The notes beneath the pieces were generated by a model that was not told the origin of the DNA, searched no databases, and was given only the letters and a program-made list of their open reading frames with translations. The position numbers and the translations under genes are program-made. A stretch of DNA of 64,000 bases from Adineta vaga (Eukaryota > Animalia > Rotifera), in the NCBI GenBank assembly GCA_021613535.1, contig CP075492.1:7378001-7442000 (forward strand). Direction: 5' to 3'. Of the stretch, positions 1-64,000 are shown one piece after another; the stretch's first letter is position 1, and every line of letters starts with the position of its first letter.

Positions 1-1158
1 AAAAGATATTTTTATCTGTGAGAGGTTGTCGAGATGGACAATATGTAGATTGGTTTGAAAAAAAAGAGTAACAATTATGTTCTGAAATTCTATTCTGTAG
101 AATTCTCGGTGATGACTTTTTTTGAGTATTTCTAAGAAATCAGAATTGTTCTGAAAAGTATGATATGTATGTGGGAAGGTGTCTAGAATATATCTAATCA
201 AATACCGAATAAGTATTTTTCCTTACATTTATCGGATTTCTTTTTTTTTATTAATTATTTTCTTGGATTTTATTATCAACATACTTAGAATATTGATGCA
301 CTGATGAGTTTTCATTTATAGAGATAGAAAATTCGAGTAACTGACTCAATCTCAAAGATATGTATGAGAACTGAATTAGTTCTATTTCGCCGCTAATTAA
401 TGTTTTTCTATGTCATTTAAGAATTCTATCAGCTAAATCAGTTATGATCAAAGTCGCGAAGTCAAGGTATAGTTTACGTTTTCAATAAAATAGGCATCGC
501 TGTTTTCATTGAAAGTACATGGAACAGAATGATCTATTTGTCATTAAAGAATAATATTATTATTCATATCAGTTGATTATATGATGCTTTTAATCAGCCG
601 ATAGAATCAACCAAACCAACCAGTATAAAAATGAACACATATTGTTTGAAAAGGGTTAGATAATCATCGAATTCCTTTATTTCAAACACAAATAGACATG
701 TACCGTCGACTTGTTTTAACGTGAATTTATTATTAGCTAATCGATTCATCTTTCTCCATTCGAAGATTTAATTCTTTTGACTACTTGGATAATCTCTATA
801 GTTTAAAAAAATATGACATGAGGAGTCATATGCTAGCGGATTACGTGTTTAAATGAATATTTTAACAAATATGTCTGCTACGATCGTTAATAACACAAAA
901 TATGATCAGTGTTCTCTCTTGATATCATCCGTCGAATGTTTGTCGTATGTTTATTACAAAATAAAAATATATCAATCGATGATGATCGAAACAAACAAGA
1001 CTATTACAAAACATAATGTCTACGTTTAATTTAAGATTCATCAAGGAAAGAAAATGAAGAAATAAGAACAATAACAATAATGACTAGGAATGAAGATAAA
1101 AAAGAGCAGAATGCATCATAATTTTCACAACAAATGAAATACATGAATACATTTAGTA

Positions 1159-1644
1159 TCAGATTGATGATGAGGACGATAGTGGAAGACGACGATCACG
1201 TTCTAAATGATGTTGTAATGATATATACAACTTATGGATCAGTGCCAACTCACCTGTGACCATAACCGCAAGTTTTTCTTGCAGCTTCGATAATTTAACA
1301 ACTTTTCGATCATACACTTCCAGTTGACCATCCGTCATGGGTGTTCCTTGTTTCATAATTTGTTTTACTCCATTGATTTCCAAACGAAGCTCCGCAATAT
1401 TGTTGATAAGAACTTGAATCTAAGAAGAGAAAAACGAGTGTAAGTTTTTGTCTCATTCTAACGAAAGTCTATATAGACTATGTTATCATGCATTAGTGGA
1501 AGCTGTTAGTAAATCAAGCACTAAAAAATATCACTTTACTTGAGTTCGCCTATAATAAATAAATGTTGTCATTACTGTTTCATTTAATTAAACATGTCAA
1601 CAGACTTACAACTGATGTAACGACATATTAGTGTACGCTTCCAT
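1159..1644 (-). CDS. Small orphan helical/coiled-coil protein, copy 1 (~84 aa, 4 exons incl. 10-nt microexon)
   Basis: Exons 1644-1610, 1549-1540, 1419-1254 and 1202-1159 join through GT-AG introns (60, 120, 51 nt) into one frame: MEAYTNMSLHQLRTQIQVLINNIAELRLEING...VMVTERDRRLPLSSSSSI*. Paralogous to 3944-4177. Confidence 0.65.
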
Positions 1645-3943
1645 TTGAATCGAATACTTTAACTTTAAATTCAAGAAGAAAAAAATTAAGTTATTTATGG
1701 ATGGCGATCCATATATATGGTCTGAATTAATTGATGCATTGGACTACTGTTGAATATAGATTTATAAGCCTCGCTTAATAAATACGAGTTAAGTTAAAAC
1801 AAGAATTTAATTTATATTAAATACAAAACTGATGTACAAAATGTTTGCGACACACTTGCTTCTCTATGAAAATTCATATAGATGACGCTAATTGTGTTGT
1901 ATGATTTAATTATGCTTCCACCGTATTCGATCCAATAGCAATTAAAAAATGATCTTTTGTTTGGCTAGGTCTGAACTAATCTGATTCTCTTCTTAATGCA
2001 ACAGACAATCATAAATTGAACAATCGATATTTATAAATGATCGATCAGTTCTACATAGAGTTCAATTAATAGTATATGTACTTATATAAAACTATATTTA
2101 TATAATAATCAAAGTGCGGCTTCATGTACCCAGTAAGTTGAAAAGGAATCAGATTGAAATCATTCAATGCTTCATTCTGAGATCTATCGATTCACACAAG
2201 AATGTATTGACTGGTTTTGCTCTATAATGTATGCCTAGTTTTTCCTATTCATGTTCAGATCTTTCTCTTTACGCGAACTTTATCACATAAAAAACAGAAG
2301 ATGATGTTATTTTCTTTACATGTTTAAGTGATTCAAGTACATCTCAATATACTTGAATTTAAATCTCAATTTCATATTCTTTCCGTTTGCTTTTCTTTGT
2401 ATTTCGGCTCTCTCTCTCTCATTTTTATATAAACTTATATATATTACTGACAAGATATAGTTTTCTCTTGGATATAATTTTAAAAGAATCTTATGTATTG
2501 ATTATGTTTTAATAAAATATTCACAGCTGCAATGAAAACAAAATCTGATAAAAACATTAAAATATTTGTTAACTACAATTGAACGAGACAAGTATACGAT
2601 CTATTCACTTTTTTTTACATTTTACAGGTATACAGATGAGGACCTACTGCAGAAAACTGTGTGCTTATGAACACTTCGTTATATATGCATTTAGTTTCAC
2701 TTCTATGAATATACTATGTGACTAACAATAAAACTCGTATGGTGAAAATGCTAAAGTATTATTCCTTCAAACTTGCTTTCTTTGTTTGTTACTTCGTATT
2801 TTGGTCTCTCGGTTTGTATCTGTTATACGCCACCACAAAGTAAAACGCGATACTCCAGTACTGTCTGATATACTAAACGTTCTCAAACCGTCTTCATCCG
2901 TGCTCTGCCAATCTTGAGAGTGGAGATGTGAGTAAGAGTGGGACGTAAATATGTTTATAGGATCGGATCCACTATTCCATCACAACCTCGATCGCGTCTA
3001 AAAGCAATTAACCGGATAAATAAAAATATTCATTGGATTTTCTCATCTTTAATAGTAATAAATTCATCAAAATATTGAAGCAGTCTCTGCATGAGATTCT
3101 GTCACTTCTTTAAAACTTGATTGAAAACAGTATCTTGAGAGTGCAATCTTCGATGTGGCCAACGAATGAATTCGTTTGTTCATGCACATTTACACCCGCT
3201 CTCATTCAATCACTCTCAGTTATTTTTATCAGACGATTATTTTTATTCCATTTACAAAATATGTTCATTTTTAAATAATCGATCAATATTGATTTCTGAT
3301 AAGATTCTTTTCTTATTCATAATTCACTAGAGAAGAATTTTTGCATCAGAAATCAATATTGTCATAGATCACAGTAAATCTTTTTACATGTATTGCTTAT
3401 TTCAATTCATCAGAAGGTAAATCAAAATAGAGTTTTTTCTTACTTTTACAGTTCACTCTAATTTACCTTTTTTCTTGTATTCAAAACATCTTCCTCTGAA
3501 CGTCTATCAGTGCATGCTAGAAGCGTATTTGAAACATTCGTACATAGGTAACTGATAATTTTCGAATTCATACATGGATATTTCACATTATTGAAGATAT
3601 CTGTAAAATGAATAAATGTTCTCATACAGCGATTTTAGAATTTTTGCCTTGACTACTTTGAATATAAAATGTTATTATCTTCCTCAGCCGATATTATTTC
3701 ATGAATGCTTGTTATGTTTATTGCACCACAGGAAATATCAATAAAAAATGATCAAAAGAAAATAGTCAAACAAGGTCTAATGTCTGTGTTCATAGAAGAT
3801 TCATGGGGAAAAGAAAATCGAGAATTAAGAGGAATGACAAAAATTAGTAGCAGTGAAATGAAAAGAAAATGAGACCAATCATGTTTTTAGCAACAATAAG
3901 ATACATAGAAACATTATGTCTGTATTAAAGATGACTGTTATAG

Positions 3944-4177
3944 CTAAGGATGTCGATCACGTTCTAAATGAAGTACTAACAAATACTACATATACATTAA
4001 TAATGACTCACCTGCTATCACCGCGGTTAGTTGTTCTCTTAGTTCTTCTCGAACAACAAGTTTTTGGTCATAGACATCAAGTTGATCATCCGTCATCGGT
4101 GTTCCTTGTTTGATAAGTTCTCTTATTCCATGGATTTCCGAATCAAGTTCAGCAATATTATTGATAAGAACTTGAAA
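3944..4177 (-). CDS. Small orphan protein, copy 2 (last two exons only; 5' exons not located)
   Basis: Acceptor at 4178, then FQVLINNIAELDSEIHGIRELIKQGTPMTDDQLDVYDQKLVVREELREQLTAVIA, a gtgagt...catttag intron (3964-4011), then ERDRHP*. Same intron position as copy 1. Confidence 0.6.
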
Positions 4178-5638
4178 CTAATAGAAAAGAAAAAGTAATT
4201 AACGTTAGTATTCGTTGGAAAATATGAATAAAGAAGAAATCATTCATATACAGCTATAGGCAAAAAAACTTTACCAAAATGATTTTTTTGAATAGCGATT
4301 TCCTTATCAATAGGATGCAATTGAAAAATCTGCTTTTTTCGAAATATATATTCGTTAGATATGCTGCCAATTCGTCGTTCAAAAGTATGATTTTGTTCCT
4401 TCATTCTAACAGAAGGAAAAGAAAAATTTCTTCAGAACATATTACGAATCAATATGTATGCGATAATAAGCACTTTTATCAAAATTGAGACGCGTGACTC
4501 ATATCATTGAACAGTTTACCAACAATAATCTATCCTAGTTGTTGACGCGAACATCAAGTATCTTCTCGGGATCAATCAGTAAAATATAAAAATATGTTGT
4601 TGAGTATTATTCGTCGTATGGTATTAGACAGTGTATGAAACATTGAAAGTAACATTTATAAACCGATATATTTGCACAACAAGATGTGCAAGTTTTTTTG
4701 ACTACAGTTGTACATTCATAACCTAAATCTGAAGGTAGCGTCTAGTACGTTTTTCTTGCCCTACTATTTAGCGACTACAGAACTAGAGTTCTGTGGTCTA
4801 TTTTATTCATCAAATCATTTTCACATACCATATCGATTGCCATGACTGGATATCAAGTGAATACAAGACAGAATATATACATATATATATATGGACTGTC
4901 AGAATGTTCAGTCCGTCACGACTCTACGAAATGGAAAAATTTTCATCAGTATCGGCTAATCGTTTTCAATTCTGTCGTCCAATTATAATGCATTCTATGG
5001 ATGCCCTGCAACAAATATGATCGGTCAAATTGGGATCAAATCACTAATGGAATCAAATAAATAATTATTTTAGTTGCGAATAAAGAAAACAAATTGATTG
5101 ATAAGATATCTTTCGTTCAGTAAACTGTGAAAAATCCATACAACGAGAACTATAATCTATCATACTCATGAAAACCATGAAATCAGCTATAATAATCATA
5201 TTATTTTGATGTGTCTTGACATCACATTTATAACATATGCAGGTTTGAGTGCGCGGGAATATGATACGTGAATGTCATTATGAGTATGTTGTGTCTATTC
5301 GAGATACACAGCCACACCCTCCAGATGGAACATCGTGTCATTAATCATCGTATGCTAAAAATGGAAGTAAAGCACCGACACAACAAAATTTCATTCGAGG
5401 ATGTATCTTAAAGAGCAGACAGTTATAGCATACATTAAAAACCTATTGCATGAGTAAAAGCATTTTCAAAATATATTCTTTTCAAATATGAAATTAAATG
5501 ATTCGCATTTGTTTAAAAACATTTACATCACATACATATCAAAATATTCGAAAATTAGGGTAAATATAATCCTTTAAATTATTTATGAAGTAGTTTGACC
5601 TTTTCAGCAGTGCAAGTTAAGGAGCCAAATAAGGCATC

Positions 5639-7111
5639 TTAAGGAACAACAACGTCAGCATTCTGTGGAACAATTGTATCATTTGTTTTCTGTTTCATCG
5701 TAAATAGTTTCGTTGGTTGAGTTCTTTGTATGCGTTCCACATCAATCACTCCATGTGCAACATTATCTAAACCACGAGCTTGATCCACTCGACTGATTCG
5801 AATGCCTATTGTCACATGCAACAATAACAGTATTATTCCAGTGCATATAGCAGAGAATCCAACGGTTACAACTATTCCTATCATTTGATATCCGAGTTGA
5901 ACAACATTTCCATACAATGCACCATTTCGACCTTCACGATTAACATCAGTTTGAGAGAATATGCCAGCTAGAATTGTACCAATCAGACCGCCCAAACCGT
6001 GACAGCTGAATACATCGAGAGTATCATCGATGTGAAAGAAATGCTTTTTTCCAAATAAAAATGAATGAATAATGAAACCACCAATGAGACCAGTAAGAAT
6101 TGCATAGCCTGGTTGAATATAACCAGCAGCAGGCGTAACAACTACAAGACCAACAACGGTCGCTGAACAAATGCCAGGAATAGAGACGAAAAAAGAGTTT
6201 TGCCCTCTGAATTTGCCATGAATGATATCGAGAATAATCCAAATGATCATACTAGATGCTGCAGCTACATTTGTATTGAAAATAGCTAGAGCAGTAATGC
6301 CTATTCACGAGAAGTATAGATAATATGGATGTATTTAGAACAAAAATCTTACCATTGGCAACAAGTGCTGATCCACCATTAAATCCCATCCATCCCACCC
6401 ATAACAATCCAGTACCTATGATTGTGAATGGTAAATTAGTTTGTCCTGCATTGACAACATCAGGATCGAATTGTGCACGAGCTCCAAGAATAGAAGCAGC
6501 AACTAGACCTGATGTTCCACTGGATGTGTGAATCACTAAGCCACCAGCAAAATCTATCACACCCATCTGACAAAGCCAACCTTGTTGAGAAAAGATCCAT
6601 CGTGTCAGTGGATCATAACAACATGTTGTCCAAAGCAAGACGAAGATCATATATGGAACTAGTTTCATTCGACCAACGACGGCACCGCTAATCAATGCAG
6701 GCGTAATGATAGCAAATGAACATTGAAAAGCAACAAATGCCAATGATGGAATCGATTGTGGATTGAAATCATGAAGATTGTCACCAAGAAGAGATATGAG
6801 ACTTGCTTTTCGTTGAATGGCATAGTCGAATGAACCGAATGTGGAAGTGCCCGGTCCAAAAGTGAATGAATAACCGATGAGACACCATTGTACAGGAATG
6901 ATAGCCATACAAACAATGGAGAGGAAGAGTTGGTTGAGAAAGTTTTTATTCTCAACGAGACCACCATAGAAACAAGCGAGAGCAGGTGTCATCATGTAGA
7001 CTAAGGCGGTTGATGTTAATATCTAAATGAGGATGTGTATATAGATAGAAGAATGCACAATGAATGCATTATACCCATGCCGTATCACCATGCTGGTGTT
7101 GTGTCGTTCAT
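5639..7111 (-). CDS. amt: Ammonium transporter, AmtB/MEP (Amt2)-type; 3 exons; apparent frameshift in exon 1
   Basis: Motifs GDTAW|ILTSTALVYMMTPALACFYGG, FQCSFAIITPALISGA, DFAGGLVIH, LLWVGWMGFNGGS, DDTLDVFSCHGLGG. Introns 7023-7074 and ~6302-6353. The ATG at 7111 (MNDTTPA) is out of frame with GDTAW by one base. Confidence 0.93.
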
Positions 7112-7607
7112 TCTCTTTGGAAATGATATTGTGCGATAGTTGTCTTTTGTTTTCTATGTTATGTTTCATATTCTTATAGGAAAGTCTTAACAAAGCATGT
7201 AATCCTTTTGCTCTTTTCCTTTTTTACGTTTAATTATAAAAATATTCTAGAGAATATTGTTTTCAAATGAAAGTAGGATTTTGATAATGAACTTTCTAAT
7301 GATAAAGTCAGCTCGTCTTTTAAAATAGAAAAAAAACAATTTTCAGAATCCATTGTATTTATAGATATAGCTTAAATTAAGACATCAGGATGATCAAAAG
7401 TCTTTTCTTGGAGCTAGAAAAATAGAGTGTGACATATTGTTTAAGAGTTCTCTTTAAAGAACATGATTTATATTGTGTATCGGCTGCTTATTTTAAGTGT
7501 CGCATTAGAATACAACATATTTAGATGATGAGATATAACCAGCTGTCATATAAGCATACGATTAAAAATTTCATATCAAAAGAAAAATTTTTCACATAAG
7601 TAAAACT

Positions 7608-7994
7608 ATGCTTCGATTCGGTATTTTAATTGTTTTTTTCGTGGTTTCATTTACTGTTTCTGTACCAAATTGCAAAATATCCTTTTGGGTAAGTCCAAAG
7701 AATGTGACATGTACAACAGCACCAAATGGAACTTATTCATCAATGGTATATAATGGTATATGTACACCATCACCGGATGATCCACGAAGAACTTCTTATC
7801 AACTTTTAGTTGATTTGAAAACAAAAACAGTACACAATTTTACAATTTTTCGAGATACAACTTGTGCTTCCGTCGATGAACTTATGATTATCAAGGAACC
7901 ACTACAGTTAAATACTTGTGGTTCATTATATTATGCAGCTACTGCAACTAGTTTTGTGAAAATAGGTAGTGTGTTTTTTCATTGTAGAAATTAA
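7608..7994 (+). CDS. Secreted 6-Cys small protein (128 aa), paralog A
   Basis: Single-exon ORF with a hydrophobic signal peptide ending ...TVS-VP. Six mature-region Cys align with 8317-8703. AATAAA follows the stop. Confidence 0.8.
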   Translation: MLRFGILIVFFVVSFTVSVPNCKISFWVSPKNVTCTTAPNGTYSSMVYNGICTPSPDDPRRTSYQLLVDLKTKTVHNFTIFRDTTCASVDELMIIKEPLQLNTCGSLYYAATATSFVKIGSVFFHCRN

Positions 7995-8251
7995 CTCTAA
8001 TCAATAACCATCATTCATTTGATGAAATAAATCATAGTTTACTACGTATTGTCTATTCAGAATTTCAGGTCATTTTTCGTATGCTAATAAACGACCTCAA
8101 TGCTTATTTCAAATCTAAATATCGGTAATATAGCGAAAAAGATGCAATCTATACTTTATTCTATTTAATCATAACGATTTTTTATCTTCTGTTTACTATT
8201 ACTCATGAGAAACTTTCTCAGCTGTTAAATATTTAATAAATCGATATGATG

Positions 8252-8277
<26 letters not shown>
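8252..8277. repeat. (AT)n microsatellite
   Basis: Direct reading: atatatatatatatatatatatatat upstream of paralog B. Confidence 0.9.
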
Positions 8278-8282
<5 letters not shown>

Positions 8283-8316
8283 CAATATTTTTATCTAGTT
8301 AATTGCAACTGAAAAA

Positions 8317-8703
8317 ATGTTTTTAATTGGATCCATTCTTCTTGTTTGCTTAACTGCAGTGACATTCTCTGTACCAACATGTAATGTATCACTCTGGTCT
8401 AATTTCAAAGATATGACATGTTCGGGAACACCTAATAGCACTGACATAGCTATGGTTTATAATGGTAACTGCACGATGTTTCCCAATGATCCAAGTTGGA
8501 CAACATACAAATTTCTTTATGATGCTGATACAAAAACCGTTCAAAATTTCCGAGTATATAATTTCAAGAATTGTTTTACAGGAAATGATTTATATTTTGC
8601 CAAAACACCTGCTCCAATAAATGTTTGTGTTCCAGCGTTTTTGGTAATTGGTCCTACTAGTAATGTTCCAATGGGTGGAGTACAATTTGATTGTACGGAT
8701 TAA
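8317..8703 (+). CDS. Secreted 6-Cys small protein (128 aa), paralog B
   Basis: Same length as paralog A. Shared SVPxC, TCxxxPN, MVYNGxCT, PxDP, TKTVxNF and terminal FxC. AATAAA follows the stop. Confidence 0.8.
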   Translation: MFLIGSILLVCLTAVTFSVPTCNVSLWSNFKDMTCSGTPNSTDIAMVYNGNCTMFPNDPSWTTYKFLYDADTKTVQNFRVYNFKNCFTGNDLYFAKTPAPINVCVPAFLVIGPTSNVPMGGVQFDCTD

Positions 8704-8856
8704 CGAACTATGTTTCTTTCTTTCTTTCTTTTTAAAATAAAACTGAGAAAGATAAAAGCAATCATTTTACTTCATAATTTGAACATTACATGATACATAT
8801 GTCAGAGTTCAGTGCAGTATTTTTACATATGAAGGTTTATTTATAAAATCTGTTAT

Positions 8857-9991
8857 TCATATTAACATATTTACAAGTTTTCGTGGTGTAATAGCTGTCG
8901 AGGATGGCGTACAAGTTTCATATAGACACAAATGATCACAATCCTAATTGAAACAAATTAATAATCAAAGAAATAGAAAAACATTGAATGATTCTATTTA
9001 CCTGCCAAAAAAGATTTTTACACAATTGACATTGATAGATCATTTCAGCATAAACTTCTCGAAGACCGTATTGTCTTTTTAATTTAAAATAAACTTTTTT
9101 CCAATCGATATTTTCTAAATCGAAATCTTTTGATTGTCGTTTCATGAAATCAAGAATTTTTTCTCCTAATCGATCAGAATTCTGGGTTTCTTCACCAAAA
9201 TGATACAAACATAATTGTTTCCATATGAATAATTCTTGTGTTAATCGATAAAAATTCGAATTAATCATTCCAATATTAATCAAATCTGTTCCATTATCTA
9301 ATTTCCTTATAACCTCTCGGTGCATTTCAATTGGAAGACAATTGAAAGTTAATTTATTTTGTTCATCAGTTTTTATGCGGATTTGTTTAATAGTTTCTTT
9401 CATACGTGTTAACATTTCAATATGTTGTTGCCATAAAGCCGCCGAACCAATATAATAATAAAACGGATATGCAGATTGTATAGAATTATGAAATTGTGTA
9501 ACTAATCGTTGCATCAATGAGATATTATCCCCAGTGGTAAGAACTGAAATGTCAAGAGAATATACGTATATCAATCAAAGATAGATTCATTACATACCCA
9601 TCTTAATCATTCGATCAATAATTTGAAATAACGAACGTTGTGCATTTCCGCTTAGTTCGCCGAGTTTTTCTTCGAATAGAATTTGTACAACCTAGGAATA
9701 TAGACAAATATCATACTGAGCACAAGATAGTAAATATCTTACTTTTGCGATATAATTAAATCGTCGAGTATTATTAACTGAATTAACAATATCGAGTGCA
9801 TTGAATATATCGGACAGACTGCAATTATAATTTGATGACTAAATATTCAAAATTCGATTCAAATAGAAGATCATGAACGAATACCTTACCGGATTCGTAA
9901 ATGAAGTTTGTCGTGATCGTTCCCAAGAACCTACTTCACTTTTCGTCCATTGTTCACCACTAGCTCGCCAATCTCGTCCGATAAATGGCAT
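8857..9991 (-). CDS. FBXO32: F-box only protein 32/25 (atrogin-1 family)
   Basis: N-terminus MPFIGRDWRASGEQWTK (atrogin MPFLGQDWRSPG), INNTRRFNYIAK, LSGNAQRSLFQI, F-box LTFNCLPIEM...IWKQLCLYHF, and C-terminal CQLCKNLFW...HLC...ITPRKLVNML. Multiple GT-AG introns. Confidence 0.9.
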
Positions 9992-10637
9992 GATATTTAC
10001 AATTAAACGACACAGTGAGATTTCCCAAGATTACTTATTCTTTTCTTTTTCACACGTTTAGAATTTGTATGTGATATATCTGTACATGAATGCTTGCACT
10101 TATATAAGAATTTCGGGGAGCGAGAAAGAGAGAAGGAAAAGAAAAGCACGATTGCTCTGCCTAATGTACTCACGAGTTTTACTCGTGCTTTTGGCCATAT
10201 GATCGACGTCATTTATATCTTATACAGAACAGAAAAGACATAAAGCAACAAATACGTTGGAAAGAGTTCTCTATTTTTCATGTCAGACGATAACTACATC
10301 ACATGCTCTGTGTATATAAGTACATGTGACACATAAAGATAATTCGCAATTATATTATTAGAGATAGATCTGGAACTTCATTCAAGAATTGTTTCATTTC
10401 TTTTGTTATAGAAGAAAAAAGAAAATCTATTCTCTTACTGATGACAGATTGAATCATTTAATGATTATTCTGTACATAGTATGACGTAGTTTCTATCATA
10501 GTACATATACTTCTTTCTGAGATTTATTAATTTAGTTTCTTATCCACATTTATACTCTTAAAATGTGCAAGCAAGATGAAAATACATATGTTAGTATATA
10601 GTAAAGATAAAGAAAATATAATCAGATACAGTTCTAA

Positions 10638-13286
10638 CTAGAGGCCGCATCTGCGTCCATTTGGAAGGACCATTTCCCCTTCGCAATTTCGAAGTGTACC
10701 CAAAATTCGATCAACTTCATGGCCTTGAAAATCGTAGAATGTTGCTTCATATGTTACAGAATTCGGTCGAGCTGTATTCACTATCATCATCGTAGCTGAG
10801 TGCAACTTCCCAACGAACACTTCCTCTATTGTTTTCTAGATGTTCTCGAATCCTAAGTTCAGTTTGATACCAATCAACAAGTAGATGTGATTGACGATAG
10901 TTTCGATTTAAACTACGATGTTGTGGAAACATATTGTAAAGTTCCGGTGGTCCACTAAACATACTGGCAACAATATGGTCACGTTCATCTTCTACTAATC
11001 CGTTCATGTTTTGTCGCATATAATCTGTACTAGTATTACCTGAATCGGGAAAATTAACTCGATGATTGCGTCGATAATGTAATGGAGTTATTGTTGCTAC
11101 AACAAATTCAACACGTTCTGTTTGAACCCGTCCAGTAAACCTACCGTGAGTTACGGTACGAACAATGGTTTGTTGAATTGGGTTGTTTGGATCATTTGGA
11201 TTAATTACTCGCGTTCCGCTTGGACTTCGAATTAAACGTTGATAAATTTCACGTAATATATCAGATACAATAGGTATATATGCGGTAGCTATATATAAAA
11301 GAGCCGTTGACGAAACACCACATGTTTTAGAAGATGAAGGTCCTGCTCGTTTGTTACGTACATTCCCTTTTTTCTCAGTGGTTGAAACAGATAATGTTTG
11401 AAAATCGTTTCGACTATCAGCATTGCCATTGATTTGAAATGTAAATGTTTTATCATCGATCTGATGATAGATAGCATTTATTGTTGCAAAATTTATGTAC
11501 CAGGTTTTGATAAAGTATGGTGGCTATTATCATGTTCACGATTTAGTCCTTGATCGATACTCCAGATCATAACACCTAAAAGATACATTTAAAATCAGCA
11601 ATTGTACAGAATGATTCACTTATGTAAGTCCTGTTCGATTGTCTTCTTAATTATTGAATGATAATTTGAAGCTAGCAATATCGATTCAACAAGATCGTTC
11701 TCAACTAACATAGGATAGCGAGTAGATTAATAAATAATGAAGATTTACCTCTTAAACAATGCTCTTTTGCATATTGACGTCTCATGGATAGTGTTTCTTC
11801 ATCATCATATGCCACCCATTGATTGTTTCCCCATGTCAATATTTTTGACATTGATGATGAATCTAGTTTTACCGTTTTCTGATGATTTTTAGCAATAATT
11901 TCTTCGATTTCAAACCATGCTAATGTTCCAGAAGAATTTGTACATGAGCCTGGGTCGCCTGGTCCCGAAAATTTGCACCCGAGATTTTTACATGATGGAC
12001 TTTCCAATGTGAAAGATCGACCATAATAACCAAGACCAAAAACAAGTTGATCGCTTTTAACACCATCTAGAACAAATAATCATTTTATTTAGAGATCAAG
12101 AACGAAGAAAATAATATTTTTAATTCTAATTAACGTTACATACCGCGTAAAAATAATTCAAATGCTTGTTCTATTTCTTCCATATTTGTATGTGATTTAA
12201 CATATGGTCCTAAAGATTTAATATCTCGATCCCAAACACCATGTATATCATAAGTCATAACATTGATAAAATCCAAATACTTTGACATTTCACCAATTTT
12301 AAAATGTCTTAGATACCAATAACTTGCTGGTGCTGCAATTGTTATCAAATACTTTTTACCTAATGCATTTCTCAATTCTTTGATTAATGTGACATAATTA
12401 TCGGTGTCTATTGGCGAACCACCGCGATCTTCCGCAGCTGGATACTCATAATCAATATCGATACCATCGAAATGATGTTTCTCCAAATATTTTCGAACTG
12501 ATCTAATAAACCGATTTCTTGCATCTGAAAAAAACCTGTTTGAAAAAGATTGATTACCAATGTATATCATAAATTTACTTTGTGTAGAAATGATATTATG
12601 AAATTCTTGTCGTGTTGGACCAGGATCGTTAAATGTCCAACCGCCAACTGATACTAATACTTTCAAAGAAGGATTGATTTGTTTTAGACCAGTAAACTGT
12701 TTGATTTCCGATAATTCATTGGATGTATTCGGATCAATCATAACTCCATTTGATATATTTCCAAACGCATAATTTAAATGTGTATAACTACGTGGATCAA
12801 TATTTTTCATACTATACGGGTGACATTTTCTATATGCTGCCCATGATGCATAATAACCTATTTCTAAAGTAAATAAAAAATAGAAGAGACTCGATTATTT
12901 TAGGTGAAATTTATTTGAATCACCTAATAATTTTCCATTATTTCCATTAGAACATTTCGGTAATTTCTTATTACCACAGTTGTTTTGACATTTTTTTGCT
13001 GTCGAACAAAAATCTTCAGTTGTACCACAAAAACCAAATTCACTACAACATACATTTAGTGGACATTTTTCTACTTTGCCATATTTTCCACATTCCGATT
13101 TTGCTTGACAATTTGACAAACAATTCCCACCACAAAAATCAGGTCCATACCCACAATTACCCCATTTACTGCAGCATGCACCATTGATAATGGAGATGTT
13201 TCCGAACATGTATTTGAACATACCATTTGAACATGATATAGCAAGATTAATAGATTTAATATTCGGTTTTGTTTTAATAGTGCCAT
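10638..13286 (-). CDS. Secreted CBM18x2-GH18 chitinase fused via a furin site to a C-terminal His-Me-finger nuclease (killer-toxin-like); 4 introns, 3 apparent frameshifts
   Basis: Signal peptide MALLKQNRILNLLILLYHVQMVCS. Hevein motifs CCSKWGNCG and CPLNVCCSEFGFCG. GH18 motifs IGYYASW, SVGGW, FDGIDIDYEYP, NVMTYDIHG, GVMIWSIDQ. Introns 12864-12923, 12525-12578, 12067-12143, 11576-11748. RNKR at 11347-11358. Nuclease motif DERDHIVASMFSGP...NMFPQHRSLN...WYQTE...RP. Frameshifts near 13187, 11525 and 10782. Confidence 0.8.
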
Positions 13287-13717
13287 GTAAATATTAATTG
13301 CCTTGTACGAACAATAACACAAATATGAAGAGAAATATTACACTTTATTGAATTAGTTTCTACGTTTTCAATGCTTTTGCTGTGTAATTGTGTAATATAG
13401 TTAGATGAGACTGTTTTACTTGCTATGGTTAAATCTAAGTATTGAATACAATAATTTTTAAATGAAATAGACTATATTTATATATATATATGCAATTGCA
13501 GGAAAAAAAACATAAATTAATATCCTTCGTTGCTTTATTATAGGAAATATATCTGTCAACGTATGACATTAGAAAATCCATACTTTTTCTTTAAATTATA
13601 GAAATCGACTTGTCAGCAATCGTTATATAGTGGGAAAAATGGGCAAACTATATTTATCTTTTGTAAATATGATAGCCAGTTTGCTATTTTACTGCAGACA
13701 CTATTTAATAATCAAAG

Positions 13718-14268
13718 ATGCAGTATGGTAAGTTGAATTTTAGCGCATAACAGTTGAATGTAGAAACAAGTATATCAGTTCTTAGGTTATGCGCTTTCAC
13801 AGATGAGATTATCGTTAGATATTAAATTTAACACTCTGTTCATGTAATGTATTTCATCTTCTTTTTTTATCTTCGATTCTAGCACTATTACAAACTATCA
13901 TCATTGTTCTCCTATTGATAAATATCACTAATGGTGTTTGTGTGAATAATGACAGTTGTCGCTCAGTTCATGTTGAATTATATAACCGTGGAAACTGTAA
14001 GTCATGCTTTTCGAAAAAAGTTGGAAAAAATTCTAAACAGTGCTGTGATGCTGGAAATAAAGATTGCTGGAGAGATTCAAAAGAAGACTCACTATTTTGG
14101 GTTGATTGTGATACGGATAAGAGAAAAAAGAAGGGTATTGGACAAACAATTGTTGCTTGTACTAATTGTGAAATTAACTTCTATGATAGTGGCTTAATTG
14201 TTGTCGCTGAAGATAGCGGATCAAAACGGACACTTACTACGCTTGTAAAAACATGTCATAATATTTAA
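13718..14268 (+). CDS. Small secreted Cys-rich protein, divergently transcribed from the chitinase-nuclease gene
   Basis: Exon 1 ATGCAGTATG|gtaagt (13718-13727) spliced to the acceptor before 13883 gives signal peptide MQYALLQTIIIVLLLINITNG, then VCVNNDSC...CFSKKV...QCCDAGNKDC with 11 Cys. AATAAA follows the stop. Confidence 0.8.
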
Positions 14269-14696
14269 TGGACATTGCACAACATCGATATGAACAGTTG
14301 ACTTTTGTAGTTAGCTTACTGTATTTCAAAATAAAAGTTTATGATATAAATAAAATTATAAAATAAAACCATTTTTTCACAACTCCTTTCGTTTTCTTGT
14401 GTATATTTTCTCAGTTTAAGCTTTTCTGTCACAATGCGTTTATGTGAACTCCATTGAAATACATTTCAAGAGGAAAAAGCAAGATTTCTGTACTTCCACA
14501 CTTCTATGATGCTACCATCGTAACGTGAATTACGAAAGTCTCGCTCTCCCTCTTGTCAGAGATTCTATGAGATCTGATCATTGCAAAACCTATAGATATT
14601 TTATTGCTATTGATTAAGAATAAAAAATAATTACAATAAATGCAGATGTAGATAATATATTACAATTCGAAAAATGAGATAAGTATCTTGATTTGA

Positions 14697-15751
14697 TTAA
14701 AGAGATCCATTATAAATAGGTCGATAAACATCGTATAAAAATTTGCGAAGTCCATTATGAAAAAACAATGGTGTATCAGCATAAGAATCATGTCCAGCAT
14801 CAATCATAAATAAAACTTCACTTTTGGGAATTTTAATAAGTAATTCATAGGCAGGTTGAAATAATGAATCTTTTTCGGCATGAACAACTAATGTTGGAAT
14901 CTGTCAACAAACAAAATTTTTATCTAAAATCTCAATATTTTGCTGATTTTTCTACTTACATTTACTTGTCGATAATCATCATTTGGAAATCTTTCTGTTC
15001 CTGTCGGTGCAATTGGTACAAAAGCTCGCACTAATTCTTGTGTTTTTTGCAATTGAAAGATATATGGTAGTACTAGATCACCACTCTTACAAGGACTTAT
15101 AATAACTAAATTTGAAAGACGTAATGATTTAATTAGTTTTTTCATCCATTCAATTGCTTCTTGATCATCATCGATAGATAAAGATACGTTTTTTCGTTTT
15201 GGAAGATCAATAGCAATTGCTCGATAACCCCATTTACCTAAATATTGTAGTGTACCTAAAAAACTCAGCACATATATAGATATATACCATCACAAGAGGT
15301 CATTTGCTATCTGATCTTTACCAAGTGTATGCCATATTTTCGATGAGAACTTCTGTCCATGTAATAAAAGTATATGATAATCTCCTTGACCAGCTTCTCG
15401 AACAGAAATTTTCGTTCTCCTAGTCTAAGATACAAACAAATTCTTTGTAGGAAGATTTTTTCCGACCAAATAATACTTTATTTTCCTTTAAACGAATTGT
15501 ATATGTTCTAATGCGTATATCACTAACATCTAAATCGCTACTATTCGGTTGTAAAACTGCTGGTATTTTACTTGATTCATAATCAGCTTTGATTTTGATT
15601 GATTCAGATGGTATTGAATTCTCATCTCGTTTAATTTCAGTTTCATCATCTTGTAAGTCATTGTATGAAATATAATTTAAAAGAACAATACCCATACCAA
15701 AAACATTATACCAATGACAGCTATTATTATTACAGATGATCGACTTAACAT
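14697..15751 (-). CDS. ABHD14: Alpha/beta hydrolase, ABHD14A/B-like, with N-terminal membrane anchor; homopolymer frameshift near 15700
   Basis: ILLLHGQKFSSKIW, GYRAIAIDLP, VIISPCKSG, FVPIAP, IPTLVVHAEKD, AGHDSY. The N-terminus MLSRSSVIIIAVIGIMF joins GMGIVLL only if one base is added to the A5 run at 15699-15703. Confidence 0.85.
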
Positions 15752-16000
15752 TTTTCTTTTTTCTTTCGATTATTTCATTTTTACCTTGAATAAAATGAAA
15801 GACAAAGTTCTTCAACATCAATCATGATTTAGAGGTAATAAATAAAAAAACGATGATTTTTGTCGTATGTTAGTAGAATAGAGAGAATAGAAAAAAAAGT
15901 CATTTACTACATCAACGATTGTTGCCATGTCATCCTTTTTTCTCGTCGTCTGTGTCGGTACTCTGCACACATAGAAGACAGAAACGTCGTCTCAAACAAT

Positions 16001-16660
16001 ATGAATAAAAGAAAATTGAACATCGATAAATCGACTCCATCTCTTTCTATTGAAACTCTTCAAGATATTATACAGAATTGTCAACGAAATGAACAACGTT
16101 TGAAAGAACTTGAACGTCATACACGTCATGAGCGGAAAAGAGTGGAACGTCTTCTACAGGAGAAATCAAATCAAGTACAAGAAGATCAAGAACAACAACA
16201 ACAACCTGTAAAGTTTTTTATAACTCTTGATAATGATAAAAGAACTATAAAGAAGAAAAGTTCACAATCTCGTCGACAACAAAAACAGAATCGCGTACGA
16301 TTTGATGTTCAAACCGATCGTTTATCTTCCGTACAGCAACCAAATTTGCCAAGTAATAATATTGAAGAATTCGATGATTTAGCCCGTCGATGTGAAGATC
16401 TTCTTTTACGTTTACGTATTCATACGAAACAATCGAAAGCTCTTCAATCTCATGAACCATTCAATCCATCTTTTCATTCAATCGATAAAAGTATAAAACA
16501 AACACTAGACGATAACAATACATCACAAGAAAGTCTTCTAAGTGAAATTCAGCGAAGAAATTATTTAAGAACAGAAATTTTACGTTCACGTCTACGTCAG
16601 CATCTTCTATTACCTGGTCGACCGAACGATAATCAAGTCTCGCAAATAATAGACACATAA
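16001..16660 (+). CDS. Uncharacterised coiled-coil/Q-rich protein (single exon)
   Basis: Open frame from ATG 16001 (MNKRKLN) with coding-like composition and heptad segments. AATAAA follows the stop. Confidence 0.6.
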   Translation: MNKRKLNIDKSTPSLSIETLQDIIQNCQRNEQRLKELERHTRHERKRVERLLQEKSNQVQEDQEQQQQPVKFFITLDNDKRTIKKKSSQSRRQQKQNRVRFDVQTDRLSSVQQPNLPSNNIEEFDDLARRCEDLLLRLRIHTKQSKALQSHEPFNPSFHSIDKSIKQTLDDNNTSQESLLSEIQRRNYLRTEILRSRLRQHLLLPGRPNDNQVSQIIDT

Positions 16661-17109
16661 TCTTTGCTTTCTTTTCTGTATATTGAATTAATTCTTTCTG
16701 ATATTCATATCTGTCGGCAATAAATTTTAATAAAAACTAATTGACAACCTCAATCATAATTTTCTAATCTTATCTACATACGAAATATAGAAGTGATAAT
16801 ATCATTTAGAATAGAACAGTACTGCCTTTAGAAAGAAGGACAATAATAGAATGGTAGTAGGCATGAGGATAGAATATATTATTTCTTCTTTTTCAGGAAG
16901 AAAATTGCTACTATACTATTCTTTTGACACATTTAGATGCATTTTATTGAGCGGTTAAGTAAAGCAACATAAAAGTGTAGACATGTTAGAAACTAATTTG
17001 CAAAAATCATATCGAATCAATGTAGAATTTTCTCTTGTTTTTCTTCTTCTCCGTTCATTTCCATAAAGTAACTTTAAAAATTAATTTTTCATTTCTTTTC
17101 TTCGTCCTC

Positions 17110-18336
17110 ATGGAGACTAATATGGAAATTCTTCGACGACGGTTATTAGATAGCACAACCAAACAATCAGATTTAATCGAAATCTTTGCTGCAATTGATC
17201 GAGGTTTGTTAAACTTTAAATTCAAGAGCAAAAAAAACTGCTTCTTTATTTTCTAACTTAAGATTGCTCTGGTCGTATTACATATGAAGAATTTCGTGCT
17301 GCAATGAAATTATTAAAATTAAATTTTAATAATGATGAAGAAATCAAACAACTTTTCCGACAATTCGATACAACAAATAATGGACAAATTGATCTAACAG
17401 AATTTCTTCTACAAATCAAACCACCAATGAATGAACGACGTGAAAGATCAGCTTTAAATTTATTTCATTCGATGGATGTTAATAAAGATGGAAAATTAAC
17501 TATAGAAGATATTAAAGTAGTTGATAGTAATTTGAGAACTAATTGAAAGATTTATCTTAATGTTTAGCTTAAATATGCATCACAATTGAAGTCGGTTAAG
17601 AATAGATCAAGTCAAAATATTGATCATGTATGTAATGTGTTGTTGATTTCCAGGGAGTATTTGGGCAATAATGTTTAGAATGAACTGACAAGAGAATTGA
17701 ATGAATTGCTTCGATTATGTGATTGGTCTCATTTAGAAACAGTTGAAATTCTAATTATGAATTAGTTTTTTTTGCTAAAAAAATCATCAGTCTAACATGA
17801 GTGGAATATATTCTATCTTGAAGACAGTCACAAGAGTGAGTTTATAGATCATCATCGTCTTCATAAAAAAATGGAGTCATTCGATATTCGAGTCAAGATT
17901 AAGCTACTCAGGAAAAAAAGCAATTAAAATCTTTCTATTCTATGACGAAATATTCAGCACTTCTTTCCTTCTTAATTTCTATAAAAGGTAATCAACAGCT
18001 CGCAACCAAACTTTTGTTAATTAGCATATATAAAGAAAACAAGGTATATTCTTGCACATAATTAGAAAGCATTCGTTAGTAAATTTGATTAGTTTATCAA
18101 CATACGTTTTGAATGAAAGATTCGAAAGAGATATAATCTGGAAGAAGAAGAAGAAAACTTTTTTTGTATTTTAGGCACTAGAGATATTTCTTAATAAATT
18201 CGATACACGTGGTCAAGAAGATGGTATCGTCGATCGGGAAGAATTTCTCGGTTTTTGTGCAATGCTAAGTGCTACAATCAAAGAAGATATTTATTTTGAA
18301 CATACACTACGAACATTATTCGATTTTCGTCTGTGA
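17110..18336 (+). CDS. CAPSL: Calcyphosin-like EF-hand protein (4 exons)
   Basis: EF loops DRDCSGRITYEE, DTTNNGQIDLTE, DVNKDGKLTIED and DGIVDREE. Calcyphosin signatures IKPPMNERR and FLNKFD...SATIKEDIYF. Confidence 0.8.
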
Positions 18337-18489
18337 GAAAACAAACAAAATGTGAAATAAATCTTTCTAGCAATTCTATATATTTATTCAAAACAAAAAC
18401 AAAATATATCTTTCAAGTTTGTAAGTAGGTAGTACAGATCAGTCTAGGATACAAAGAAATCGCTGGGATAGATGTTTTATTAATATATT

Positions 18490-20413
18490 CTAATCTTCAT
18501 CTTGAATACGTATCACTTTGTTTGCACGAATTTTTTTCAAAGCTTGTGTACGTATTTTAAATGCTGCTTTATTTGCAGTATGCTACATAAGAAAGAAAGT
18601 TAGAATTAAAGAGGAACCAAAACAAAAAGATCATACTCGTTCGTGTCGGTTAACTTTTGATTGATGAATATCTTCAATTTCTGGTTCATCCAAATTAAAT
18701 ATCGAACGAAGAAATCCATTTTCCTGATTTTTATTACAGAAAAAAAACAGCTTAAAAGATTGACTATGGAATCAAATTTTACTAACTTTCAAATGAACAT
18801 TCATTCCTGTAGCTAATAAACTACTGAAGATATTATAATAAAATCGACTTGTCCATGATGTGATTTCTAATGTTTCACGACCAAATTTGATGTCGAAATC
18901 AGGTGATGTTCCTTCCTTGATAACGAGAAAAGAAAAGAAAAGAAGAGAGATGAAATTTTCATTGAGAAAATAATCATACTTCAAATGAATTGTAAATTTC
19001 TCGAAAAGTAGCACGTTGTAAACGTTTTTCTTTCTTTCCACGATATTTTGCACTTTCATTCGCTTTCTTTTCTAATGTTATCAGTAAAGATTCCGGTGGT
19101 TCAGCAAAGATCTAAAATTTTTCGACAATAAAAAAAACAATCTTTTCATTCAACCTACACTATTAATATCTCGTGCAATTTCATATAAAACAGCAATTGT
19201 TTCACCTGCTTGATTACGTAAATCACCATCATTAGATTCCAAAAGACCAGGAATCTTTTCTGGTGCATATCTAAAACAAACGTCAACTGATTATTATATT
19301 CAAGACTAAAGTTTGACAATTTTTAACTTACATTCGTATCAAATCATGTGCAAGATTATTGGGTAAAGATGATGCCAGAAGGCACCAAGAAGAAAGTGCT
19401 GCTGTATGTAATTCTTGTAAATCATGATTAATAATCGGTGATGTTCGGTCTTCAGACAGATATGAATGAGAAAAAATTGTTTCTAAGATTTTCATTAATT
19501 CAAAAGTCGACTAAAAGAAAGTAAAGATTTGTTAGGAAAAATTCTTTCATTCATACGAACTGAAATATCTTCACAGGAAATAAAACAAATAATGCCTATT
19601 GTTTGAGTGTACTAGAAATAGAAAAAAAAAACAAAGGTAAAAACAAGATTTATTGACTGAATTAAACATACACTTTTTCTAACAGATAAACATTTTGTTT
19701 CATCACGTAATGTTGGCATTAGAGCATCACGAAATTTTTGAAAAAATTCATCATCAGCTTCACCGAGTTGAATAAAAACTAAAGATGTTACAATTGCTGC
19801 CAATTTTCCTTCGGATTCATTGCCTTTTCTCAAACATGTGATTAATTGATCAATTAAATTTTCAATTCTAGAAATTAAAATTGATTCAAAGAAACGTAGA
19901 ATATTCAAAAGTATTTTTTCTTTTTTTATACCGATTGGAAACCAACTCAGCAACATATTTCTGAGATAGTAATGTTTGAAGTGTACGTAGAGAATTTTCA
20001 CGTGTTCTTAAACTAAAATTTAAAGCGAAAAAAGAAAGGATTGATATCAAATCGATTGAAGAGTTGAATGACTGTATACTCTTTATTTCGAAGATTTTCA
20101 ATGGATGTATCAAGTTTTTCATCGAGAGAATCGCTGGTAAGAATACTATCGTTTGTTAAAGGAAAACCAGCTAAAAATAGAATAAATAACTACAATAATT
20201 ATCATTTGATAGGATACCTTCACTGTCATCGTAGATACTTGTCAAATCTGAAATATTTGAACAAGTACTAACGCCATCATCAATCGAGGCAGAATCGTCA
20301 ATTCCTGATTTTGCCGTTTTATTTCGAGGAGGACGAGCTAGCAATAAATCAATTAATTTCTTTTCGAATATGAAAACAAATATAAAATTACTTTTCTTTG
20401 TATATTTTGGCAT
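18490..20413 (-). CDS. IFRD1: Interferon-related developmental regulator
   Basis: CLRKGNESEGKLAA, LHTAALSSWCLL, LRNQAGETIAVLYEIARD, KAKYRGKKEKRLQRATFR, KFGRETLEITSW, MNVHLK.ENGFLRSIF, NKAAFKIRTQ. Confidence 0.92.
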
Positions 20414-20559
20414 GATGATTAATGTCAACTATGATATAAACATATCTAGAAGAGAAAGAAGAAAACATCAGTCGAGTTTAATCGAAAAGAAAAAGATCAT
20501 AACAATAAAAAAAGGATTTTGTTTTTTTTTGTAATGTTATTTTATGTTAAATTGTTCTT

Positions 20560-20934
20560 TTAGAATAATTGATCATTTTTATCCATAGTTAAATGTGGAT
20601 CAATTTGAATTTCACCAAATTCTCGAGGATTATTTAAAATATCATCAAATGATATGTCTTCATTAGTACCACGTAAAACATCAAGCATCATACGGGAACT
20701 TGGTAAACCTGGTAAACGACCAATTTTATTGGCAATTTGTAATTCTGTTTGAAGTTTTAATGGTGCTTGAATACCTAAGACACTACGTGCCATATGATGA
20801 TGAAATTGATCACGACTAGCAATGTGTGTAGTTTCGGATTTTTCCAAAATATGACCTGTTGTTAATGTTGATTTTACGGATGTTAAACCTTGACATAATT
20901 TATTTGGTAAACCTGTGTAACTTGATGTATCCAT
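20560..20934 (-). CDS. POMP: Proteasome maturation protein (UMP1/POMP)
   Basis: GHILEKSE...ARSVLGIQAPLKLQTE...GRLPGLPSSRMMLDVLRGTNEDISFDDILN. A 5'-UTR intron ends immediately before the ATG. Confidence 0.92.
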   Translation of the reverse strand: MDTSSYTGLPNKLCQGLTSVKSTLTTGHILEKSETTHIASRDQFHHHMARSVLGIQAPLKLQTELQIANKIGRLPGLPSSRMMLDVLRGTNEDISFDDILNNPREFGEIQIDPHLTMDKNDQLF

Positions 20935-21383
20935 CTAAATCAGGCAAATAAATGAAGAACTAGTGTAAACAGTATGACTCACATTTATTTGATAAATATT
21001 ATTCAAGGACGATTAAAACTTTGTTTAAGAAGTATAAAGAATCTGAAATTACATTGTGATAATCAAAGTTTGATATACTCTGTTTGAACTACTAATCTGT
21101 AATCAATGAGGATCGCGATAGATGAATCAATGAAAGCGTATCAACAAGATCTAGTCAGAGACGATAGGTAAAGCGAGATAACCAATCATTACGTCAAAAA
21201 TAGAACTACTAGCGACATCTGAATTTTTTTTCTTATTATTATTGACGATGACTATTATATCTTAATTTTAGGTGCGTCTGTTTTGAATAAAAAGAAACAT
21301 AATTATTTATTTTGAATTTGAATGATGTGCAAATGATTTATATGAATAATTGTCAAGGTAATGACATAGTCATGGTTGAATAC

Positions 21384-21902
21384 TTAGAGTTTCTCTGTTA
21401 AAAGCTCTCTTTCAAATAGAAGATGGTCTCTGACTGTTGTTGTCGTTGTATTTTGAGGCATATTTTGCGTATTACATAGGTCTGATGTACAACAACAATA
21501 TGTAACTGTTGCATCATCAATAAATGCTGTCACACACTTATCTTTTCCCCATGAACACATTTCTGTGAGCATTACTGCTCGACCAAACGTATTTCCAATT
21601 CGAGTAGCCTATTTAACAATGAATTCTATTAATTCATAAAGATGATGGATGTAATTTTGATTTACCCAACATAATTCATCGGCTTTCGCTTCGACTATTT
21701 TAATACCACGTGCACTTGGATCAAATGAATTACCACATGCAGGTTCTTGTGTGGACATACATTGAAAACAACGATAGGTATGACTCAATGTGATAGACGA
21801 AACTACACATATGCATCAATCGATGAAAGAACTATCTGAGACAAGACAAATACAAAACTCACCAAGGAGTAGAATAATGAACAAGTTTCGAACTGATAGC
21901 AT
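21384..21902 (-). CDS. Ly6/three-finger (quiver/sleepless-like) extracellular protein; 3' end uncertain
   Basis: Signal peptide MLSVRNLFIILLLVSSITLS, then YRCFQCMSTQEPACG...LCW|ATR...MCSWGKDKC...YCCCTSDLCN (LU-domain CCxxDxCN), then a Thr-rich tail. GT-AG introns. Confidence 0.75.
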
Positions 21903-23661
21903 TGATTATCTCTTCTTTAGTGCAGAACTTGTTTTTGTTTATGACTATTATCTACTCATTGTCGTTCTCTCTCTCTCTTATCAGTCATTTACTTGAGGTA
22001 TTTCAGTATATAAAATTTTATTTACAATTACAAAAGAAATAAAATAACGGATATTTGATTTATTATAACAGAAACAAAATCATCCAAAAAAAAGAAAATG
22101 AATAAAGAGCCAGCAAAGAACGATTTGATTGATCAAAATCATCCAACACCATTTTAGATATTCTTCTCTCTTCATTAACTTCTGCATGTATCGAGTAGGA
22201 TTCAAAATTTTGTGGGTTTACATGTTTTATTTAAATCTTCAAGAAAACTCTGTTAATCTATGTAGGTCAGCATGAAAGTCTCATAAATAATGATGAGTTA
22301 AATCAATATAAGAGAAATCGGTTGATTAAATTATTGATAAAGAAAATTTAGAAGTTTAGAAGTTAAAGTAGTTGTCTATCTATTAGTTAAACATCTATCC
22401 ATTTGCATATATATATTTCGATTGAAAAATACGGTTTTTTCGTCATTCGAAAGATTCGACCAAAAACTTTTAGTATAAACTAACTAGATAAACACAAAAA
22501 TAAATATGTTAGTAAATTTTCGATTTCATTTTTATTAAGTTTTTTTTTCTAAAAATAATTCGAAAAAATGAAAATCATGACTATAAAGAATTATGCTAAC
22601 TGTCGAGCATTTTAGTTAAGAATCAATAGATATTTCAATTTATAAAAATATTTTTGATTAGATTTTAATTATATAAATAATAATATCAAATGTAATATTT
22701 TCTTATGAAATAATTCGATACAAGACAGATTGTGATATATCGTTTGTTGAAGAGTTTTTTTTGTGAATAAAGAGTTTTCTCAATAAAAAGAAAAAGAAAT
22801 AAATAAACTGGAGAGTTCTTTCAATGTTGTCGACATAAATACGGACGATATATTTGTATTTGATGAAATGAAGAATTTTTATAATGAGATTAGTCGTATA
22901 TTTTCATTAATCAGAATAGGGAAATGAAATGATCTATTTGGTTATTTGAAAACAATTGACGATCGAAAAGCTTCAATAGATCAAAAAATCTTATTGGAGA
23001 ATTGTGTCTTTGTAACATGAATGAAACCTATCGTAAAAATAGTTGATTTATTTTTATAATAGACTATTCTCAGAGGACTCTAGCAAGCTTTTAATGAAGG
23101 ACGAGAATAACTGACAATTGTATAATTGATTTGTTCGCTTATTTATTATTTATTGCAAATTGTCATAGACAATTGAAAAGTTAGAATCGTGTTTACAACG
23201 TTGCTATGAAGGTTTTGTTCAAATGACAAATCCAACTAATTCAATAGAAACATCATTTGCATGAAGTTTTCGATTTCAACAAAATCTTTCTTCTTCTTTC
23301 GATTTTCTTTCAATCTTATAATTATATTATATCATAAGAAATAAAGGTATTTGAATTTATCGACACAAATTAAACATTCGTCATTTATTCGGTAGATATC
23401 TAAAGATTATTGATTTATTGACAAAATGTGCATGGATATTAATGAAAACCTTCATTTGATTTGAGAATAAATAGTTGCGATTGTATAACTAAACGATACT
23501 TTCTAAATAACAATACTCGAAAAAATTCAGAAGAAAAAGAAAAATAAGTAAATATTTATTTATTGATTAAACAATTCTATTCTTACATGGTAAGAAAAAG
23601 AAAACATAAATTATTTAACAATATTTATTTGTATATAATCAATTAGAATATTTCGATACGA

Positions 23662-23949
23662 ACCCAGATCGACAAATCCGATAGGGTCCAACGTTCCTAC
23701 AAAATTCGGTCGGATTCGTTGACGGATCTCTATTGCATTCCTTCAGTAAAATTTCCGTCGGTGGCTGCAAATTTTATGAGTGTTCTTTTTAGTTATATTT
23801 TATTACGATCTTATAGCCACCTGTTGGATCCGTCGAAATCCGTTTTTTGGAAACTATAAGAGCCTATGTTGGATCCGCAACCGACAGAATCCGAAGTGAT
23901 TCTGTTACCAGGAATCCGATAGGATATTATCGGATTGGTCGACCTGGGT
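23662..23949. mobile_element. Non-autonomous DNA transposon (MITE), 288 bp
   Basis: 22-bp TIRs acccagatcgacaaatccgata / tatcggattggtcgacctgggt (2 mismatches). GC-richer interior with repeated aatccg/cggatt and ggatcc motifs. No ORF. Confidence 0.8.
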
Positions 23950-24018
23950 ATAGACCAACATATTTCATTATTTAATCTTAATCGATATTTATTTTTACAT
24001 AAAAATCTAACGTCTAAT

Positions 24019-24210
24019 CAAGGGGAAAGGCGACTTGGTACTTCAAGTAGCTTTGAAAAACTTGAAAGTATTTGAAGAAAATCTGAATATAATTCGTAGC
24101 TGTTTTATATCAACTTGAAATTAATCAAATTTACTTCAAGTAAATAGTGAGCTTTATCGATTATTTACTATGAGACTTGAAGATAATTCAAGTCTGCCTT
24201 TTCCTCCTTG
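24019..24210. mobile_element. Degenerate MITE, ~190 bp
   Basis: Imperfect TIRs caaggggaaaggcgacttg...cttcaagt versus the reverse complement of acttgaag...caagtctgccttttcctccttg. Internal acttgaa/ttcaagt repeats. Confidence 0.6.
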
Positions 24211-25105
24211 CGTATGATTCATAATTCTCACCGATCTTCATGAATATTTGAACCGATATTTTCTCTTATCATAATAATTAACCAAGATAATGTTTTTACA
24301 TCCATTGAATTCAACAATGGTAGATCAGCAGCTGTTTGTAAACTATGATATAAATTACATATTTCAACAAACAGTTCATTTCATAGTTCGTCATTATGAC
24401 TAATAATTTCACATAAAGCACTAGATGAAGCCATCACCGTTTCTAACAGCAATCTGAAACAGAAGATCACAGTATACTGTGGGATTGGAAGCAAAGTATC
24501 AAGTGATACTCTGATTTTTTTCCCAGCGTATCAGAAAGTATCCTACATAAAAACATAAAACTAATTTTATGTTTTTATTTTGGTTGTTTTGAATGAAAGT
24601 TTTCTATTGTCCAGTTCTGGAGATCATCGCATCAGAAAATGACCATTTCGCATGCGTACGTCGAGTAAGGTTATAAAGTAAGACAAAAAAGAAACTTGCG
24701 AAGCACTACAGTAATGCTCAGCTCATTCTTCGCATCGCATTAGAAACGCTGGTTAACATATACAATATCATATCGAAACAGAATACAAAGAATGAAATAG
24801 ATAATACAGGATTGGTTATATCTAGAAAGAATGTTTCAGTGTGAAAAACATATATATATATATATAAGAATAGATTTGAATAGCGACATCATTTTAAACT
24901 ATATGATTTGTCGTTATATCGTCAGAAACATACAAAGACCGCTCGTTCACATCATTAGGACAATGATTCGATCATATTCATAATTCTGTGACCGATCGAT
25001 CATTCATTAAATTTTGTCATCATTTGTTTTCTTTTCCTTCAGAATAAATTACTTACATGATAACTATCGACTAATTTCGTTCATTAATATTGTCTATTAT
25101 ACAAC

Positions 25106-28100
25106 ATGCTTGTACATCTTTCGACAACAAGTCCATATGTCTGGTTAGCTTGACTCCTTTATTGTTGAAATTCTTTAAAATATCTATTGACTACTGTTTT
25201 AGTGATATAAGCCTTGGACCTATTGAACAGGCAGATCGTATGGCTTCGGCACCGACAAAAACTGTCATTCCATATCTTGAATTGAAAGAAAGTTTTCCAA
25301 AATTTCAACAAACGCGTACACCATTAAAACTGCTCGCACCCGACGAAGTACCTATGAATACAAGTATTGCAACAACTGCAACCGATACAAATAATAGTCG
25401 ACAAACAAGTCTTCAACCAGTTTGGTATACAGAACAAACAATTGTAGATGAAAATAATGATCAACAACGAAATTCATTGAGATCATCACTAAATCATCGT
25501 CATGATTTAACACGTTCAACTTTACCTACCATTGAAAGTAATAGTCCAGAAATTGAAGATGAACTTATTGAAAAAGAACCTCTTACAACAAAACCATCAT
25601 TAATGCGTAAATCATCAACATTTACCATTGAACAACAATCATCAATTGATATTCCATCACCATTAAATGAATCAGAAAAGGAAAATAATGTAGATATGAT
25701 TATTACATCAACACAGTAAGTATCGACTGAAAACACTTCATTGAAAGAGATTATAACATAATCTTTGATGAAATCTAGAAAATAGAAATAATGATTTATT
25801 TTTAGACAAGAACCTACAAAACCAATCCAGCATCCTACTGAACCGTCTGATGAATCTTTTCGTGCTCTCGAACATCTCTTAGGTCTTGGTTCAACAAATG
25901 CAAACTTAACAATGACAACTATGACGCAAGAATCTCCAAAAAGTAATCATGAATCACTTTCATTAACCATTGTTACACCAACAGAATTAATCAATCAAAC
26001 GGGTACATCGTTACATTTAAGTTATGCACCAGCAGGTGGCGGAGGTAGTGTACCATCTTCTCAAAATATTCTTCTTATGCCAACAATTGAAAGTATAACT
26101 GATCCAAGTATAAACTCAACAATTCCACCACCATTTGAAGTTGATAATAGTGAAATTGAAGAACCATCATCAACAAGTGGAACAGTGATTAATCCAGATA
26201 TATCAAAATGTACTGAAGATTCATTTCATTTTACTGATGAAGATGAGGAAAGATTAGAAACGCCAAAAGAGAATACAAACACAGAAGAAGAAGACGATAA
26301 TGATACTGAAGATAATAATTTTTCTTTTGAATTAAATGATTTTCCAAATGATTCAAAAGATACTGTGAATGAATCCCTAGTGCAACAACCTCCTGCTCCT
26401 CCTCCAATAATTACAATTCGTGCACCAACAAGTGCTGATGTTGCTTATAGAGCTTTAATTAAAGCTCGATCTGGTGGCAGAATATCTCAACCAATGAAAA
26501 CTGAATCACCATTAGCAAAGCCAGGTAGACAAGAGAAAAAGAAATCATTTTATCTCTAAAAGTTGATTTTAAGATCCATTCAAATTAACAGTACGATCAT
26601 CTGTTCCAATACCATCACCTACACGAACATCACGTGTATTACGTTCAAGTTCACGTCGAATTTCAATTGATCCTACTTCAGAAACGTCTACGACAGAAGA
26701 AATCAATACATCAAGTATGTTATTGAAACAATAAAGATATCAGATACAGACGTTTTTCGAAACTCTTTTTTGATGTATCTCAAAATGTTTTATTCGTTTA
26801 GATGTATTGCCTGATGATCAGTGTTTTGTGAATGAGAATAAAATTAATGATGATTATCCTCGTATTGAACTCGTTGAAGTTGTTAGTGTTCTTGATGAAG
26901 AGGAAATGGAACAAGAACAACCAGCTGGTATTACTCTTAATCTTACCGAAACAAAAGAGGTTGATTCAACATCACCAACAAGTGCAGAGGAAGCTGATTG
27001 TAGTGCCTCTTCGTCTTGTTCATCTTATGTATCACTACAAAAAGATATTGGTACACCAACAGATCCAAAAATGCCAGTTTTATCAAGAGAATTTACTTAC
27101 AATACTCCAACATCACGAACAACTCGTTCATCACTACGTCGATCCATTATAATAAATCATCAAAGTTATTCACGTTCAAATCAATCTCTTATTCCTACAA
27201 TACCCGAACAACCAGTAATAAATAGTGAAGAAGAAGAAGAAGAAGAAGAAGATCTTAGTACTTATTCTATACCAGCATCATCAATGTCTAAAACATTGTT
27301 AACAAGTCTTTCGACAAATCCTACAGTTATGAGTGAAGCACCACCGATAATCCTACAAAAATCTTTAGCAGGTTCGGCTTCACCATCACCGAATCCAACT
27401 CCAGTCATAACTGTTCGTCAAAGTGAACGTTTATCATCAGCTTTATCACCTCGACGAAGTATTAATCCTCTTCATTCTTCAACACCATCAGTTAGATGCA
27501 AATCTCTACAAATGGTTTTACTTGATGAACAAGAACAACTTTCGACAACAGCTCCAAAACATTTACAAATTGACTTAACAGCAGAAGATGTTGAAATGCT
27601 TGATAATGAACAACAAGTTGATATTCCTATTCAAAGTAAAGCATTATTATATTATCTATTTTCAATGTCTTCTCTTCTCTCTTAGTTCAACATGTCGCTG
27701 ATGAAGGTATTCAAACATCTCCAATTCAACCACCACGTCGAATCGATATCAGTGTACAAACAACACCCAGTCTCGATCCATTATCTCGTCGTTGTTTTCA
27801 AACAATGGAGCAACAAACAACACCAATTGTTGCACGTTCATCATCATCATCCAGTTGTCAAACAACTCCTATTGCTATTAAAATTCAACAAACGAGTCCA
27901 ATGATTCCATATGCATCGTTGTCATCATCATCGGAAATGATCATCGAAGAACAGGAACAACAACAACAACAAGTCACACCATTACATAGTAAAGCGATCA
28001 TACATCTAAGACGAAATGTTCGTTTTCAGTTTACACCATCCACTGATGCACGTCTGACCGCCAAAGAAAAATTAGAAGAAGAACAACGACACATGAGACC

Positions 28101-29422
28101 AGATATTATTATTAATCATACAACAGAGACCGTTCCATCGGATAATGAACGTGAAGAAGACACTGAGGATGAGGCAACAAAAACAAAAAAGAAGATTTCG
28201 ACATCAAAAAAGAAGAAAGTTATCGTTACACCAGCAAAAACGGATGATAGTTCAGAAGAAACGGTTAGTTTGTACATTTACGTTTCCTATTTTCATTTAA
28301 CCATTGATATATTATCTAGAATGAATCACCTGTGAAGCGAACGACTCGTAAACAACGTTCCAAAGAATCGTCGAATGATGAACAATCAAAATCAAACGAT
28401 ACGCATGTAACATCAACAACATCCACCAAGAAGAAATCATCAAAACGCTCGGCTAGAAAGGAAAAAGAATCATCACCTGTCAAAGAATTGCCAGTAGTCG
28501 AACCAGAAATTGTCATTATAGCTCCATCTCCACCGTCCATTGTAAAACGTGCTGGTCGTAAACGAGCGAATCCAAAAACATCGACAACGTCTCCGCCAGA
28601 AACAACAAGTCCACCTGAGCAAGTGACCAAGCGTGCTAAAACTACAACAAAAACAATAGAAGTGAAACAACCTGTTCGAGGTAATTCAAAGCATATTGAA
28701 TCTACTTAGACATTTAAAATTATTCTTGCAGTTCCATCACCTGAAGTACTTTCAACACGTGGCCGTTCAAAGACTCCAGTAATGGTTAACACTGCTATAA
28801 AATCAACATCATCACCAGAACCAGCGGAACTACCACCGCCACCACCACCACCATCATCAAGCAGTTCAACAAAAAAAACGAAAAAAGCTTTATCTGAATC
28901 CAGTCCACTTGAACATTCATCAATTCCAACAACCAATAAACGTAAAAATACTACCTCAACAATAAAAAAAGGCAAACGACGATTACATAGTGTCGAACAA
29001 GACGAAGGCCTAAATACTGCTGATGAAGAAGAAACAGTTCATACACTTGCTCCTCCTATGGAATTAACATCCATTGAATTAAGTCAAGAAGAACGAGAAA
29101 AGGTAAGATTGAATTGTTATTCGAATCAATAACATAAATATTTTCATGATTAGATCGAAGGATTAACTGTTGCTGAGCTCAAAGTTCGTTTAACTACATA
29201 TAATGAAACATTACCTAAAGGTGCCCGGAAAGCCGATCTTGTTGCTTTACTTCTTAGAATCGAAACAAATTTACTCAAAGGTAAACCTTATGACATAAAA
29301 GATCATCTATAAGTCTAATCGAGAATATGAATATATTTTTAGAAAAAAAAGAAGCCGAAGTTATTCCAGTTGTTAGTGTTCCTACTGATCCTCCAACTCG
29401 AAAAACACGTCGAAAGAAATAA
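25106..29422 (+). CDS. Large S/T/P/E-rich disordered protein with C-terminal SAP DNA-binding domain
   Basis: Consecutive long ORFs joined by short GT-AG introns. Basic NLS-like tracts. Penultimate exon IEGLTVAELKVRLTTYNETLPKGARKADLVALLLR matches the SAP consensus. Start inferred from ATGCTTGTA...TG|gttag spliced in frame. Confidence 0.75.
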
Positions 29423-30137
29423 ATGATGTTGAAAAATCGTTAAACTATTGATTTCTCTCTTTTTTAATTGTATTCTTCTATTTCATTGTTGTTGTTGTTG
29501 TTGATCTTCAATTGTTTCTCGAGTGTACGTTTCTTTTTTTTTTCTTATAAAATGAGCTCGTTACTTTCTCTTTATCTACACGTAGATTCAGTTTGTTCAT
29601 TCTATTGATTGAAATATAAAATGAATAATTTCCTAATTCAAATTCTCATATTCTTATATACATATATTTTTTCTTTGTTCGTCTTATCTTTACTCATATA
29701 TATACATACGTGTGTGTGTGTTTGTGTATCATCTTTATCTTGTGAAAATGATGTATCGCAATACATAGAACTTAGCCTTTACAAGGGCTTTCAAGATGAA
29801 CTTTTGTTTTTCTGTTTATTCAATATAAAAGATTTTTGTTTATCATCTCTTACATAGTAATGTAAATATTTATTCCCTACTTATTATCTTTCAATCATAT
29901 TTGTAGTGCTGAAAGTGAATTACATTTCGAGGTTGATTTTCTTTACATTCTTTCACCGTTTGGACGCTGTTATGTAAATTCATTAAAAAAAATACAATTT
30001 TATATATTTGAATTAATAGTAGAGTATGGTGAACAAGAAAAAGATTTCTTTTAAATCATTAGTACCGAGAAAAGTAAAGGTAAACATAACATCAATAAGG
30101 ATTATTTTTTTCATTTTCTTTTCAACGAAACTTACAA

Positions 30138-32138
30138 ATGGGTTGCAAATCGTCGAAAATAGTTCCTGTGTGTAGAAAGAATTTTGAAACTTTTTCTATT
30201 CTTTGGCTTGATGCTGAAGTCAATACAACTGAAGAAAATCGACAAATCCAAAAAGTATTACGTTCAACGATTGATCATTTGGTTACTTTTGAACATATTC
30301 CTACATGTCGAGCACATATTTCTAATCTATCCTCTGTTGAGCGATCCATTCTTATTGTTAGTGGTCGATATTGTCGAGAGATCATACCTCACATACATGA
30401 TCTCTCACAACTTTCATCGATTTATATTTTCTGTAAAAATCAACAAAAGTATGAACAATGGGCTCAAAGTTTCAAAAAAGTCGTAGGTGTTTTCGTTCAA
30501 CTTTCTGATCTCGTCAATAAAATCAAGAGTGATCATATGAATCAACGCAAACTTATAGAACCCATGTCGATTAGTGTTTATAAAGATACCGAAAATCTTG
30601 GTAAATCAACAACAGAACTTAATGGTCAATTTATTCATTCACTTTTACTGATCGATGTTCTTATTCGAACGAAATCATCACAGAAAGATAGAAAAGATTT
30701 AGTTATGCGTTGCAAAAATGCATATGATTTTGAAAGTACACAATTACCTTTAATTGATAAATTTGAAGCAACGTACACAGCAGATCGAGCTATTTGGTGG
30801 TATACACAAGAATGTTTTCTATATAATATGTTAAACAGAGCTTTACGAACTTCAGATATTGATTTATTATTTTTCTTTCGATTTGTTATTCGTGATATCT
30901 ATTGTGAATTGAAAAAGAATCAATGTCAATCACAAATTGAAGTTTATCGAGGTCAATTAATGTCGAATGATGAATTAAAAATACTTCAATCATCAATTGG
31001 AAAGTGTTTTTCAGTCAATTCATTTTTCTCAACAACGCTTGATTGTAATAAAGCAATTGAATTCTTAAAGAACAGTTCAAAATATTTAAATCGTATACTG
31101 TTTACTATTGATGCTGATCCTCAAGTAAAATCTAGTAAACCATTTGCAGATATCAGCGAATCAAGTCGTTTTAATGATGAACGTGAGATACTATTTATGA
31201 TCGGATCAATTTTTCGTTTAATTCAGATTGATTTTGAAAAAGAATCAAAAATTTATAAGATTAAAATGAAATTATGTGGAGATAATGATCATGATATGAA
31301 ACCACTTTTCGATCATATGAAAAAATTCTATGGAGGTGGAAATACTGAAATAAGTCTTTCATCTTATGCTGATGTTTTACGTCAAATGGGTGAATATGAT
31401 AAGGCTGAAGAGATATGCAATCGATTATTAAATGAACTTTCATCGAATGATCCTAAACTATTTGATATTTATTGGTTATATGGTACGATATGTAATGATA
31501 AAGGTGAATATGATGCTAGTCTCGAATGGTTCAATAAAGCGTATCAATTAAAAATGGAAACAGATCCCAATGATCATTTAAAAATTAGTCATATATTCAA
31601 TTGGTTAGGAACACTCCATCGACGTAAAGGTCAACTTGATAAAGCATTAGAATATTATAACAAAGCCATTGAACTTTGTCCAAAAGAAAATAATGCAAAT
31701 CGTCGATATATGGCTTTTTGTTATAACAATATTGCTATCGTATATAAAGAACAGAAGAAATATAATGAAGCATTAGATTTCTACAATAAAATATTAATGA
31801 TTGAACAAAATGAAATACCTAGTGATTCTCCAGAAATGGGTGCGATTTATAATAATATTGGGAATTTACATTCTGAACTTGGTCAATATGAACAAGCTAT
31901 GGAATATCAACAAAAAGCTCTCATTATTCGAACTAAAGCACTTCCTCCTACACATTCAGAACTAGCCAAGAGTCATGCAAATATTGGTCTTGTGCATGAA
32001 AAAATTGGTGAATTACATGCAGCATTAACCAATTTAGAAATAGCAGCAAAAATTGCTACCTCTACATTATCGTCTGAACATGCGGAAGTTATTGAAATAC
32101 AGAAAACTATTCGACGCATTCGTTCAAAACTTAATTAG
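30138..32138 (+). CDS. ADP-ribosyltransferase (ARTC/R-S-E type) + TPR repeat protein, intronless, 666 aa
   Basis: MGCKSSK lipidation motif, ILWLD receiver-like N-domain, AIWWYT...LNRALR, catalytic VYRGQ / FFSTT / DEREILF, and ~6 TPRs (YNNIG, ALEYYNKA). Confidence 0.9.
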   Translation: MGCKSSKIVPVCRKNFETFSILWLDAEVNTTEENRQIQKVLRSTIDHLVTFEHIPTCRAHISNLSSVERSILIVSGRYCREIIPHIHDLSQLSSIYIFCKNQQKYEQWAQSFKKVVGVFVQLSDLVNKIKSDHMNQRKLIEPMSISVYKDTENLGKSTTELNGQFIHSLLLIDVLIRTKSSQKDRKDLVMRCKNAYDFESTQLPLIDKFEATYTADRAIWWYTQECFLYNMLNRALRTSDIDLLFFFRFVIRDIYCELKKNQCQSQIEVYRGQLMSNDELKILQSSIGKCFSVNSFFSTTLDCNKAIEFLKNSSKYLNRILFTIDADPQVKSSKPFADISESSRFNDEREILFMIGSIFRLIQIDFEKESKIYKIKMKLCGDNDHDMKPLFDHMKKFYGGGNTEISLSSYADVLRQMGEYDKAEEICNRLLNELSSNDPKLFDIYWLYGTICNDKGEYDASLEWFNKAYQLKMETDPNDHLKISHIFNWLGTLHRRKGQLDKALEYYNKAIELCPKENNANRRYMAFCYNNIAIVYKEQKKYNEALDFYNKILMIEQNEIPSDSPEMGAIYNNIGNLHSELGQYEQAMEYQQKALIIRTKALPPTHSELAKSHANIGLVHEKIGELHAALTNLEIAAKIATSTLSSEHAEVIEIQKTIRRIRSKLN

Positions 32139-32178
32139 TTATTTCTAAGCGAGTTATATTACGAAATAATTGAACATT

Positions 32179-33097
32179 TCATAAAAGTAAACGAATTTTA
32201 TCTCGCACACATTTTCTTAATTGATGATTGTAACAAAATAAATCGATTATACAACATAATGAACCTACTATACTTAAAAGTTCTAGACATGTGTACACCA
32301 AATGACTAACATTGCCATTATAATCAATAACTATTAATGAATACAAAGGAACCCATCCAATAAAAATTATACCAAACATAAGGATTGTATGTCGTAATAA
32401 ATGTAGATCTCGTCGAGATATTCTCAGTAGTTGAGTACTAGAAACTGTACTAGTATTTTGTGGCTGAACTCGTTGCGAAGAAGCATAAGCATGTTTGAAT
32501 ATAGATAAATTCAGACAAAGAGTAACTATCGGTGGAGATATTTCTGCAACAATTAAGATATATAACATAAGCCAAGATGGAAGTATACAATTCTATAATT
32601 GATAATCAAATCAGATCAGAAAAAGTTTTCATTTGTAAAAGAAATAAAGATAAATTTCTTATCGGTCGAATAAATATTGGAAATGGCATTGCTATAAGAC
32701 AAGCAACTATCCATTGAGTACTACTACAAATAACAATAAATGTTTTCGTTTGAAAAAATCTTTCCGAACGATATATTATGGAATAGAATCGATTAATAGT
32801 AATCATTAAGAATGTAAATGGTACTTGACAAGTACATATGATGATTACAAAGAATAAGAGGGAACATGTATCGTTTTTATATAACTGTTCAATATAAAAC
32901 TCAAACATAATGAAATAAAATAACCAAAAGATTGAACATAAAATAGTAACAAGAGAAATGTTTAATGTCAAGAAATTAGTTCGATTATGAAAACGTCGAA
33001 GAAATAGGATAGGAATCGAATAGATCAAAGCAAGAAGAATATTGAAAACATTAACAATTATTTTTAAAATAGCAAAACTCCTTTCGATATCGAACAT
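32179..33097 (-). CDS. Divergent class-A-like 7TM receptor; intron donor reads AT instead of GT
   Basis: Two hydrophobic ORFs with TM3 ITINRFYSI, TM6 IGWVP and TM7 IIDLFCYN. They join in frame (RP|NCILPSW) via intron 32593-32662, which begins ataaga. Confidence 0.75.
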
Positions 33098-33465
33098 TTG
33101 TAGTTCTTTTAGACTAACAATATTAACAAGTAAAAACTTTCTGTTTCTTTAAAATATTCTTTTGATACATGGAACAATAAAAGAAATGAAATTTATGCAT
33201 TCTTTTGATGAAAGATTTTTATAAAAAAAACACAAATGAGTAGAGAATATGTTAACCTTTCATGTAATTTGACTTGTAAGATAGGACTATGCCTTACTTT
33301 ATTATTAAATCATTCATGTTACAGAAAAAAGAAATGAGAGATCAGTTCTCGTATGATATATAATTCACTTTGATAGATTTATCTAAAATAAAAACAATTT
33401 TCTCAAGACAAAAACGTGATCACTAGGAAAATCTTTAAGCGTGATATAGTCCAGTTAGATATATT

Positions 33466-36122
33466 TTAATATTTTTGTAAATTAGTAAGAAAATATGGTT
33501 GAGCAGTTTTGTTCAATAATGTAAAGCAGACATCACAAACACGAGATGGTCGATTATTTGGTCCAGTATGGACGATTCTATTCGCACAATCTTTACATAA
33601 AACTTTACCTGAAAGATAGAATAAGTATTTCAAGGACAGATCATTTTCGGACTCACCACAATGACCTGACAATAGAAACAAAAAGAAAGTTTTTCATATT
33701 GCTGATCTTTCTTTGATTACTTACGACAATGATGTTTTCTCCAAGTAACTGAAAATTGCTGATGACAATGTTGACAGTCCGAAAAATCTTCTTCCGGTTT
33801 CCAACGTAATTCATTATCGGAATTACGGAATTCTTCTAATTGAACCTTAAACAAAGTATTTCTTATATAAAATCGACATTTTTTTCTTTCAATCAAACTT
33901 GTAAAGCTTGAGAAAGTTTCACGAAATCATGTTGTACTGATTCACTATTTTCAAAATCAATCTTGATTTTTTGTAATTGAATACGTAATCCGGCATTATC
34001 TTCACTGAGTTTATCCTAAAATAGAAACAAAAGACATTTAATTTCATTCCTTATGAAATGAATTATATCGACCTTTTCTGCACTGAGTTGTTCCATTTTT
34101 TCTTTCAATTGATTTGTTAATGAATTTGCCATTGTTCTCGTATTTACTAATTCATTAGCACAATCTTCTAATTGTAATTCAAGGTCTTTTTTAAAACCTA
34201 ATATTCGATCATATTCAGTTCGAATACTTTGCAGAACAACTATAGAAAGAAAAAAAGATTGAAATTATAGAATCCTTTTTCTTTCTCTTCAAATTTTACG
34301 AATTTCATCCTTTGCAACAGTCAAATCACGATTAAGTAATTCTTCGATCTGTTCACGTTCACGTATATCAGCTTTATGACATTGATTTATTTGTTGAAGA
34401 TCATTTCGAAGTCTATCTTGATGTTTAATCTGTTCAATAATTTGTTCACGTAATCGATTAATTAAATTCCAAGCTTCCTAAACGTATCAAAGATATATGT
34501 GTAGTTTTTTCGAAAAAAAAACCCCAATTATTTCCGTTATACTTCATAGGATTTCGGTGACTGTGATGATTGAGTTAATAATTGAACGGTTTCATCGTCA
34601 TTTGTTCGTGAAGCAAGAAGAAGATTTTCGGATTTTAAACGTTCAATATATAAATGTGAGATTTCACGTTCTTTAACAAGTTTTTTTATTTGATTCACCT
34701 GTTCAATAAATACATTTTCATATTGTGTTCTCATTTCACAAAAATCAATATCATTCTTTTCGGCTTTCTTCATTAAACTGGATAACTAAAATTCAATAAA
34801 CTATTTTATGTTTAGAATATAAATAGATCGAATATTGTTTCAAATTCATTTTCCAGTTTAAAGATCTAATTATCAATAATAATCGAATATTCGATGTCTC
34901 AAGAGAGACAGAGAAGAGAAAAGATAGTCGACAGATTATATTGATCAATGTACAAAAAGACATGCCGAAATAATATTTCAGTTCTTTGATTTATACTTTC
35001 ATGTCATCATTAAAGAGCGTTCATGCCTTCCTAACTTTATCAATGGCAAATGATGATCATCAGGTGAGATTTATTGATTTGAATGTTAATAGAAATCAGA
35101 CGACTATGAAAGATACAAAGATTACATACCAAAATATCGCCTTCATCGTCAGCTAAGGAAGCGTAATTCCGTAGTTTTTGTAAACGTTTTGAACGATCCT
35201 AAAAGGATATTTTGTGTTATCAGAAATCTATTGGATTAAATAACTGAATACTTGTTCCATTGCTTTATTAGCCTCACTAAGTTGTTGTTCATATTGAGTA
35301 CGCATTTGTTGTTCTTTTTCATATTCAGCTTTGACAACAGACATATCAAAAAGTAATTTGACATTTTCATCTTGTTTTCGATTATTTAAGAAACGTAATT
35401 TTGTCGTTTCTTCATTTTGTTCAGAATATTTATCAGCAAATTTCTCTGAAAAGTCCATTATTTCTGCTATCTATACAGAAAAAGATAAAAATTTCAATTA
35501 GAACAGTAACGACAGATATGAAACCGACTTGTGTAAGCAAATCATTCCATTCATTTTCTGTTTTATTGAAATGACTATTAGAAATCGAATCATTCGAACA
35601 TTGATCTAACGCAGATGGTAATAAAATAGATGTAGAAGGACTGGTAAAAGCTCGTCGTGGACGCTGATAATCATTTTGATTTACTAAATGAAAAAAATGA
35701 ATAGGATACCTTGAATCGATTGAATTCTTACTTGAAAGAGTTTTATATTGATTTGATGTTAAGATACTTAAGATTTGACGCATTTGATCTAATTGTTTTC
35801 GTTCAAATTGCAGAAAACGTTCATTTAGACGATTATACATTTGTAAATACTTTTCTCGTTCATCTATAGCACGTTTTTCTGCTGATTTACCTAGAAAGAG
35901 ATTCTTTTTTTGAAGTCCATCGAAATCTTTGCTCGTACTTTCGTTCAATTGTTCAGTTAATTCTACAATTCGTTTTTGAAGTTCATCATTTGGAAGATCA
36001 AGATCTCTAGTATTCATCTGTTGAGTGGCAATTGAAGATGATGATGCTGTATTATCCACATCTGTTGAGTCTAGTGAAGAAAAATCTTCTATAGTATTAA
36101 ATCTTGCTGTTGATAGTTCCAT
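33466..36122 (-). CDS. RABEP1: Rabaptin-5 (invertebrate type with C-terminal FYVE finger)
   Basis: Multi-exon coiled coil, Rab5-binding motif SESVQHDFVKLSQALQ|VQLEE, and FYVE WKPEE..CQHC...RKHHCR.CGKVLCKDC...RVCDVC. Confidence 0.85.
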
Positions 36123-38008
36123 GAACTCGAATAGAAAAGTATGTAAAAAGAAATGACTTGACGAAAAAAATTTGATAACAAATTATTTGTTGAAGAAGAC
36201 TGACAAGAGAAAAAAGAGAAGATAATTGATAAGGAATAACAAAAGTCTATTTCGTCATTGATTACATGTATTTATAGTTGAAAGTTTAATGAATATCGTT
36301 CTTGTTACATAGAAGAATTTTTTTTCAAGAGCAAGTTTACGACATATGGATGAAAATATATTATCTTTATTTTTGGAAACTATTAAATTATTTACTATAG
36401 AAAAGAATAATTCAATAAAGTATCTCGATTAAATTAAACTGTTTACTTTTGTCTCTTGACGATAGAATTAATTCATTATGATCTCTGTATTATCTAATAA
36501 TAGATGCATGTATTGTTCGATAGATAATAACTCAAAAGGTTTTTTGACATTTACTATATTTATCGTTGTTTTCAACAAGAATATTGTTATTAATTAGACA
36601 TGTAGATAGATGTGAAGAATTTTCAATTTAACATCAGTTTTCTTGAAAACTTCACATAGGATAACGAGTGTATATCATCAAGAATTCTTGTCCGACCGAC
36701 ATGCAAGTATCATTACTTAAATTATCGGAGGAATCGATAAAATTTGTGTGAGAATAAAATTCAATCATAAATAGAAAGCAGAAAAAAAACGAAAAGGAAT
36801 TGAATATTTCGTTGTCGACATGAACAAATGACATTGAAAGAAAAAATGAAGTATCGAAGAACTGGTCGAATTTGTATATGCCAAACGCGATTGAAGAGGA
36901 AGAAAAAGAAAGAAAGAGAGAGAGAGAGAAGTATAAGTATACAATTATTTCATGTTGTTTCGTATATTTCATAATCATTGAACAATAATTATTAGATAGA
37001 AATGAAATGGCATATAACTGTTCTCTCTCTCTCTATGGTAGGTATCGGTTTTAGAGGTCAAATAGGTAGTAAATAATATGTCTATGTATTTTTTCATATT
37101 TCCTCTTCTCTCGATTTCAACTCCAAGGTTATGCTATTTTTGAGACTGTTGATAGGTCGACATTGAAGGTTGATGAAAGAAAAAATTAACACTTCTGATC
37201 ATACATAAGATTGAATGAATCATATGTAGATTTTGATATTAAGCTTTAGATATATATGTATGTTGACTTTACATATACACCAAACCAATCATTTTTTGTA
37301 AGAACACATTGTAAAAGAAACGACTTTTTCTCTTTTTTTTCTTCTTCTCTGCCGTATGATACAGGAACAATTGAAGTAGAGTATTTTTTTTATATAAGAA
37401 ATAAACATGTTCGATGTGTTCAAGAATACAATCAATTGTATGGATGCTTGAAGGTAAGACAACAGTTTTTTTTCTCTCTCTCTCGATATTAAATGTACGA
37501 ACAGTCGAAAGAGAACTTTTTTTTACAGGTATTAGTGATTTATTGATTTCGTTGAATAAATTGACAACTTGCCAAGTCAATTGATCATGGTAGAACAGGA
37601 AAAAAAAGTATTTGTATCAGTGTGTTTTGTCTCACCTTTATATTAAAAAATTCTGCGTTGACATAGGTTGGTGATAAAAATAAAATATAGATATGTCTAT
37701 TAATATTTGTTTTCCCTAAAGGATTGTTAAATGAGATTTCAACAAGATTACTCTCTATGTCAGCGTTTCAGTTGTATTTTTCTTGTCTATTTTGTCCTAT
37801 CAATTATTTAAAAGTAATACGGTACGATACAGATAGATGTTGTTTCAATTTAGAATAAATGAGAAATTGAAAAACAAAACAACGACTTAAGGTTCTAATC
37901 TTTCATTGTAGATCAAAGATTTTTACAGATAATTATCTCAAAAAAAAAGTAATCTTTTCAGATGATAAAATTTTTTATAGATCAAATTAATATTATCATC
38001 GAAAACAA

Positions 38009-39676
38009 ATGAGTACATCAACATTTAAATTTTGCAGTAAACTAGCTGTTATTCTACTATGTATTCTTGGTTTTATTGAATTGGGTTTAGCATTATGGAC
38101 CATACTTGATCCGCGTTATAGAAGTTTGGCTTATAACCTCGCAGATGTTGGTTATATGGTGAATAAAAGCTAGATATTTTGTCAAAATAATTTCTTTGTC
38201 TAAATAGGATCTATGGATATTAAGATATCTATCATTGTGTTTATTTGCTTCGTCGATAATAACATTAGTAATGTGTATAGTTTTAATATGGGGTCTATGT
38301 TCTACACATGCATTTCTATTTATTGCTTCAACAATGATTGTTATTATAGCTATTGGCGAATTGACAATATCAATTCTTACATTTTCTAATAAATATCAAA
38401 CACGAGTGATATTAATTGAACAACTACCAAAACTAGGTAAGAATTTGATTGAGTTTCTTTGTTTGGTGATAAGAATTTCGTTTATTTAGTAATTACTTAT
38501 CGGCAAGGTACTGATGAACGTGCTAAACGAGCTTTAGATATTCTTCAATTTACATTTCGTTGTTGTGGAGCTGATGGACGATTATCTTATCAAAATAATG
38601 TACCGTTAAGTTGTAATATGTTTAGTACTGGTTGTCTTAATCGAACATTATATTTTCTTGATTCATGGATGGATGCATTAGCATATGTGCTATTATTTTT
38701 TAGTTTAATTAAATTTTTCATTGTACTCTTCTTCTATTCATTTCTATGTATATATTATCGAAATCGACAAAATCAATCGTCAAACAATCCAATAATATGG
38801 CGTCGTTCGTCTAGTTTAGATTCGTTATCAGGAAACAATTTACCGCGAAAACAACTTCTATCATCACCACCAAACCCGCCACCACGAACGACAATAATCG
38901 ATCAAGATGAGAATGAAAATCGATATGTTGAACAACGACGTTTAACATCAAATAAAGGACCTGAAAATGGTTCAACGGCGATTGTACCATCATTATTGAA
39001 CGATAAAGATTTAGAGGACTATTATGAAAGGGAACGTATATCAAGAAAACTATCATCTATATCGGAAAGAACTGAAAAAACTGAAACAGATGAAAGTGAA
39101 CCGGAATTGTTACGTCTAAAATATTATACACCAAATCGAAAAACAATTATATCAACTGTTCAAGACAAATATCATCCAACTATACAACCAAAAAAACTAC
39201 CACTGATTAAAATTCGACGAAAACCTTTACGAGAAGATGAAAATGATCATGATTCAGGTGTTGAACGTTCATCATCAGAAAAATCTTTCGAAGATCATAC
39301 CAATCAAAAGTCATACATCGATCCTCCTAACACACCAACAAAATCGAAACAATCACAAAGTAATAATTCGTCTTCGTCTGCACTGAGTTTTTCGAATGTT
39401 TTCATCACATCTGTTTCTCAAGCTCAATCTTTAGAGGACGAATTGAAAAGACCTTTAGTTCCTCCTACATCTAATCGTTCACGTCTGAAAACTACGTTTA
39501 CACCAAAACCAATTTTGAAAAAAACATCGCATCAAACACTATCATTTCGAAAACCTACGGATTATTATAATAAAAAAACTTCATCATCGATTTATACGAA
39601 AACATCTCCTTTATTAAAAAATATACCAAAGCCAAATCCACGAACAAGTTTAAAACAACATGAAAGTCTTTTTTAA
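38009..39676 (+). CDS. Tetraspanin with very long cytoplasmic C-terminal tail
   Basis: Four TM segments over 3 exons. Large loop LDILQFTFRCCG...VPLSC...GC. About 300 aa S/T/P/K-rich tail after TM4. Confidence 0.85.
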
Positions 39677-40185
39677 ATAATATTTTCTGTGGTTTTATTT
39701 GATTCTCTTAATTGTCTATATTCTTCTTTTAATTTTTGTACTGTTAAACGTCCTGTAACTAATTTTAAATGAGCTGGACTTTTTAAATGAGTATCTAATA
39801 TTGCTTGTGTATTCATTTCTTTCCAACAAACATCGCAAAGAACATTTTTCGATTTGGTTTCTGCTGCTGTTGTTTCAGGATTCTGATATTTCCTCCATGT
39901 TTGAAGTTTGTTTTTATGACCTTGACTGTCAAAATGATTTTTAGAAACCGATTCACCGGTGAAAGAAACATTACAAAGTTCACAGTATGGAGGACATTCC
40001 CAAGAGATAAAATTGGGATTTGCAGTAACTTCGACGGGTTTTTTTTCCGTTGTAACATCATTTGTTGGTGTTTTAGTCGAGTTTTGTTCATCACAGAGAC
40101 TAGAAATGTCAGTAGTAGTGCTAATAGCAGCTGTTGTGATTTGCTCAGTCGAAAGATCAGCCAAGGTTGTTGTTTCTTCAGTCAT
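39673..40185 (-). CDS. Matrin/U1-type (dsRNA-binding-like) zinc-finger protein, 2 fingers
   Basis: YCELCNVSF...HFDSQGH and LCDVCWKEMN...HLKSPAH (C-x2-C-x12-H-x5-H). Confidence 0.85.
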   Translation of the reverse strand: MTEETTTLADLSTEQITTAAISTTTDISSLCDEQNSTKTPTNDVTTEKKPVEVTANPNFISWECPPYCELCNVSFTGESVSKNHFDSQGHKNKLQTWRKYQNPETTAAETKSKNVLCDVCWKEMNTQAILDTHLKSPAHLKLVTGRLTVQKLKEEYRQLRESNKTTENII

Positions 40186-41915
40186 TTTTTATCGATCTTA
40201 AATACATAAAATTTCTTTAGATATCAGACGTATAGATTTGCGAGTATTGTTGTTTCATTTATTGCTCTCTATGTTCAAGGTCAAATAGCACGTTTGCCTT
40301 GAGCAAAGAATCGTCTTACATGTCATTCTTTCTGAACTTCCAATCTGCGACATAGTAATGGTTGAAGGTTAATAAATTAAATATTACCGATTAAGCTTTT
40401 GGCATTTTCTTCAATAGCAAGAATTTTACTTGAGAAAAAAGGATCGATTTATTCTTAGTTTTACTGATTTACGAGAATAGAAAAGAATTCAATACGCCGA
40501 ACATAACTAACGATTGTTAAGTGAAGCAATGACTTCGGATGTAAAGAATGCAACATGATCTTCTACGGCATGAAGCAGTTATACAAAAAAAAACTTTCAC
40601 TATTCAGTTCTCTCCAAAATGATGTCGGAATGACTAATATTAAAGGTATGACATGATCAAGTTTTCAACCTTATTACGTGTGTTATTTGTGTCTATACAG
40701 CTATACTAAACTCTATCCAGCAATTAAATAATCGACTTTGTATCTTCTCTCAAGCCCCAGAGAATATGTTCTTTTCATCACTATTTCTGCTTTCGATAAT
40801 CCTTATAGCTTAACAAAAATTGCTTTTTGAATTAGAAGTTTTAGAAGAAAGTAATACTGATTGATCGATGCGAGTAAAAACTTCTGTTAGATTTAATTTG
40901 AACGTTAATGTGAATGAACAATTCTCCGATTACTTTTCGACGGAAACAGTTTTCCTTAAAAGCTCTGACAAACAAAGCGCACATAATTGTACTTTTCACG
41001 TTGACACAACCTTTTTTTTCTAGTTTGAAAACATAGAAGATAGCTTAAATCGTGTCTACATCGTGCTATTCAAACAAAGTTATTTCTATATGGTTTGTAG
41101 CGAGTTGAACATTGAATCCTTTTATGAAAAAAGAAACTGAAAATGCCAATAATTTTGGTCCAAACATGTAGAAAAGTAGATTCTGTCATCGTATAAGACT
41201 ATCTTACTCTCATTTTTCTAGTAAACCCATACCACTCCGTAATCAAAACATAGTGAGACTAATATTAGTATACCAACTACATCGTATGCGAACTCACTCA
41301 TGATATCGAAACAGCATATCTTTCTTTTACTTACTTCTACGTTTTCTACAACTGAGAATATGTGAGCGAATGCTCACAAGTTTTAACTCAACATTTTTGG
41401 GAAAATTCCCAGTGCCGATATTTCTTATTTGTTTTTCTTTAAAACAAACAAACAACAACAATAACAATCATCACGAAAATAAATAGCTGTGTATTATATT
41501 TGATAATATAATAATTTCTATCTATATAGAAAAAAACCCATCTTCTTCAATCTCGTCGTCTTAGATGACGACAACGCTAAGAATAAGAAAAGAACTTACT
41601 TAGTTTTCTATTGACTCTTCTGAAAAAAACACGTGTGTTCTTTTTTCTTCGCCTTCTTTACCATCTATAGACATTGTGTCAACGAGAGAACAAAAAAGAA
41701 AGCAACAGAACGACGAAATAAATCTCGTGTACGATTCGTATTTTTCTCTCCTTTGCTCTCGACTCAATAGGAGTACATCGAAAAGAAAGATAAATTACGG
41801 TATCAAAGTTTTAAACGACGATAGTTCGTACATTTTTCAACATCGAACATTTCAAAATATTTGACCAGTAAAATAAAATTACTTTTTTTCTTCTTTAGTA
41901 TGACGACAAGTGATC

Positions 41916-43797
41916 ATGACGTGTAACTATCTGTATATTACACGAAGAATAATTTTATTAATACTCATTGGTCTTATACTTATTTTTATCGTATATCAAA
42001 ATTTTCTTATAAAACGATACACTACTATTTTACCTGATCTTCGTATTAATCATCCATTGTTTGTACAACGTAATTCTACATTTAAAAAAGTTTTCATTGC
42101 ACATTATACGACATCATATGGAATTCGTACGGATTCGAATACGAAAATTTTTGATCATAATTTCGAACAAATATGTAAAGTATTGAATCCTGAAGATTAT
42201 TCGTTTGCATAGTGTTTTCATAAATATCGTCGATCTTGTTCGATTACCTCGTTCATATCGAAATTCTCATCAATCGCAATTATGGATCTTTCATTCAGAA
42301 GAATCGCCAAGAAATTCATATCGAAAAGTAGAGATAAAAAATATTACAGAACTCGATGATTGGTTTAATTTAACATCAACATTCAGTCCAGATTCAGATT
42401 TTCATCTTCAATATCGAGTAGGTCAAAATGAAACTTTTGAAATTATTTTAGTATTCGTCGTTATCTCTTACAATGACTGTTGATGTATTATTATTATTTA
42501 CTGCAGATGATAACACGTTTTATATGAGTAAAGCACACAAATTCTTCCGCTTTAAATGACTTAATAACAGAGTAACATTTTGTTTTATGTACTGCATCGC
42601 TCCATAATTATGTAAATATCGTATACTAAAGTGTTGCGATTTTCTCACATATACATGTGCGTACTGTTAAAGAATGATTTATGAAATGAGATAACATCAT
42701 ATTTTCATCACCATTGAAATAGCTCTCAAATTGTAAATCTTGCCTTTTCATTTTAGGGGTATCGTATTAAGCCTGAAATAGGATATTTCCTTCAAAATAA
42801 ATTCAATATTAATCTTACACAAACATTTTATTCAACGTCAGATACATTTATAAATTCAAGTTCTAGTTATTTGAATACTCTCTCGTCTATACTTCATTCA
42901 GAATTAATTAAGCGTCAAAAACTTCTATTAAGTATTTGTCCTTATACATGCAATCAACCAATCCCATCATATGCCTTAAAACGTCTTCAACCATATTTAA
43001 ATCAAAGTATACCGTCAGTTTCTGATCGAAGTATCGTTTATATAGCTTGGTTTGTATCGAATTGTAATACTCATTCTCGTCGAGAAGAATACGTGGAAAA
43101 ATTACGTTCACAAGAAGGTATTCATGTTGATATATTTGGCAATTGTAAATCCATATATCATTCATCTATTTTACCTCTTCAATGTCAAAAAGGGACACCA
43201 AATTGTACTCAAAATACTTTATCACATTATCGATTTTATTTATCATTTGAAAATTCGAAATGTGATTCCTATATTACTGAAAAGTACTGGATACAAGGTA
43301 CAAATGGTCAAGCTGTACCAATTGTTCTAGGTGCTAAAAAAGAACAATATGAACGTATAGCTGTACCAAATTCTTATATTCATGTTGATGATTTTCTAAC
43401 AATAGAAGATCTTGCTAAGGAACTTCATCGTTTAAATCAAAATGACACAGAATTTAATAAATATCTTCAATGGACACAATTATATGATGTATCAGCACAA
43501 TATCCTCCAACACCAATCATTGATATGCATACAACACTTTGTTTTCTAGGTCATTATCAATTCTTACATGAATTGAAGACAAATAATGAACAGATACAAT
43601 ATGCAATGACAACTATTCGAAAGATATTCAATATATCAAATGTTCGTTTACCAAATTTTAATTGGACAACAGCTAAGACAAATCTAATACGTATTAGTCA
43701 ATTTTATAATCCGTCTGTGAATTGTTGGGATAGTTTATATCCTTCCATATTTAAACAGGTTTATAATCATTTATTTACATGGTGGAAACTTTTCTAA
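41916..43797 (+). CDS. Alpha-1,3-fucosyltransferase (GT10); apparent 2-nt deletion near 42210
   Basis: Type II TM anchor, WIFHSEESP, WFNLTSTF..DSD, IAWFVSNC, VDIFGNC, YRFYLSFENSKCDSYITEKYW, VPIVLG, SYIHVDDF. One longer intron (~42418-42756). Confidence 0.9.
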
Positions 43798-44010
43798 TAG
43801 CTTTTTATTTCTTGTTATTTTTTGTTTAAATAAAAGAAGCTCATTAGATAAAAATCTTCTCTTTATTTCAATTGATTTTCAAGTTCTTCTTTTTATTTCT
43901 TTGTTTTCTCGAATGATGTTACAAAAAAATAATAAGATACAGACATAAAAAAAACAGAAACAAATCTTTGTCGATATTCATCCATCGAAATGTTTGTTTT
44001 CGTCGTCTGT

Positions 44011-44409
44011 TTATTTCTTCTTGGCATCTTTGACGGCAGCTTTCTTTGTACCACGAACTTTTTTCATACGATTTTTACGTTCTTTACGTTGTTTTCTTGC
44101 TGTTTTCTTTGGTTCAGCAAGACCTTGACGTGTGAGACGATATCGTGGTTCGAATTTCTTGGCAAAATCAAGTGTATCATAGATTAATGCAAAACCAGAC
44201 GATTTACCACCACCGAAATTGGTATGAAAACCAAAACAAAAAACAAGATCTGGCGTTGTTTTGTAAAGTTGAGCCACTTTTTCACGGATTTCTTTTTTGG
44301 AGAGTGATGCACGTTCAGGATGAATAACATCAACAACCATTTGTCGACGACAGAGAAGTCGATTCGACTTAAATTTTCTTGTACGGACTGTAAAGGAAGA
44401 ATCCGACAT
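44011..44409 (-). CDS. RPS24: 40S ribosomal protein S24 (eS24)
   Basis: [63 protein letters not shown]. Confidence 0.98.
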
Positions 44410-44446
44410 GATTTATACACTAATCTAAAACAAAAATAGACAAAGA

Positions 44447-45280
44447 TTATTGACGAGAAGCTTTAAATTTCGATATTCGTTTTGGTGGCGGTTCAATGGG
44501 AGGTGTCGAAATCTCACGCTCAATAGTTCTACCAGTAAATGCCATTGGTGGTGGCTTTCCAATGGCACCTGGGTGTGAAAAAAGTGCTGAAGATGTATCT
44601 CCTATAGGTTCAGAATCAGATTTTGTATGATTGATGAAGATTTTTTTAAGTTGTTCATGAGGAATTTCATCATCGTTATCATCGTCACTGTCGACTTCCA
44701 TTTGATTATCATCAAAATGAACTTGTTTCACTTTTTTTTCATTGATTTTTAATGCACGTTCTTGTAAACGACGTCGTTCTTCTCGTATTTCTTCTTCAGT
44801 TAATTTTGTTCGACGATTTACAGATGACTTAATTGGTTTCGTATCTTCATCGGTTTCTTTAATTTCAAAAAATTTTGTTTTATCATCAAGAAAATCATGT
44901 GTATATTGTTTCTGTTGATGAAATACTTCTTTTTCTTTGTGATGTTTTTGAAGATTTTCGTCAATATTTACCAAACGACGATTGACAATTTCTATCGCTT
45001 GTTTACATGAACGTTCAACAAAATAATTTTCACCCAAAAGAACAAGAATTTCGTTCGAGTGAATAATACGACCAGGAATAAAAGCTAATTTACCAAATGG
45101 TACCGTACAATCATATGTTAAACGATCTGGTAATGTTGAAAGACGAGAATGCAAATGATGATAATCATTTTGAAATTGAGTCCATTTAGAAATTTGTTTA
45201 TCAATTTCACTGATGTAAGAATTTTGTTCAGTTATAAGACGTTCGAATGTTTCAAGAGATTCCGGCTGAAGATCGGACAT
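44447..45280 (-). CDS. URI1: Unconventional prefoldin RPB5 interactor
   Basis: Prefoldin-alpha core VPFGKLAFIPG..IHSNEILVLLGENYFVERSCKQAIEIVNRR, acidic tract, and URI box KRISKFKASR. Confidence 0.93.
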   Translation of the reverse strand: MSDLQPESLETFERLITEQNSYISEIDKQISKWTQFQNDYHHLHSRLSTLPDRLTYDCTVPFGKLAFIPGRIIHSNEILVLLGENYFVERSCKQAIEIVNRRLVNIDENLQKHHKEKEVFHQQKQYTHDFLDDKTKFFEIKETDEDTKPIKSSVNRRTKLTEEEIREERRRLQERALKINEKKVKQVHFDDNQMEVDSDDDNDDEIPHEQLKKIFINHTKSDSEPIGDTSSALFSHPGAIGKPPPMAFTGRTIEREISTPPIEPPPKRISKFKASRQ

Positions 45281-45503
45281 TGTTTCGTGTCTTAAAATAA
45301 TATGTAGTAGTAAATAGAAGTTTTATCAACAAGTAAATTTACAGTAACCAATCAGAGACGTTGTACGATAAATACCTCCGTTAAATCATTGGTCGATCCA
45401 GATTTTGCTTGATATCCATATATTTCCTTGTTTGCTGGAGGAATGGAATTTAAACTCAAACTGTTAAAGCTCACATATTTCTTTGCATTGGTCATTATTT
45501 TCA

Positions 45504-48003
45504 ATGGGTGAACCAACTGCATCTAATGTTGTTATTGAACCATTGGAAACTATTGATAATGAAACAATTCAATTGAATGTTAAATATGAAAATTCACATC
45601 AATCAGGAATTCAAACATTAAAATGTCTCGATGCTATGCGTAAAGAACGACAATTATGTGATGTTATATTAACAGTTGAAGGTCATGAATTATTTGCACA
45701 TCGAGCTTTATTATCTTGTCATTCGAATTATTTTTTTGAACTTTTCCTCAACGATGAAATTGATCCATCATCAAAAAAGCAACTTTATTATCAAGTTGAT
45801 GGTGTTGACTATTCAGTATTAAAATTAATCATTCAATTTATCTATCAAGGAAGGTTAGTCAACGATCTAATCATCTTTATTTTCTTTAACAAAGACAATA
45901 TGATTCTATTTTATAGTTTTCAATTAACATCAGATATGTTACCAACAGTTTATTTTGCTGCACATCAATTACGGATAGAAGCAATTGTCAAAGCTTGTTC
46001 GAATTATCTTAGTGAACAATTGACAATACATACTTGTTTGAGTAAGTCAATATTGAAACGAAAAGTTTCTCAATTATCGAAATCGAAAACATTCTAGGTA
46101 CACGACTATTAGCAATGGATGATGATCTTCGTACAAAAGCAACGGAATGTATTCAGAATAATTTCTTTGCTATTCTTGAGACACGTGAATTTCATGCATT
46201 ACCATCTGTTAAATTGGAATTAGTTGGTAAGATTCAATGAATGATTTAATTAGTTGAATAATATCAAAAAAATAGATTTCACCCTGTCTAGTATACAGAT
46301 CATGTGTGATCTTATATTAAATTGGATTATTCAACGACTTCGAAAAGATAGTACTCTTCAAGAAATTGGTGAATATGTATGTACAATTTGAAGAAAAAAA
46401 CTCGAAAAGATATTTTAGAAAAAGTTTATTTTAGATGCATCTTCTTTATTTAAATGACGATAAAACTCTTCATGATTGTATGGATATGGAAGAGAATAAT
46501 GTTTACTATTCTGATTCGGTCAAAGTAATTGATTTTCATTTGATTATTTTTCGTGTCATCGATTTTTATCTTTAGGATTATCAAAGTTATAAATCAACCA
46601 AAAGAACTGCATCCGTATCATCTACATCAAGTAATCCAAGTGAAAATTCAATATTTGAAACACCCAACTTACAATTAATTAATAATCTTTTATCACCACA
46701 AATTCCAAACAATTCGCCTATACTCGAAACCAAATGTGTTCATATTGGTCAATCAACCGGTTTGTTATTATCATTAATTATCGAAATCTTTGTGTTTAAA
46801 ATCGATTTTTATAGAACATAGCTACATTGCTCTTGCTATTATCAAGGGAAAACTGTTAAGTATAGCTATTCATATACCTCCTGTATCATCATCAATAACA
46901 AATACAGTAGAAATCGATAGTATTTCTAATGGAGATAGAAATGGTATTGATGATTATCATGGCATTAATGGTACGATTTTAATGACGGAGAAGGATATTT
47001 CTTTAGCATCGCTGTCAGTAGCACGATGTGGTTTTGGAAGTGTTGCAACAAATGATTACATATTTGTTATTGGTATGTTTTCATCAATTAAATCACATAT
47101 GTAGTTGAATGAAAGCTTAATTTTTTAGGTGGATACGATCGTGGTGATTGTCTTGATACTATTGAACAATATGATCCAATCGGAGATAAATGGACATTAT
47201 TACCAAATCTAATGATAAGTCGACGTGGTCGTGTTTCAGCTGCCATACTTCATGATAAAATCTATGTTTGTGGTGGTAGTGATGGACAAAAAGAATTGAA
47301 TAGTGGTGAATATCTTGATTTACGTTCGATGGAAAAATGGTCATCAATTAAAGATCTAGACACACCTGTTGCACATGGTGGTAAGGAATATCGAACATAG
47401 ATCTTTTCATTCTTTCTAAAAAATAAGAATCTTTTAGCGATGTGTAGCGATGATTCTTCATACGTGTATTTAATTGGTGGATGTGAAGGTGATAAGTGTA
47501 AAAAGAGTTGTTATCAATACAATCCAGAAACAAATGAATGGTTCACATTAAGTGCAATGAATTATGAACGAAGTCAACCAGCTGTCGTACATTTTAATGG
47601 TAAACTGTATGTGTTTGGTGGTTATCAATTAAATGGATGCTTATCATCGTGTGAAATATTAGATTTGACGACAAATGAATGGACTTTGGGACCCACTATG
47701 CATGAAAGTCGTCGTGGATGTGGTGCTATTGTATATCAAAATAAAATTTTTATTATCGGTGGTTCAAATGGTGTAACATCTTTGACATCAACTGAAATAT
47801 TTGATCCCATGACAAATGAATGGGTACACAGTATCAACGGAAATTGTTATGAATTACAAACACCACGTGTTGGTGTTGGTATAACTGTTTGTCAAGGCAA
47901 ACTTTATGCTATAGGTGGTTTTGATGGAAGAAGTTTTCTTAAGTCAAGTGAAGTTTATGATGAGAATGATCACCGATGGAAGTTAAGTCAAAATAAGAAT
48001 TAA
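45504..48003 (+). CDS. IVNS1ABP: BTB-BACK-Kelch protein, IVNS1ABP/NS1-BP-like
   Basis: BTB LCDVIL...AHRALLSCHSNYF. Kelch repeats GGYDRGDCLDTIEQYDP, VCGGSDGQ, IGGFDGRSFL. Many short introns. Confidence 0.8.
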
Positions 48004-48384
48004 TCAAATACACAGAATTCTAGAATAGCAATGTCGTTTTTTGTTTTACCTTTGTTTGTTTTTTGTTATCATTGCAATTATTATTGATTCCTCGGTGTCT
48101 GATCTTGATGAATTTTTTCTGCTTGTGTTTGTTTTTTTTATATATATTTCCATTTGTTAAAAAGCCAATGATACGTCGATTTTGGTTTAAATTTAATCAC
48201 GCGTTTTTTGTTTGTTTTTGGATATCATACAATCAAATATAGAATGTTTATTTCGTTAATATATATTTTTCTTTTATTTGAAGTTTCTATATTGCCTTTT
48301 ATTTTCTTATCAAACTTCGATCAGCGTGTAGTAGTAGTAGCAATCTTCATTATTACGACATTTTATGAGCCGCCTTTAAGAGAG

Positions 48385-48618
48385 GATCTATGAGCCCATC
48401 GAGTATTCGAGGCACTCGTCATTCTTGATTGTATGTTCACATTTTGTTCAGCTTTCGATGCTTTGTCTTTTGGTATATTATACTAAAAATTCCATCAAGC
48501 TCTTACTACCTAAATTGGATTTGAGGGTTTTCTATGGTGCTGAACCAAATGAGAGCATAAAATAAAAATAAAAATAAAAATTGCCGAGTGCCTCGAATAC
48601 TCGATGGGCTCATGGATC
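48385..48618. mobile_element. MITE with long near-perfect TIRs, downstream/3'-UTR of the kelch gene
   Basis: Perfect 29-bp inverted repeat atgagcccatcgagtattcgaggcactcg (48390-48418) / cgagtgcctcgaatactcgatgggctcat (48585-48613), extendable with mismatches. Confidence 0.85.
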
Positions 48619-49500
48619 ATCTTTCAAATGATTCTATAAAAGTTGTCACTGGTTTTGTATATTGTTCCTAAATATAAATAAATATATAAAAAAGAAGAAA
48701 ATATTCTCAAATCAATAGTATTTATAAATTTTATAACGAATGTGGCAATATCGCTGCTACACTCCATTAGATTAAACTTCATTCAGTAGGCAACTATTTT
48801 ATTATCATCATTGATACGGTAAATTGTTTGTTGTTTGTTCTTCGTCTTCTTCTTTTTCAATGAAAAAAATGTTGAACAATTTTAAGAGAAAATAAATTTA
48901 GGGACAAATGCTTCCTTTTTTTTCTTTTCCAGTACAATTAACCAAAATCGAAATAATATGAATAGTTATACAACAAATGAGATGGTCAAAGATTGTTCAT
49001 CATCGAATAATGAACTTGTTAAAACATCAGATAATCATGCAAAATTCTTATAAGAAAATTGAAATGTGATTTTAACTAACTGATTTTTGTGTTGTCGAGA
49101 ACTGATGTCTAAAGATTCCACTTTGTTCTTATTCTTTTTCGTTATATTGGTTATTCATTTGATTCTATTCATTTAAAATAGTTATCTATTCGTTCTATTT
49201 CTCTTCTTGGCTTGAAATCATATTCATGCTTTCTTTACCCTAGAATAATCGAAAAAGTTTTCTTCATTCTTTTAATATTTTCTGTTTTATTTAATTGAAT
49301 GTCAAGCATTAACTTTGAGTATGAAGCCGATAACAATCCAGTTCGCTTGAGAATAAACTTGTGAAACTTTTCTTTTCAATTTCCTTGAAGAACTTTATAT
49401 ATTCGAATATGTAAAACCAATGGAGAATCAATTTTGTCTAAATTTAATCGTACATAATTTTCCTTCGATATTAAACAATTTAAAATACAATGTAGTTATT

Positions 49501-49833
49501 TTAGTAATGTTCATCAAGTTTCATTTCATTAAAAGTTTCAAGCGCTTGATTTAATTCTTGAGTATCTAATTGAAGAATATTCGATTGAAAAAGTAGTTGT
49601 TGAGAAATATGTTCGATTTTATTGATATGTTCTTGTGTTGAAGAAAGTTGTTGATCACAATTAGCAAATTGTTTTAATGTAGATGTTAAATGATCATTTG
49701 TATGCGAGTTTTTAACAATAGATTTAACAAGAGTAGCTAAACCATTGATAGATGATTGAGCTTTGGAACAAACACTAGCTTTAGCATCATCATTTGAAAA
49801 TGATATTGGTAAACCAGATACGGGTGTTGTCAT
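49501..49833 (-). CDS. BORCS7: BLOC-1-related complex subunit 7-like
   Basis: 110-aa helical protein. Pattern LATLVKSIVKNS.TNDHL...KQFA..DQQLSST...INKI..ISQQL.FQ resembles BORCS7 (by-eye recognition). Confidence 0.6.
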   Translation of the reverse strand: MTTPVSGLPISFSNDDAKASVCSKAQSSINGLATLVKSIVKNSHTNDHLTSTLKQFANCDQQLSSTQEHINKIEHISQQLLFQSNILQLDTQELNQALETFNEMKLDEHY

Positions 49834-50583
49834 TATTTAGTGAAGTGATGAAGTGAATTTGTGTTTGTCTGTCTATCGAAGAAGAATCGTGTGTGAGTCG
49901 ACAGGAAACTTAGCAAATCAGAAATGATCTTGGGAACGAGAATGTTTATTAGCGCCTCTACCGTATGAAGAAAAGATTATGTGCAAAAGTTTCGGATACA
50001 ATCACTTAATGGTTTTAGTTGTGATCGAACGACGGAAATGATTTCTATTATTTTCTTATTCGATTTGTACGGTTTATCGGATAATTATAAGTCTAAATAG
50101 AGTTTTTCGTCATTTAGATGGTTTCGTAATTCATTAAAGATTTTTTCAACATCAAACCTTTTTTGCTTTTAAAATATTCAGAAAAGTACTCTCTGTATAT
50201 CGATGGGTAAAGAAGTATATTTCTAATGACTATGACATAGTAAAGAAAGAGAGTAAATTCAATATATTTGATTAGCTTATTTTTTATCTTGCTTTCTCTC
50301 TTCCTTGTCACTTGTGGAAATTACTAGAGAAGAAGAAAAAAAACGATAAACATATAAACCTGGTAAAGAACGAATAAGAGAGGGAGAGAAAAACGATAGA
50401 TTGGTTTTGGAAAATGTTGAGAAATATGCTTGTCGTTGTGTCAGATTGCCAATTCTAACAACACAAATCTACGATCTTTTCAGTTGAAGACAACGATATA
50501 TCTCTATTTCAATTCACATTACGGTTATCGATGCTCATAGACATCGTTTGAATCCGTCCGATGCCGTCGTTTATTTTTCCATT

Positions 50584-52776
50584 ATGTTTTCTCATTACCA
50601 ACATATCCGACTTTTTCTTATGATTCAACTACTATGTACATTCATCGTTGATCGGTATGTTTAAACTTGAATCCTTATATTCATCTGGCTATTCTTTTTT
50701 CTCATAATCATTCGAATACATTGTGGTCAATTCGTATGGATTATTTGAAATGTTCTATATTGAGTCAGTCCTTATTCTTATCATGTTCGAGTCAATCACG
50801 AAAGGATTGTATCTGATGTGAGAGGAAAATCTATCAAGTAACAGAATAAAAACTAAATTGAATAACCCTCAGGCATTACATGTTTGCTCGCATGATCAAA
50901 TGTTTATTGGATCAAATCTTCTTTCCTGTATAGTAATAAGAAAATAAGAATACGACTAACTAGTGATACCATCATCATTAAATGTACAACCTTAACAATT
51001 GATTTTCACAAATAAAAGAAATATACAAAAATTTCTACTGAAAACTAGTGTATAGAATGGCTGATATAGGCAATCAGTTTGATCTCTTATTTGAGTTGTT
51101 GCATTTTTCATTAATAGAAGTTCACAACGAATGACTGCTGTTCGTTTACAAGATGCTTCGATAGCTATTGATGATTTGTTAAAAGAATATGATATTCGTT
51201 TACGACCTTCATTTGGAGGTGAGTATCTTTTATTCTATCTTTTGAATTCTGAAACAAATAATTATTTTAGGTGAACCACTTTCTTTGGATATTGAAATAC
51301 GTCTAGCAAGTTTTGATAGTATATCTGAAGTCAATATGGACTATACATTAACACTTTATTTAAATCAATATTGGCGTGATGATCGTCTTGTATTTGGTAA
51401 TACAAGTGAAGAAATAACTTTAACTGGCGAAATAATCGATAAATTCTGGTTACCTGATACATTCTTTCCCAATGATAAAAGTGCTTATTTACATGATGTG
51501 ACAGAGAAAAATAAAATGATACGTATTAATGGTAATGGAGATATTCTCTATGGAATGAGATTTACCAGTACATTAGCATGTACGATGGATCTACGACGAT
51601 ATCCACTCGATCGACAAAATTGTACAGTTGAAGTCGAATCTTATGGATATACACAAGAAGATATAAATATGCGTTGGAAAAGTGGTCGTACATCAATTTT
51701 AGGTCTTGATAAAGTTAATCTACCACAATTTACGATTTTGGATTATGATACAATATCACATAGTATATTACTAGCAACAGGTAAAGAAAAATATCTTTTA
51801 TCTATAATTAAAGCATCTTAAAACTTTGATAGTATTGATTTTGATACATCTTTCAAAAAAAAAAAAATTCTGTTTCTAGGCACTTATAAACGTCTTTCGT
51901 TAAGTTTTGTTCTTCAACGAAATATTGGTTATTTTCTATTTCAAACTTATCTTCCATCATTTCTTATTGTAATGCTATCTTGGGTTAGTTTTTGGATAAA
52001 TCATGAAGCAACTAGTGCTCGTGTAGCATTAGGTAAGGAAATATTCTAATCAATAAATATATATATATATATATTTTTCGACTCTTCATTCAAAGGTATT
52101 ACAACTGTTTTAACAATGACAACTATCTCTACTGGTGTTCGATCATCATTACCACGCATCTCCTATGTTAAAGCTATTGATATTTATTTAGTAACATGTT
52201 TTGTCTTTGTATTTGCTGCACTTTTGGAATATGCAGCTGTTAATTATCTCTATTGGGGTAATCGAGCGAAAAAACGTAAAGCAGCAAATCAAATTCCAAA
52301 GATGAAAAAAGACGTTCATGTATGTTAAATCTATTATCGAAACATTTCTTAATATTATGAAAAATTCTTTTTAGAATGATTACGAATTAGATGAAATCGC
52401 AATCAATCGTGCTTCGCCTATTATTGGTTTACCTGCTAATCGTCGGAGGAAAAGAACAACAACAACAACAACATTCGATGAACATTATCAAAGTAATCAT
52501 ACGATTGTGACACAGCTTCCACGTCTGCGACCATTAGTGAAAGGAAATCCAGCAATAAATCCATCGACATATACTCGACATTCACGACCACAACGAACAC
52601 GTCATTTGTTAAATTATCTTCGGACTCGTACAACACATATACGTCATTCAGTTTTACACGTAAATGATGTGAATGATATCGATAGATGGTCACGTCTTTG
52701 TTTTCCCGTTTTTTTTTTATTATTCAATGCATGCTATTGGCCTTTTTACATTGTTCGACCACAAAAATTAGGTTGA
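50584..52776 (+). CDS. LCCH3: Cys-loop anion channel, GABA-A receptor beta/LCCH3 subunit
   Basis: [25 protein letters not shown], Cys-loop [16 protein letters not shown]2 [28 protein letters not shown]4 [11 protein letters not shown]. Confidence 0.92.
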
Positions 52777-53159
52777 AGAAATTTGAAACAATGATATCAA
52801 GAATATTTATTAATTATATTTTACATATAAATTGATGTCTTGGTTTTTTTTAATGTATTATGAAAGTAAAAATAGATTCTTTATTGACTGTTCCAAGTTA
52901 TTGCTAAAGAAATAATATAAGTCGAAGACTTTCAAATCAGAGAGTGAGAGAGCGTTTATCGTCGTTGATTTCTTTTTCTTTTGGTTTGATCGATCTTTCT
53001 CTGAAGGATCATTCGAAAAATCTGATTGTGATCAAAGAGAAACATTCATTTAATTACTCTCCATGGAGTTTTTAATGATAGATCATTATCATCAGTCTTC
53101 AACACTGTATATAAGTATAGAAGAAAATCATCGAACGATTGTCAATAAACAAGTCAAAG

Positions 53160-54044
53160 ATGAATGTTAGAAAAGATATTGTTTCTCTTCTGATCAATAT
53201 TGTCGTGATTATGATACGTTTTGATCGTCTAAATGGTAAGTATTGACGATCATGTGAAATCAAATGTTTAGAACTATTGCTGCTGTTAATTATAGGAGAA
53301 TTAAATGAATGTTTTCGTCAAGAATATTCACCGCTATGTATTTGTCATTCAACATCCAGTGATCTCTTTCTTTCTATACTATCACTATCTCAATGTAACA
53401 ATTCTCTATCTGTTCATCATTGTCATCAAGGTCATTTTCATCCACCCTTATTCCATCTTACTCAACTCATACCACAACTTGCTAATCATTCACATTGTCT
53501 TCAAAGTTTACATTGTCTACATTCTCTACCTATGTCACAACATTGCAATCAATGTTATCTCACTTCATCATTATTATCATCATTGAATCATTCTTTTCGA
53601 GCAAATTATCTTTCAATGAATACATGTTTTTATCTTTGTCAATATGATACATCATGTGGTTTTCTTTGTCTTAATGAGCATATCACCGAATCAGTAATAT
53701 GTCATCAGTGTCAAAAACCAAGACATAATATTGCTTGCTAGTAAATCAAATCTTTCTATTGTAAAACGATCTTTCTTTCTCATACTTTTAGTTGTATCAA
53801 AACAGAACCATTGTCATCATGTTTTTCAGTAGCTTATAAAAAGACTACTGAACAATGGATGGAGAAACATGGTTTGCCTGCAGCTGGTTATCTTCTTTTA
53901 ATTATTCTGTCCATTATTCCTTTAGTCATCGTAGTTAAACTTGTCTATTATCAATGTGATCGTTATCAAAATGGATCAATTGATCATTCAATACATGTAC
54001 ATTCAAATCGACAACTGTCCTATGGATCGTCTACTGCAGTCTAA
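53160..54044 (+). CDS. Orphan Cys/His-rich type I membrane protein (3 exons)
   Basis: Signal-like exon MNVRKDIVSLLINIVVIMIRFDRLN|gtaag, an ectodomain with many CxxC/CxxxC motifs and His, a TM segment GYLLLIILSIIPLVIVV, and C-terminal STAV (PDZ-ligand-like). Confidence 0.65.
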
Positions 54045-54104
54045 AATTTATGTACTACGAAATGAATATTTTATTGAAAAATGAAAAGAAAAATTATCCG
54101 AAGT

Positions 54105-55542
54105 TTAATCTTCGTTTGTGTCTATATCGTTTTCTTCGTTTTCAGCGTCGGTAGCATTTGGTTGTGCTTCAGGAATCACTGGTTGAGTAGCAACAATCTT
54201 AGCTTGAGCTTGAGATAATGTATCAGAACGATAAACTTTTTCACGAATCCATGGTTGAGAGAAGGCTTGATGAACAGTCAGACGATCACGAACATTTACT
54301 TTCAAAAGTTTAGCAACGAAACTCTAATAAAATAATTTAATCAACTAAAAAAAATTCTGTAAATCAATTATAACATACTCTGCCATTTGCTGATATATGT
54401 TCCCATTCAGGTGAATCATAATCTATGATTCCTTTAAGAATTTTTTGAAATATTTGTTTTTGTGTACCATGAAATGGATATGTACCCGAAAGACTAAAAA
54501 AATCAGTTAAATTCATATCGATAATTATCAAATCTTACCAGAAATAAATCAATATACCCAATTGCCACATATCCGATGATGCGCTATATGGTTCACCACG
54601 TAAAATTTCAGGAGCTAAAACGAACAAGACAAAAGTCAACTTTCAAATTCAATCATTCCTTTCATACCACAAAAACTTGGTGTAGCATTAACAAGAAGAT
54701 TGATCGCATCACGTGTACATATATTTGCATACGCATAATCAACCAGACACAATTTCGATTCATTATCAATTTCACGAATAATGATATTTTCACCATGAAG
54801 TTTTCCATGATAGACTTTATGTTCATGTAGATACTATTTGAAATAGAATCTACTTAAATCATCGATCGTTTTTCTTGCTTTTACCTCAAGTCCTTTCAAT
54901 ATTTGTAAAGAATATTTTGATACATCATGTTCTGTATAAGTTTCCGTTCGAGCAATTCTAAAATGTACTTATCGAAGAATTATTGAAATAACTATTTTCT
55001 TTTGCCATACTTTTGAAAAAGATTTGGTCCATCGATATAATCTTGAACAATATAAATATGTGTTTGTGATTCAAGAATTTCTCGAAGAACAACCTTGAAC
55101 AAACAGAAAATGATTTATCGATCTATTGATAAAGATCTCTTACCAAATTTGGATGATCAAGTTGTAGAACATGTGAAGCATTTTTAAGCGGAGTTTTTCG
55201 ATTTCCCTAGTAGAAGTCAATATTCAACTAAATTAATTCGTATCTTTTCTAATTACTTACACGTTTTGGAATACATTTTACTGCTCTAAGTGTTTGTCGA
55301 TTTTTCAAACGACATTTATATACATCAGCAAATTCTCCACTACATAGAATTAAAAGAACACACACTAATCTTCATTTGATTCAAACAGTTTCTTACTGAT
55401 TAATTAAACCATCTAAATCATATTGATCTTCGAATTTTTCTACTAAGATACTTCCGCCGATCCAACGTGTTTGTTCTGTTGGTAAATTTTCATTTATTTC
55501 CTGCTGCTGTTGCAGTTGTTGTTCTGCTTCTTCTTCTGCCAT
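54105..55542 (-). CDS. CaMK-group kinase-like protein, predicted pseudokinase
   Basis: Many short exons: GEFADVY, RAVKCI, LDHPNL, YLHEHKVYHGKLHGENII, VDYAYA, APEILRGEPY...DMWQLG, LSGTYPF, EWEHIS, LLKVNVRDRLTVHQAFSQPW. Confidence 0.85.
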
Positions 55543-56228
55543 GATGGTGAGTGAATGTACACCTTGACAATAGCAAACGTAAAAAGTGTAGTGAAAGCAA
55601 GAAAATGTTATTCTATGATTTAAAAAGTAAGAGAAAAATAGAAAACATCGATCGTCAATAGAAGAAGTCGAAAAAAAAAGAATTCTTTAGTTACGCGACT
55701 ATCGTGAAGAAGAAAAAGAATTGAGAAGTGTTGTTGTTCTTTGTTACACGAATCAAAGATTCTTTTTCTATATCGAATAGTTAAACAATAATTTCATTGA
55801 TAAATATTTAACTTTAATAAACACTTCTGTTTGAGTGTTCAATGTAATTAACTCTAAAACGTCATTGTATTTTCAACTTTATTTATGAAGTGAGCTCTTA
55901 CAATAGTCAATTATGTAAATTAATTAATTGTATTGATAACAATCAAGAACGTCCTTTGAAAAAAAGAAGATGTCCTTTTTATAAGTACATAAACAATAAT
56001 TGACAAAAATATACTATTTGTAGTTAGATCAATCTGATATGTATCTTTTGTATTGACTTGATTGGAAATCTTTCTATTAGCAACGTTTTCATATAAAAGA
56101 AAAACACAAATAAATACAAGAGAATCAGTAGCGGAAAGAGAGAAAAAAAACATTCATTAGAAGTATAGAAACAGAATGGTTGAATTAAAGCGAAAGCACC
56201 AATATTAATTGGAATGTAAAGAATAGTT

Positions 56229-57370
56229 CTACCATCGAACTTGTCCACGATATTCTTCTTTTAATGATACACGTTTAACTGTTTCATAACCAAATATAAT
56301 AAATAATGAATATATACAAGAATGTGAGAGACGTGCTGTTAAACCTTTAGTAAATACACCAAAACGTTCTTCTTGCCATAATTCATACAAAATTTGCATT
56401 ACTCGTCGACGTTCTTGTTCGACTTGAATACGAGTACGACATACATCTAACGGATTCGTCAGCATTGTCGATGTAAGTGATGATAATGGACCAGCAATAC
56501 ATTGAATGGCAAGTAATGGTAATGGAAATACAGAAGCTAAAGAAAACAAAAAAAGAATGTCAAAATATAATTTGCTTCTATCAAAATGAATTTACGAAAG
56601 ATTTTTTCAATTTTAAGCATTTGTCTTTGATAAAAATAATACGATGGCCACCAGATCGCACTTGTTAAACTAAATAAAAACGTTGAGATCGTATAACCAC
56701 GATAGAAACCTTTGAAACTAATTCGTGGTTTTGTATCTTGATCTGTCGTTTGATTATATAATAATGTTCGACAAATATGTTTAAATATTAGATAATTATT
56801 TGCACGAATTTCTTTCGGTACATGTATACGTTGAATTTGTCGTTGTTGACGACGATTTACTGATGATTGAGATAGTGTCGTGTCAGAAACAGATGATATG
56901 CCATGTTTTGTTCGAGTTTTTCTACCTGGAGATGTTAATCCAACTAATTGCATATGTTGAGAAACAATATCAATAGGACATGCAAGAACTTGAGAAAATA
57001 GGGACGCTATTGTACCACCTATAGCAGCACGAATATATTCATTGGTGGTGAAAATATTTGCACGAGCACGTGTTGCTTCAAATGTTGTGATATAGATTAA
57101 ACCAGGTATCAATTGACAATTATAAACAAGAAAACCTTTGTACAATGATCGAAAACCTTCGTAACGAACGGTTGTATGTAAGGCATGCCATGTACCTTTG
57201 TAGATTGTTGATTGAATTTGAACTTGTAAACGTGTACGTACAAGAGTAAATGGATAGAGAAATGAACGAACGATAAACGTTGATAGAAGATTTAATGGAA
57301 CATAACGTTTTTTATCGAGCATAGGCCAATCAATATCATGCGTGAGACTTGGTTCACCACTTTCAGACAT
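56229..57370 (-). CDS. SLC25A44: Mitochondrial carrier SLC25A44 (2 exons)
   Basis: IDWPMLDKKRY start. Three PxDxxxxR-type motifs (YPFTLVRTR, CPIDIVSQH, NPLDVCRTR), SAIWWPSY, and the end GYETVKRVSLKEEYRGQVRW. Confidence 0.93.
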
Positions 57371-57681
57371 GAAATACTTAAAAATAAAGAAGATATTATT
57401 TTGTTTAGTAGTATTGATGAAACGTCATACGAAGAAAAAAGAATCTATTTTTAGTTATATATATATATATGTATAAACAAACAAGAAGAACTAATGCAAA
57501 CGAAACTTTAGAACAATGAATACAATTATCTTAATTTTGGTTTTTTTGTTTAACAGAAAGTATCAAAAAAGAAAGATATTTTGCGTTTGACATACGGCAA
57601 ATAAACAAAAACAAAGTAAACGAACAAAAGAAAACAGAATTCTTCCTACGAAAATATCAAACATGTGCACTCAAAAATTTT

Positions 57682-60600
57682 CTATTTTGTCGAGGATGAT
57701 GTCTGTGTTATTGGTGTCGTTCTTTGTTGAGCAAATTTTTGTACTAAACTTTGACTTGCTCGAAGTAATAATTGAAAACGTTGAACCATGGGTGATGTTG
57801 GATTTGTTTGGATGTATGTATACAATTTCTTACTCAAATCATTCAATACATTTTGTAAATAATCACGAACACTTGGATGTGTGAAATCCAAACAAATCAA
57901 TGCTTCATGTAAATAACTAGAAAAAAGAAATCGAGAAATGATAGGTCATAAAGATTTAAATGATCTTACTTATATTTCAATTCTTGATTGGTATTCAAAT
58001 CGACTGCAAGTTGTTGAATTAAAGATAGAAGAACAGGTGTTTGTAATGGACATGGTTGTATGGAAAATAATTCTTTTGGACGAATATTTTCACATAAATA
58101 TGAAACAAGATTAAGATCAGATGCTGATAAGACATATTCAAATGCTTGATTGAAATGACCGAGACGAATAAATTTTAATACTTTTTGTTGTTTTATATCC
58201 GTTGGTGATGTTGTAATCGTTACTGTTGATGATGATGATGATGATGATGATGCTAATGGAACTGTAGGTGCTGGTGTTGTCGTTCGACTAGCAGGTGGTT
58301 TGGGAGTGTTAGTTTGACGAAATAAAGTATTCAGATCATTTTTCTGTGTAGTTAACATTTCACGAAATGTTGATGTAACTTCGTCACGTAGTATCGATCG
58401 TGTCGTTTCTCGAATTCTATTTAGAAAAAGAAAAAGAAAACAATCGAATGAACGACAAACTTCGGCAATTCTTACGTAGGTGTTAAATTTGCTGTTAAAT
58501 GTTGAGTAATTTCAGTTTTTAATATATTAGCTAAATCTTGATTTTTCTTTTCAAATTCTTTATTCACTTGTGTTGTTTCTTTTCGTATTTCAGTCATCAT
58601 CTGTTCACGTTGTTGAATTAATGATCGTTGTTGTTGTCGACCATATTCAATCATTTCTTGTAAATCTAAATTTAGCTTTCATCAGAATAAATCCTTCAAC
58701 AATCTTTTTCATACATACATTCTTTTGTACCACGTTTAAAAACATCATTGGTCTGTTGAAACATATTTGTTACTGCTTTTTCAAATGATGGAATGACAAT
58801 TTGATTGAATGTATCACGATATGATGCTACCATTGTTGATTGAATAGCATGAGATACTGAATGACTTAGTGAATCAATCATTGTCTATAGAGATAAGAAA
58901 TGAGTAAAAATTAGAATTAGAAGTTTCTTTCCTAAACAAACTTTTGAACGGAAAATTTGTGCAATCGTTTGTTTAATAATCGTATCTGTTGCTAATAATT
59001 TAGCAGCAAGATCTTTGTGTAAATTATCTTTCATTTCTCGATATGGTTCAAATACAGATTTCATGGCTAGAAAGAAATATCAATGAACAACAAGAATTAA
59101 ATCAATTCTTTTACCGTTTTGTATATATGTCTGAATTTTTTCGATTAATATAGCTTCTAATCGATCATAATGTGTATCTGTTAATGTTGTTGATTGAGAT
59201 TCATTTGTTGTTAAAACATCGATAGGTAATGCATTTGGACTGGGTCGACTTGGTCGTGATATAACACCTAAAATGCAATCACAACAAGAAAATGTCTAGA
59301 TTTTAGAGGAGATAAGATTGTATATTATTTACCAGATGATTCAAAATTTATCAATCTATCAACTTTGTTTGCTAATTGTTCAAGACGTTGACAACATTGT
59401 TCTAATTTTTCTTCATTATACAAGTATGATGTTGTTTGTGAAATAGGATCTGCTGAAAGATCATGCCGTTGTGAACGTAATTCATTTAATAAATGAGTTA
59501 ATTGTCGAATTTCATGTAAGGACTAAATATAGAGGAAACAGATAAGAAATGAACTGTATTTCATGCTCTATTTACATCAACATTCAATCCTAATTGTGAA
59601 CTATTTGGCGATCGTCCACTACGTCGTTTGATACGTGTATGCAAAACATCTTCTTCATCAGCTGTTGAATCATCATCTTTATCACTTTTATAGAGAGATA
59701 TTTCAATGAATATAATTTGATTATGAATAAAACGTATACCTTGTTTCTGTTGGGTCACTATAATCATCGTTATCATGATGACTAGATGCATTTAATCCTC
59801 TTTAGAAATGATTTTAATTGAATGAAAAAGATGGAGAAAATAAAGTTTATTTTTACTTGATGGGACTTTGTTTAGGCCATCGTTGACCATCACCGTATTT
59901 AGTTGGTGATAAAAGTGGATTTTGAATACCATTAATCTAAGAAAACTTCAAATATATTTGAATATCATATGAAAAGTGTATACTGATTCATCATCATCAT
60001 GTGTTTTGATTGGCATAAATACAGTATCTACATCAACACTATCATCGTCTGGTACTAAAAAAGAAGTAATCAAATTTGTAGTAGAGAAAAATTTGCATAC
60101 AAATGAATGAATATACCTGCTTCAAATGGAAGAGGATAATTTGTTGCACATAACATACTATCCGCAACTTCTTTATCAGCGAGATCATATGGTGATTGTG
60201 ATATTCCTAAAAATCAATACTTACAGAATTAGTTTTGAAAATTAAAAATCAATTCATACCATTGTTAATCAATGATGATGAATCTACATCTGTCGTTCCT
60301 GTTGGTTTAAATCGACTATTAGGACTAGTTGTTACGACTGCAGCTATTTGTGTTTGTAATGGTGAAGTGTGTGTACAATTCGATTGTTGACTGTTAACAT
60401 CGTCAAATGCTGTCCTATTTCCTAATAAAAATCCATGCAATGGATCGATTGTCGATGCTGATGGTGTTGAATTGCTTGTTAATCCATTATGACTTGCAAG
60501 TAATGAACGTGCTGTATCACCATTCTGTAATCCAGTTATATTTGTTAATGAACTATTTGGTGATAAAAGATCATCAATACTGTATCTATATGAGATAGAT

Positions 60601-63146
60601 ATACACATTGATATGATCATTAAAGTAATAAAGTTATCTTACGGTGGAAGACTCATTAGATCGTCAACAGGTGGTTCTATTCGATTAGTAGTCATTGTAG
60701 GTAATGGTATATTTCCATTTCGTAAATATGCCATGTATGGTTCAAAACGAAAATCTTATAGAATCTCGAAATCAATTAAGAAAGTGAAGTTTTGTTTTTC
60801 ATGACTTACCTTCAATAATACCATTCTGTATTGAAGGATTTTGTTCTCCAAAGTAGACAGGATCTGTTAGCATGAAACGATTTGTTTTAAACACCAGTAG
60901 TACTTCTTTAAAAGATCTAATCGAAACAGAAAAATATAAGAGCTTTATTTTTACCATATTAAAAAATCATTTTTGATTATTATACTTTGTATGAATACTA
61001 TACATTTTAATACCATAGGTCACAGAATCCGCATATTCACCTATATATATATATATCAAAGATAAATATTACAAACTGATCAAATCTTACGATTAATTTG
61101 ATCTGCAGCTGTAATTGCAAAACTTATTGATGGCGATTGAAATGAATTGAAAGCATTTATTGAAGAAAAATGTGCTCGATTATTGTCAGCATCTTGATAG
61201 ATAGTTAAAACGTACATTGACTAAATAAGAAAAAAAGAGAAAACAACTTATATATGTTATCACGATAGACAAATGTGTAAATTATATTATTACATTTCGA
61301 TGTATATCGGAAAGAACAAGAAAACGTGATGTTAAATCTATCGAAGCTTTAAGTATAGGTAATTGAGATGATGAATTAAAACTAAAATTTTGATATAAGA
61401 AGAATCAACTGATTAATATTCTATTCTACCGAATAATTTGTAAACAACTCCAATTTGTACAACTCCAGACTTTTAATTCTCGATTTTGATCACAACCAGA
61501 AACTGCATAACGCCATAGTTGTGTACTAAAAAATACCGAATAATATTGAAAGAAACATCAACGGAAGATTCATTTTACGAACTCTTGTGTTAAATTTTTA
61601 TGATCATCAAGAAAAAATAACGATGAAATAGGACGACCTTCATGTGGAATCCAAAGATGTAAGCATCTACAATAATCGTTTCCTTCTAAAAAATATCAAT
61701 GATACAAAATAATCATTACCTGCACGTTTGTGGTTGATCAAAATTTATTGAGAAGAATTTTATTTCACCTTTATCTGTTCCTGTTCCTAATGCAGTACCA
61801 TCTGGTGAAAAACATACAGAAGTAACATTCTAAGATGAAACATCCATCTATGATTCATCTCTTCGAAATTCAATTCAAATTACTTACACCATTATTATCT
61901 TCGTATGTTAAGTGACCATTTTCAATTTGATTTAAAGTTAACATATTATCCGATATTGATGATTGTGATGCAATTGCAACATTAAGTACTTCAACCTAAA
62001 TAAATTCAATCGATTATCAATCTGAACAAAAAGAGAAATATCGAATTTGCAAACAAACATGTGAACCGCATGTAACACTCATCATTGTATATGCATCATT
62101 ATCTTCATTATCGCTACTATCTGGTATGAAACAGCACCATGATAATGTTGGAGGAGATTGATTATTTGAATATTGTAAATCAATAAATAAAATTAAAGTA
62201 TGTCTAATAGAGAAAGAAAACGATTATTTGTATAAATTCATTCAAAATCTTACTGTAATTCATTAGGTTCATCACTTTTTTCTATTCGATAGATACGTAA
62301 ATGACATGCTTGATCAACACATGCCAAAAGGACATCATCAGAAAATGAGAATGCTAAATCATGAATATCACCCGAAAATGGTGGATTAATTACAGAACGA
62401 AAATCCACTTGTTTATAGAAAACACAAACAATATCATCACCACTTTGTCCTAGAAAATCGATTCAATAAAATCATTCACGATAGAAAAACAGATTACAAA
62501 CGTTTTAAAGCATAAGCAACAAAGTTTCCACATGTCACAACGAAATGGCCAGAATAATATCGTGATTCCCAATTATGGTCAATAATCGGTTGAGAAAAGA
62601 CCTTAAAAAAAATGACATATTCTCAATTTTGCGATATCCTATGGCGATTTCATATAGAAATACGAACATCATATAATAATTCTCATGAGAATTCGAAAAG
62701 AAAATGTCATTCTAACTTAATCAAGTAATCATTTTTTTTTCATTCAAAATGAAATTATCGTATTTGCAAGATACGAAGCAATAATAATTCTCCACATAGT
62801 TAGATAAAAAAAATAATTTACATATTTCGACATCTCTATTTCAAAATGGCAAAATATTTTACATACTTGATTAAAATCATTTGCTGATATTGTTTCTGTC
62901 AAAAGATTTTTTCGATTCGTCAATTGAATTTCAACTTCATGCCGTGAGATTAGATGTGTTGATTGGATCGGATCATTACTATTCAACTCACTAAACAGAA
63001 CGGAAAGCACATCTCATTAAAATCGTTTTCCACCACGTTTTCTCATACATTTGTTGATGACGTTTATCGTCTGAATCGAATGTACTAGAAAAAGAATCAG
63101 AATCGTAATCAAATCAATAAATCAAGTAAATAACTCACATATTCAT
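57682..63146 (-). CDS. EDC4: Enhancer of mRNA decapping 4 (Ge-1/Hedls), many exons
   Basis: WD40 region HNWESRYYSG, FSPDGTALGTG, CLHLWIPHEGRPISSLFFLDD, DQNRELKVWSCTNWSCLQ. Ser-rich linker. C-terminal IPSFEKAV..MFQQ and AFEYVLSASDLNLV...PLQTPVLLSLIQQL. Confidence 0.92.
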
Positions 63147-63450
63147 AATTAGTACAAAGAAAAGATAATAATAACAAATATAATCTAAAGTCAGAAAACT
63201 TTTTCTTTATATCAAAGCAATTGATAGTAATTGATCTTTTCTTTTCATGGGCAAGTCAATATATTCTAATGTCAGATCGCAAAATCAATCAATTAGAAAA
63301 AAAATACTGAACATGGAAAGAACGAAAGAAAGAGAAAAAGATGAAGTATTTACATTCTCTTTTTATCAATAAAACACGTCCATGCGAATAGATATATCCA
63401 AGCATCACTTGTTAGCGATAGCTTTTTCTTTTCGTGTTGTTTCGCAAGAT

Positions 63451-63497
63451 GTCTCGTGTGGGGTTCGATTCCACATAGAGACTTACATATTTTTTTC
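63451..63497 (+). other. tRNA T-arm-like hairpin with Pol III B-box and T-run (tRNA-derived relic or small Pol III unit)
   Basis: gtctc-gtgtgg-ggttcgatt-ccacat-agagac hairpin containing GGTTCGATTCC (63462-63472), followed by T8 at 63490-63497. No complete cloverleaf could be folded. Confidence 0.4.
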
Positions 63498-63782
63498 TCT
63501 CTTCCGTCTCTTTGGAAGACTTAATTCAAGTTAATCATAATTTCGTCAGTAAAGTAGGACAACCAAAAACTAACCAAGCTATCACAGATCAATAGCTTCT
63601 TATTAAATTCGTTCAGCTGACTAACGTCTAGTAAGTAGAAATCTTTTAAATGAAATAAAAAGCGAACATCACTCAAACTATTTCATCTATTTCTCTTCAT
63701 TCCTTTACATACAGTCACTGATATCTACATATATATACATGTATATGTAAAGAATCGAACTATAAATTAGAACTATTAAACT

Positions 63783-64000
63783 ATGGATACGTCGATAACA
63801 AACAATGACGAACAACAACTGATTCAAATGTCCGCATTATCACCAGAAAAACTAGTTCAAGATGAAAATAATGTTATTATGCGTGAAACACCAACTATTA
63901 CGAATGGAAAAAAACCAACAACAGAAGCTGAACTAAAACAACAAGTATTTATTTTACGTATCTTTTCTTGGCCTATACAACTTCTAACATCATGTCATAT
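63783..64000 (+). CDS. 5' end of an unidentified gene, truncated by the window edge
   Basis: ATG at 63783 opens a frame (MDTSITNNDEQQLIQMSALSPEK...) with no stop to the end of the window. Confidence 0.55.
   Translation, partial: MDTSITNNDEQQLIQMSALSPEKLVQDENNVIMRETPTITNGKKPTTEAELKQQVFILRIFSWPIQLLTSCH

Follow-up and report, generated by a model that had tools for sequence, protein, structure and literature searches.

A chitinase-nuclease fusion gene and its divergently transcribed, cysteine-rich partner in Adineta vaga: a candidate two-gene system resembling yeast killer toxins

The divergent gene pair and its features

The window, the whole stretch of 64,000 nucleotides of Adineta vaga contig CP075492.1 analysed here, harbors a chitinase-nuclease fusion gene on the minus strand and, head-to-head with it, a small gene on the plus strand. 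The features of this pair are as follows:

10638..13286, minus strand: fusion gene (NCBI I4U23_013052, mis-modelled), assigned by Pfam; four introns, with splicing in runs X14, X15 and X16
Near 12863-12924, 12524-12579, 12066-12144 and 11573-11747, minus strand: fusion-gene introns, spliced in X14, X15 and X16
11347..11358, minus strand: dibasic furin/Kex2-type site RNKR (RRKR or RRRR in homologs), a putative cleavage site
10771..11034, minus strand: His-Me-finger nuclease core (PF13930), assigned by Pfam; closest solved sequence EssD/EsaD
10647..10649, minus strand: Cys near the end of the fusion protein, at the third-last residue in 4/4 homologs
13287..13717 (431 nt, 25.5% GC), no strand: divergent intergenic region, comprising the 5′ UTRs of the two genes and, presumably, a shared promoter of ~260 nt
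13718..13727 (10 nt), plus strand: small gene, coding exon 1, from the sequence; splice joint in X14, X15 and X16, and match to UJR08797.1
13728..13882 (155 nt, GT..AG), plus strand: small gene, intron, from the sequence and run contigs
13883..14268, plus strand: small gene, exon 2; remainder of the predicted signal peptide to 13935, mature nine-strand β-sandwich from 13936
14237..14238, no strand: site of a 4-base indel between the assembly and 6 of 8 runs compared

The start codons, placed ~430 bp apart on opposite strands by a first-pass annotation of this DNA, are separated by a measured ATG-to-ATG distance of 432 nt, with the fusion ATG at 13286. RNA-type contigs extend to 13436 on one side and to ~13694 on the other; the ~260 nt left between them are presumed to hold a shared promoter, with the qualification that contigs cannot mark a transcription start. 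No promoter 10-mers common to the window and the other loci described below were found above chance. The same three runs (X14, X15 and X16) show splicing of both genes.

The small gene

Contigs from 8 of 24 listed runs were compared with the window. Both genes are expressed, as seen from their presence and splicing in RNA-type contigs; contig depths cannot rank expression. The small-gene intron is spliced out in the RNA-type contigs of X14, X15 and X16 and retained in the DNA runs X1 and X2, while an X17 contig has a loose end matching exon 1 and one 151-nt X20 contig spans the acceptor unspliced. The spliced product is identical to I4U23_013053 (UJR08797.1; 131 aa annotated), in agreement with the first coding exon of only 10 nt that had been proposed at the outset. 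The accompanying proposal of a signal peptide is consistent with the strongly hydrophobic N-terminus (Kyte-Doolittle 11-mer up to 3.1), from which the protein is predicted to be secreted.

The annotated last ten residues of the small protein are wrong, because all runs bridging 14237 (6 of 8) carry a 4-base indel relative to the assembly, and the stop annotated at 14266-14268 is likewise an artefact of the assembly. After 14237 the other frame of the window reads YACKNMS-stop, as in the homologs. The true stop is therefore likely at 14259-14261 in that frame, and the true C-terminus likely carries the last cysteine motif of the family. Sequence comparison points to purifying selection on the small gene (dN/dS ~0.14-0.22, against and between the copies of locus L001, with dS near saturation). 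No second copy could be identified within the window by tblastn, and the small family is no duplicate of a domain of the fusion gene, nor of the secreted gene at 8299.

The chitinase-nuclease fusion gene

The fusion protein comprises, in order, a predicted signal peptide, two Chitin_bind_1 (hevein) domains, a GH18 domain with the DxDxE motif, a Cys-free linker, the dibasic site and an Endonuclea_NS_2 domain. The signal peptide and the larger part of the linker are missing from the NCBI model I4U23_013052. A single X14 contig spans the gene from the chitin-binding part into the nuclease. Three frame breaks are present in the assembly, near 13189, 11498 and 10775-10785, and every covering run (5, 5 and 6 runs, respectively) shows an indel relative to the assembly at these sites, from which we conclude that the gene is intact in the animal. 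Its interpretation as a pseudogene was rejected on these indels at all three breaks and on the splicing of its introns. A further disagreement with the assembly, seen in all five covering runs, is at 10979, within the codon that precedes that of the catalytic His.

The nuclease matches EssD/EsaD (PDB 8guo) over the Endonuclease_NS_2 His-Me core (E 3.8e-6; 81 profile positions). The predicted fold of the linker and nuclease is of low confidence (pLDDT 43), with best matches to EndA, NucA and EndoG (E 0.008-0.08). The piece that follows the dibasic site contains exactly three Cys in 4/4 fusions, and the linker none. In the homologous fusions P0040 and P0041, Pfam recognises only Chitin_bind_1, GH18 and Endonuclea_NS_2, with no LysM.

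A family of small cysteine-rich proteins

Family searches with the small protein yielded 3, 11 and 14 matches which, together with cluster members, gave the 34-35 near-complete sequences used here; the family counts exclude the fragments P0007, P0009, P0012, P0013 and P0015. The family, with lengths of 118-172 aa, includes members from Adineta vaga, Rotaria sp. Silwood2 and Didymodactylos carnosus. Its tree consists of a rotifer-containing group, a three-member group with locus L002 and a distant 13-member group, as drawn with a midpoint root and long branches that meet.

The mature pattern CVNN..F..CC..C, noted at first in the window copy, is present there and conserved across the family. A near-terminal Cys occurs in 33/34 family rows, the exception being the window copy, which was trimmed before the assembly error, and the mature Cys count is odd in 28/34. 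Position 8 of the mature protein is Cys in 32/34 rows. In L001, the copy facing the fusion gene has no Cys8 and an even count, and four other complete rows are also even. A conserved Glu is found at position 14; together with N5, R/K18, W61 and Q76 it belongs to a set of well-conserved polar residues that could, as judged from the alignment, constitute an active site.

KDEL-like C-terminal tails are present in 11/35 family sequences, namely five [KH]DELK, three KDELI and three DEEL or DTEL. The copies of the window, L001 and L002 have no such tail, the L002 copy ending in DRGL. On the tree, the 11 tails fall into about three related groups, and the search pattern was written after the tails had been seen; shuffled tails give it at a frequency of <= 0.00015 (six tails tested; pattern chosen afterwards). 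As the three DEEL or DTEL tails are unmasked, retention in the endoplasmic reticulum (ER) fits them too.

AlphaFold2 predicts the intact L001 copy to be a compact nine-strand all-β domain (pLDDT 84.8) with no helix of >= 4 residues. A Foldseek comparison of this model, of the kind proposed earlier for killer-toxin or crystallin-like folds, returned nothing at E <= 0.001 in PDB or BFVD, and neither KP4 nor crystallin-like folds were among the matches listed by Foldseek or VIA-align. The best VIA-align match is SPH15 (PDB 6g7g; Z 6.8; rmsd 3.4; 95 aligned; 8% identity), with which the extracellular domains of PepT1/2 are tied (Z 6.2 and 6.1), among generic transthyretin-like sandwiches. SPH proteins are, as the small protein is predicted to be, small, secreted and disulfide-stabilised; however, the identity is only 8%, the Z-score lies within the range of common arrangements and the match has no Pfam support. 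A weaker likeness, at Z 4.0-4.4, is seen to thaumatin-like and carbohydrate-binding β-sandwiches.

Searches of Pfam, NCBIfam and PDB sequences with the small family gave no credible match; LysM was found in 0/34 family rows at E 0.1, and there was no match to a CBM family either. For two divergent members the Atlas pointed to one and the same nematode cluster (score 0.92), recognition staying below threshold in each case, and we treat it as a lead only. The family was found in 0/11 and 0/24 stretches of viral contigs. As candidate prokaryotic relatives, five of 57 pattern matches passed tblastn, all of them 18-residue Pirellulaceae matches (two translated), and these were rejected as chance. 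On the predicted model, the small protein represents a new nine-strand β-sandwich family.

Linkage and descent of the pair

One metagenome scan gave two loci, L001 and L002, from 100 pattern matches. In 2/2 of these the same fusion gene lies head-to-head with the small gene, at ATG-to-ATG distances of 208 and 853 nt. It had been foreseen that homologs unlinked to chitinases would speak against a pair, and this was the case in neither retrieved locus. Since both retrieved loci keep the head-to-head fusion gene, the earlier suggestion of a second component is supported to the extent of a dedicated partner that travels with the fusion gene. Linkage is known from three loci, against ~35 family sequences, and none of the three carries a tailed small copy.

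Locus L001 is AT-rich and rotifer-like and contains the small gene a second time, in inverted orientation; the gene downstream of its fusion gene encodes an NHL repeat protein, whereas that in the window is F-box-like. Locus L002, with 51% GC, is of a Tyrophagus-like mite type. Its fusion protein shares 91-93% identity over the N-terminal and GH18 segments, and 75% over the C-terminal part, with TYRP_015957 of Tyrophagus putrescentiae, itself among just two long homologs found in 7,994 scored candidates. Between rotifer and mite, the small proteins share 46-51% identity and the nuclease pieces 41-47%, while between the two mite-like copies the figures are 88% for the small protein against 71% for the nuclease piece, with P0011 taken as the cognate of P0041.

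GC3 tracks each host (0.18-0.25 against 0.77-0.88), and this match of codon usage to host speaks against contamination. All three loci share a phase-1 intron ahead of the last GH18 strand, which fits an intron-bearing eukaryotic ancestor, although the intron sits at a proto-splice site. From the patchy occurrence of the pair, the two genes have probably spread together by horizontal transfer, with a eukaryote as the source; no donor lineage was found in the searches made, and vertical descent with loss may be the alternative. A survey of horizontal gene transfer in mites describes two actinobacterial-like chitinases, and the words 'nuclease' and 'Adineta' are absent from its main text (PMC9113151). 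A literature search by accession and topic, which covered titles and the beginnings of abstracts, with most subscription papers lying outside it, found no paper describing the pair.

Comparison with known systems

The first-pass annotation had likened the pair to fungal subgroup C chitinases and their secreted LysM partners. The adjacent, co-regulated LysM and chitinase genes tal6 and tac6, as described in the available text on them, do share with the pair an adjoining secreted Cys-rich gene (PMC4392113). This adjacency is the part of the analogy that holds; the small protein has no LysM motif and an all-β sandwich fold in place of β-α-α-β. By analogy, the gamma position of zymocin is a closer precedent.

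Cleavage of a chitinase precursor yields alpha and beta in zymocin-like systems, according to the portions available of the studies concerned, and gamma, which has a gene of its own, is bonded through a Cys near its end to the terminal Cys of beta (10.1101/2024.10.25.620242; PMC13556262). Hallmarks of these systems are that a secreted gene adjoins the chitinase, that the chitinase precursor bears a terminal Cys and that the partner has a Cys near its C-terminus (10.1101/2024.10.25.620242). The pair shares with zymocin, so far as the latter is described there, the chitin-binding GH18 precursor with processing site and terminal Cys, the adjoining small secreted gene with near-terminal Cys and, probably, a cluster that moves between genomes. 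The terminal Cys is found on the precursor in 4/4 fusions and the near-terminal Cys on the partner in 33/34 rows, and the small protein, predicted by hydropathy to be secreted as gamma is, is encoded beside the chitinase in 3/3 loci. In the pair, unlike in zymocin, it is the chitinase precursor, in its C-terminal piece, rather than the small gene that carries the recognisable nuclease (His-Me finger, PF13930); the chitinase has no LysM, and the hosts are animals. Gamma toxins are given as 225-366 aa in the text available (PMC13348850), whereas the small protein (131 aa annotated; family 118-172 aa) is about half that size, all-β and, across its family, without Glu-8. Its identification as a gamma toxin was rejected on length and on Glu-8. 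The ORFs flanking the pair belong to other Pfam families or to none, and no immunity gene was seen in that scan.

A likeness by description only can be drawn to the small proteins encoded by the virus-like elements (VLE) of non-Dikarya fungi. In the portion available of the study concerned, secreted proteins of 130-167 aa, mostly without Glu-8, neighbor the killer-type chitinases of Mucoromycota and Zoopagomycota, and three such neighbors from early-diverging fungi were non-toxic in yeast and were suggested to be 'a different cargo' (PMC13348850). They resemble the small protein in size, secretion, position beside a chitinase and the lack of Glu-8; in contrast, they are encoded on cytosolic plasmids beside C-II chitinases, and that text mentions no fused nuclease. 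The motif of the small family had no match in the supplement text of PMC13348850, and no such fungal protein surfaced by name in the family searches.

The tails recall the K28 killer toxin, whose beta subunit carries an HDEL sequence masked by one basic residue and serving retrograde uptake, as set out in the available part of PMC5666379. Like this disulfide-linked, non-toxic subunit with its masked HDEL, 5/35 members of the small family end in [KH]DELK. K28 differs, however, in that alpha and beta derive from one precursor with no chitinase, the window copy is tailless, and no sequence or fold match was found. The nuclease core, finally, is shared with EssD/EsaD of the Staphylococcus type VII system, but there it belongs to a bacterial export system, while the fusion protein carries a chitinase and a signal peptide.

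Proposed function and alternative explanations

We propose, at about even chances of being right, that the small protein is a non-catalytic, disulfide-linked partner subunit which helps deliver the nuclease piece into chitin-walled cells. This helper-subunit reading is put forward because of the zymocin-like cysteine and processing pattern, the nuclease in the beta position and the K28-like tails of homologs. The fusion and small proteins would enter the ER, as their hydrophobic N-termini suggest, and a furin/Kex2-type protease would cut the fusion at the conserved dibasic site. The freed three-Cys nuclease piece could then bond the spare Cys of the small β-sandwich, as the odd Cys counts suggest. 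By analogy to zymocin, the hevein and GH18 domains would dock on and loosen chitin, while the small subunit would stabilise the nuclease and aid its uptake, in some lineages by way of the KDEL-like tail seen in homologs. The pair is likely a weapon of the yeast-killer-toxin kind against chitin-walled microbes, by the same analogy, with fungi the most likely target. Counting against the helper model are the tailless linked copies, the lack of Cys8 in the facing copy of L001, the restriction to three loci and the conserved polar residues that could make up an active site.

The gamma-like gene position and terminal Cys, and likewise the conserved polar residues of the small family, would also suit a reading in which the small protein is itself toxic: a second cargo that takes the place of zymocin gamma and is brought in by the chitinase, giving the pair two warheads. 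KDEL-like tails are, moreover, also found on catalytic toxin chains. The fungal chitinase neighbors of 130-167 aa were, in the text available, suggested to be a different cargo, but the three that were non-toxic in yeast, size-alikes of the small protein by description and not by sequence, point the other way (PMC13348850). A second cargo is unlikely in view of the missing Glu-8, the half-gamma size, the disulfide-rich β-sandwich without an enzyme fold match and the nuclease already present in the fusion. The tight pairing of the genes also resembles that of toxin-immunity genes, and the small protein might be a self-protection or folding factor, an ER-held or secreted inhibitor or chaperone that silences the nuclease or chitinase in the producer. 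The unmasked DEEL or DTEL tails (3/35) would hold such a protein in the ER, rotifer and mite hosts both make chitin, and the EssD/EsaD nuclease, the closest solved sequence, has a cognate inhibitor and chaperone. The 24/35 tailless and 5/35 Lys-masked sequences nevertheless favor export, and the 88% identity of the small protein against 71% for the nuclease between the mite-like copies (P0011 taken as cognate of P0041) is unlike a tightly co-diverging antidote. Zymocin immunity proteins, in the part available of their description, are furthermore not secreted (10.1101/2024.10.25.620242), and we consider self-protection distinctly improbable. The particular suggestion that the small protein guards the rotifer jaws is not favored, since a mite-like genome has the pair as well.

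With the precedent of tal6/tac6, as far as its available text goes (PMC4392113), and the weak likeness to thaumatin-like and carbohydrate-binding β-sandwiches (Z 4.0-4.4), the small protein could also be a secreted effector that is co-regulated with the fusion but physically separate from it, for instance a glycan-binding one, as are the LysM partners of subgroup C chitinases. There is little chance of this, as it would leave the odd Cys counts on both partners and the KDEL-like tails unexplained, and no LysM or CBM family match was found. That the adjacency arose by chance, that the small gene is an artefact or that its neighbor is a pseudogene might be read from the three assembly frame breaks in the fusion gene; the splicing, the purifying selection, the run indels at all breaks and the same pair in 2/2 other loci reduce this to a near-negligible probability.

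The helper-subunit reading can be extended, tentatively and with more doubt than confidence, to a mobile, two-gene and role-swapped zymocin carried by bdelloid rotifers and mould mites. A His-Me nuclease warhead would there occupy the beta position, and the gamma position would be taken by a new family of disulfide-linked B-subunits, with K28-style masked KDEL retrograde entry in some lineages; the same family may be the 130-167 aa cargo of the killer plasmids of early-diverging fungi.

Implications

Chitinase-delivered nuclease toxins are described in fungi only, in the portions available of the studies concerned (10.1101/2024.10.25.620242; PMC13556262; PMC13348850). The chitinase-nuclease pair is easily missed, as indels in the assembly have corrupted the two A. 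vaga gene models. In rotifer and mite, a conserved two-gene version would represent an animal-encoded antifungal weapon of the A/B type, probably borrowed as a unit. The small family is a candidate answer to the role of the short secreted proteins beside non-Dikarya killer chitinases, and the pair provides a lead for the study of pathogen defence in bdelloids and of fungivorous mites.

Sequence context of the fusion gene and the small gene

Between window positions 10500 and 14500, which harbor the small secreted-type Cys-rich gene and the divergently oriented chitinase-nuclease fusion gene, the assembly differs from the short-read contigs by several indels and substitutions, including four coding indels. 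Near positions 10775-10785, two haplotypes can be observed in the DNA runs, both of a length other than that in the assembly. Two further genes are located downstream of the fusion gene:

5639-7022 (-), ammonium transporter gene
8936-9574 (-), F-box-like gene

A tandem pair of genes at 7566-7994 (+) and 8299-8703 (+) encodes small secreted Cys proteins of ~130 amino acids which are alike in appearance. The product of the latter shows a weak, sub-threshold match to CfaA_B_C (counting factor-associated; e-value: 2.7e-5) and shows no relationship to the small-gene family.

Duplication and divergence in related loci

The rotifer-like metagenome locus L001 contains two copies of the small gene, arranged tail to tail and sharing 71% identity:

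7971-8402 (+), small-gene copy
8479-8964 (-), small-gene copy

This arrangement represents an inverted duplication which extends over the promoter, as 24 upstream 10-mers are common to both copies (null mean: 0.9). The contig ends short of where a second fusion gene could be visible.

In the Tyrophagus-like mite locus L002, the AT-rich intergenic region (3188-4039) contains an ATG-initiated ORF of 101 codons, which probably arose by chance. The GH18 motif of P0041, a second mite-like fusion protein, reads DIDYH and lacks the catalytic Glu, possibly reflecting a gene-model error. Comparison of L002 779-1726 with P0041 revealed 91-93% identity in the GH18 segments and 88% in the Cys-free linker preceding the dibasic site, but only 71% in the nuclease piece following it. 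The nuclease piece is thus diverging much faster than the linker and GH18 segments between these two mite-like copies, a sequence pattern consistent with that expected of a toxin tip.
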